The notes under the pieces are model-generated. The model saw only the letters and a program-made list of their open reading frames with translations, had not been told where the DNA came from and did not search any database. A DNA stretch of 32,000 nucleotides. It comes from an uncultured archaeon. Its GTDB lineage: Archaea; Asgardarchaeota; Thorarchaeia; Thorarchaeales; Thorarchaeaceae. The position numbers were made by a program, and so were the translations under genes. Below are positions 1 through 32,000 of the stretch, piece after piece (position 1 is the first letter of the stretch; the number at the start of each line of letters is the position of its first letter). Where the stretch lies: contig CAYHAA010000001.1 of NCBI GenBank assembly GCA_964354495.1, forward strand, positions 90,001 through 122,000. Reading direction: 5' to 3'.

Positions 1-1111
1 TCACATGTGGCATCACGATAAGTCTCAGAGTTGGAGGTATTGGAGACGTAGATACACTCCAACCTTTGGTTTCTAATCTGAGCACTAGTTTGTCCAATGC
101 CACTTCCTTACTCCTGATTCCAATGATATTCATGACGGGCTCTATTGCAGTCCTCAGCAAAGGATTATTGTTGATACGGTCTCCTGCAATGCGTGTCCTT
201 CTCATGCATTCTTTCACTATTTCTCGGTACCCTTCCCTGCCAAGATTCTTCATAACAGCCCAGATTGCCAAAATGGATGCCGCGGGTCTGGTCCCGAGGA
301 TGGTGGCTTGTCTTGAACTTGCCCCCTGCAGGTATGGCACCTTCCGGGTAATGGCTTTTAGAAGCCGCTGCTCCCTGAAGATGATGCACCCTGCAGGAAT
401 TGGTGCAAGACCCATTTTATGCGGATCAGAACTGATGCTTGTGACTCCTTTCACTTTGAAATCGAACTCGAAATCTGATTCATGAATGTCTTTGAGAAAC
501 GGCAAGACGAACGCTCCAAAGGCAGCATCAACATGAAGTGGGAGTCCGTGGTCGTGCGCAATTCTGCCTAATTCATCGATAGGATCCACTTGTCCGAGGT
601 ATGTCGTACCCGCAGTACAGAATATCCCGACTGTATTCTTTGTGATCTTGGACTCTATTGCCCTCGGTATTGCACGATACTCCTTGTCGACAGATGTCTT
701 GGTCAACTTGACTCCGAGTAACCACGCGGCCTTGTCCACTGAGGAGTGGATGGTTCTGGGTGCTAAGATCTCTGGTCTGGTTGTCCTCTTCGATGACTCC
801 CTAGCGGCTAGCATTGCTAGTACATTCGATTCTGTCCCCCCTGAGGCCGTCGTGCCAAAGGGTGTATTCAAATTGAGAAGGTCTCCAATCATCGCAATGA
901 CCTCCTGTTCCACTTTTGCACAGCCCTTGAAAGTATGCATGCGACCAGCATTCTTCTCGAGTGTCCTGGAAAAGACCTCTGCACCAAGACTATGGGGTGT
1001 TGTTGACATGGATGCAACAGGACGTCCTGTCTCATATGTGGCATCATCTGCCAGAAGGGTGTCAAGGCTCTCCAGAACCTTGTCCCTGTCCATTCCCTGT
1101 TCTTCGAACAT
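1..1111 (-). CDS. mfnA: PLP-dependent tyrosine/aspartate decarboxylase (group II), 3' end truncated by window edge; absent from ORF track
   Basis: Hand translation from ATG at 1111: MFEEQGMDRDKVLESL...SGGTESNVLAMLAARE...TAGTTYLGQVDPIDELG...LHVDAAFGAF...SISSDPHKMGLAPIPAG...GTRPAAS...LRLIVMPHV. Contains the SGGTE, HVDAAFG and DPHK (PLP-Lys) motifs. No stop before position 1. Confidence 0.9.
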   Translation of the reverse strand, partial: MFEEQGMDRDKVLESLDTLLADDATYETGRPVASMSTTPHSLGAEVFSRTLEKNAGRMHTFKGCAKVEQEVIAMIGDLLNLNTPFGTTASGGTESNVLAMLAARESSKRTTRPEILAPRTIHSSVDKAAWLLGVKLTKTSVDKEYRAIPRAIESKITKNTVGIFCTAGTTYLGQVDPIDELGRIAHDHGLPLHVDAAFGAFVLPFLKDIHESDFEFDFKVKGVTSISSDPHKMGLAPIPAGCIIFREQRLLKAITRKVPYLQGASSRQATILGTRPAASILAIWAVMKNLGREGYREIVKECMRRTRIAGDRINNNPLLRTAIEPVMNIIGIRSKEVALDKLVLRLETKGWSVSTSPIPPTLRLIVMPHV

Positions 1112-1232
1112 TGCATCTGCTCCAGATTGGCGAGGCCGGTTTCTTGCAGCGTATAACGTTTACGTATTAAGAAAGTAGTGGTTTGTGTTCATCTTGGGCT
1201 GCGCTTCTAACGCCAAGAAGCAGTCCTGAATC

Positions 1233-2429
1233 TCATTCTTGTCGAGTGCTGAGTCTGCCCACAGCCTCTTTTATCGAATCTAATGCTTCATCGATGGTTT
1301 CCATTGATGTGGCGTAAGAGAACCGCAAGTATCCTTCCCCTCCTGCTCCGAATGCAGTGCCAGGCAGGCATGATACCCCTGCATCATGAAGAAGATAGTG
1401 TGCCATCTTCTTGGACGACATGTGTGTCTTCGTTATGTTTGGCCAGGCATAAAACGCACCTTGAGGTATCTGGCAAGTAATGCCGGGGATTCTGTTCAAT
1501 CCTTCTACGATTCTGTCGCGTCGCTTTCGGAAGACATTAACCATCTCAATTTGGTCTTCTTGAAGTCCCTTGAGGGCAGCGACGCCAGCTCTTTGAATGA
1601 ACTCTGAGGTGCATGTGAATGCGTTAATAATCAGTGTCTCAAGTTTTTCAACGAAAGACCTAGGTCCTATCAGATATCCCAACCTCCAACCTGTCATGGA
1701 ATAGGACTTGGAAAATCCATCCAGTAGGATTGTTCTCTCCTCTGCCTTGTCATAGGACGCCGGTGAGTGAAAATCGCTATCATAGACAAACTTCGAGTAG
1801 ATCTCATCTGACAGAATGAAACAGTCATACTCCTCAGCGATTTTAACGATATCCTCCAATCCCCGTTTTGTCATCACGCTGCCAGTGGGATTGTGAGGCG
1901 AATTCAGTATGATTAGCTTTGTTTTGGAGGAGATTCTATCCGCGATATCTCCAGAGTCCATTTGAAACCCATTCTCCTCTTTGAGTTGAATCGGAATGGA
2001 CTTCACACCAATGTACTTACACAGAGAACCATAGGTGGGGAATCCCGGGTCTGGGTAGATGACCTCATCTTTTGGGTTGCAGACTGCAACCATCGATAGA
2101 TAGATTCCTGGTTTGACGCCGGGAAGGACCACTACTCGATCCAGGTCAGGTGTAAAGCCTCTAGAGAGCTGAATCTCATCTTGAATGGCTCCTTTCAGCT
2201 CTGGAATACCTGTAGTCAATGTGTACCTAGTGAACCCATCCGTGATAGCTTGAATTCCAGCTCTCTTGATATGTTCTGGTGTAGGAAAATCCGGCTGTCC
2301 TATCTCAAAATGGAGTATTTTCCGGCCTGCCTTCTCAAGCTGCTGGGCATCCTTGAGCGCTTGCATTGCTCCCTCGCCCAGGATTCGGTCTGTTCCTTCT
2401 GCTAGTCTTGGCATTCTCTCGAGCCTCAA
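1233..2429 (-). CDS. PLP-dependent aminotransferase class I/II (AspC-like)
   Basis: Motifs GQPDF, YPDPGFPTY, NSPHNPTG, SDEIY, GFSKSYSMTGWRLG (PLP-Lys), GAFY, LRFSYA. The start may be ATG at 2414. Confidence 0.95.
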   Translation of the reverse strand: MRLERMPRLAEGTDRILGEGAMQALKDAQQLEKAGRKILHFEIGQPDFPTPEHIKRAGIQAITDGFTRYTLTTGIPELKGAIQDEIQLSRGFTPDLDRVVVLPGVKPGIYLSMVAVCNPKDEVIYPDPGFPTYGSLCKYIGVKSIPIQLKEENGFQMDSGDIADRISSKTKLIILNSPHNPTGSVMTKRGLEDIVKIAEEYDCFILSDEIYSKFVYDSDFHSPASYDKAEERTILLDGFSKSYSMTGWRLGYLIGPRSFVEKLETLIINAFTCTSEFIQRAGVAALKGLQEDQIEMVNVFRKRRDRIVEGLNRIPGITCQIPQGAFYAWPNITKTHMSSKKMAHYLLHDAGVSCLPGTAFGAGGEGYLRFSYATSMETIDEALDSIKEAVGRLSTRQE

Positions 2430-2486
2430 ATGGCCCCTATTCCACAGCTATTAATCAGTGTCTATCCGACACAACCATCTCAACTC

Positions 2487-3056
2487 CTATCGTGACTTGG
2501 TCTTCTTGTAGAGAATAGTTATGAGAAGACCCCCGATCAGGATGAAGCCAAGCGCCATGGAAATCCATTTCACAGTTGTGAAAGCGCTCGCGAGCACAAT
2601 GACGGATTCCGAGAGGTTGGGGTATGAGAGGATCTGGGAGAGAATAAGCAAGTTCTCCAGGTAGTCCATAGCACATCCAAGAAACGGGATAGAGATTAGT
2701 TTCGTCAGACTGCTTCTCTCGGGATATGTCCCTCTCAAACCGATCATGATGCCGAAGGCTATTGCTAGTGAATAGATGACTGGAAGCATGTAATCAAGCA
2801 GGTGAACCTGCGCCCATACAATCATACCCTCCTGACCTACCAGTGAGAATACTGTCTGAAGGTCTAGGAGACTGTACGCAAGTCGGAGGTCTGGCATGAC
2901 GAATTCACCATAGATATCGTAGACCAGTATCTGTGTCATATAGAACATGACTAGCATCAGACCAAGACTCAGGATGGTGAAAAGAGCCAGATTGCGCATG
3001 CTGGATTTCCGATCGACTGCAGAGATCATCTTCTCCATCGTGATACATCCTCCCAA
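2487..3056 (-). CDS. Uncharacterised multi-pass membrane protein
   Basis: About 4 hydrophobic segments with DLRLAYS, LDYMLPVIY and DYLENLL motifs. Likely start is ATG 3038, preceded by GGAGG. Confidence 0.75.
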   Translation of the reverse strand: MGGCITMEKMISAVDRKSSMRNLALFTILSLGLMLVMFYMTQILVYDIYGEFVMPDLRLAYSLLDLQTVFSLVGQEGMIVWAQVHLLDYMLPVIYSLAIAFGIMIGLRGTYPERSSLTKLISIPFLGCAMDYLENLLILSQILSYPNLSESVIVLASAFTTVKWISMALGFILIGGLLITILYKKTKSR

Positions 3057-3192
3057 TACCCAGCAAATTGCTGCTATTTGGATGTTCCTTTAATTAGTGC
3101 AACCTGATTCAGTTCTTGGATATCTTACTCTGCGCTTTCAGAGATAAGCTAATAAGCTGAAATCCTAGAACGAGTGAATGTCACAAACCTAT

Positions 3193-3264
3193 GGCCTAGG
3201 TGGTGTACCGGCAGCATAAGGGATTGTGGCTCCCTTGAAGGGGGTTCGATTCCCCCCCTGGGCC
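3193..3264 (+). tRNA. tRNA-His(GTG), encoded G-1, no encoded CCA
   Basis: Acceptor GCCTAGG/CCTGGGC (3194-3200/3257-3263), D arm GTGT/GCAT, anticodon arm AGGGA-TTGTGGC-TCCCT (GTG 3226-3228), T arm GGGGG-TTCGATT-CCCCC. G3193 lies opposite C73 at 3264. Confidence 0.95.
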
Positions 3265-3384
3265 CTCTATTCCTTCTACTTCGAACCCCGTCAGTTCTTG
3301 TCTTGTCACAAGTTGTGCTGACTCGATTGTTACACTCAAAGCATTAAGTACATAAACAGAATTCTCAGCAACTGCACTATTATT

Positions 3385-5319
3385 TTGGCACTGGAGTTGC
3401 TGTTCTTGACCTCTGTTGAAGGAACCGAGAGCAAGCCGACGAAGGCCTCTCTCAAGAGGGATATCGGATGGTTCGGTTCCTTTGCAATGGGATACGCGGA
3501 CGTAGGCGCTGATATCTACGTTGCGTTAGGTCTAGTTGCTGCATATGCTGCCGGATGGGCTCCCGTGGCCTTCATCATCGCATCCATCACCTATATCGCC
3601 ACAGGCTTAGCCTACGCTGAACTAGCGACGGCATATCCCTACGCGGGCGGCGCACAGGTCTATTCCATGAAGGCATTCAATGACTTTGCAGGGTTTCTTG
3701 CAGGGTGGTTGGTGATGCTGGACTATACCGTGTGCACAGCGCTCTTTGCTATCGCCACGACCGGCTATCTCACCTTCTTCTTCCCCGTGCTCACTCTGAC
3801 TACGTTTACGTTCACAATCCTGGGTCTACAAGTAGCTGTGAACGCTATAGGTCTTGTCGCCTTTGCCATTGTGCTAGTCCTCATCGGGATTAACATAGTG
3901 GGCATAAAGGAAGCATCCCGCCTCAATATGACAATGGTTGCCTTGAACATCATAGTGCTCTCATTGATCATGATTCTGGGGGTGCTTCTTGCCTTCAATT
4001 CGGATCTATTTGGTGTACAGATCTCAATCAGGGGCAATCCTGATTCGTTTGGACACATCGCCTATATCTGGAGCACCAATTACAGCGATCAGAATTTCCT
4101 CTATGCAGTGACTCTCGCCATGAGTTCCTTCATTGGGATTGAATCAATTGCTCAAGCTGCGGAGGAAACAAAGAGGCCTGACAGGACCATACCACGTGCA
4201 ACCAAGATGTCCATAGTATCTGTCCTTCTGTTTGCTGTTGGGCTCTCTGCCATGAGTCTCGGAATGATCTCTTGGGCTACACTTGGTGCAAATCTTGAAG
4301 ATCCGATTTCTGCACTCGTGCAATCCATCGGCGGGATAGGTGCTACATTACTTCCTATTGTCGCCTTCGCAGGCTTTGCAATTTGCCTTGTGTCTTCAAA
4401 TACAGGGATCATCGGTGTCTCAAGAGTCGTGTTTTCAATGAGCAACTTCGGTCTGTTGCCTGAATGGTTCTCAAAGGTCAATTCTAGGACCAGAACTCCC
4501 ATCAGGACCATTGTTGTGTTTGGCTCTATTGGCGCAGTGATGGCGCTCATTGGTCAACTTGACTGGGTGGCCGATCTCTACAACTTTGGAGCCCTTCTCT
4601 CCTACCTGATGGTCAATGTCTCTCTGATAGTCCTGCGGCAAACGGATAAAGAGGCACATCGCTCTTGGGAGGTGCCATATTCCATCAGACTGAACATCAA
4701 TGAAAAGCTATACGAGATTCCAATTCCCAGTCTCCTTGGAATCATAGCTTGTTCATCTATTTGGCTTCTGGTTGTCATCTTTCATCCAATGGGGCGTTTC
4801 TTGGGATTTAGCTGGACTGGAATCGGCATTCTGATATATATTCTTCATCGGCGCAGAATCGCGAAGCCGCTCTTTAGCCGAGATATCGGTTCTAGCATTA
4901 AACCTATGACGTACAAAATGAATGCACTCGTTCTCATTAGACCTGAAGAGAGGGAAACAATCGTCGACTCATTGCAGAGCAGTTTTGATACTAGATTCCG
5001 TTTTACTCTCATGACAGTCATTTCGACCGACAAATGGAAATTGCCACTCACAATGGCAAATCAGTACAAAGCACTCGCCAGCTCCGATCTTCGAAGCATC
5101 TCCGCAGACCTCAGATCTTCAGGATTTGAAACCAAAGAAGTAGTACATGTTGGGTCTCCGAAGAAGGTGGTGGCCGAGGCTGCCAAATCTGATCAGTATG
5201 ACTTTGTGATAGTTGTCCGGGGAAAGGCCTTTAAGAAGGGCAAGCGTGAGGCTTACGATGACATGATTTCCCTCGTATCGACCATTGCCCCGGGGAAACT
5301 CATGGTGGTGCGCAGATAA
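3385..5319 (+). CDS. APC-family amino acid/cation permease fused to C-terminal USP-like domain
   Basis: About 12 TM segments with GYADVGADIYVALG, YAELATAYPYAGG, GIESIAQAAEETKRP and SRVVFSMS motifs. The soluble tail ends VHVGSPKKVVAEAAKSDQYDFVIV...APGKLMVVR, a USP pattern. Confidence 0.9.
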   Translation: MALELLFLTSVEGTESKPTKASLKRDIGWFGSFAMGYADVGADIYVALGLVAAYAAGWAPVAFIIASITYIATGLAYAELATAYPYAGGAQVYSMKAFNDFAGFLAGWLVMLDYTVCTALFAIATTGYLTFFFPVLTLTTFTFTILGLQVAVNAIGLVAFAIVLVLIGINIVGIKEASRLNMTMVALNIIVLSLIMILGVLLAFNSDLFGVQISIRGNPDSFGHIAYIWSTNYSDQNFLYAVTLAMSSFIGIESIAQAAEETKRPDRTIPRATKMSIVSVLLFAVGLSAMSLGMISWATLGANLEDPISALVQSIGGIGATLLPIVAFAGFAICLVSSNTGIIGVSRVVFSMSNFGLLPEWFSKVNSRTRTPIRTIVVFGSIGAVMALIGQLDWVADLYNFGALLSYLMVNVSLIVLRQTDKEAHRSWEVPYSIRLNINEKLYEIPIPSLLGIIACSSIWLLVVIFHPMGRFLGFSWTGIGILIYILHRRRIAKPLFSRDIGSSIKPMTYKMNALVLIRPEERETIVDSLQSSFDTRFRFTLMTVISTDKWKLPLTMANQYKALASSDLRSISADLRSSGFETKEVVHVGSPKKVVAEAAKSDQYDFVIVVRGKAFKKGKREAYDDMISLVSTIAPGKLMVVRR

Positions 5320-5585
5320 TGTCAAAAATCAGCGTGATACTGAACATTACGGTTGAATCGAAGGACCTAGACAATGTATCGAAGGCTTTGGCATCGTTGC
5401 CTGAAGCCATTGATGTGTATGAAGTCACAGGTGAATCCGATTTAGTCGCAATAGTCCGTGCAGATGATGTAATAGGCTTTCGAAACATGCTCAAGAATGA
5501 TATATTAAAGATTGATGGAATAAAAACAACAGTGTCCAGCGTCATAATGTATACCCATAAGAAAGATGGAAAGAATGTAGATTAG
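5319..5585 (+). CDS. Stand-alone Lrp/AsnC ligand-binding (RAM) domain protein, no HTH
   Basis: 88 aa with VYEVTGESDLVAIV...ILKIDGIKTTVSSVI, typical of the AsnC C-terminal domain. ATG overlaps the permease stop. Confidence 0.85.
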   Translation: MSKISVILNITVESKDLDNVSKALASLPEAIDVYEVTGESDLVAIVRADDVIGFRNMLKNDILKIDGIKTTVSSVIMYTHKKDGKNVD

Positions 5586-5601
5586 TAGGAGGTTGAATCA
5601 T

Positions 5602-6030
5602 ATGAGTGATGATGATGCTTGCGTCCTCATACCCATCTCTGGCAAGCTAGAGTACTCTGACATGACTGCTGCAATGCTCCTCTTGCTACCATTTCACACA
5701 AAACGCATGATGTTGCTTCATGTCATCGAGACCCCAATCTCTACGCCATTAGAAACTGATGGGATGGGTAATGTATTCAAGGAGGCTGAAGATATGCTCA
5801 TCCCACTTCGGGACTGGCTTAATAATCAGGATTATGTGGCGACTATCAAAGTAGTAACCGCGCGACGAGTTCCAGATGCAATAGCTGAGGAAGCAAACTC
5901 CTCGGAATACTCGCTGGTATTCATGATGAAACGACGAAAGAAACGAGGCATTCTTGGTAGTTTCTCCAAAAGCGTCACCGAGTCTGTGATTCGCAATGTT
6001 GAATGTCCTGTCGTAACGATTCTCGTCTGA
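5602..6030 (+). CDS. Universal stress protein (USP)
   Basis: VLIPISG, LLHVIE, DAIAEEANSSEYSLVFM and SVTESVIRNVECPVVTI. ATG 5602 follows GGAGG (5588-5592). Confidence 0.85.
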   Translation: MSDDDACVLIPISGKLEYSDMTAAMLLLLPFHTKRMMLLHVIETPISTPLETDGMGNVFKEAEDMLIPLRDWLNNQDYVATIKVVTARRVPDAIAEEANSSEYSLVFMMKRRKKRGILGSFSKSVTESVIRNVECPVVTILV

Positions 6031-6052
6031 AACGAGGCGTCACCACGACCCG

Positions 6053-7723
6053 CTATCCTGCGTAGTGGTTCACGATTGGCATCTTCCAACCCATACCAAA
6101 GGCTCTCTTGGTGATCTTGATACAGGGTGCAGCCTGCCATCTCTTATACTCTGAGCGCCTGATTCTGGCGAGCACATCATCGACTATCTCTGCTGGATAT
6201 CCCTTTGCCATCAATTCCTTCTTGTCTAGTCTGTACTCTACAATATCATCTACCAACGGACTGACAGTATCAAAGTCAAATGGATCATACTGATCTGGTC
6301 GTAGTTCTGCTGAGGGTACCTTCCTGATACTGCTCTCTGGAATGATGTTTCTGCCTGCCTTTGAGTTGATGTACTCAGCCAGTTCATAGACCTGCAACTT
6401 ACTCACGTCGCCGAGTGCGCCCACTCCTCCGGCCATATCCCCATAGAGCGTACAATATCCAAGCGCCAGTTCAGTCTTGTTGCCAGTGTTCAAGACTAGG
6501 ATTCCGAGATCCTTCAGTCGATTAGAGAAATCCATGAGCGAGTTGCTTCGAACTCGAGGTTGGATATTTTCGTCAGCCACCGGGTCATCTGTAGATCTGT
6601 TCACACCAAATATCCGGCGTAAGTCCTCTAGAGGTGTCTTCAGGGTTTCGTGATATTGATTCACAATCTCTTGAATGGAGAACTTGACATAGTGTATGCC
6701 CAGATTCCTCGCAAGCTGCTCGGCATCATCCTTGCTGTGTTGGCTTGAAAAACGAGAGGGCATTGAAACGCCAATCACATTCTCTGGACCCAGAGCATTG
6801 GTTGCGATACAAGCTGACACTGCTGAATCTATTCCGCCGCTCAGTCCAAGGATTGCCCGCGTAAAACCTGTCTTTGCAAAGTAGTCATGGATGCCCAATG
6901 ACAGAGCATCGAACATCTCTTTTTGGCGATTGTATGCCGGTCTTGTTGCTCTCTTGCCTACTCCACGTTCGACATCAAGCTCAACAAGGACAGTATCCTC
7001 CTTGAATGCCTCACCATGGGCTACTAGCTTTCCGGACGCATCTGCACCGACACTTTGTCCGTCGAAGACTAGTTCGTCTTGTCCTCCAACAAGATTGCAA
7101 AGCAAGACTGGGACCCCGTCCTTCTTGGCTCGCGACCTCACAAGTTTCTCTCTCTGGTTTCCTTTTCCCACGAAAAAGGGGGAAGCCGAAATGTTGATGA
7201 TAAGTTGTGCACCTCGCTCAGTGAGCAGGTCTGTCACTTTTATTTCGTACTCGTCATCCCATAGGTCCTCACAGATCTCAACTCCAAGGTATACATCATC
7301 CCCTGCGAGCGTAATTCTGCGCGGGCGAATTTCATCTGGTCTTCCGGGTTCAAAATACCTGTCTTCATCGAATACATCATAGGTTGGCAACAAGGTCTTC
7401 TTGACGATTGCTAGAATCTTGCGATGCGAAACCACAGCAGCACAATTGTACAGTCTCCATTCTTTGTCATAGTCGACGAAGCCTACAACTACTGTCAATC
7501 CGTGGCAATAATGAGATATCTCTTTGATGGCTAACTTGTTCGCCAAGATGAACTTCTTGTTGTATAACAGATCTCGGGGTGGATATCCCGTAATTGCGAG
7601 CTCCGGAAAGACTGCAAGCTCAGCACCGGCTTCCCGCGCCTGTCGAATCCATGTCTCTATCTTCACGACATTACCGTTGATATCTCCCACTGTGGAGTTC
7701 ATCTGAATCAATGCAATCTTCAC
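6053..7723 (-). CDS. nadE: Glutamine-dependent NAD+ synthetase (nitrilase + synthetase domains)
   Basis: Nitrilase triad contexts FPELAITGYPP, KKTLLPTYDVFDE and EICEDLW; synthetase motifs LSGGIDS, NKTELALGYCTLYGD and PSAELRPDQ. Start reassigned to GTG 7723 (MKIALIQMN), preceded by GGTGA. Confidence 0.95.
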   Translation of the reverse strand: MKIALIQMNSTVGDINGNVVKIETWIRQAREAGAELAVFPELAITGYPPRDLLYNKKFILANKLAIKEISHYCHGLTVVVGFVDYDKEWRLYNCAAVVSHRKILAIVKKTLLPTYDVFDEDRYFEPGRPDEIRPRRITLAGDDVYLGVEICEDLWDDEYEIKVTDLLTERGAQLIINISASPFFVGKGNQREKLVRSRAKKDGVPVLLCNLVGGQDELVFDGQSVGADASGKLVAHGEAFKEDTVLVELDVERGVGKRATRPAYNRQKEMFDALSLGIHDYFAKTGFTRAILGLSGGIDSAVSACIATNALGPENVIGVSMPSRFSSQHSKDDAEQLARNLGIHYVKFSIQEIVNQYHETLKTPLEDLRRIFGVNRSTDDPVADENIQPRVRSNSLMDFSNRLKDLGILVLNTGNKTELALGYCTLYGDMAGGVGALGDVSKLQVYELAEYINSKAGRNIIPESSIRKVPSAELRPDQYDPFDFDTVSPLVDDIVEYRLDKKELMAKGYPAEIVDDVLARIRRSEYKRWQAAPCIKITKRAFGMGWKMPIVNHYAG

Positions 7724-7736
7724 AGATATCTCACCA

Positions 7737-8120
7737 TCACTTCGTTCGAAACATGCGAGAAAAGTGTTTTGTGTCCTCCTCTGGTGGCACATGTTGCAGT
7801 ATTCTACACGTTGGAGGCAAAAAAGGCATTAAGTGGATTACATCATGCCCTCTCAGACATCTCTTCGAGAGAGTCCACTTGACGAGAAAGTTCGGAATTT
7901 GGCTGGCTTCGCTCTTCTTGATTACTTCTTGCAGGGCTCTGAAAGCATTGTAGAATCCAACTAGCCCTACCAAACCAGCCACAACCAGAAATACGATGAA
8001 AGAGTAAAGAACTCCTTCCCGCAGGCATAGGGCTGCGACCATTGCTAAGCTGAAGCTGACTATAATGAGACAACCTCCGACGCTGAACGACCCTGCACTA
8101 TCCCAATCATCTGCAGCCAT
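7737..8120 (-). CDS. Small 2-TM membrane protein of unknown function
   Basis: Two hydrophobic helices followed by a soluble tail. ATG 8120 is preceded by GAGGT. The stop lies 13 nt upstream of the nadE start. Confidence 0.55.
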   Translation of the reverse strand: MAADDWDSAGSFSVGGCLIIVSFSLAMVAALCLREGVLYSFIVFLVVAGLVGLVGFYNAFRALQEVIKKSEASQIPNFLVKWTLSKRCLRGHDVIHLMPFLPPTCRILQHVPPEEDTKHFSRMFRTK

Positions 8121-8228
8121 AGGCACCTACCTCGCCCTGCCCATTAAGGACTGCGCTTATGAATCTCCGCTAGCTAATCTCTCAGGGATTATGCGTACTA
8201 CTGAATGTGTCCTGATGCTGTCAGTCGC

Positions 8229-8245
8229 AAAGAAAAAAAGGGAAA
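8229..8245 (-). terminator. Oligo-T tract, candidate archaeal terminator
   Basis: The minus strand reads TTTCCCTTTTTTTCTTT about 57 nt after the stop of the 8302-8646 gene. Confidence 0.4.
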
Positions 8246-8301
8246 CACGAAGTTCTTCACAAGAATGTCCAGAACTCATGTTCCTCTTTTGTTTGTGATT
8301 A

Positions 8302-8646
8302 CTACTGCTTGAATGCTGCCCTTGTGCTTGGAATCAGCAGGTATACCACGATAATCACTGGTATGACAAGTGACACTAGCTGAATGGTCGGGTACACTGC
8401 GAATATGATGTTAAGGATGTTGACTATCAATGTCCATATCCAAGCCCAACCCTTCAGGTTCCATAAGCCATAGAACAGTATGAAGCATATGATGCCCAAT
8501 ATCAGCGGGATGGCTGCAAAAAGCAGAAGTATCGGACCCAAGAGTAACGCGGCCATCACTGCTAGTGCGCCTGTGATTAGGAGCAACAAAGCTGACAGTA
8601 ACTGTAGTATAGCGAGTATCGTAATACCAATTGGTCTTCCAGCCAT
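8302..8646 (-). CDS. Small 4-TM membrane protein of unknown function
   Basis: MAGRPIGITILAIL...GLWNLKGWAW. ATG 8646 is preceded by GAAGGAGA, and the gene ends with a tandem stop TAG TAA. Confidence 0.75.
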   Translation of the reverse strand: MAGRPIGITILAILQLLSALLLLITGALAVMAALLLGPILLLFAAIPLILGIICFILFYGLWNLKGWAWIWTLIVNILNIIFAVYPTIQLVSLVIPVIIVVYLLIPSTRAAFKQ

Positions 8647-8781
8647 ATCTATATCTCCTTCACACAACCCAAGTTGTGGGTGTAAGACTGCATCTTAGTG
8701 ACTAATAAGCACTCTGGGGAGAGCGCTCTTGATGAAATTTGCCCTTTTGGATGCCAAAACATGAGTCACGAACCATTTTTC

Positions 8782-9894
8782 TTACTCTATGGGCCATGTT
8801 GAGAGTGAAACAACTCCCTTGTCAATGACTATGAATGATCCCTTATTTCGCAACCAGCAACCGGCGTCAGCAATCTGAATGGTACTGTCAATATAGGGCT
8901 GATGACCATGTCCACGTACGAGGAACTCATTGGACTGCAGACCTGTCGTAAGCATTGCTGCTACGCGCATGAGATATTGAATTATCCTTCTTACTCTATT
9001 CGATTTCGCCCCTTCTCGTTCTAAGTCGTGGACCCTTTTGTGAATCTCGGTCCACGTTCTGAGGAAATAGCTCAATAGTTCACTAGGCGTACCATGCATG
9101 AAGGTAGACAATAACGTGCGAACACCTTCAGGGTGACCGAATGAGTCATCCGCGCTGAAATGGAGTTTTCGGATCTCATTGTTCATGAAATCGCGCAGTT
9201 GCATGCTCAATGCATTTGTGCGAAAACGATCTAAATCTACGAACTGCCTCAATAGGCTGAAATCAAGCAATGCAGATTCCTCTTTGCTCAATGAGTGTTC
9301 CTCCAAGGGTCCTGCAAGTTTTTGTGCAATCTCGTTTTTCGTGGCAGCAGTCATTTCGATGACTCTGGATGAGAGAGCGGATGACTCGTCTTCGAGGTAT
9401 AGACTCACCAGATTCCATATGTTTGCTGTTTTTCTTTTCAGTTTGTCAACATTGCACATTGCTCTACAGAAGGCATGATAGAATGTGAGTGCATACCAAT
9501 AATCGACCTGATGACCATGTATGAAGTGGAAGTTACTCTCTCCGCTTATTGATTTGTAACTGGTACAGATATTCATGTTGTCTGGAATACGTATCAATTC
9601 GGCCATCACTTTCGTCTTGAAATATCCACTGTCAATCTCTGCCATAATGGAATCATGATTTCCAACAATGTAGATGACCCGAAATCCCAGTGAGCATACC
9701 GACTTCAGAATGTCTAGATTCTCAAGAACGACAGTTGCAGTATCTCTCTTCCATAGGTCAAGAATATCCCCAAGTAGGACCAACTCCGAAATCCTATCTG
9801 AGTTTGGTTTCAAGTATTCCTCAATGAAATCTATGAATCCAGATTTGTTCGATGCATTGTCACCGAGATGAGTGTCAGAGACCGCCACAATCAT
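8782..9894 (-). CDS. Calcineurin-like metallophosphoesterase with large helical insertion
   Basis: All five motifs are present: SDTHLG, LGDILD, GNHD, HGH, GHGH. Start reassigned to ATG 9894 (MIVAVSDTH) because the longer ORF overlaps nikR. Confidence 0.85.
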   Translation of the reverse strand: MIVAVSDTHLGDNASNKSGFIDFIEEYLKPNSDRISELVLLGDILDLWKRDTATVVLENLDILKSVCSLGFRVIYIVGNHDSIMAEIDSGYFKTKVMAELIRIPDNMNICTSYKSISGESNFHFIHGHQVDYWYALTFYHAFCRAMCNVDKLKRKTANIWNLVSLYLEDESSALSSRVIEMTAATKNEIAQKLAGPLEEHSLSKEESALLDFSLLRQFVDLDRFRTNALSMQLRDFMNNEIRKLHFSADDSFGHPEGVRTLLSTFMHGTPSELLSYFLRTWTEIHKRVHDLEREGAKSNRVRRIIQYLMRVAAMLTTGLQSNEFLVRGHGHQPYIDSTIQIADAGCWLRNKGSFIVIDKGVVSLSTWPIE

Positions 9895-9928
9895 GTCATG
9901 ACCATGGACGAACTCTGTTAAGTCAATT

Positions 9929-10363
9929 TCAGTGTGTGTGCGAATGCACAATCTCAGCGTCATCGGGCAGTGTGAATGCAAACAACTTCACGTACTCAAT
10001 TCCTGATATCCCTGAAATCTTGTTCGCCAGCTCCCTGATTGAATCCTTTGATCCGGTGAGTGCAATGACTTCAAGGCAGTGTGACTGTGACACATGTACA
10101 TGCACCGTCGAAATGACGTTGGCCTGGGAATGATGCTGTGCTTTAATGAGAGACTCCATCAATCGAGGTCTGTGCGTATACACGATATTGAGGCTTGCCA
10201 TCAATGGCTGGTCCCCAGCCTCCCACTGGCTCTGAGAAATGTATGCTCTCATTGCGTCTCTTATCGCCTCAGATCTTCCGACATAGCTCCTGTCCTCTAC
10301 GAGTCCATCGAATTCCTGCAGTAGTTCCTCCGGAACCGAGACACCGAAGCGCTTCAGCACCAT
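9929..10363 (-). CDS. nikR: Nickel-responsive regulator NikR
   Basis: RHH N-terminus KRFGVSV...RSEAIRDAMR and Ni-site motif QHH...HVHVSQSHCLEVI. ATG 10363 follows GGAGA. Divergent from an ECF Ni/Co transporter operon. Confidence 0.95.
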   Translation of the reverse strand: MVLKRFGVSVPEELLQEFDGLVEDRSYVGRSEAIRDAMRAYISQSQWEAGDQPLMASLNIVYTHRPRLMESLIKAQHHSQANVISTVHVHVSQSHCLEVIALTGSKDSIRELANKISGISGIEYVKLFAFTLPDDAEIVHSHTH

Positions 10364-10382
10364 GACACAAGTCTCCTGCGAT

Positions 10383-10410
10383 AGTAACACGAATTCCCTA
10401 GAAGTAACAC
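10383..10410. promoter_or_regulatory. Candidate NikR operator, AGTAACAC direct repeat (GTAACAC-N13-GTAACAC)
   Basis: Identical 8-mers at 10383-10390 and 10403-10410 in the nikR/nikM spacer, directly upstream of TATA-like TTTAAG (10412-10417). Confidence 0.65.
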
Positions 10411-10460
10411 ATTTAAGAGTATTTCGAGGCTAGTAGGGCAGACCGAAGGAGGTCAGCGAT

Positions 10461-11162
10461 ATGCACGTACCGGATGGAGTCCTGCCAATTTGGTTGCTCA
10501 TCATACTATACGTTGTCAGTGTTCTCATGTTAGTCGTTTCTGTCAAGATGATAAACAGGAAGTACGACGACAGGCTCGTGCCATACATGGGCGTACTTGC
10601 TGCTGTCATATTCGCAGCGCAGTTCGTGAATTTTCCGGTACCCCCTTCAAGTGGCCATCTAGTCGGTTCTACTCTTCTGGCTGTCATGCTTGGCCCCTGG
10701 GGGGGGATGCTGATCATAGGCATGGTTCTATTCGTGCAGGCACTATACGGTGATGGTGGTTTCCTTTCATACGGACTGAACTTCTTCAATATGGGTGTCT
10801 TCTCCTGCTTGTTGGGATGGGCACTATCTCTGTTGCTTTTCAAAGGCCTAAAACGATTCACAGATGAGAAGAAGTCCGTGCTGTTCTCGACAGCAATCGC
10901 ATCCTATGCAACAACGGTTCTGGCAGCCTTTGTTCTGGGGCTTGAGCTTCTGACCGTTTCTGGATTCGGCATCGCAGCACTATCCGTAATCACTTTGGTT
11001 CACGCCTTCATTGGTGTCGGAGAGGCAATACTGACTTTCGTAATACTTCTCTACTTCGTCAAGGCGAAACCTCAGGTGATATCATTCCTGCGGGAGAGCG
11101 AGGTGTCTGAGATGGCTAAGGTACCAGGAGTTCAGGTGCCAAAAGTGCAGATTGAAGGTTGA
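10461..11162 (+). CDS. nikM: ECF Ni/Co transporter substrate component (NikM/CbiM)
   Basis: N-terminus MHVPDG (NikM-type MHxPDG), FAAQFVNFP, SGHLVG, QALYGDGG, HAFIGVGEAILT. Preceded by GGAGG. Confidence 0.92.
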   Translation: MHVPDGVLPIWLLIILYVVSVLMLVVSVKMINRKYDDRLVPYMGVLAAVIFAAQFVNFPVPPSSGHLVGSTLLAVMLGPWGGMLIIGMVLFVQALYGDGGFLSYGLNFFNMGVFSCLLGWALSLLLFKGLKRFTDEKKSVLFSTAIASYATTVLAAFVLGLELLTVSGFGIAALSVITLVHAFIGVGEAILTFVILLYFVKAKPQVISFLRESEVSEMAKVPGVQVPKVQIEG

Positions 11163-11452
11163 AGATAATGGACAGAGAAGAAGCGATTCGATACGGGACT
11201 CCACTTGTCCTAGCAGTATCCATTGTGACAGCTGTCGTCATTCTTGGAGCCGCCTCTCAGAATCCTGATGGATTCGAGTGGTCGTTATTTGACTTCGCTG
11301 GTGTTACTGAACCCGAAGGTGGATTTGGAGGAATCTGGTCCTTCTTGGGAAAAGGCGTGGTGGTCGATGTCGCTACAGGAGTCATAGGCATTATTGCAAT
11401 TCTGCTCCTAGGATATGGCTTCTTTTGGGTCGTTTCCAGGAGAAGCGATTGA
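11159..11452 (+). CDS. nikN: PDGLE-domain accessory component (NikN-like)
   Basis: ASQNPDGFEW (PDGLE-like) between two TM helices. Overlaps the nikM stop. Confidence 0.8.
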   Translation: MKIMDREEAIRYGTPLVLAVSIVTAVVILGAASQNPDGFEWSLFDFAGVTEPEGGFGGIWSFLGKGVVVDVATGVIGIIAILLLGYGFFWVVSRRSD

Positions 11453-11497
11453 ACAGCTGCAACCTCCGAAGTTGTGTGAGGTACGGGGCGTTTCGAT

Positions 11498-12277
11498 ATG
11501 AGCAAGTTCCTGCTTCCATTCCGTGAAGGGCACCACACAATTCGTGTCTTCTCGCCAACATCAGTGGTGGTGGCATCACTTGTCATGGCGGCAGTTCTAT
11601 CAGTTCAGACTCAGGTACCAATGGTGTTCTGGTCGATTGGACTCGTCCTCTTCATTGGTGTTGTCACTGGAACTAGATGGAAAACTGTACTTGCGCTTGC
11701 CGCAAGATTCGAAATCATCATACTATTCTGGATTATACTGCTTCCCTTTCTCTTCGGAAGCACGGTCATATACTCCCTGCCTGCGCCCTGGGGCCGACTG
11801 CTTGTATTTCAGGAAGGTCTAGAGTTGGGAGTTCTCATTGGTCTACGTATTTTTGCCATTGTGACTCTCTTCATGATTGTTCTCTCGCATCTATCCTTGG
11901 CTGAGTTCATCGGTGCCTTGAGGACGCTCAGGGTTCCCTCTTCAGTGCTTGGTTCACTCTTGATCATGCTGCGCTATATCCCGCTCTTCATTGAGGAGCG
12001 GCACAGAATGCATGACGCTCAGCAACTGAGAGGCCTCGCACAGGGCGAGCGGAGAGAGAGAGTCCAGTCGCTTGGATTCCTTGTTGGCTCCACGATCGAC
12101 CGGGCGATGGTCAGAAGCAATGTTGTCTATGAATCCATGACTCTTCGCGGCTTTGGTAGGGGGATGGCCGTTGTTGGTGCAGGAGTAAGAAAGAATGACT
12201 TCCTGCTATTCTTCGGTCTCGTTATTCTAATTCTCGTTCTTCTCAATTGGCAAATGCTGGCGGTGATGCTACAATGA
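11498..12277 (+). CDS. nikQ: ECF transporter transmembrane T component (NikQ/CbiQ)
   Basis: ALRTLRVP, LRYIPLFIEERHRMHDAQQLRG, AMVRSNVVYESMTLRGF. Confidence 0.9.
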   Translation: MSKFLLPFREGHHTIRVFSPTSVVVASLVMAAVLSVQTQVPMVFWSIGLVLFIGVVTGTRWKTVLALAARFEIIILFWIILLPFLFGSTVIYSLPAPWGRLLVFQEGLELGVLIGLRIFAIVTLFMIVLSHLSLAEFIGALRTLRVPSSVLGSLLIMLRYIPLFIEERHRMHDAQQLRGLAQGERRERVQSLGFLVGSTIDRAMVRSNVVYESMTLRGFGRGMAVVGAGVRKNDFLLFFGLVILILVLLNWQMLAVMLQ

Positions 12278-13026
12278 CTTGCGCGCTAGAGATCAATCAT
12301 CTGTATTTCAGCTACAAGGACTTTTCGCTTGAAGATGTGAACATGAGTCTCCATCTCAGTGAACAGAAGGCTCTTGTTGGTCTGAACGGGTCAGGCAAGA
12401 CGACATTGTTGAAGCTCATTGTTGGACTTCTTGAGCCCGAGTCTGGATCTATTCATATCTTTGAGAGGAAAGTTGAACGTGACAACCTGTGGGCGATACG
12501 AAGGGATGTCGGGTTCCTCTTTCAGAATCCGGATGACCAACTCTTTGCTCCGACTGTCTGGGAGGATGTCGCATTCGGGCCGAGGAATCTTGGAATGGCA
12601 CAAGATGAGGTTGAGGAACGAGTCGAATGGTCTCTCGGGATGGTGGGCATGTCCAACCTCGCCGACCGTCCTGTCAATCAGATAAGTCATGGAGAAACAA
12701 AGCGTATTGCTCTTGCTGGAATCATCGCCATGCGTCCGAAGATCCTCCTATTGGACGAGCCCTTTGCAGGTCTCGATTTTCCGATGATATCCACGATGGT
12801 TGATATAGTGCGGAACCTACGGAATGAGGGGATCAGTGTTCTCTACACGACTCATGACCGATTCTTCCTTGAGAACTGGGCAGACTCAGTGGCTGTCTTA
12901 CATGATGGCAAGCTGGTTTATGATGGCCCTGTAGAACGTGCTCTCCAAGACGCGTCCATTAGACAGCAGACTGGTGACTGGGATGCATTACGACATCGGA
13001 TGAGAGAGTATCGCGGACTTGCCTGA
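12274..13026 (+). CDS. nikO: ECF transporter ATPase (NikO/CbiO)
   Basis: Walker A GLNGSGKT, FQNPDDQLFAPTV, ISHGETKR signature, LLLDEP. Start ATG 12274 forms an ATGA overlap with the nikQ stop. Confidence 0.92.
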   Translation: MTCALEINHLYFSYKDFSLEDVNMSLHLSEQKALVGLNGSGKTTLLKLIVGLLEPESGSIHIFERKVERDNLWAIRRDVGFLFQNPDDQLFAPTVWEDVAFGPRNLGMAQDEVEERVEWSLGMVGMSNLADRPVNQISHGETKRIALAGIIAMRPKILLLDEPFAGLDFPMISTMVDIVRNLRNEGISVLYTTHDRFFLENWADSVAVLHDGKLVYDGPVERALQDASIRQQTGDWDALRHRMREYRGLA

Positions 13027-13039
13027 AACTGCGATATGG

Positions 13040-13046
13040 TTAAATG
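13040..13046 (+). promoter_or_regulatory. TATA-like element of tRNA-Leu
   Basis: TTAAATG about 30 nt upstream of the tRNA 5' end. Confidence 0.5.
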
Positions 13047-13074
13047 TATGAGCAGGCAAGAGCCCGAATGTCAT

Positions 13075-13192
13075 GCGGAGGTTGCCAAGCCTGGTCAAAG
13101 GCGTAGGGTTCAGGTCCCTATCTCGTAGGAGTACGCGAGTTCAAGCGACCAAGAGTTACTCTTAGTCGGAACATATCTCGCCCTCCGCACCA
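13075..13192 (+). tRNA. tRNA-Leu(CAG) with 30-nt T-loop intron, encoded CCA
   Basis: Acceptor GCGGAGG/CCTCCGC, D arm GCC/GGC, anticodon arm TAGGG-TTCAGGT-CCCTA (CAG 13111-13113), variable arm CTC-GTAG-GAG. The T arm GCGAG-TTCAA[intron]AT-CTCGC is restored by removing 13145-13174. ACCA at 13189-13192. Confidence 0.93.
13145..13174 (+). other. tRNA intron at non-canonical position 58/59 with BHB motif
   Basis: Central helix GTTC(13139-13142)/GAAC(13169-13172), 3-nt bulges AAG and ATA, intron stem CGAC/GTCG plus AAGAG/CTCTT. Confidence 0.9.
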
Positions 13193-13205
13193 CTTTCGTC
13201 CTGCG

Positions 13206-13733
13206 CTAAACGCCGTCCTGTACCCGCGGCTCCATAAGAATAGTAATCTCACGACCAAGTAAGTGCCTAGTGAGCTTGATTCCCATATCTATCCTCACGA
13301 TGATATTTGGTTCTTGTGTGTGTTCATTGAAATAAATCTTCACCCAGAGGCTCAACCGGTCTTCAGGTACTGCGTACAGGTAAAGATTGTTTTCCTCATT
13401 CTCATATGGTTCTACACGAATTCCAATACCCTCGTGTCTATTCACCTTTGAGGAGGCATCCTGCTCTGAATCATAGAAATCCACATGCAAAAAGAATTCC
13501 TCCTCCTCGGGCGCTATCCAGACTGTAAGAGAGTATTCCCAATCATATGTTGGATCAAGCTCAGGGTTGTTCTCAAGAATAATCCGATCTATGAGATTGA
13601 TTGCGTACACTGTGACCGGCGGTATGAGGAGCAGCAAGATGATTACTGCGATGAGTCTCCTATTCTTATGGAGCCACCCTCTCCCAGCTGGCGCTTCCTC
13701 CACATTGTACACCCATCTGATAATGGATACCAA
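13206..13733 (-). CDS. Single-pass membrane protein with beta-rich soluble domain, unknown function
   Basis: One hydrophobic segment LIAVIILLLLIPPVTVYAI followed by alternating beta-strand-like sequence. The start may be GTG 13703. Confidence 0.65.
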   Translation of the reverse strand: MVSIIRWVYNVEEAPAGRGWLHKNRRLIAVIILLLLIPPVTVYAINLIDRIILENNPELDPTYDWEYSLTVWIAPEEEEFFLHVDFYDSEQDASSKVNRHEGIGIRVEPYENEENNLYLYAVPEDRLSLWVKIYFNEHTQEPNIIVRIDMGIKLTRHLLGREITILMEPRVQDGV

Positions 13734-13888
13734 ATCATTTGAACTTTTGGACTATTTGATGCTCTCGTGGATTCGTCACATCAAAAGCGAATTCAAGTAT
13801 CTCCCTCTGCGTCCCTATCGGTCTTCCTCTCTGAGTCGGTGGACTTGATAGATGTGTGAAGGAGTGCCAGGCAGAGAGGGGCATTGAG

Positions 13889-14341
13889 TCATTCATCATC
13901 ATCGGGAAGGATGAACATGGTCTCTATCCGCTGCACACCCTCAAGCCCCTCAAGCTCCCCCGTAATGAAACGGGTAAGTTCAGCTATGTCTTTGACACGC
14001 ACCCTAAGTATGAAGTTAGCAGGACCCGCGGTCCTCAATATTTCCGATACCTGCTCATAATCTGATAGTCGAGCACAGAGTTCTCTTGATGCACCTGGTT
14101 TGGCTGTTATCTGCACAAGAACCTGAATATCGAATCCCATTTTTCTGTAGTCAATGTCCACAGTGTATCGCTTAATCACACCAATCTCAACAAGGTGTTC
14201 CATCCTATTGCGAATTGAACTTGGGCTCAGGTTCACCTTCTTTTTGATATCCCTAAGTGAAATCCTTGCATTCTTGGATAGAATCTCTATGATTTGAAGG
14301 TCTTTGTCATCAACTCTATCCATTGAATCCATATTGACCAT
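13889..14341 (-). CDS. Lrp/AsnC family transcriptional regulator
   Basis: DDKDLQIIEILSKNARISLRDIKKKVNLSPSSIRNRMEHLVEIGVIKRY HTH plus RAM domain. Confidence 0.93.
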   Translation of the reverse strand: MVNMDSMDRVDDKDLQIIEILSKNARISLRDIKKKVNLSPSSIRNRMEHLVEIGVIKRYTVDIDYRKMGFDIQVLVQITAKPGASRELCARLSDYEQVSEILRTAGPANFILRVRVKDIAELTRFITGELEGLEGVQRIETMFILPDDDE

Positions 14342-14361
14342 CCCAGCGTGTCATTTCTGGA

Positions 14362-14763
14362 TTATGCTGTCTTTACTCTGGTAATAACACGTCGATTCAT
14401 TAATTCCCAGACTTCAACCTCACTGTTGAGGCTTATCTGTGTGAGAAGATCCTGATCTGTTGGCTTGGGGAGGTCATAGGTCTCGAAGGACTCAGTGTCC
14501 ATCAGGCTATAGTTTTCTCCAGTGTCAGCAATCACCGTGGCAATTCTCTTGTTGATGACTGGTACATCTACCATCCGGTCTGCAGGCATGATGACATTAC
14601 GTTTCCTGTTATCAAAGAAACCAACTGCAATGATGTTTGCCTTTGCGGCACCATGTTTTCCAGGCTTGGACTTATCCATAGACACAACTCTACATGGTTC
14701 GTCATCAATTACCATATACGCTCCGGGCTTCAAGCTCTTTGCTTCAGCTTTTCTAATATCCAC
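14362..14763 (-). CDS. eif5a: Translation factor aIF5A
   Basis: Hypusine loop SKPGKHGAAK, IDDEPCRVV, LMDTESFET. Confidence 0.97.
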   Translation of the reverse strand: MDIRKAEAKSLKPGAYMVIDDEPCRVVSMDKSKPGKHGAAKANIIAVGFFDNRKRNVIMPADRMVDVPVINKRIATVIADTGENYSLMDTESFETYDLPKPTDQDLLTQISLNSEVEVWELMNRRVITRVKTA

Positions 14764-14817
14764 TTTTGCTCACCAACTGTGTCGTGCAGACCACTGATAC
14801 ACACCTTTCGATTCGTC

Positions 14818-14826
14818 TATATATAT
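14818..14826. promoter_or_regulatory. Symmetric TATA element between divergent aIF5A and NAD kinase genes
   Basis: TATATATAT lies centrally in the 135-nt divergent spacer. Confidence 0.55.
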
Positions 14827-14898
14827 TTCGGGGCGTGTTCCCGTGCAACGAATCAGCAGTAGCAAGAGTAAAATGGTTATCGCTAGAGCCATTCTTGG

Positions 14899-15780
14899 AT
14901 GTGCCTGTCAGTGATCGTACGGAACCCTCAGATACTCAGTGAGAAGCAAGCCGTGGGACTTGTGTGCAAGCCCGGTCGCACCGAGGTAGTCCCTCTTGCG
15001 CAACGCATAGTCGAGCTTCTTCTTTCCAAGGGTATCGAGATTCAGGCAGACCCGGGATCTCTCAGTCTTCCTGATATGATAGTAAAGCCAACCCCAATAG
15101 AGGATATGGATGTGGATTTTGTCATCACTATCGGTGGAGACGGTACGATTCTCTACACATTGTCGCAATTGAAGGATCGCGAAACACCCCTCTTTTGTAT
15201 CAATCGCGGGACTGTTGGATTTCTCACGGAGAGTGGAACAACCACAGCATTAGCCTCTCTTGGGCGAGTACTTACAAACGACTGCATCATTGAGGCCAAC
15301 GTGAACATAAGTTCAGGCGTTGGCGAGAGGGTTTTTCCCAGTGCTCTCAATGAGGTCTACGTGGTATCGAAGTTACCCGGAAGACTTCTGACACTGCAGA
15401 TTATTCTAGATGGCGTGCAAGTTGACTATGGAAGGGCAGATGGTGCGATGCTCGCGACACCTTGTGGGTCTACTGCCTATGCACTTGCTGCAGGAGGCTC
15501 AATATTAACACCAGATGTGAACGGCTTTGTCTTCGTTCCGGTGTGTGCTCCAAGATTTGAACTGAAGTCCATGGTGATTCCCGACTACTCCAAATTGGAA
15601 TTTGAACTAGTGAAGCCCGGCGCTCCCGGTCTCGCAGTCATTGATGGCCAAACACGATGGGACGTCGAACCCAATGAGAGAGTATGGTTGAAGAAGTCCG
15701 AGAAAGTGACACGCTTCATCCGGCTCTATAACAACTACTACGACCGTCTGAACACACGGCTTGTTCCAAGGACTCTCTAG
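14899..15780 (+). CDS. nadK: NAD(+) kinase
   Basis: GGDGTIL, INRGTVGFL, LNEV, ADGAMLATPCGSTAYALAAGG, DGQ. Confidence 0.95.
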   Translation: MCLSVIVRNPQILSEKQAVGLVCKPGRTEVVPLAQRIVELLLSKGIEIQADPGSLSLPDMIVKPTPIEDMDVDFVITIGGDGTILYTLSQLKDRETPLFCINRGTVGFLTESGTTTALASLGRVLTNDCIIEANVNISSGVGERVFPSALNEVYVVSKLPGRLLTLQIILDGVQVDYGRADGAMLATPCGSTAYALAAGGSILTPDVNGFVFVPVCAPRFELKSMVIPDYSKLEFELVKPGAPGLAVIDGQTRWDVEPNERVWLKKSEKVTRFIRLYNNYYDRLNTRLVPRTL

Positions 15781-16302
15781 GTGAGCCGGATGCCACGCAC
15801 CTTTGTTGTTGATGCAGGCGCACTGTTTTCCACATGGACAAAAAGGGTGGGTGAGGCTGTTTTTTCCACCACGACTGACGTAGTAGATGAGATTCGCAAT
15901 CGACCAAGCAAATTCCGAGCAGGCCTTCTGGAGGTTCTCGATAGACTTCGGGAAGAAGCGCCCCCGACTGATTCAATCAAAGCTGCAAGAAAAGCGGCCA
16001 CTGAAACTGGCGATGATTCGACTCTCTCACAGACTGACATTGAATTGATTGCGTTGGCATATTCAAAGAAGCAAGATGGAAGCAGCATTGCGCTTGTATC
16101 AACAGATCTTGCTGTTTTGAACACAGCTCGCCATATGGGTATAGAGACTGTGGATCCCAGCGGTAAGTTCAAGGATGACATCAAATGGGCCTCAATCTGC
16201 CCCGCGTGTAATCACAGGTCAATAGCGTCAAAGGCCGGTCTTGAATGCCCTGTCTGCGGAACTCCGATGCGCCGAAGGGCGCTCAAAAAGGGCAGAAAGT
16301 AG
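15781..16302 (+). CDS. nob1: Nob1 endonuclease (PIN + zinc ribbon)
   Basis: VVDAGAL, DVVDEI, LSQTDIELIALA, STDLAVLNTA, and zinc ribbon CPAC...CPVCG. Confidence 0.92.
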   Translation: MSRMPRTFVVDAGALFSTWTKRVGEAVFSTTTDVVDEIRNRPSKFRAGLLEVLDRLREEAPPTDSIKAARKAATETGDDSTLSQTDIELIALAYSKKQDGSSIALVSTDLAVLNTARHMGIETVDPSGKFKDDIKWASICPACNHRSIASKAGLECPVCGTPMRRRALKKGRK

Positions 16303-16371
16303 GGAATGTGGGTAATACCCAAGTCTTACATGATATGAAATTGGTACTTGCTTTCTGAAAGGGGTGTAGAG

Positions 16372-16650
16372 ATGTCCATAATGACAGAAAGACCTGCACT
16401 AACAATTCAGCGAGACCTTGATGACATCAAGCTCCAGGTCAAAAAGGAATTAGAAACAATTCGAGACCTGATGGATACGCATGGGTACCGAAATCCTTCT
16501 GCAACCTGGAATGCTCCATTTCAGATACACCGCCTCCGAAGAGCTATGAGGATACACTACCTGGCGCTGAAGATACGTGACTCTGCACCGGTCAATCATA
16601 GCCTACGCGAACTGTCTTGGGACCTAAAATCTGATCTTGAGACTCCCTAA
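16372..16650 (+). CDS. Hypothetical helical protein
   Basis: 92-aa ORF. ATG 16372 follows GGGGTG. It fills the gap, and its stop abuts the convergent yjbQ stop. Confidence 0.55.
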   Translation: MSIMTERPALTIQRDLDDIKLQVKKELETIRDLMDTHGYRNPSATWNAPFQIHRLRRAMRIHYLALKIRDSAPVNHSLRELSWDLKSDLETP

Positions 16651-17079
16651 TCACCCTCCGATAATCGCCACTTCAATGGTTCTATCCCGCGGTCGATTGT
16701 CATAGTCTACAAAGACTATTTGCTGCCAAGTTCCCAGCGTCAGTTGTCTGTTTACAAATGGAACTGTGAGACTAGGTCCTACAATAGATGCTCTCACATG
16801 GGAATGGCCATTGCCATCTCTCCACTTGAGATCATGCTTGTATTCAGCGTTGCTTGGAGCAATTCTCTCCATAGCTTCAGGAAAATCTGAAAGAAGGCCA
16901 CTCTCATATTCTATTGTAGTGATTGAACCAGTTGAGCCTGCACAGAAAACAGTGCAAATCCCTGCAGCCATTCCACTTCTCTTGACAACATCCTCTATCC
17001 TCTGAGTGATGTCTACTATGTCACAGTCACCCTGAGTATGGAATTCTAGGGTTTCGTGATAGAAACTCAAATAATCCAC
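16651..17079 (-). CDS. yjbQ: YjbQ/UPF0047 family protein
   Basis: GSTGSITTIEYESGL, YKHD...GNGHSHVRAS, LGTWQQIVFVDYD. The start may be TTG 17070. Confidence 0.93.
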   Translation of the reverse strand: MDYLSFYHETLEFHTQGDCDIVDITQRIEDVVKRSGMAAGICTVFCAGSTGSITTIEYESGLLSDFPEAMERIAPSNAEYKHDLKWRDGNGHSHVRASIVGPSLTVPFVNRQLTLGTWQQIVFVDYDNRPRDRTIEVAIIGG

Positions 17080-17136
17080 CTGACTTCAGGGAGAGAGCAT
17101 CTGACTCTCTTCTATCTTCCGAAAGATATGGACAAT

Positions 17137-18972
17137 CTATCTTGTTACTCTCACAATCTTGGACTGAGCAATTAGGCTGCGGATTCGGTCGTCCTTGGTC
17201 AGAAGGCTCTCTTCGTTTTCCTGAAGGATGAGCAGAGCGCCAATATGATTGCCCTCGTTCAATGCAATAATCAAGGACGTGAGTGCATTGATTATGTCAT
17301 CCTGCATCGTCTTTGCTATTTCCTCGATAGATGAGATTGTCGTCTTGATTTGCTTCCGATTATCGGGGTAGTGCATGAAGCGTGCCTCGAACACTCCAAA
17401 TAGGTCCTCGAATGCTTCCTTCAGCTCGTTAGCGGCCTTAAATCCCTCTGCAGATTTCGTAAGCAGTTCAATAGCTTTCTCTATCATCTTGTCCGAGCTT
17501 GTCTGTAGTGCCTCTATTCCAGCAGTCCTAATCCAGATTGTTGCTAATTCGGGGACTCCAAGCTGTTTATAGTACTCCGCCGCCTGCTCTGCTTTTTCAC
17601 TTGCCATGCAGTGGAACGATTCGTTTCTCTCTGCATCACCTAGTCGCGAAGCACAATCTGCAGCTCTGCTGTAGAGTTTTGATGCCATCTCTGCTTCTTC
17701 TGCGGTCGATTTTTCCTCAGCTAGTTCAACATACAGAGTGATTGCTTGTTCAATGAGCTTGGTGTTCTCTTCTTTCTGACCTGACTCAAGGAAGACTTCT
17801 GCCGCCTCCTCCAGTGCGATAGCTTGTCGTTCCTTGTCTCCTGCCTTGCTCCGATTCTGAGCTTGCTCGAGGTAGTATCTTGTTACCTGTGAGTAGATCT
17901 CCTTGGCTCGGTCTTCATATCCCGCGTTCTTCAGACACATGGCTTGATATCTGAGGTACTTCTTTTCCGAGTCAACTTCTCTGTCTGATGCCGCCCTCTT
18001 GGCCAATTCTTCAAACATCTCACTTCCTCTCTTGAATGCCCACTTTGCCTTCATACCTCTGCCCAGTTCGCTGAACATATTGCCTCCCTTCACCAGGAGA
18101 GGAGCTACAGCCTCTGGTGTACCCTCCATCTTCAGATATGCCTCTGCAGCGTTAGCGAGCGCCTTATTTCTGGCAGATGTCAGTCGTTGAAGTCTATAGG
18201 CTTCTTGAGCAGCATCATAGATGTTTCCTGCCTTCTCATAGAGTTGTGCAGCCTCATACAGCTCTCCAGCCTCCATCATTGTACGCGTAGCTTCTGGAGA
18301 CTCCCCTATTGTCTGCATGATTTGAGCCGCTTCTGCTAGGGCATTTCCTGCAGAGAGGAAGTCGCCCTTGCTTTTTGAAGTCCTTGCCCAATGCTGAGCT
18401 ACCCTGACTGCCCGGTCATTGATTCTCTCTCCGAGCTCCTCATCACCAGCAGTATAGTAGAGCCTGCTGACCTTTCGAAGGAGGCCTATTGTCTCAGAGA
18501 AGTCCCCCTGTTCCTCTGTGCCATCTGCGATATTCTCCAAGGCATCGGCCGCTCGAATGTTGGTGGTCTTCTTCTCTTCATCTGTCATAGCAAAATCTTT
18601 GGCTCTGAAATAGAAATCAGCAGCTCTCTTGTATTCATTTGCTGCATCTGCGATTTCTCCGGCTCTCATGTTGAGTCGAACTATCTCTTTGTAGATTCCC
18701 GGACCCTGAGGCATTCTGACCATCATCAAGGTTGCCCTATCAAACAACTTGAAGCTCTCGTCTGCACGATGTAGATCTCGATAGACGAGCGCTGCCTCTT
18801 CGAATGTCTTTGCAGCCATTTCGTATTCATTCTTCGATTCCAAGTGTTCTGCTGCCTTTACGAGCTTCTTCACGCCCTCCTCAGTATTCCCATCAGCAAG
18901 AGCCTGTTTGGCTTCTTTAAGGAGGTCATCGCTAGGGGTCAAGACTATTAGTTCTCCTTCACTTGGTTCCAA
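17137..18972 (-). CDS. Alpha-solenoid protein with alpha-SNAP-like (TPR-like) repeats
   Basis: All-helical Ala/Glu/Lys-rich sequence with repeated A..Y..AA..Y units (EMAAKTFEEAALVY, SAGNALAEAAQIM, EKAGNIYDAAQEAY, MASKLYSRAADC). The start may be TTG 18942. Confidence 0.7.
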   Translation of the reverse strand: MEPSEGELIVLTPSDDLLKEAKQALADGNTEEGVKKLVKAAEHLESKNEYEMAAKTFEEAALVYRDLHRADESFKLFDRATLMMVRMPQGPGIYKEIVRLNMRAGEIADAANEYKRAADFYFRAKDFAMTDEEKKTTNIRAADALENIADGTEEQGDFSETIGLLRKVSRLYYTAGDEELGERINDRAVRVAQHWARTSKSKGDFLSAGNALAEAAQIMQTIGESPEATRTMMEAGELYEAAQLYEKAGNIYDAAQEAYRLQRLTSARNKALANAAEAYLKMEGTPEAVAPLLVKGGNMFSELGRGMKAKWAFKRGSEMFEELAKRAASDREVDSEKKYLRYQAMCLKNAGYEDRAKEIYSQVTRYYLEQAQNRSKAGDKERQAIALEEAAEVFLESGQKEENTKLIEQAITLYVELAEEKSTAEEAEMASKLYSRAADCASRLGDAERNESFHCMASEKAEQAAEYYKQLGVPELATIWIRTAGIEALQTSSDKMIEKAIELLTKSAEGFKAANELKEAFEDLFGVFEARFMHYPDNRKQIKTTISSIEEIAKTMQDDIINALTSLIIALNEGNHIGALLILQENEESLLTKDDRIRSLIAQSKIVRVTR

Positions 18973-19128
18973 TCATTTTGTTGTGCCTTTTCAATTCCTG
19001 TTTCCTCATAACAGTTGCCCTGATATCTGTCTTATTTTGATGTCATCTGACTTGCAGAGCCATCAAGATTCGACTGCAATGTCACGAGTGTGTGGACACG
19101 CTTAAGTAGACGATGAAACCCACTTTCT

Positions 19129-20517
19129 GTGAGCCATTCAATGAAACAGATCTCCCTTGACCTAATTGATCCAAATCAGTATGATGTCATCATAGCTGGT
19201 AGCGGAGCGGGTGGCCTCCTTACTGCCCTTGCTCTGTCCGCAAAAGGGAGAAAGGTGTTGGTGGTTGAAAAGGAGAATCGCCTTGGTGGCGTCTGGCATG
19301 GGTATTGGGTCGATGGATATCGTGTTGATCAGGGTCTGCATGTGATAACGCGTGTAACGCGCGGTGCTTTCGTCAGATTTCTTAAGAACTATCTCTCTCC
19401 GCCTCCAGAGTTTGTGCTCCATGATGGCTGGGAGTTCCGCCTGTATGATAAAACCGGGCCAATTCCTTCGAGCATCGGAGAGACCCTGAGATGGCCCCTC
19501 ACGGGCTGGAGAGGCCGTCTGGGACTTGTCAGGATTGGTGCAAAGATAAAGACAATGAAACTTGATGAGATGAGAAAGTACAAGGACATCTCATTCCTCG
19601 AATTCATGCAAGCCAGAGGCGCAACGAACAAGACTATGCTTGATGTGATGCAGAGTGCTATCTATATGGCTGCGGGAGTGCCCATTTCTGAGGCCTCTGC
19701 ATACGAGGCTCTACGCACGCTCAAGGATACGGATAAGGAATCATCGAAGTATGCATCGGCAAAGAGACTACTCTTCGGATCAAACGAGTATGATGAAGGT
19801 TATGTCATCGGTGGGATGGAGGGTCTCGTCAAGAGAGTGATTGAGACAGCAAACGGGGACTACGTTCTTGATGCTCCAGTTGAGAGAATCCTTGAGAATG
19901 ATGGGCATGTGACTGGTCTGACAGTGGCGGGCAGAGACCTCCGGCATTCTCGAATCGTGAGCGATATTCCTCTTTGCTCCATGAACAAGATTGTCAAATC
20001 CGATAAGGCAGAGAGTCGTGCATTCTTCAGCAAATGGAGCAAGATGGAACCGACTAGAGGCATCACTCTCTGGCTTGGTCTGAAGAAAGTTGTCATCGGA
20101 GACCGCAAGAATAGGGTTCTTGTCCATCCAAATCCAAATCGCTGGATTGTATCAGTTTCAAGCTTCGATCCGAGTTGTGCTCCTGAGGGAAGAGAGTTGA
20201 TAGCCATTGCCATGATGGCTGAGCCCGGTAAATCTCTTGAAGAACATGTAGCAATGATGAAGGGCAATGGACTTGAGAAATATTACCCTGGTATCCTTGA
20301 TCATGTTGAGATGGAACATGCTCAGATGTCATATGCCACTCGAGCGAAGCTGATTCCCGGGCAGACAGACCTTGACAGACCTGGACCCAGAACTCCTATA
20401 GACGGACTCTACATTGTTGGCACAGATACAGCTGGGTCTGGTGTAGGTCTGCAACAAGCTGCTCAATCGGCAGATGGAGTCATTCATGCTCTTAGAGAAG
20501 ATTCAGGGCTCTGGTGA
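19129..20517 (+). CDS. FAD-dependent oxidoreductase, phytoene desaturase/amine oxidase superfamily
   Basis: GSGAGG dinucleotide motif, EKENRLGG, DQGLH, and C-terminal GLYIVGT...GVG. Confidence 0.85.
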   Translation: MSHSMKQISLDLIDPNQYDVIIAGSGAGGLLTALALSAKGRKVLVVEKENRLGGVWHGYWVDGYRVDQGLHVITRVTRGAFVRFLKNYLSPPPEFVLHDGWEFRLYDKTGPIPSSIGETLRWPLTGWRGRLGLVRIGAKIKTMKLDEMRKYKDISFLEFMQARGATNKTMLDVMQSAIYMAAGVPISEASAYEALRTLKDTDKESSKYASAKRLLFGSNEYDEGYVIGGMEGLVKRVIETANGDYVLDAPVERILENDGHVTGLTVAGRDLRHSRIVSDIPLCSMNKIVKSDKAESRAFFSKWSKMEPTRGITLWLGLKKVVIGDRKNRVLVHPNPNRWIVSVSSFDPSCAPEGRELIAIAMMAEPGKSLEEHVAMMKGNGLEKYYPGILDHVEMEHAQMSYATRAKLIPGQTDLDRPGPRTPIDGLYIVGTDTAGSGVGLQQAAQSADGVIHALREDSGLW

Positions 20518-20695
20518 GCGTCCCACAACTGTTTTACTGTTATCTAGAGGGACATTGACGGGGGTCAGTGATGTAGGCTACCGATTGTGACTCTCTATTC
20601 AAACTCCCCGCTGAGATACAGTGCTAACGTAAAGGTTATGTCTGGTTAATGTCGCGCAGGGCTTGACCAACAGGTCAGTTGAGGCGTCATTTTGA

Positions 20696-21253
20696 ATGAA
20701 GATGATTGAAGTGCGTTGGCACGGCAGAGGTGGACAAGGTGGTGTCACTTCCGCTGAACTGCTGGCAAAGGCTGCTTACATTGATGGATACAAGGGCGTG
20801 CAAGCCTTCCCCTATTTTGGAGCTGAGCGCCGTGGAGCCCCCGTGAAAGCGTTCACACGGATAGCTGATGAGGAAATCAATGTACGAAGCCAGATCTACA
20901 CCCCTGATGTTGTGGCAGTTCTTGACTCGACTCTTCTCGACTTGACCGATGTCACAGAGGGCTTACGGGATAGAGGAAAGGTAATCATCAACACTCCAAA
21001 GCGTGCCGCTGAAATACAGGTTCGCAAGGGTCATATCTACACATATGATGGAACTGGTATTGCATTGAAGAATGGACTTCTGGTCGGAGGGCTGCCTGTC
21101 ATGAATACGACCATGCTAGGGGCATTTGCCAAGGCTACTGGACTTGTCAAGCTCGATACAGTTCAGAGAGTCATACGCGAAAAATGGAAAGGTAAAGCTG
21201 GCGAGAGCAACGCTCAGGGTGCTAAAGAAGCATACGACACCTGTGCAGATTGA
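20696..21253 (+). CDS. 2-oxoacid:ferredoxin oxidoreductase gamma subunit (PorC/PorG-like), stand-alone
   Basis: EVRWHGRGGQGGVT, QAFPYFGAERRGAPVKAFTRI, PDVVAVLD, NTTMLGA. Confidence 0.93.
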   Translation: MKMIEVRWHGRGGQGGVTSAELLAKAAYIDGYKGVQAFPYFGAERRGAPVKAFTRIADEEINVRSQIYTPDVVAVLDSTLLDLTDVTEGLRDRGKVIINTPKRAAEIQVRKGHIYTYDGTGIALKNGLLVGGLPVMNTTMLGAFAKATGLVKLDTVQRVIREKWKGKAGESNAQGAKEAYDTCAD

Positions 21254-21301
21254 TGACGCGTGTGCCATTGCCTAGGGCACCCTGATAGATGTTCCCCACG
21301 A

Positions 21302-22096
21302 CTAGGCATACATACGTTCATACCCACGATGCCCAGTGCTCTTCTGCTGATGCTGCATCCCATCAACCTGTTGAGCCATCTCTTCCATCTTGCGGCGAAT
21401 TATCTCGCTGCCTTCTTTGAGTTCTGTAAGGTCTATCTTCAAATCGTAGAGTCTGTTGAGCGCCTCAAGTAGTTGTACAGCTCCTCCGGGGTCTGGGATG
21501 ACAGAGATTGCTGGCGTCAATAGTGCAAAACCAACCATGGATCTGCATAGTGTTTCGGACAGAATCGAACCAGCAATACCCGTGATGATGCCCTTGTCCA
21601 AGATCTCCATGTCTTTGTCCTTTGCTAGGTCTGCTATCTTCTCTTCCTCTGCTGCGAACAGGACTTTGCGTTCAGATGGTAGTCCCTCTACTGGTATTCC
21701 ATCAAGGATTACGATATCTTTCACACCCATACCTGCAGCCCAGTCAAGTAAGGTTGAACTGACAACATACAGCCCATCGTCTGATACTGGAAGCTCAGCG
21801 GTGACAACGATGAGGTCGAGTTTCTTGTTCCCATAGATTCTGAACGGATGCCGAAGCCGTCCCTCCAAGAACACTGCCGCTGACGGCATGTACCTTGACC
21901 TCAGATGTGCAATCTCCACCATCTTGAGCTGATCGATAATCGCATGAGCAACGATTGGACCAACAACTCCAGCAGATGGAAAACAACAAATCATAAGGGG
22001 CGCCTTAAGTTTCATCTCCTTCGTCTGAACGACATGAGCATCAGGCGATCCCAACACTTTTGCATCGCAGGCTTTTTCCAATATCAGGAACCTCAC
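21302..22096 (-). CDS. PAC2-family proteasome assembly chaperone
   Basis: FPSAGVVGPIVA, PSAAVFLEGRLRHPFRIY, IVILDG, PDPGGAVQLLEAL, IDLTELKE. The start codon is uncertain. Confidence 0.88.
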   Translation of the reverse strand: MRFLILEKACDAKVLGSPDAHVVQTKEMKLKAPLMICCFPSAGVVGPIVAHAIIDQLKMVEIAHLRSRYMPSAAVFLEGRLRHPFRIYGNKKLDLIVVTAELPVSDDGLYVVSSTLLDWAAGMGVKDIVILDGIPVEGLPSERKVLFAAEEEKIADLAKDKDMEILDKGIITGIAGSILSETLCRSMVGFALLTPAISVIPDPGGAVQLLEALNRLYDLKIDLTELKEGSEIIRRKMEEMAQQVDGMQHQQKSTGHRGYERMYA

Positions 22097-22130
22097 CGCA
22101 ATGGTGATGAAACAACGATATTAAGCTTGG

Positions 22131-23528
22131 TCATAGCGGTTCAATGTGGACAAAGACATGGTTGACATCGGAGATTGACTCCATAATGTTCTTCTCAATC
22201 ATATCAGAAATCTCGTGGCTCTCGTTAAGGCTTATTGTTCCATCAGTGCTACATTGAATCAAGAGTGAGATTCCTGCCTTTTCCTTCGTCACGATTACCT
22301 TGGAGCAGTTAATCTTCAAGGCTAACTTCTCGATAATCGTTCGAGTCTGAATTACAGTGTCCTCTGATGTAGCCGTTATATCTACTCCTTCGCTCTCCTC
22401 AGAGTATGTTTCAAGATGTAATAGAACTGTTTTGACTCTTCGGTCAGTCTTCTTGATTTCTGCCTCGAGCTCATCAGATATTCTGTGAGCCTCTTCTAGG
22501 GTCAAATCCAATGACATTTCAACATCCGCAACGATTTCGAACTGGTCCATAAAAGTGAAGATCCGGATATTGTGGACGCTTAGAATCTTGGGCTCTCTTC
22601 TGGCTAAGACCTGCAGTCTCTGGTACAGGCTCAATTTGACGTAGTCCTCAGGGGCCATCTCTGCTGGCTCGACATGCACAACAACATCCACTCTCGGTGC
22701 AAGACCTGTTAGACACGACTCTATGGACTCAGTGATGCGATGTGCTGCGCTTGTGGTCACAGTTTCATCCACCGTCACTACAACATCCACAAACAGATCT
22801 GGTCCTGATGTTCGTGCGCGCACCCTTGAACAACCTAGGACACCTGGAGTCTGTGAGCAGGCCTGGACTACAGCTTCTTTGACTCCTTCTGGAGCACGAT
22901 CTACCAAGAAGTTGAAAGATCTTTTTGCGAGATTGTATGAAACATAGATGATGACGACTGACACACCAAGGGCACCGAGAGGGTCTCCTATGGGAAAACC
23001 TAGTGATACAAGAATCAGACCGAAGAGAACGACTGCTGAGCTCAGCATATCCGTACTAAAATGAAGTGCATCAGCTTCGAGTGCTTGGCTGTTATACATT
23101 CTAGCAGTTCGATAGAGCATCCTACTTCTCTCATAGTCTACAAGGATGCTCGTGAGCATGACAGCTATTCCCCAGATTGATGGCTGTATGAACTCCTCTC
23201 CCAGAATCCTTCGTATAGCTTCGCTTATGATCCAAGCAGATGTAATCCAAAGAAGAACCGTTTCAATGAGCGCAGAGAAGTTCTCAATCTTGCCATGTCC
23301 ATATTGGTGTTCCCCATCTGGTTCCTTTGACGCTGTTCTCACAGCTACAAAAGTAATCCCTGCTGCGATTAGATCCAGACCACTGTGAAGCGCCTCCGAG
23401 ATTACACCAATTGAATTAGTAAGTATTCCAACCACTAGTTTCATCGATGTAAGCAGAAGTGCAGCAATGACAGAAAGAGCCGCGGCTCTCTGGACACTCT
23501 TTCTGCCTCGTTTATCTCTTCCCATCAT
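22131..23528 (-). CDS. Cation diffusion facilitator (CDF) transporter with three C-terminal dimerisation domains
   Basis: EALHSGLD, HQYGHGKIE, ADALHFSTD, and three AH/SH...HxE repeats. Confidence 0.92.
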   Translation of the reverse strand: MMGRDKRGRKSVQRAAALSVIAALLLTSMKLVVGILTNSIGVISEALHSGLDLIAAGITFVAVRTASKEPDGEHQYGHGKIENFSALIETVLLWITSAWIISEAIRRILGEEFIQPSIWGIAVMLTSILVDYERSRMLYRTARMYNSQALEADALHFSTDMLSSAVVLFGLILVSLGFPIGDPLGALGVSVVIIYVSYNLAKRSFNFLVDRAPEGVKEAVVQACSQTPGVLGCSRVRARTSGPDLFVDVVVTVDETVTTSAAHRITESIESCLTGLAPRVDVVVHVEPAEMAPEDYVKLSLYQRLQVLARREPKILSVHNIRIFTFMDQFEIVADVEMSLDLTLEEAHRISDELEAEIKKTDRRVKTVLLHLETYSEESEGVDITATSEDTVIQTRTIIEKLALKINCSKVIVTKEKAGISLLIQCSTDGTISLNESHEISDMIEKNIMESISDVNHVFVHIEPL

Positions 23529-23703
23529 TCGTCTGACCGCGGTCTTCTATAGCCCGATATAACCGTTGTTACGCGTGCTCGAACAATGCCTAATAAATTG
23601 GCTAGGGCTGAATGGTACTTGTTTGACTGAATCGACGAGAATCCGTGTAGCATCAAGATTCTTCTGAGAGATGTATCCAATGTCTGACTCGTCATCTGGA
23701 AGC

Positions 23704-25020
23704 CTAGAGATCCTGGTACTTCTCCCATTCCCAGTCTGATATTTGTTCACTCAAATACTCACGCCATTCTTCGCGCTTGAGTCTGATATGTGCCTTGGCG
23801 ATCTTACTTCCCAGAGCATCCATTATTACAGAGTCTGCTTCCAAACAGTCGAGGGCTTTTTCGAGAGTGGTCGGCAGTGTCTTGATCTTTCGTTTTGCCC
23901 GATCTTCATCTTTCATCATGAAGACGTCTTCACAGCAGGATTCGGGCGGCATAAGTTTCCTCTTGATGCCGTCCATGCCTGCCGCAATGATCGCGCAGAA
24001 CAGGAGGTACGGATTCGCCATGGAGTCTCCTGACCTCAACTCGATCGCAGCCTTCTCACTTGTGCCAAACGTAGGGACTCTCACGAGGACAGTCCTGTTC
24101 TTCTCGCCCCATGTGATATAGACAGGTGCCTCATGGTGTGGCACTAACCTCTTGTAGGAGTTGACAGTTGGATTTGCAATAGCGGTTATCGCGGGCGCGT
24201 GTTCCATCAGACCTGCAATGAACATCTTAGCTGTCTCAGATAGTCCATTGGTCTTTTCATCACCGAATAGGTTCTTTTTTCCGTCCCATAGCTGGAGATG
24301 ACAGTGAAGTCCACTTCCCGCTTCACCTGCAAATGGCTTTGGCATGAATGTGACATCAACGCCTTGACTCCGGGCTATCGCTCTTGCTAGGTTTTTAAAG
24401 ATGAGAATGTTATCCGCCATCTTTCTTGCATCGTCATAGTCTATCTCTATTTCTTGTTGGGATTTGCCGTGTTCATGATGAATGACCCGAGGGTGCATAC
24501 CAACCTCTCTGATGGCAGATGCGAGTTCCAGGAGCATGTCCATAGCTGGATTTAGTGGATGCGTATCAGCATATCCTGCTTCGTCAAAATACTCTCCCTC
24601 TGGAGTGATTACATAGAACTCCGGTTCAACCTTTATTCTCAATTGAAGATTTCCCGTTAGAACCTCGCGGCATAGTCTGTGCAACCGGCCCCGGCTGTCA
24701 AGTGGATAGTAGTCCGTGCTCTTTCCCATGGCTTCCTTCTCTCTCACGAAACACATCGCTGCGGCTGTTCGCCTAGGCGCCAGCGGGATTTCGACGAGTG
24801 TTGAGGTGTCCGGTTCAAGTTGCAGGTCCGATGACTCGACTGAGGCCAGTCCAGTCACCGAACTGCCATCGCAACTTGTTCCCTTCTTCAATGCGGGATC
24901 CGAAGAGAGCATTTCCAAGTTGTCCGCTGGCGTGCAGGGAACAACCATGGCCTTCATCCTTCCCAACAAATCTGTGAATCTTAGTTCGACATACTCAATC
25001 TTCTCGGACATCATGCTCAC
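23704..25020 (-). CDS. Glutamine synthetase-family protein (possibly gamma-glutamyl-amine ligase)
   Basis: FTDLLG, DGSS, EPEF, HHE...QQEI, FMPKP...GSGLHCH, NSYKRLVP..EAP, ANPYL, LPTTL. Confidence 0.88.
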   Translation of the reverse strand: MSMMSEKIEYVELRFTDLLGRMKAMVVPCTPADNLEMLSSDPALKKGTSCDGSSVTGLASVESSDLQLEPDTSTLVEIPLAPRRTAAAMCFVREKEAMGKSTDYYPLDSRGRLHRLCREVLTGNLQLRIKVEPEFYVITPEGEYFDEAGYADTHPLNPAMDMLLELASAIREVGMHPRVIHHEHGKSQQEIEIDYDDARKMADNILIFKNLARAIARSQGVDVTFMPKPFAGEAGSGLHCHLQLWDGKKNLFGDEKTNGLSETAKMFIAGLMEHAPAITAIANPTVNSYKRLVPHHEAPVYITWGEKNRTVLVRVPTFGTSEKAAIELRSGDSMANPYLLFCAIIAAGMDGIKRKLMPPESCCEDVFMMKDEDRAKRKIKTLPTTLEKALDCLEADSVIMDALGSKIAKAHIRLKREEWREYLSEQISDWEWEKYQDL

Positions 25021-25071
25021 TCCAAAGTGCGTGTATTCCGTGCTGATTTCATCTCGTTAAAAGGTCTTGTC

Positions 25072-25407
25072 TCAGCTCCACAGTTCTCGGTACCAGTCTT
25101 CTGCAGCATCACCTAGCTCAAGTCGAATGGATCCACTCACCACGCTCACATCATCGCCCTCTTTGACCTCGAAGTTCAATCCTGCGATTCTGATTGCCTT
25201 CTTCTCTAGATGTACATTACCTATATTCCTAGCATGCATCCGCGCCACTCTCTTGCCTCCATCGATTGTCAGCATCTGTTCTTCGTACGAGACAGAGCAT
25301 GTTGCCTTGAACTTACTGTCCCTAAGTGGCCCTATGTGAACTTCTAGATTCACGAACTCCGCTTTTGTATTACTGGCAAACATAGCATTCACAATTTCCT
25401 TCAGCAC
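25072..25407 (-). CDS. Hypothetical beta-rich protein with C-terminal helix
   Basis: 111-aa ORF filling the gap, divergent from the DUF72 gene. Confidence 0.65.
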   Translation of the reverse strand: MLKEIVNAMFASNTKAEFVNLEVHIGPLRDSKFKATCSVSYEEQMLTIDGGKRVARMHARNIGNVHLEKKAIRIAGLNFEVKEGDDVSVVSGSIRLELGDAAEDWYRELWS

Positions 25408-25492
25408 CTTACACTCTTATGAACCTCATCCTTCAGTCAAACACGTTCCGCAAAACTGAAACACAAATGCAGTAGTATACTGAGTGAGGAAT

Positions 25493-26308
25493 ATGAGAAA
25501 GGGGCTTCATATTGGTACAAGTGGATGGTCCTACGCCAAGGACTGGAAGGATGTGTTCTATACGTCTGGAGGCTCAATGCTGCAGCAGTATCTGCAGTAT
25601 TTTGATACTGCAGAGATTAACTCCACCTTCTATGCCCTCCCCAAACCCAATTTCATCAGACATCTGAGTACCATTGAACGAAGCAAGTTCTTCACGGCCA
25701 AGCTGCCGAAGAGAATCACACACGACTTTCGTCTAGATGTCACCGGGGAGGGTCGGCAAGTCCTTGACGAGTTCTTTGAGCTTCTACAGCCAATTGAGAA
25801 TCGAGTTGATGTCCTACTCATCCAGCTTCCTCCTTGGGATATTTCAACAATGGCAAATCTTGAAGCATTCTTATCCGAACTAAGGCTTCCTTACAGGTAT
25901 GCAATCGAGTTCAGACATGATAGCTGGCTGGCTGAGTCTGTGTGGCGCCTTCTGGAGCAGTATAACATTGCTCACGTTGTTGTTGATGAACCGAAACTGC
26001 CAATCGATCTCAGGGTCACTACCGATTTTTCATACGTTCGTTGGCATGGACAGAATGAAGGCCTTTGGTATAACTACAGATACTCCCTTGCAGAGCTTGA
26101 GGGCTGGATGCCGCGCTTGCACCAGCTTATGGGCACAGTCGATTGTACGTTCGGATATTTCAATAACCACTTTGCAGGAAATGCCCCTCTGAATGCTCTA
26201 CAAATGCTCTCTCTCTTGGGAACTATTAGCCCGAGGCAGGAACGAAAACTAGTTAGTATGCTTGAGCGTGATGAAGTCCGCCAGCTTTCCTTGGATGATT
26301 TTGCATAG
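25493..26308 (+). CDS. DUF72 (YecE-like) protein
   Basis: IGTSGWSY, EINSTFY, LIQLPP, AIEFRHDSW, YVRWHG, YRYS..EL..W, GYFNNHFAGNAPLNA. Confidence 0.93.
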   Translation: MRKGLHIGTSGWSYAKDWKDVFYTSGGSMLQQYLQYFDTAEINSTFYALPKPNFIRHLSTIERSKFFTAKLPKRITHDFRLDVTGEGRQVLDEFFELLQPIENRVDVLLIQLPPWDISTMANLEAFLSELRLPYRYAIEFRHDSWLAESVWRLLEQYNIAHVVVDEPKLPIDLRVTTDFSYVRWHGQNEGLWYNYRYSLAELEGWMPRLHQLMGTVDCTFGYFNNHFAGNAPLNALQMLSLLGTISPRQERKLVSMLERDEVRQLSLDDFA

Positions 26309-26552
26309 ATTTCTCTATCCTTTGTCCATCTCGAATGATATAAATGTAGTATCAGTTCATATTGAAAGGTGGCGATGTTGGAGATATCATTCCTCTTGTG
26401 CAATCATTTCTGGAACAGATCAGTGAGATGGAAGAAGAAACCATGCTTGATCTGGCAAAAGCAACTGGTTGAGGCATCTATTGAATAAGTAGTTCAGTAA
26501 TATCTTGACAGTATTTATCTCAGACTTTGATATAACAGGGGAGGAAGTCACT

Positions 26553-27032
26553 ATGAGTTCCATTCGAGATAAAAAAATATTTCAAGGCCTAGACTTTCAA
26601 ATCTGGCATATATGGGAGGAACGACGAGAAAGGTGGAGAAATGAGATATACATCATTGGAGATGATGAAGCGCTTCAGACTATGCGAAACAGCCTCCAGG
26701 GATTATTAGACATGTTTCAAGCATATGGGAAGGGAACACGAAAATACAAGTGTAATCCTCCAACAGATTTTGATTATGTATCCTACGGTCAAGAGCATGG
26801 AGTCAAGATTCAGTGGCTCGATTCACTTGTTGTGCGACTCAGCTCTGATGCCCTAGATAACGAGCCATTCATTATCGAGGATTTCGTTGTCACTCTAAAT
26901 GTTAGTTTCCACACACTAAGGACATTCATAGATAGAATTCAGGAGCAGTTGGACTCTGCTGAAAGGTATGGTCATGGTTCAGTTGCTGTATGTGGATTGC
27001 GATTCTCTCCAGATTGGTTAGGTATTGAATGA
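26553..27032 (+). CDS. Hypothetical protein in AT-richer segment
   Basis: 159-aa ORF. ATG 26553 follows GGGGAGG. Confidence 0.7.
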   Translation: MSSIRDKKIFQGLDFQIWHIWEERRERWRNEIYIIGDDEALQTMRNSLQGLLDMFQAYGKGTRKYKCNPPTDFDYVSYGQEHGVKIQWLDSLVVRLSSDALDNEPFIIEDFVVTLNVSFHTLRTFIDRIQEQLDSAERYGHGSVAVCGLRFSPDWLGIE

Positions 27033-27150
27033 AGCTATCGAGACGCATCTGATTCATGAAAAAAGAAAAACGAAACATCTTTGAACATTTCTTATTAGAA
27101 AGCTTGATAAGTAGACCTAAGGCTCGAGGCTGAGTCAGGTGGAAGAATCG

Positions 27151-27603
27151 ATGAGCTTTGATATTATCGCTGAGCCGGCTGTCAAGTCCCCAGCCGATGC
27201 TCGATTCAGACGCGGCCGCGGTTTCAGTATTGAAGAGACGGTGCAATCGGGACTCACTGTAGACGACGCTCGCAAGATGGGTCTCCTTGTCGATATGAGG
27301 CGAGGGACTGCATATCCTGAGAATATCGAAGCATTGAAGCAGTATCAGAAGGATCTTGAAGAATTCATCAAGGCTCTGGCGGAGGAGGAGAGCGCTGCTG
27401 CTGCTGTAAGTGCAAAGAAATCTGTCGATGATCTCTCTAAGCTCAAGTCAGTGACCGCTGAAGAGGCAGGACTCCTGACATCTGCTGGGATAGAAACGAT
27501 ATCCGACCTTGCCTACTGTGATATCACTAAGGTGGCTGCGAAGACAGGCATCACAGAAGAGCGCATCACAGAGATGGTCAAAGTCGCCCTCAAGAGAGTG
27601 TAA
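27151..27603 (+). CDS. rpl13e: Ribosomal protein L13e fused to C-terminal helix-hairpin-helix domain
   Basis: RRGRGFSIEE..QSGL...ARKMGLLVDMRR...ENIEALK is the L13e pattern. The tail LSKLKSVTAEEAGLLTSAGIETISDLA...KTGITEERI is HhH-like. Confidence 0.85.
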   Translation: MSFDIIAEPAVKSPADARFRRGRGFSIEETVQSGLTVDDARKMGLLVDMRRGTAYPENIEALKQYQKDLEEFIKALAEEESAAAAVSAKKSVDDLSKLKSVTAEEAGLLTSAGIETISDLAYCDITKVAAKTGITEERITEMVKVALKRV

Positions 27604-27622
27604 CCTGTCATGACTATATAGG

Positions 27623-28732
27623 GTGAGCGAGATGGATTATGCTCATCTCATTTCAATACTCGAGAATCCTCCTGCTGTACTCCGCCCTATCATTCTCCCT
27701 GATTTCTTCGTCGATCACTTTGTAGTTCTCCCTACGTACGGGGATTTCGTGAAATCTCTTGAAGCCCTTGCCAAACAAGGGGGCGGCAACCTGATCGGTA
27801 GTGAACAGTTTATCCGCAGGGGGGGCAATTGCGTGAATACCGCCTCTGCCCTGCATGTCCTGGGCTTGGACCCAAGGATGATAGTCACTACAGATGAATA
27901 CGGCGCTTCTCTTCTTGATGCTCTAGCATCACCGGGCCTAGATAAGAGCCATGTTCACAGGGACGGGCGTCTATCAACCACGGTTTCACTTGAAACCAAC
28001 TTCAAGGGGCGTAAAATCAATCTGATGATCAGCGATAGCGGATCTGCATCATCGTTTGGATACGATAGTCTTACAGACTCTGATCTTGAACTCATTCGTA
28101 GCTGTGGCCTTGTTGCCTTAGTGAATCTCAACCATAATCACAGAGGTGCAGATTTGGCGCGTGCTCTCTTTAGGCAGGTGAGAGACACTTCATCATCAAT
28201 CACCTTCATGGATATTGGTGACCCCTCGAGTAATCCAGAGCTAGTAATCCCACTGGTAAGGGACGTCATATCTGAGGGTCTAGTGGACATTCTGGGCGCT
28301 AATGAGAATGAAATTGGTTGGCTTGCATGGGCTCTCTCAGGGCAAGATGATCGTTGGCGTGCAATGGTATCTCATCCCACCGAATGGATTGCAGGAGCTA
28401 GGAAGGTTTCACAGGAAACTGGAGTCAAGATTGACCTGCATACGCCACTCTTCTCAGCAGCAGTCAATAGTGACGAGGTGATTTCAGCCCCTTCATTCCG
28501 AGTTGAGAGCAAAGTTGTTTGCGGAGCGGGCGATGCGTGGAATGCAGGAGACATCTATGGGCTCCTCCTAGATTTGACACCATCCGATCGGATTGTTCTT
28601 GCGAATGCAATAGCCGCCCTCTATGTTTCATCACCAACGGCATCACATCCGTCAAGGCAGGAACTCATCACATTTCTCAATGGAAAACCGGCTCTTTCCA
28701 GAGACGGCAAAAAGCTACTTATGCACCGTTAA
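27623..28732 (+). CDS. PfkB/ribokinase-family carbohydrate kinase
   Basis: GGNCVNTA, FMDIGDP, ANENE, and anion-hole motif CGAGDAWNAG. Confidence 0.88.
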   Translation: MSEMDYAHLISILENPPAVLRPIILPDFFVDHFVVLPTYGDFVKSLEALAKQGGGNLIGSEQFIRRGGNCVNTASALHVLGLDPRMIVTTDEYGASLLDALASPGLDKSHVHRDGRLSTTVSLETNFKGRKINLMISDSGSASSFGYDSLTDSDLELIRSCGLVALVNLNHNHRGADLARALFRQVRDTSSSITFMDIGDPSSNPELVIPLVRDVISEGLVDILGANENEIGWLAWALSGQDDRWRAMVSHPTEWIAGARKVSQETGVKIDLHTPLFSAAVNSDEVISAPSFRVESKVVCGAGDAWNAGDIYGLLLDLTPSDRIVLANAIAALYVSSPTASHPSRQELITFLNGKPALSRDGKKLLMHR

Positions 28733-28767
28733 CAATTGAATTACTGGTATTGCCCGAGCGAGGTTAG

Positions 28768-29715
28768 GTGAACCAGTTGGAGTTGGAACGCGTACTCACG
28801 AAGCTAAAGTTCGATGAGTCTGTGACAGGCTATGCCTTGATTACAAACGATGGCCAGCCCTTCCTTTCCTTCTCACTTCCAGATGAAGTTGTGCCTCAGA
28901 TCAAAGGCACGCTCAAGATTCACGCCGGTGGTCTGAGACTCGTGAATATCATGACCAGCCACGGGAGCGTCATCTTGTCACGAGTGGACCCTCAGTGGGT
29001 TCTTGCTGTTCTTTTCACGCCAGAGCTCACGCTTGGTACTGCACTCTCCAGGGCAAAATCAGTTGTCGAGCTCTTGGAACAAGTGGTACTTCCGCCGCCT
29101 CCGGTTCCTGTTGAATCAGATGAGGTTCCTATCTCTGAGCCAACCGGGCTTGAGGCTCCCGTGGAGTCAGCATCGGCTCCCGTGGTAGAGGCAGTACCTT
29201 TCGTTGTCGAGGAGACATCGACCCGCCCAGAAGCTATAGAGCTGCATCACGCATGCGTTGTCCTCCGGGGGGAGAGGTATCGAGATGCCATGACTCTTGA
29301 TTCAGCTCTGAACACCACGTTGAAGAAAGTCTACTCCAACCTTGCCGTTGATATTCTTCTCGTTATCGATCAGAAGATGACAATCTATGAGATTGCTGGA
29401 GCTCTAATAAGACCGGTAGAACGAGTACTGGAGATCGTTAGATGGTGTCTGGCAGAGAAGATTGTTGACGTGGACTGTCCAAAACCAGAGGAAACTAGAC
29501 AAAAAGAGATAATTGAGATGCCTTTCTTTGAAGGCAAGCTTGAGAAAGCAAAGAAGGAGCATCGCTCCGTCCTCGCGCTCTGTGACGGAACACGAAGCAT
29601 TCAAGAGATTGCAACGCAGCTGGGTATGCAATACTTTCAAGTCTTACAGAGCATTCTTCCCTATCGTGGGAAGACTCTTAAAATGGTACTTACAGATAAG
29701 AAATCAGGAGTTTGA
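28768..29715 (+). CDS. Roadblock/LC7-like domain + Pro/Glu-rich linker + two winged-helix-like domains
   Basis: The N-terminal ~105 aa has an alpha-beta-beta-alpha-beta-beta-beta-alpha pattern (VTGYALITNDG). Linker starts LPPPP. wHTH-like segments IDQKMTIYEIA and LCDGTRSIQEIA. Confidence 0.65.
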   Translation: MNQLELERVLTKLKFDESVTGYALITNDGQPFLSFSLPDEVVPQIKGTLKIHAGGLRLVNIMTSHGSVILSRVDPQWVLAVLFTPELTLGTALSRAKSVVELLEQVVLPPPPVPVESDEVPISEPTGLEAPVESASAPVVEAVPFVVEETSTRPEAIELHHACVVLRGERYRDAMTLDSALNTTLKKVYSNLAVDILLVIDQKMTIYEIAGALIRPVERVLEIVRWCLAEKIVDVDCPKPEETRQKEIIEMPFFEGKLEKAKKEHRSVLALCDGTRSIQEIATQLGMQYFQVLQSILPYRGKTLKMVLTDKKSGV

Positions 29716-29720
29716 AAAAA

Positions 29721-30227
29721 ATGAGTATTAAGGGAAAAATTGCGTGGAAATTCATGACGACCAAAGTATCGAAGGTTCTTTTCCAGGCCAATTATAGAGA
29801 GCTCATGAACCTAGTCATGAGCTCAAGTAATAATGTGGAAGAGATCAATCGAAAAATGAAGGAAATTGGTTTTCGTGTTGGCGAGACGCTACTAATGGAC
29901 TATGCCGATAGAATCCGACAACATGCAGTTGACTTTCCAACGTTCTCAAAGACACTGCAGCTTGCGTACAAGGTGAACTCAGGACAATTCTTCACCAGAA
30001 TTGAGATTAGCAAAGATAAGAGAACAATCAAATTCACTGACGACCTCTGTCCGGTTTGCGAAGGCGTGGCTATCTCAGACATGCCTGGTCTTCAGTACTG
30101 CGTGCTTGTGAGCGGAGTGTTCGATGCAGTCATGAAACTGCGAGGGTTCTCAGCCGATAGCTATCAGGAGTCCTGCAAGGCCGTTGGCGATGAAACCTGC
30201 ACTTGGACGCTTGTTCTCCGAGACTAG
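29721..30227 (+). CDS. Bet3/TRAPPC3-like V4R-family protein
   Basis: KVSKVLFQANYRELM...NVEEINRKMKEIGFRVGETLLMDY follows the Bet3 N-terminal pattern. C-terminal V4R Cys motif ESCKAVGDETC plus CPVC and YC. Confidence 0.85.
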   Translation: MSIKGKIAWKFMTTKVSKVLFQANYRELMNLVMSSSNNVEEINRKMKEIGFRVGETLLMDYADRIRQHAVDFPTFSKTLQLAYKVNSGQFFTRIEISKDKRTIKFTDDLCPVCEGVAISDMPGLQYCVLVSGVFDAVMKLRGFSADSYQESCKAVGDETCTWTLVLRD

Positions 30228-30307
30228 TTCGTGACCAGCCATCCGGAATAGGTATAAAACACTTAGCGCGAAAATATCGTGTAGGCACCATCTATGGAGG
30301 CTAATGA

Positions 30308-30826
30308 ATGGGTCAAGGTCTAGGCACGATATTCGGGCTCATAGCTGCATTCGCCATTACATTCATCGTTATGACATTCGGAATCTACATGCCTGCGGAT
30401 CTGATATCCCCCGTAGTTGTACAGGACTTCCTCAGTAACAGTGACCTTGAAATCAGATTAGCAGTCGTTGGCACAATCCTCTACCCGTCTGCTCTGGGCG
30501 GGTCCAGTCTCGGGAGTGTAATCCACTATGGCGCTACTGGTGCATCCGTGCTAATGTTTCTCGCATGGGGCATAGCGGGTCTGATTGCGGGCCTCATGTC
30601 AAGGGATTTTCTGCCAGCTATCATGGCTGCCGTGTTTGCAGCTCTCATTGGTGCTCTTTTGACATGGCTACTCATATTCGTGATTTCTCCAGATTTTGAC
30701 ATCGCAGCCATTTTCGCACCTGGTTCGCTGCTCTTGATGGAGGTTGCTCTAGAGGGAGCTATCTATCCGTGTATTGCATGCATTATCGGTGCCATTCTTG
30801 GCGGTGGCATTACAAGGGATCGTTAA
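30308..30826 (+). CDS. Gly/Ala-rich multi-pass membrane protein of unknown function
   Basis: 4-5 hydrophobic helices with GxxxG-like motifs (GIAGLIAG, IIGAILGGG). Preceded by GGAGG. Confidence 0.75.
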   Translation: MGQGLGTIFGLIAAFAITFIVMTFGIYMPADLISPVVVQDFLSNSDLEIRLAVVGTILYPSALGGSSLGSVIHYGATGASVLMFLAWGIAGLIAGLMSRDFLPAIMAAVFAALIGALLTWLLIFVISPDFDIAAIFAPGSLLLMEVALEGAIYPCIACIIGAILGGGITRDR

Positions 30827-31404
30827 CCATCTGATTTCCTGAGAATTGCCCCACACTCAGAACAGATCAGTGGATTTGATTTGAAGACTGCGCCACATTG
30901 ACAAACTGTTTCAATCTTCACTGGAATAGGTGGCTCTGCGGTCCCCCGCATCCTCTCAATGGCCGCTGTAATCGGAAGGGCAGTTATCATAACAAAGAGA
31001 GATGCGACCATAGAAATAGCAGACTGGTAGACTATGGCGTAATTCCTCATTGGATTCAGAGCAATATCCCAGAACAGTGGGTCCCTCAAGAGCTGAGATA
31101 TCAACGCAAAGATGGTCAGAAAGACTCCAACCCATAGAGCTGACCTGAGAGTATTCCATCCTTTCCGTGAGAAAGGTGCGATTATTGTCCCGATGATTAC
31201 CCATGATATCAGATATGCAGCGGCTGTTGGGAAATTGAAGAGACCTTGGATGGTAGATTGAAGTGCCCAACTCCCATCGAGGATGAACCATATCATATTG
31301 AATGGCTCTGGGTATGCTGGCTGTGGCGGTAGAAGTCCAGCCAAGCCAACAAATGAGCATGAACCCACGACTATTCCTAAGAGTCCACCCGCTAGGTTTC
31401 TCAT
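30823..31404 (-). CDS. 4-TM membrane protein with C-terminal zinc ribbon
   Basis: Start reassigned to ATG 31404 (MRNLAGGLLG), after GGAGA. C-terminus CQCGAVFKSNPLICSECG. Confidence 0.75.
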   Translation of the reverse strand: MRNLAGGLLGIVVGSCSFVGLAGLLPPQPAYPEPFNMIWFILDGSWALQSTIQGLFNFPTAAAYLISWVIIGTIIAPFSRKGWNTLRSALWVGVFLTIFALISQLLRDPLFWDIALNPMRNYAIVYQSAISMVASLFVMITALPITAAIERMRGTAEPPIPVKIETVCQCGAVFKSNPLICSECGAILRKSDG

Positions 31405-31579
31405 CGAATCTCCTCTTGACAGTGTCTTCATTCGTGTGGGCGGTTCCCTCTTAACAGTTTTCGATTGATTCTGACTGACAAAACACACAACACAACCACA
31501 ATCCTTTTCAGAATACTCTGAAGAATAGAGGTTGGACGAGCAGTTTTTAGTCAGGCCAGTGTCTGTGAGGTGTAGTGCA

Positions 31580-32000
31580 ATGTCCAAAAATCTGGAGCAA
31601 GCCCTATCCAAATTAAGATTTGACGATCAGGTTCTTGGTTATTCCCTGATGACGAAAATAGGTAGGCCATTTGTGAGCTTTGCATTTCCTGACGAGCTGT
31701 TTCCGCGAGTGAAAGACAGCATCAAGTTGTACAAGGCGGACCTTCGTTTAATGACAATCGATACCGAAAAAGGCCTCGTGGTCCTATCCCCTGTTGACGA
31801 GAACTGGATATTGACAGCACTATACGTTCCTGAACTTCAGCTTGGACTAGCTATCGCCAAGACTAAGAATGTCCTGCGTCTTCTTGAAGGTATTGAACTT
31901 CCGCCGCCCCCAGAAGACTTTGAGGAATCTTCAGAAATGAATATTCAGGTTCTTGAGAGCATTGCTGTCAAGGCTGCTTCTATTGAAACAACTACGCCAC
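31580..32000 (+). CDS. Paralog of the 28768 roadblock-like protein, 3' truncated by window edge; absent from ORF track
   Basis: Hand translation MSKNLEQALSKLRFDDQVLGYSLMTKIGRPFVSFAFPDE...LLEGIELPPPP. About 53/107 ungapped identities to 28768. Preceded by GAGGTG. Confidence 0.85.
   Translation, partial: MSKNLEQALSKLRFDDQVLGYSLMTKIGRPFVSFAFPDELFPRVKDSIKLYKADLRLMTIDTEKGLVVLSPVDENWILTALYVPELQLGLAIAKTKNVLRLLEGIELPPPPEDFEESSEMNIQVLESIAVKAASIETTTP

Follow-up and report, generated by a model that had tools for sequence, protein, structure and literature searches.

Bulge-helix-bulge (BHB) introns in the T arm of tRNA genes were described in the Thermoproteales (Marck & Grosjean 2003 and Sugahara 2008, as cited in Yoshihisa 2014, PMC4090602). 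In the portion of that review used here, the known non-canonical positions include 53/54, 56/57 and 59/60, and 58/59 is not among the positions given there. In Asgard archaea, T-arm introns are reported as a main class of tRNA intron (bioRxiv 10.64898/2026.10.13.758758; PMC11291895). In three Asgard genomes 92-95% of tRNA genes are interrupted (Valentin-Alvarado 2024, PMC11291895), and the Asgard introns called in the preprint concentrate at 37/38 and in the T arm, where insertions most often form canonical BHB motifs; intron gains are repeated and often terminal (10.64898/2026.10.13.758758). The statement in a preliminary description of the present locus, that T-loop introns are mainly described in Thermoproteales, is thus out of date, also in view of their frequency in the genome and family studied here. 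On the side of the enzymes, Kaneta 2018 (PMC5829648) reported an (alpha-beta)2 EndA with an L1 loop across Asgard archaea, a Thorarchaeote being among those surveyed, and expected that disrupted tRNA genes lie undetected in Asgard lineages.

The locus described here is most probably (at about 0.85) a working Thorarchaeote tRNA-Leu(CAG) gene with a 30-nt intron of the EndA/RtcB type between A58 and A59, the splicing being predicted from the sequence. It shares several features with the T-arm introns of Thermoproteales, in that the intron is short, lies outside 37/38, would be spliced by proteins and is variably present among close relatives. Its BHB is likewise built from exon and intron, so that the precursor must take a fold other than the cloverleaf, and the host appears, as Thermoproteales hosts do, to possess an alpha/beta EndA of broad substrate range. 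Unlike those cases, the host is an Asgard archaeon (Thorarchaeota) and the introns are very uniform in size, at 28-31 nt. Introns at 58/59 have probably also been recorded in Thermoproteales surveys. With the surveyed Asgard introns (PMC11291895, 10.64898/2026.10.13.758758) the present one shares the phylum and the frequency of non-canonical introns; those studies focus on Atabeyarchaeia, Freyarchaeia and Jordiarchaeia, whereas the present gene is from Thorarchaeota and has a single intron, and the word Thor is absent from the main text of the preprint. What is added here, for one genus, is polymorphism at the level of the locus and an intron family common to Leu(CAG) and Leu(GAG) genes.

The tRNA-Leu(CAG) gene and its splice junction

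The window, i.e., the whole stretch of 32,000 nucleotides that was analysed, holds at 13075-13192 (+) a class II tRNA-Leu(CAG) gene, as read directly from its sequence. The 5' exon (13075..13144, tRNA positions 1-58) comprises the acceptor 5' strand, the D arm, the anticodon arm, a long variable arm, the T-stem 5' strand and TTCAA, while the 3' exon (13175..13192) consists of A59, T60, CTCGC, CCTCCGC, A73 and an encoded CCA. The 7-bp acceptor stem is formed by GCGGAGG (13075-81) and CCTCCGC (13182-88), and the D arm has a 3-bp stem and a long loop. The anticodon arm carries the stem TAGGG/CCCTA and the loop TTCAGGT, with CAG at 13111-13113, and is followed by a variable arm of 14 nt (13121-13134). 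The 5-bp T stem pairs GCGAG (13135-39) with CTCGC (13177-81), and the discriminator A73 stands at 13189, just before CCA (13190-13192). Together with a T loop of the form TTCRANY, the long variable arm, CAG, A73 and the lengths of the acceptor and T stems are those of a class II tRNA-Leu. Between A58 (13144) and A59 (13175) lies the 30-nt intron (13145..13174, +), which is without counterpart in syntenic intronless orthologues and is present in seven related genes.

Neither ARAGORN nor the Rfam tRNA model, run on the window and on the whole genome, calls the unspliced gene, and the single call of each in the window is tRNA-His. Once 13145-13174 is removed in silico, ARAGORN recovers the cloverleaf of an 88-nt tRNA-Leu(cag) with the T loop TTCAAAT. 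The junction is unique, since the T arm GCGAGTTCAAATCTCGC is regained by joining 13144 to 13175 and in no other way; the predicted spliced product reads GAGTTCAA up to the joint and ATCTCGC beyond it. The resulting arm, GCGAG-TTCAAAT-CTCGC, is the same as in the Leu(UAG) and Leu(GAG) genes of this genome, and intronless Leu(CAG) orthologues in related genomes have the T loop TTCAAAT or TTCGAAT. The gene anatomy and these calls agree with the preliminary description, which had proposed a tRNA-Leu(CAG) with a 30-nt BHB-type intron at 58/59, cut after the second nucleotide of each bulge to yield TTCAAAT, and had cautioned that standard finders may miss the gene. No second Leu(CAG) gene is found in the 97.7%-complete assembly by ARAGORN, the Rfam tRNA model or BLAST with the gene. 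All five Leu isoacceptor genes are each found once in the genome, whose sole tRNA-Leu(CAG) gene appears to be the one at 13075-13192. The gene need not be essential, as tRNA-Leu(UAG) could read CUG by wobble.

In this 97.7%-complete genome ARAGORN reports just 33 tRNA genes, and 26 score above the cut-off of the Rfam model; the isotypes left uncalled include Val, Thr, Ile, Phe, Tyr, Trp and Asn. Some of the introns that ARAGORN does report are implausible, such as 1836 nt in a Lys CTT call (C5:88752-90682) and 469 nt in a Pro TGG call (C6:25944-26505), the latter directly downstream of the EndA beta-like gene discussed below. A tRNA-SeC(tca) is called at C7:73844-73934, in agreement with the reported selenocysteine machinery of Asgard archaea. 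The tRNA-His(GUG) gene of the window (3194-3265, +) is intronless and is called by both programs (52.2 bits with Rfam).

The tRNA-Leu(CAG) gene occupies an interval of 180 nt that begins at the stop of a cbiM-N-Q-O type transporter operon and is bounded on the other side by a convergent 175-aa ORF, in the interior of a contig of at least 541 kb; the assembly (G000 in our numbering) has 51 contigs and an estimated contamination of 3.8%. At 13032..13046 (+), 29-43 nt upstream of the mature 5' end, is a promoter-like motif, CGATATGGTTAAATG, containing the TATA-like GGTTAAAT. A motif CGATAYGGTTAAAWG stands at this same constant distance in all genus-level orthologues, whatever their intron state, and CGATATGGTTAAATG may serve as the promoter. 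A point against a working gene is that the T-run 3' of it is short (CTTTC). The upstream cbiM-(N)-Q-O cobalt/ECF transporter operon spans 10461-13026. The convergent ORF (13206-13733, -) matches no Pfam family, and its neighbours encode an Lrp/AsnC regulator (13889-14341), aIF5A (14362-14763) and an NAD kinase (14899-15780).

Predicted precursor fold, candidate splicing enzymes and competing explanations

In the unspliced precursor, the exon sequence G53-T54-T55-C56 (13139..13142, +) would pair with GAAC of the intron (13169..13172, +), and thereby form the 4-bp central helix of a BHB. The bulges on the opposite strands are AAG (13143..13145, +), with a predicted 5' cut at 13144/13145, and ATA (13173..13175, +), with a predicted 3' cut at 13174/13175. 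The topology is that of the canonical BHB, in which flanking helices enclose the motif, each bulge lies 3' of its central-helix strand and each cut falls 2 nt 3' of the helix. The inner helix is the conserved intron hairpin (13146..13168, +), where CGAC/GTCG is extended, via a C.A mismatch and AAGAG/CTCTT, to about 9 bp closed by the loop TTA; this hairpin is also present in the MFE fold. The outer helix could take one of two forms, either a shifted helix of 2 bp with a strict 3-nt 3' bulge, or the first four T-stem pairs with a relaxed 3' bulge of 5 nt (ATATC).

Four explicit folds of the unspliced gene were compared by energy. With all 5 bp of the T stem formed and the hairpin standing in an open loop, the energy is -40.7 kcal/mol; with four T-stem pairs (49-52/62-65), the central helix and the ATATC bulge it is -38.9 kcal/mol, with the central helix but no outer helix -35.6 kcal/mol, and with the shifted G13137-C13177 and A13138-T13176 pairs of the strict form -34.2 kcal/mol. 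The fold with four T-stem pairs is thus better than the shifted form by 4.7 kcal/mol and lies 1.8 kcal/mol above the cloverleaf-type fold, and the scissile bonds are identical in both BHB-like folds. According to this modelling, a splicing-competent fold would need the opening of G53-C61 only, and the shifted 2-bp outer helix is possible, but neither favoured nor required. The central helix has a probability of about 9% in the unconstrained ensemble, where the MFE fold has the full T stem and an open 6x8 internal loop, so the BHB would have to be captured, selected or induced by the enzyme. Every pairing, bulge and intron stem listed in the preliminary description is found in the sequence, including the shifted pairs; its 2-bp exon-side helix could form, although the energies prefer four T-stem pairs. 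Its further claim, that splicing requires unzipping of the T stem and so must precede T-loop folding and modification, is overstated as regards the stem, of which only one pair would have to open. It is structurally sound as regards folding, since with T54-C56 held by the intron the T-loop/D-loop elbow could not form before splicing, and splicing may precede modification as well.

The proposed pathway would proceed by a heterotetramer-type endonuclease, with catalytic alpha and structural beta subunits, cutting each strand 2 nt 3' of the central helix, after which RtcB would join A58 to A59. Ligation would have to come before G53-C61 can pair and before the T loop TTCAAAT can take shape and dock on the D loop. 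The genome encodes the candidate enzymes. Two genes match PF01974, at 104.6 and 75 bits. One of them (C7:64663-65229, 188 aa) is a full-length match to the catalytic subunit of Aeropyrum pernix EndA (3P1Z_B, E 1.1e-42), with the catalytic Tyr, His and Lys conserved, the His being located by means of the deposited His-to-Ala variant 3AJV_B; it shares 65-93% identity with proteins from MAGs titled Candidatus Thorarchaeota. Its alignment with the A. pernix protein has no gap across the N-terminal stretch GQP...KP...PL, which we take to be the Crenarchaea-specific loop. The other (C6:24412-25050, 212 aa) has Asn at the catalytic His position of M. jannaschii EndA, and this replacement fits a structural beta subunit. 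An RtcB ligase is also encoded (588 bits), such that both a splicing endonuclease of the type for non-canonical sites and a ligase are present in the host. Assembly of the two EndA proteins into a heterotetramer, and its substrate range, are suggested by these sequences together with the Asgard survey of PMC5829648. Among modification enzymes, a TrmI/GCD14 homologue is encoded at C4:175990-176508, while Trm56 (PF01994, the Cm56 methyltransferase) is not found in this genome and is found in four of four archaeal control genomes. C56 is part of the central helix in every 58/59 precursor.

Conservation of the structure was assessed in an alignment of eight copies of the intron, which comprise 7 distinct sequences. 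In the hairpin, 6 of 10 pairs have changed on both sides across relatives, a number of double changes that was reached by only 3 of 500 shuffles. The central helix is 100% paired in the 7 sequences, with one change from G-C to G-U, and paired cells amount to 91%, vs 31-52% when the partner strand is slid. Since there are just 7 distinct sequences, related to each other, this covariation is modest evidence. The GGAA before the 3' bulge is invariant and the next base is C or T, while the rest of the intron has diverged, down to 11-27 identities out of 30. The occurrence of the same 30-nt insert at the same place in seven other genes, with six helix pairs changed on both sides, takes the insert beyond chance.

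The intron may conceivably be processed through a relaxed motif, where the 5-bp T stem stays intact, the hairpin stands in an enlarged T loop and the enzyme acts on a bulge-helix-loop substrate with GTTC and GAAC unpaired. The MFE and centroid folds do keep all five T-stem pairs, leaving GTTCAAG and GAACATAT unpaired, and relaxed motifs are reportedly accepted by EndA with an L1/CSL loop (PMC5829648). Nevertheless, this is unlikely, as GGAA(C/T) is invariant in an otherwise diverged intron and always pairs with G53-C56, 58/59 introns that are unrelated to this one, in other tRNAs and in other Asgard families, also end in GGAAYA, and without the central helix the cut sites would be measured by nothing.

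Much less probable is a decaying or silent copy from which the insertion is not removed, with CUG being read by tRNA-Leu(UAG). Such a copy might be missed by standard finders, as this gene is, and the tRNA-Leu(UAG) gene is present and intronless; yet both exons are undamaged and do not differ from those of paralogues that look functional, compensatory changes have preserved the structure in eight genes from eight species, the promoter motif has been conserved, and another Leu(CAG) gene is not found in the genome. An artefact of assembly or binning, i.e., a chimeric contig or mis-joined repeat, could be suspected in view of the 51 contigs and the contamination estimate, but can hardly be credited. 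Seven further genome assemblies, independent of this one, show the same architecture, and the gene sits well inside its contig in a syntenic context; among contigs of public runs, X3 has a near-identical gene and intron, and X12, from the same study, has the variant of the congener G012. A self-splicing or mobile element was also considered and rejected, since 30 nt are too few to contain a ribozyme or an ORF and the intron is placed exactly with respect to the GTTC helix. Removal by EndA and RtcB is a prediction from sequence, and the intron is almost certainly functional in this sense.

Distribution and turnover of T-arm introns

BHB motifs were enumerated over the whole genome (central helix of 4 bp, inner helix of at least 3 bp, 12-100 nt), and the 601,079 candidates were filtered by requiring a restored T arm and an acceptor partner. 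Nine tRNA genes remain as convincing cases, their T arms being interrupted by an intron of 28-32 nt; isotypes, where stated, are those given by ARAGORN after splicing. Position 58/59 is occupied in Leu(CAG), in Thr(GGU) (C15:66716-66745), and at C6:89131-89158 and C18:38681-38710; 59/60 in Glu(UUC); 56/57 in Leu(CAA) and a Met gene; and 53/54 in Thr(CGU) and at C18:16230. ARAGORN with combinatorial removal of candidate introns gave no settled isotype for C6:89131, C18:38681 or C18:16230. A fifth case at 58/59 (C26:7195-7240, intron about 7202-7230) is added by a covariance model built for T arms interrupted at this position, and the genome thus has at least five introns at 58/59 and at least nine in the T arm. 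The Leu(CAG) intron is like the others in its layout, N-C...G-GAAC-A-N, in its length (28-30 nt among them), in a hairpin of roughly 10 bp and in the use of GTTC for the exon half of the central helix; the tRNA bodies differ, and the hairpins are mostly unrelated, except that of C6:89131, which is like the Leu introns.

The covariance model was applied to 151 genomes of the phylum (150 and the present one). It matches 30 of 37 genomes of the family, with 1-6 matches each, and 13 genomes in four other Asgard families, while in 18 further families of the sample there are zero matches; all such counts are lower bounds, because the model leans on Leu/Thr-like T arms. Eight of the matches outside the family were read, and all eight have the T stem, TTCRA and the acceptor strand, together with a hairpin of 30-31 nt whose end is GGAAYA or TGAAYA; among them are three Leu-like genes from another family. 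T-loop introns of about 30 nt are therefore a common class in this genome, in its family and in other Asgard lineages, and the Leu(CAG) intron is an ordinary member of it. Another Asgard family is represented by a complete genome in which two Leu-like tRNA genes lie next to each other (L095 and L096, G125:C1:1888060-1889131; acceptor 3' strands CCTCCGC and TCTCTGC); each of the two has a 30-nt 58/59 intron ending in GGAATA and further inserts that defeat ARAGORN.

At the level of the genus, a DNA search of 60 relatives recovers the gene over its full length, with the same insert of 30 nt, in three congeners, while many orthologues match only to position 68-70 of the gene; positions 1-70 match the intronless orthologues at 90-93%. 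When the 3' part of the gene is searched against 87 genomes of the order, the intron family is found in the genus only, where it occurs in 8 of 28 genomes, in four Leu(CAG) and four Leu(GAG) genes. By reading of the orthologues, the 58/59 intron is in Leu(CAG) of the genome under study and of G012, G017 and G006, and in Leu(GAG) of G001, G007, G024 and G002. Leu(CAG) is without an intron in at least eight congeners; an intron of about 30 nt stands at the border of variable arm and T stem in G014, G022, G026 and other genera, and Leu(CAG) of G034 has a 53/54 intron. The 3' exon is identical in all Leu(CAG/GAG/UAG) genes read in the genus. The upstream cbiO is syntenic in 15 loci, which include all four intron states, and in its tree (a single gene, midpoint-rooted) the present genome and G006 are sisters, while G017 falls below congeners with no intron or a variable-arm intron. 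The intron predates the species and is polymorphic within the genus.

Two Leu(GAG) genes deserve separate mention. In the present genome, that of C21:27957-28074 (-) is identical to Leu(CAG) over its first 46 nt except for C34/G34, and is interrupted directly after the anticodon stem, on the side of the variable region, by an intron of about 30 nt, which ARAGORN misreports as an anticodon-loop intron, i(42,24). In G017, an intronless tRNA-Leu(GAG) (C204:2894-2981, L045) has C at position 33, in the loop TCGAGGT. As U33 is almost universal in tRNAs, this may be a variant or an assembly error.

Possible intron movement and its implications

A tentative and rather speculative idea is that the 58/59 intron is a portable cassette. 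As G53-T54-T55-C56 is nearly universal, any tRNA could, with no adaptation, accommodate and splice out a hairpin of about 30 nt that ends in GGAACA. Such portability would explain the presence of one intron family in Leu(CAG) of four species and Leu(GAG) of four others, the alternation of 58/59, 53/54, variable-arm and no intron at the Leu(CAG) locus, and the recurrence of 58/59 introns in five Asgard families. It would also explain the intron of C6:89131-89158, in which 16 of 20 unconstrained columns equal those of the Leu(GAG) intron of G024, a likeness which hints at a transfer of the intron family from one kind of tRNA gene to another. It could have spread by gene conversion, given paralogues whose 3' halves are identical, or by reverse splicing. 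The gene containing that intron (C6:89040-89185, +) has the acceptor stem GGGTCGG/CCGGCCC, A73 and CCA, and bears an insert in the anticodon loop in addition to its 28-nt 58/59 intron.

The tRNA-Leu(CAG) intron reveals no new mechanism. It adds a well-resolved example to the known picture of many non-canonical tRNA introns in Asgard archaea, with eight homologous copies, syntenic intron-free alleles and compensatory changes, and it offers a clean substrate for defining the range of Asgard EndA. Since finders miss such genes, tRNA counts and estimates of codon capacity for Thorarchaeota MAGs will be wrong as long as T-arm introns are left out of the models. What is of most interest lies in the evolution of the intron, namely the sharing of an intron by two isoacceptors, its likeness in a different tRNA gene, and its turnover at one orthologous locus. 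How archaeal tRNA introns move is an open problem (10.64898/2026.10.13.758758), and, if the intron is indeed portable, this genus would offer, in its Leu genes, a natural series well suited to its study.

Follow-up and report, generated by a model that had tools for sequence, protein, structure and literature searches.

A strongly conserved TPR-like alpha-solenoid of Thorarchaeota that probably shares a repeat type with alpha-SNAP rather than membership of the NSF-adaptor family

Introduction

Does a long helical protein encoded in a Thorarchaeota genome belong with the NSF adaptors alpha-SNAP and Sec17, or does it share with them only a type of repeat? The gene in question lies on the minus strand of the window, the 32,000-nucleotide stretch of DNA that was analyzed here, and a sequence-only reading had taken its product for a double-length alpha-SNAP-like solenoid that might serve an archaeal AAA+ ATPase as an adaptor. 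Public databases already give the family a ‘SNAP domain’ or a ‘TPR repeat’ tag.

SNAPs are proteins of ~290 aa built of 14 helices, nine of which form a twisted sheet and five a bundle. Their N-terminal hydrophobic loop (F27/F28 in alpha-SNAP, F21/M22 in Sec17) contacts the membrane, and the acidic C-terminus of alpha-SNAP carries a conserved penultimate Leu that is needed to stimulate NSF, as seen with L294 mutants. LGN, a TPR protein of 8 hairpins, is built of ~40-residue units whose first helix bears a Gly-Asn that grips extended peptides within the inner channel. In the literature that we searched, SNARE-like proteins are reported in Heimdallarchaeota only, and an archaeal or Asgard SNAP is described nowhere; what disassembles the Heimdall SNARE-like complexes is left open in a 2026 preprint (10.64898/2026.10.19.760048).

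Results

The minus-strand ORF at 17137-18972 is free of stop codons for 611 codons, and the peptides quoted in the sequence-only reading, DFLSAGNALAEAAQIMQTIGESPEATRTMMEAGELYE (aa 204-240) and EMASKLYSRAADC (aa 428-440), were both found in its translation. The true start is likely the TTG at 18942 (residue 11), which would give a CDS at 17137-18942 (minus strand) and a product of 601 aa, since homologues are 598-601 aa long with N-termini at the equivalent of residue 11 and an AAGGAG lies ~11 nt upstream of this TTG. The start of the mechanically called ORF, a TTG at 18972, probably lies 10 codons upstream of the true one. With a dN/dS of 0.04-0.09 against two congeners, for which dS was saturated, and with an unbroken frame in almost every one of the 80 related genomes in which it occurs, the gene is real and under purifying selection. 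A single in-frame TAA was seen in two orthologues (G336:C1:395450-397243 and G325:C127:86005-87783). The codon may stem from a sequencing error, represent a nonsense allele or be read through. A 127-aa ORF at 18391-18774 on the plus strand runs antisense to the gene and is most likely a by-product of its Ala/Glu-rich codons and no gene.

When a profile of the family was run against 400 Asgard genomes, a full-length copy was present in 79 of the 85 genomes of the source organism’s own family, mostly one per genome, and in the only sister-family genome (26% identity). The remaining genomes held no member of the family, only weak TPR-level matches and one fragment; the family was not found in Asgard lineages outside this order, any closer to eukaryotes included. 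The fragment (G137:C81:117-593, E 2e-58) comes from the genome of a different Asgard family and sits on a contig of ~600 bases that was probably mis-binned. A HMMER search of 1.84 billion representatives returned the family itself and its fragments, followed by multi-domain caspase-TPR, STAND-TPR and kinase-TPR proteins, with no eukaryotic SNAP among the matches. Named relatives are proteins from Thorarchaeota MAGs that go under ‘TPR repeat protein’ or ‘hypothetical’, and a precomputed PF14938 (SNAP) tag is attached to almost every one. In Thorarchaeota, to which it is specific, the gene is a single-copy core gene.

The AF2 model of the whole protein is all helical (pLDDT 90), with 28 predicted helices arranged in 14 hairpins of ~43 residues. 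This is twice the 14 helices of a SNAP, and the estimate of about twice the length of alpha-SNAP held. The N-terminal half (aa 12-305; 18058-18939, minus strand) is modelled as a TPR-type superhelix of 14 helices. The C-terminal half (aa 284-611; 17140-18123, minus strand) comprises 15 helices arrayed as hairpins, with shorter helices at its end. Because the C-terminal half of the full model had matched Sec17 and gamma-SNAP, aa 284-611 were also folded alone, which again produced helix hairpins only (pLDDT 94, pTM 0.85). Tandem antiparallel hairpins wound into a superhelix, with Z scores of 15-16.5 to solved TPR domains, make the protein a TPR-like alpha-solenoid, one whose repeat unit is ~43 aa and not 34.

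Structure searches place this solenoid among TPR proteins in general. The full-length model retrieved long generic TPRs from the PDB with Foldseek (Ctr9, Ski3, IFT-A, OGT and LGN), all at a TM of 0.2 or less, and SNAP was absent from the best 50 matches of that search. In VIA comparisons, the best match of the N-terminal half was LGN (3ro3), with a Z of 15.7 and an rmsd of 4.1 over 151 residues; BF2334 and FLU-TPR ranked next. The C-terminal half of the full model matched Sec17 (Z 14.2, model residues 284-611 on chain residues 5-291) and gamma-SNAP (Z 14.1). A preference for SNAP over generic TPR families had been set beforehand as the test of the SNAP reading, and none emerged when the C-terminal half was compared alone: Pins (Z 16.5) and LGN (15.6) scored above Sec17 and gamma-SNAP (both 14.8), which were level with a radial-spoke TPR (14.8) and followed by STAND-TPR (14.6), RapI (14.5), EMC2 (12.4) and a proteasome lid subunit (10.6). 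The superposition on Sec17 (residues 5-291) had an rmsd of 17 Å and that on gamma-SNAP (residues 10-275) one of 9 Å, with 229 aligned residues at 18% identity. Foldseek was tied for the same half, with LGN at E 4.7e-6 (TM 0.42), alpha-SNAP at 9.2e-6 and gamma-SNAP at 1.1e-5, and a TM of 0.40-0.45 throughout. As judged from these predicted models, SNAPs are among the best structural matches of the solenoid, without preference over generic TPRs.

LGN/Pins TPRs (PDB 4a1s, 4wng, 3ro3 and 4g2v) are thus the best structural matches of both halves, but identity is only 9-15%, the solenoid lacks a GoLoco region or linker, and it has 14 hairpins against the 8 of LGN.

The likeness to alpha-SNAP that the sequence-only reading had noted is measurable, but the register it had proposed was not recovered by HMMER. 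PF14938 is the top Pfam family on the solenoid (43.7 bits, E 3.2e-11; gathering cut-off 25 bits), the only others being TPR models below threshold, with TPR_12 at 19.1 bits (cut-off 30.1) and TPR_7 at 14.6 (cut-off 27.9). As no canonical TPR model reaches its cut-off on the solenoid, the repeats are divergent; many homologues do exceed that of TPR_12. No catalytic family was found on the solenoid with Pfam. The best sequence matches in the PDB for the 121 residues of aa 190-310 were alpha-SNAP chains (E 1e-4, 25.8 bits), then Sec17 (E 0.04). HMMER placed this segment on alpha-SNAP in two registers, at residues 29-95 and 95-178, which locates the likeness at the level of the repeat. A profile of the C-terminal half gave no significant match in the PDB, with SNAP at E 0.2, and in the search with the whole-family profile OGT/CTPR and SNAP were intermixed at E ~1e-3.

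What the PF14938 match stands for was seen from where it falls and what else receives it. Its best stretch runs from aa 196 to 289 on profile positions 81-175, and in a piecewise scan aa 27-169, 196-289, 346-491 and 489-522 each mapped to positions 22-182 of 282, the hairpin-array part of the SNAP profile; no stretch of the solenoid mapped to the SNAP C-terminal domain (positions ~190-282). An ordinary TPR protein of 295 aa from the same genome scored 42.6 bits on PF14938, together with 84 bits on TPR_12 and 75 bits on TPR_2. The family was above its cut-off in 352 of the 400 Asgard genomes, usually several times in each and on ORFs of 245-1857 aa, always at profile positions ~30-200. Bacillus, Deinococcus, Bacteroides and Methanosarcina controls were matched as well, two of the four above the cut-off. 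These results make PF14938 a marker of a repeat type and not of the NSF-adaptor family.

The nearest ESM Atlas clusters are likewise PF14938-tagged TPR proteins from methanogens, Bathyarchaeota and other Asgard archaea. Among them, a 393-aa protein of Methanobacteriota and a 525-aa protein of Promethearchaeota score 0.92-0.95 in language-model feature space and are uncharacterized; their lengths differ from that of the solenoid, and their HMMER matches to it are weak (E 1e-6 to 1e-8) and cover the first ~70 residues.

The 295-aa TPR protein has an acidic tail and is encoded directly downstream of, and co-directionally with, a 233-aa Ras/Arf-like small GTPase, in the same genome and outside the window (L001:587-2295, corresponding to G000:C1 ~154495-156203). 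Orthologues of 291-295 aa occur in congeners, and the GTPase and the TPR protein may be a pair.

The sequence-only reading had taken the length, about twice that of alpha-SNAP, as a sign of repeat expansion. The two halves are not copies of each other, as hhalign matched them at 57% probability over 50 columns, and thirds of ~175 aa matched one another at 17-51%; a tandem doubling of a SNAP-sized unit is not supported by these weak matches. Single hairpins, those starting at helices 2, 10/11 and 18/19, were the most alike (73-95%). Since halves and thirds are unlike and single hairpins weakly related, the solenoid appears to be an old, diverged repeat array with no recent doubling.

Conservation across the family is highest at helices 10-16, and N210, N250, K308, W311, W480 and R482 are invariant. 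The most conserved part is the central segment (aa 196-303, helices 10-14; 18064-18387, minus strand), which scores 0.84-0.93 per helix, also holds the strongest PF14938 and alpha-SNAP matches, and contains invariant A-G-N and G-G-N motifs (N210 and N250; G297). The solenoid has a pI of 5.0, and no transmembrane segment was found (maximum Kyte-Doolittle 19-residue mean, 1.29).

Features that define a SNAP were looked for at both ends of the protein. The last 15 residues are not conserved; in most members they are net basic (+2 to +7), in others they end in THW(L/A)YK, and an acidic tail with a penultimate Leu was not found across the family. The first inter-helix loop, which may or may not correspond to the membrane-contact loop of SNAP, reads D-G-N, and the N-terminus is polar. 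For the SNARE domain (PF05739), the best match in the organism’s own genome had an E of 0.65, which is the noise level of 11 control genomes and a search that divergent SNARE-like proteins could escape. The genome has two Cdc48 genes of the ordinary archaeal type, both on other contigs than the solenoid gene (in the regions of G000 C20:37315-37563 and C5:107497-107748).

The gene sits in a block that runs GlnA, CDF, PAC2, POR-gamma, amine oxidase, solenoid, UPF0047, orf100, Nob1-like PIN, NAD kinase, aIF5A and Lrp, with PAC2 at 21302-22096, the Nob1-like PIN at 15781-16302 and aIF5A at 14362-14763. This block of 13 kb is collinear in eight genera, with neighbors on both strands, and because the whole block is collinear, adjacency says little about a partner of the solenoid. 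UPF0047 is the only co-directional neighbor, 57 nt apart, and the order of the two genes is swapped in the sister family. Insertions seen at the locus elsewhere comprise a Gfo/Idh/MocA oxidoreductase gene and ORFs that belong to no family. The oxidoreductase gene adjoins the solenoid gene in other genera, where it is inserted upstream, as well as in the sister family (L009:3459-4565, L019:13385-14527 and L024:10817-11917) and is not at the solenoid locus in the genome of the window. Between the Nob1-like PIN and UPF0047 lies orf100 (16348-16650, plus strand), an ORF of 100 aa without a Pfam family that is conserved at 48-87% identity and in equal position in all eight genera examined.

No AAA+ gene occurs among the neighbors of the solenoid gene in the eight genera, and a linked AAA+ partner was rejected on that ground. 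The Bet3-like gene of the window had been cited alongside the possible adaptor role; Bet3-like genes lie ~10 kb from the solenoid gene, and the region is collinear throughout. No partner is indicated by anything in these surroundings.

Discussion

We interpret the protein as a lineage-specific TPR-like scaffold that binds other proteins passively, a reading to which we give a probability of about three in four. In its favor, the structural neighbors of the solenoid are peptide- or protein-binding TPR proteins. The likeness to SNAP probably reflects a common repeat type, long Ala/Tyr-rich TPR-like hairpins, and not membership of the NSF-adaptor family. With SNAP and Sec17 (PF14938; PDB 2ifu, 1qqe, 9cru and 3j96) the solenoid shares Ala/Tyr-rich hairpins of ~40 residues and A-G-N-x-F/Y motifs; unlike them, it is of double length, has a basic and variable tail, and lacks both a match to the SNAP C-terminal domain and a SNARE/NSF context.

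As a soluble, acidic, all-alpha protein, the solenoid would act as a passive platform for protein-protein interaction, with at least one partner, a protein or an extended peptide, presumably bound along the groove of the superhelix. The main binding site would be formed by the repeats at the center, which are the best conserved (helices 10-16, aa ~205-350) and in which a ladder of invariant Asn and Gly-Asn residues may hold the peptide backbone as TPRs of the LGN/Pins type do. By analogy with LGN/Pins and Rap-type TPRs, groove binding through this Asn ladder is the most likely mode.

Two other readings have to be weighed against a passive scaffold. The solenoid could be a true relative of alpha-SNAP and Sec17 in function and descent, a double-length adaptor through which a substrate complex is docked onto an AAA+ ATPase like Cdc48 or NSF, and we regard this as very improbable. 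The Pfam match of 43.7 bits that speaks for it is confined to the repeat part of the profile, in several registers, and it stands beside the 42.6 bits of a plain TPR protein and the spread of PF14938 through Asgard and two of the four matching control genomes. Alpha-SNAP does head the PDB sequence matches of aa 190-310, but the half that is shaped like a SNAP has no significant sequence match to one, and where Sec17 and gamma-SNAP span that half end to end (Z 14.8) they superpose at an rmsd of 9-17 Å, with LGN and Pins scoring higher. The genome offers two Cdc48-type ATPases, but on other contigs and with a SNARE search at control level, and the tail of the solenoid is basic or variable where that of SNAP is acidic. 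Disassembly of the Heimdall SNARE-like complexes was left open in the preprint cited above (10.64898/2026.10.19.760048), which leaves room for an adaptor; the solenoid family, however, was not found in Asgard lineages outside its own order, any closer to eukaryotes included. A narrower form of this idea, in which a Thorarchaeota-specific, double-length cousin of SNAP links an archaeal Cdc48 with a substrate that is a coiled coil or associated with membranes, is if anything slightly harder to credit. The interpretation as a SNAP adaptor is, on the whole, mostly not supported.

An assembly chaperone or scaffold for a machine encoded nearby, either the proteasome (PAC2) or the small ribosomal subunit and translation (Nob1-like PIN, aIF5A), is also unlikely, less so than a SNAP relative. 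Solenoids of the TPR/PCI type do serve as assembly scaffolds, and a proteasome lid subunit and EMC2 are among the structural matches. The gene also keeps constant company with PAC2, the Nob1-like PIN and aIF5A in eight genera and the sister family, but that company is shared by the whole collinear block, with its genes on both strands, and is little informative. UPF0047, the sole co-directional neighbor, is on the other side in the sister family, and in other genera a Gfo/Idh/MocA gene has been inserted beside the solenoid gene.

A true SNAP relative would add an NSF-adaptor-like part to the Asgard trafficking set and bear on the disassembly of SNARE-like complexes, and the Cdc48-coupled form of it would be an archaeal analogue of NSF-SNAP; genes for TRAPP/Bet3-like proteins and small GTPases are present in the same lineage. 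As a caution, a PF14938 ‘SNAP’ match in Asgard archaea is no evidence of SNAP function, because ordinary TPR proteins exceed the threshold in 352 of the 400 genomes. For the Thorarchaeota, the solenoid is probably best seen as an uncharacterized, strongly conserved and lineage-specific scaffold.

Follow-up and report, generated by a model that had tools for sequence, protein, structure and literature searches.

Gene layout of the locus

The window analysed here, a 32,000-nucleotide stretch of DNA, ends in a Thorarchaeota (Asgard archaeon) locus composed of two sister cassettes, A1-B1(-M1/M2) and A2-B2-B3, the second of which continues past the window's end. The features of the locus within the window are as follows:

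27139-27603, plus strand: L13e-like and helix-hairpin-helix protein, gene 1 of a conserved 12-gene block (Pfam Ribosomal_L13e, E 4.7e-10)
27623-28732, plus strand: sugar kinase-like gene of the PfkB family, immediately 5' of A1 (Pfam PfkB, E 2.2e-14)
28768-29715, plus strand: A1, 315 aa, Roadblock, LPPPP, acidic linker, wHTH1 and wHTH2 in an NPRL2/3-like layout (ORF; AF2 model)
28768-29088, plus strand: A1 Roadblock-fold domain, residues 1-107, alpha-bb-alpha-bbb-alpha (DSSP topology; Foldseek; structural alignment)
29089-29103, plus strand: A1 LPPPP motif, residues 108-112 (conservation in 37 sequences)
29104-29247, plus strand: A1 linker, acidic, Pro-rich, variable and predicted to be disordered (low pLDDT)
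29248-29487, plus strand: A1 wHTH1, residues 161-240, acidic, with an additional N-terminal strand and helix (AF2 C-terminal model)
29503-29712, plus strand: A1 wHTH2, residues 246-315, basic (sub-threshold Pfam HTH_47 and DUF742)
29721-30227, plus strand: B1, 168 aa, TRAPPC3/Bet3 fold (V4R superfamily), four invariant Cys (phmmer to 7yh2/7yh3; near-cut-off Pfam TRAPP)
30308-30826, plus strand: M1, 172 aa, polytopic membrane protein, Asgard-only, of no known family (hydropathy)
30823-31404, minus strand: M2, 193 aa, 4 TM segments and a C-terminal zinc ribbon (ORF; start from SD motif and orthologue length)
31405-31579, no strand: M2/A2 divergent intergenic region, 175 bp, presumed from its sequence to hold promoters
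31580-32000, plus strand: A2, residues 1-140 of 328 inside the window (gene continues to window coordinate 32566)

The A1 and B1 ORFs match the gene ends (28768-29715 for A1, ATG at 29721 for B1) given by an earlier, sequence-only reading of this DNA. A1 starts with GTG, 5-6 nt downstream of GAGGT, and the B1 ATG lies 5 nt past the A1 stop, with AGGAG within the 3' end of A1; the two genes are adjacent, and their translational coupling is inferred. Two membrane-protein genes follow B1 as had been proposed, except that the second, M2, is encoded on the minus strand, converging on M1 and diverging from A2. Hydropathy predicts 4-5 TM segments for M1, which gave no match in Pfam and falls into atlas clusters of hypothetical proteins of Thorarchaeota/Promethearchaeota. 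The C-terminal zinc ribbon of M2 has the form CxC..CxxC, and Zn_Ribbon_1 is found in 13-15% of members of its atlas clusters; in family f12, an A-like gene has a comparable TM plus zinc-ribbon gene in divergent orientation. Past the window, 3' of A2, lie the genes for B2, B3, a double-wHTH protein with a membrane anchor and an ABC transporter. The second V4R gene that had been looked for beyond position 32,000 is therefore present twice, as B2 (Pfam TRAPP, 40.5 bits) and B3 (Pfam V4R, 39.1 bits). All TRAPP and V4R genes in the genome at or near the Pfam cut-offs are located within this locus, with an A gene heading each cassette.

A1 and A2 are paralogues with a Roadblock fold and winged helices

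BLASTP aligned A1 and the A2 fragment with 53/107 identities (50%) and 0 gaps (E 1e-38), far beyond chance, and both N-domains terminate in LPPPP, in agreement with an earlier hand count. Previously described as a second copy of the N-terminal domain, which is indeed homologous, A2 is really a complete 328-aa paralogue with 36% identity to A1 over the whole length. A total of 266 A1 homologues were found, the named ones all from Thorarchaeota or Sifarchaeia; a set of 1.84 billion representatives holds just 26 A1 clusters (50% identity). In 37 sequences including A1, A2 and those of other families, the motif positions L108, P109, P110 and P111 never vary, and at least 90% also have P112. The linker is variable in sequence and length, strongly acidic (median net charge -12, pI 4.1), and drops below pLDDT 50 at residues 116-155 of the A1 AF2 model. 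It is followed by the acidic wHTH1 and the basic wHTH2 (median pI 9.4), the latter being the part of A most widely kept beside B genes and the one to which A-like proteins from distant families align.

Pfam HTH_47, MarR, ArsR and Sigma70_r4 gave sub-threshold matches; on A1 wHTH2, HTH_47 scored 25.3 bits against a required 27.1, and DUF742 scored 23.3 against 27. Robl_LC7 (PF03259) did not match the A1 N-domain and scored 12.2 bits on that of A2 (E 0.15, cut-off 23 bits); a genome search with this model found 12 ordinary Roadblock genes elsewhere and neither A gene. Pfam NPR2 (PF06218) had no match at E up to 10 in a search of the whole genome. The likeness of A to NPRL2/3 described below is therefore one of structure and layout only.

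The AF2 model of A1 (mean pLDDT 81.5) consists of a Roadblock N-domain and two winged helices, the two domain types called by the sequence-only reading. The N-domain (pLDDT ~90; H2-14, E19-26, E31-35, H41-52, E58-63, E66-72, E77-83, H89-103) forms the alpha-beta-beta-alpha-beta-beta-beta-alpha sandwich of the Roadblock/LC7 superfamily (~100-120 residues). Its best Foldseek matches were the Asgard Roadblock structures 9jue and 7f8m, LAMTOR2 and MglB (E 6e-7 to 1e-4), and structural alignment gave Z 13.1 to 9jue_F (VIA; rmsd 2.4, 106 aligned), 13.0 to p14/LAMTOR2 and 12.0 to MglB. The domain starts with a helix and ends with a single helix, and its closest structures are Roadblock proteins, not longins. 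Assignment as an NPRL2/3 longin domain (beta-beta-alpha-beta-beta-beta-alpha-alpha) was rejected on this topology, although the superfamily is shared.

For the C-terminal region, modeled with a pLDDT of 87, the closest structures to wHTH1 among 48,161 chains were 8adl_S of the SEA complex (Z 10.2, rmsd 2.4, 73 aligned) and 8fw5_B of human GATOR1 (Z 9.6, rmsd 2.2, 71 aligned), taken from their chain lengths to be Npr2 and NPRL2, respectively; generic wHTHs scored Z ~7. Foldseek E-values of wHTH1 to NPRL2/3 structures were weak (5e-3 to 0.2), and an AFDB 'NPRL3 C-terminal HTH' was matched at E 4.7e-4. Full-length A is co-linear with the GATOR1 chain 9o5a_C (Z 11.3, 249 aligned, model residues 15-310) and aligned by Foldseek to 8adl_S and 9o5a_H over ~370 columns (E 6e-5 to 9e-5), with a multi-domain superposition rmsd on GATOR1 of ~20 Å.

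NPRL2 and NPRL3 (yeast Npr2/Npr3) are subunits of GATOR1/SEACIT, the GAP for RagA/Gtr1, and act as a heterodimer. As in A, an N-terminal domain of the Roadblock/longin superfamily is followed co-linearly by winged-helix modules, and the heterodimer is reminiscent of two A paralogues encoded together. In contrast to A, whose Roadblock domain begins with a helix, their N-domain is a longin; A also lacks a sequence match to Pfam NPR2, has the LPPPP motif and acidic linker specific to the Asgard A family, and is encoded beside a Bet3-fold protein, which GATOR1 does not contain. NPRL2/NPRL3 carry a catalytic Arg finger and a GP motif ahead of strand 2 (PMC12290439). In A1, a G-x-P (G29-Q30-P31) precedes strand 2, with G29 kept in at least 90% of sequences, and residue 72 is R/K in A1 orthologues and Pro in A2 orthologues. 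MglB/MglA, LAMTOR/Ragulator and other Roadblock platforms share the fold of the A N-domain (Z 12-13), whereas A misses Robl_LC7, is fused to winged helices and has no adjacent GTPase in Thorarchaeota. The actinobacterial conservon comprises the CvnA kinase, CvnB Roadblock, CvnC DUF742 and CvnD GTPase proteins and, like A with its sub-threshold DUF742 on wHTH2, brings a Roadblock domain and a DUF742-like wHTH together in one module. Assignment to this system was rejected, as DUF742 stays under its cut-off of 27 with a best score of 23.3 bits, the model also weakly matches 9/14 control genomes, and the block is without a histidine kinase or GTPase.

B1 and B2 belong to the TRAPP side of the V4R superfamily

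The Bet3-like identity proposed for B1 was borne out by phmmer, which matched PDB 7yh3 (Thor-TRAPPC3 of SMTZ1-45, E 2e-19), 7yh2 (Thor-TRAPPC3 of AB25, E 1.4e-18) and eukaryotic TRAPPC3 (E 1.7e-4). Pfam TRAPP (PF04051) scored 26.2 bits on B1 against a cut-off of 27 and is precomputed on most B1 orthologues. B3 is above the 31-bit cut-off of Pfam V4R (PF02830), whereas B1 reaches only 13.1 bits with this model; within the superfamily, B1 and B2 are accordingly placed with TRAPP, and B3, an ordinary V4R protein, stands far from both in the tree (branch length 3.0). Relative to Thor-TRAPPC3, solved as a homodimer, B1 is a paralogue and B2 the orthologue, the same-position gene of AB25 being identical to 7yh2 over all 157 residues. 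In the tree it is B1, not the crystallised B2, that is the slowly evolving copy and lies nearest to the B genes that other Asgard families carry.

Tran et al. 2024 (PMC10933270) reported that a Zn(Cys)4 site in Thor-TRAPPC3 tethers the sheet to a helix (helix D), as in PoxR, that the homodimer resembles TRAPPC3/C6, that its cavities are comparable to the V4R effector-sensing domain of PoxR/DmpR-type regulators, and that Thor-TRAPPC3-GFP showed no membrane targeting in HeLa cells. The protein was handled there as a stand-alone homodimer and its genomic context left aside. The B1 residues C110, C113, C127 and C160 do not vary among 37 sequences, which cover B1, B2 and B genes from other families; these columns also account for every Cys of B2, which has four. 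B1 and B2 thus keep the four-Cys site of Thor-TRAPPC3 and, by analogy with the solved protein, are predicted to bind Zn. Through B3, the cassette also resembles bacterial and archaeal V4R proteins; in PoxR, DmpR and XylR, however, the V4R domain is fused to AAA+ and HTH domains in a single chain, whereas here it is a separate small protein whose gene follows that of a Roadblock-wHTH protein.

The A-then-B gene order is conserved across Asgard families

Synteny was assessed in 33 Thorarchaeota loci, comprising 16 short same-genus loci, Thor AB_25 and 16 loci from other genera of the family. The complete 12-gene block is present in Thor AB_25 and in 16/16 other-genus loci (33-86% identity), and the A1-B1-M1 core in all 16 short loci. 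The L13e-like gene opens the block in 31/33 loci, the remaining two stretches stopping short of its position; the positions of PfkB and M1 are likewise conserved, the former in all loci examined, as are the membrane-anchored double-wHTH protein and ABC transporter immediately downstream of the cassettes.

An A-like gene lies directly 5' of B in families f2, f12, f13, f21 (twice) and f32, with gaps from -4 to ~150 nt, several of them between -4 and +8 nt, so that six or more Asgard families retain the A-B pairing. Gene order in relatives, on which the sequence-only reading had staked its case, is thus maintained as a block within the Thorarchaeota family and as the A-like/B pair in five further families, where the remainder of the block is lost. 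The order also persists despite changes in A architecture (one or two wHTHs, different N-domains); in family f7, a tandem of two B genes lacks an A gene. Across 400 Asgard genomes, families that have A mostly have B as well, and those lacking one mostly lack the other, which is weak evidence because the genomes are kin and not independent. The A and B trees are congruent, f2 A grouping with A2 (99) and f2 B with B2 (97), indicating that the cassettes were inherited as units.

Predicted complex and GTPase neighbours

Complex prediction for A1 with two copies of B1 gave an ipSAE of 0.33 (runs 0.33, 0.21 and 0.47), compared with 0.00 for the best of three controls; the runs share at least 66% of contacts and partner pLDDT is at least 71. 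The ipSAE mark passed here is reached by 58/80 solved complexes and 2/110 mismatched pairs, and passes at 0.60 or under comprise only 7/80 solved complexes plus both passing mismatches; values in this weak range are said to mislead in most cases, except where the pairing is already likely. The model lends weak support to physical binding of A1 and B1. Of the proposal that a roadblock-wHTH protein partners the Bet3-like subunit, the conserved pairing of the genes stands, and the predicted interface is weak.

No small GTPase gene is located within or beside the Thorarchaeota block, including the sequence past position 32,000 where one had been sought. In family f32, three Rab-like genes of the Ras family (E ~1e-41) lie immediately 5' of the A-like/B pair, and in f2 a Ras/Arf-like GTPase gene is divergent from an A-B-B3 operon; GTPase neighbours are confined to these 2 of ~8 lineage contexts. 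None of the outcomes named beforehand as damaging to the sequence-only reading (a non-conserved gene order, no interface, an unrelated fold) was encountered outright.

A candidate platform for a small GTPase and its alternatives

Our preferred reading, to which we give a probability of roughly 40%, is that A and B act together in a single regulatory complex that probably serves a small GTPase as its platform and that is coupled to a ligand or membrane signal. We observe the folds, the paralogy, the short gaps within the operon and an order of A before B that is deeply conserved; A-B binding, dimerisation, ligand binding, a GTPase client and membrane proximity are what we infer. To our knowledge every solved Roadblock protein dimerises, and Roadblock dimers are the usual docking platforms for small GTPases. 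By analogy with these solved proteins, the A Roadblock domains would dimerise (A1/A1 or A1/A2) and could present a platform for a small Ras-superfamily GTPase, while the tethered winged helices, chiefly the basic wHTH2, would hold a B dimer whose internal cavity may bind a hydrophobic ligand or lipid. Such a complex would make the nucleotide state or the location of the GTPase respond to a ligand or membrane signal, possibly near the co-conserved membrane proteins M1 and M2. Against this reading count the absence of a GTPase gene in and beside the Thorarchaeota block, the A-free tandem of f7, the weak binding prediction, the lack of sequence matches to Robl_LC7 and NPR2, the Roadblock rather than longin topology of the N-domain, and the HeLa result of Tran et al. 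(PMC10933270). A putative archaeal forerunner of trafficking-GTPase regulators is now open to bench tests. The architecture had been thought uncharacterised, and this holds for the A-B pairing, on which no paper was found, but not for its parts: Liu et al. (bioRxiv 10.1101/2020.10.19.343400) described an 'NPRL2-like' family in most Thor MAGs, which is probably the A family, and Tran et al. 2024 (PMC10933270) crystallised the B2 orthologue, neither mentioning the pairing.

The main rival to the GTPase-platform reading, possible though less probable, is a ligand-responsive transcription regulator in which B senses a small hydrophobic molecule and A is a Roadblock-dimerised DNA binder acting through its basic wHTH2; the acidic linker could serve as an autoinhibitory DNA mimic, and the adjacent membrane-protein and ABC-transporter genes could be its targets. 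Transcription factors classically use V4R domains as sensors. The effector-sensing role of V4R in PoxR/DmpR-type regulators, together with the comparable cavities of Thor-TRAPPC3 (PMC10933270), suits this reading, as does the conservation of the membrane-anchored double-wHTH and ABC transporter genes downstream. The winged helices point both ways. Beyond the charge of wHTH2 and the sub-threshold HTH_47, MarR, ArsR and Sigma70_r4 matches, many ArsR, TFE and Fur wHTHs scored Z 6-7.5, wHTH2 scores like ArsR/MarR DNA binders (Z 6-7), and AFDB neighbours include an 'ArsR family transcriptional regulator' whose two-part layout matches A. However, the putative recognition helix of A1 wHTH2 (YFQVLQSILPY) is without Arg or Lys, and wHTH1 is acidic and best matches the non-DNA-binding winged helices of Npr2/NPRL2, 2-3 Z above DNA-binding wHTHs. 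The GTPase gene neighbours in two lineages also argue against DNA-binding output, and we know of no established regulator type in which a Roadblock domain is fused to one.

The eukaryotic TRAPP core combines Bet3-family and longin-type subunits to form a Rab GEF. That the locus encodes a literal proto-TRAPP, with B1/B2/B3 hetero-oligomers like TRAPPC3/C5/C6 and the A Roadblock replacing the longin subunits (Bet5/Trs23/Trs20) in a membrane-associated complex acting as GEF or tether towards a Rab-like GTPase, appears improbable. Three Bet3/V4R paralogues do occur in a single locus, but B3 is a plain V4R protein far removed from B1 and B2; Roadblock and longin share a core fold, yet the longin subunits of TRAPP are without winged helices and the layout of A fits NPRL2/3, a GAP, rather than TRAPP subunits. 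The two membrane-protein genes inside the block, the Rab-like genes adjoining the pair in f32 and the resemblance of the Thor-TRAPPC3 homodimer to TRAPPC3/C6 favour a proto-TRAPP; the lack of membrane targeting of Thor-TRAPPC3 counts against it (Tran et al., PMC10933270). Less probable again is that shared descent and co-regulation in a slowly rearranging region preserved the gene order while the products act separately, without forming a complex. The block does keep the plainly unrelated L13e and PfkB genes, support from the complex prediction is weak, and in f7 the B genes lack an A; nevertheless, A-like/B adjacency outlives changes in A architecture and, in five further Asgard families, the loss of the remaining block, several gaps measure -4 to +8 nt, and the duplication histories of A and B are congruent.

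Gene organization of the A-B locus

The stretch analyzed (G000:C1:90001-122000) comes from a 3.3 Mb genome (97.7% complete) in which homologues of the proteins bear the name Candidatus Thorarchaeota. The genes concerned are listed here.

Genes of the locus in window coordinates
28768-29715, plus strand: A1, Roadblock domain, LPPPP, acidic linker and two winged helices, 315 aa
29721-30227, plus strand: B1, Bet3-like protein, 168 aa
30308-30826, plus strand: M1, membrane protein, 172 aa
30823-31404, minus strand: M2, membrane protein, 193 aa, convergent with M1 and divergent from A2
From 31580, plus strand: A2, complete paralogue of A1, 328 aa, 36% identical over the full length
After A2, beyond the window: B2, Pfam TRAPP, 40.5 bits
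After B2, beyond the window: B3, Pfam V4R, 39.1 bits
After B3, beyond the window: membrane-anchored double-winged-helix protein (HTHm), then an ABC transporter

The sequence-only reading described A1 as translationally coupled to a Bet3-like gene; five nucleotides separate the A1 stop codon from the B1 ATG, with AGGAG lying within the 3' end of A1. The N-terminal domains of A1 and A2 share 50% identity across 107 ungapped positions (E 1e-38), and both are closed by LPPPP; the duplication first observed by eye was therefore correct. A2 had been seen only as a second copy of that domain, which it contains, but the gene encodes a whole paralogue of A1. Similarly, the two membrane-protein genes do precede it in the order described, but M2 is encoded on the opposite strand to its neighbors. 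Of the two kinds of gene to be looked for past position 32000, further Bet3/V4R genes were found (B2 and B3), and no small GTPase gene is present in the Thor block.

In a genome-wide profile search, all TRAPP/V4R genes passing or nearly passing the Pfam cut-off were located in the A-B locus, with one more, sub-threshold V4R match on another contig, and phmmer against all ORFs of the genome returned no A or B paralogues besides the locus's own copies. M1 and M2 matched no Pfam family, and their Atlas clusters hold only Asgard "hypothetical protein" entries. Downstream of B3 (L003:5752-9250, approximately 33752-37250 in window coordinates), HTHm matches Pfam HTH_HVO_0163_N (E 2.8e-16) and is accompanied by an ABC ATPase and an FtsX-type permease, an order kept in those Thor loci that extend far enough to include them. 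On the upstream side, A1 is invariably preceded in the Thor family by two genes (27139-28732), one for an L13e-like protein whose C-terminal tail is a helix-hairpin-helix and one resembling PfkB-family kinases, neither with an evident functional link to A1.

Conservation of the cassette across Asgard archaea

Family A is narrow: a search of 1.84 billion representatives yields 26 clusters at 50% identity. When 400 genomes sampled from the phylum were searched, the A profile matched 83 of 85 Thor-family genomes, as a rule at two sites some 2.9 kb apart, and the B profile matched 79 of the 85; both profiles were absent from several other families in this sample (f5, f17, f18 and f20). Gene order in relatives, which had been proposed as a check, proved to be conserved. 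All 16 same-genus loci carry the A1-B1-M1 core, preceded by L13e and PfkB and followed by M2 wherever the 4-kb stretch reaches it, and the complete order L13e-PfkB-A1-B1-M1-M2(-)-A2-B2-B3-HTHm-ABC was intact in Thor AB_25 and in 16/16 loci from other genera of the Thor family, at identities down to 33%. Outside the Thor family most of the block is gone, and an A-like/B pair is retained in five further families.

A-like/B pairs outside the Thor family
f2 (G019): A-B-B3
f12 (G029): A protein with wHTH2 only, then B; also a Roadblock-linker-wHTH1 protein divergent from an M2-like zinc-ribbon membrane gene
f13 (G031): Roadblock-linker-wHTH2 protein, then B, then two membrane proteins
f21 (G141): two cassettes
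f32 (G329): A-like protein, then B

Several of these families have A/B spacers of -4 to +8 nt. The A and B trees are congruent; in them f2 A falls together with A2 (support 99), f2 B with B2 (97) and f2 B3 with B3 (100). Family f7 (G024) carries two B genes with no A-like gene upstream, and the B gene of G399 is situated at a contig end, which cuts off its context. Two neighboring proteins were also recorded: a gelsolin-repeat-like protein in G024 (L029:5119-6921; sub-threshold Pfam Gelsolin match, E 0.0023), whose gene immediately precedes that of a Roadblock-linker-wHTH2 protein, and a protein near the wHTH2/B pair of G029 (L033:3550-4512) whose N-terminal segment looks similar by eye and matches no Pfam family.

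Family A is predicted to combine a divergent Roadblock domain with winged helices resembling those of NPRL2/3

An AlphaFold2 model of A1, built on a 37-sequence alignment, reached a mean pLDDT of 81.5, with the linker (residues 116-155) as its sole disordered part. The N-terminal domain, taken for a Roadblock domain in the sequence-only reading, is indeed predicted to adopt that fold (topology alpha-bb-alpha-bbb-alpha). Foldseek matched it to Asgard Roadblocks (9jue, 7f8m), LAMTOR2 and MglB at E-values of 6e-7 to 1e-4, and VIA-align gave Z 13.1 for 9jue_F (rmsd 2.4, 106 aligned), 13.0 for p14/LAMTOR2 and 12.0 for MglB. Both A1 and A2 score below the Pfam Robl_LC7 cut-off in this domain, which 12 other, ordinary Roadblock genes of the genome pass, and phmmer of A1 against PDB sequences gave chance matches only (E 1.5); judged by its model, the domain is a divergent Roadblock-fold domain. 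LPPPP is invariant and leads into a variable linker with a net charge of about -12.

Residue 72 of A1 (28981-28983), at the end of strand 4, is Arg or Lys in A1 orthologues (..ARVD..) and Pro in A2 orthologues (..SPVD..), while both sets retain a G-x-P ahead of strand 2. In heterodimeric longin GAPs only one subunit provides an Arg finger, an asymmetry that the contrast at residue 72 may recall, as far as the alignment goes.

Two winged helices follow the linker in a C-terminal AlphaFold2 model, which was aligned to a single representative from every one of 48,161 PDB clusters. wHTH1 scored highest against 8adl_S of the yeast SEA complex (Z 10.2) and 8fw5_B of human GATOR1 (Z 9.6), which from their chain lengths we take to be Npr2 and NPRL2, compared with Z about 7 for ordinary DNA-binding winged helices. 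The full-length model aligns co-linearly with GATOR1 chains at a multi-domain rmsd of about 20 A, Foldseek E-values for the C-terminus alone were weak, and the Pfam NPR2 profile had no match over the whole source genome. Family A thus appears to resemble NPRL2/3 in layout and predicted fold, a resemblance that falls short of proven homology. Liu et al. (10.1101/2020.10.19.343400) report an "NPRL2-like" family in most Thor MAGs, which is probably family A.

A conservon-type arrangement, with A as a CvnB-CvnC fusion, was rejected, as DUF742 scores were under the cut-off and the DUF742 model was weakly positive in 9/14 control genomes.

The crystallised Thor-TRAPPC3 is encoded directly behind A2

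In phmmer searches B1 recovers the solved Thor-TRAPPC3 (E 2e-19) as well as eukaryotic TRAPPC3 (E 1.7e-4). B1 has four invariant Cys, the same number as bind Zn in the Thor-TRAPPC3 crystal (PMC10933270). In AB_25, the gene product in the B2 position matches PDB 7yh2 at every one of its 157 residues, and thus the crystallised protein is the product of the gene directly behind A2; its gene neighbors are not mentioned in the structural report (PMC10933270). In trees, a long stem (1.15 changes per site) leads to the B2 type; the uncrystallised B1 copy has evolved more slowly and lies nearest to the Bet3-like genes found in the other Asgard families.

Possible physical and functional links between A, B and GTPases

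The proposed partnership of the Roadblock-winged-helix protein with the Bet3-like subunit gained weak support from complex prediction. A1 with two B1 chains scored an ipSAE of 0.33 (runs 0.33, 0.21 and 0.47; best of three controls 0.00), with contact agreement between runs of at least 66% and partner pLDDT of at least 71. Of the solved complexes, 58 of 80 reach the mark used, as do 2 of 110 mismatches; at scores of 0.60 or less it is reached by only 7 of the 80 solved complexes and both passing mismatches.

In f32 (G329), the A-like/B pair is immediately preceded by three tandem Ras-family (Rab-like) genes (L053:2244-4394; Pfam Ras E about 1e-41 each), and in f2 a Ras/Arf-like GTPase gene (L020:2759-3469) is divergent from the A-B-B3 operon. 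Ras-like genes beside the pair in two lineages are suggestive of a link to GTPases, without being decisive. The G329 stretch (L053:2244-8029) encodes on one strand the three Ras-family genes, a 209-aa A-like protein with wHTH2, the Bet3-like gene and a MoxR AAA+/VWA fusion.

Possible roles of the A-B module

A and B probably act as one unit. The favored mechanism, to which we assign a probability of roughly 40%, is that a Roadblock dimer would form a platform for a small GTPase and use flexible winged-helix arms to carry Bet3-fold proteins that bind ligands or lipids, wHTH2 being the expected site of contact. Its main rival, in which a V4R sensor is coupled to a DNA-binding winged-helix regulator, is a possibility we hold with some doubt; it draws on the basic character of wHTH2 and on the role of V4R domains in bacteria, and charge analysis did not separate DNA-binding from protein-binding readings of wHTH2. 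A literal proto-TRAPP is unlikely, and that inherited synteny alone keeps the genes together seems distinctly improbable.

A further, rather speculative reading treats the cassette as a surviving archaeal complex, in which an A1/A2 heterodimer and Bet3-fold dimers would act jointly on membrane Rab- or Rag-like GTPases; the Roadblock/winged-helix heterodimer would be the counterpart of NPRL2/NPRL3, and the B1 and B2/B3 dimers that of the TRAPP core. If so, two eukaryotic machines for GTPase regulation, GATOR1/SEACIT and TRAPP, would descend from parts already partnered in Asgard archaea. If instead the ligand-sensing transcription factor is right, the "TRAPPC3-like" signature protein of Thorarchaeota would serve as a sensor subunit rather than in trafficking, which would still matter.

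These readings bear on the origin of the GTPase regulators that act in eukaryotic membrane trafficking and nutrient signalling. The parts of the module are already published; the pairing of A with B and its phyletic depth are not described in the literature searched. Thor-TRAPPC3 and its paralogue each stand directly behind an NPRL2/3-like Roadblock-winged-helix gene, in an order kept across the Thor family and recurring in five further families of Asgard archaea, in two of them next to Ras-like GTPase genes. As concrete proteins and candidate GTPase clients can now be named, a vague statement about folds present in Asgard archaea turns into a complex that can be tested.

Related domain arrangements

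A 2076-aa metagenomic protein (P0143) contains 15 separate stretches matching A1 residues 255-295 (wHTH2) and so is a giant array of this type of winged helix. In the source genome, further Robl_LC7 matches at G000:C6:96130-96384 and G000:C1:619035-619232 occupy the first part of long ORFs (317 aa and 262 aa), which may therefore encode other Roadblock-fusion proteins.
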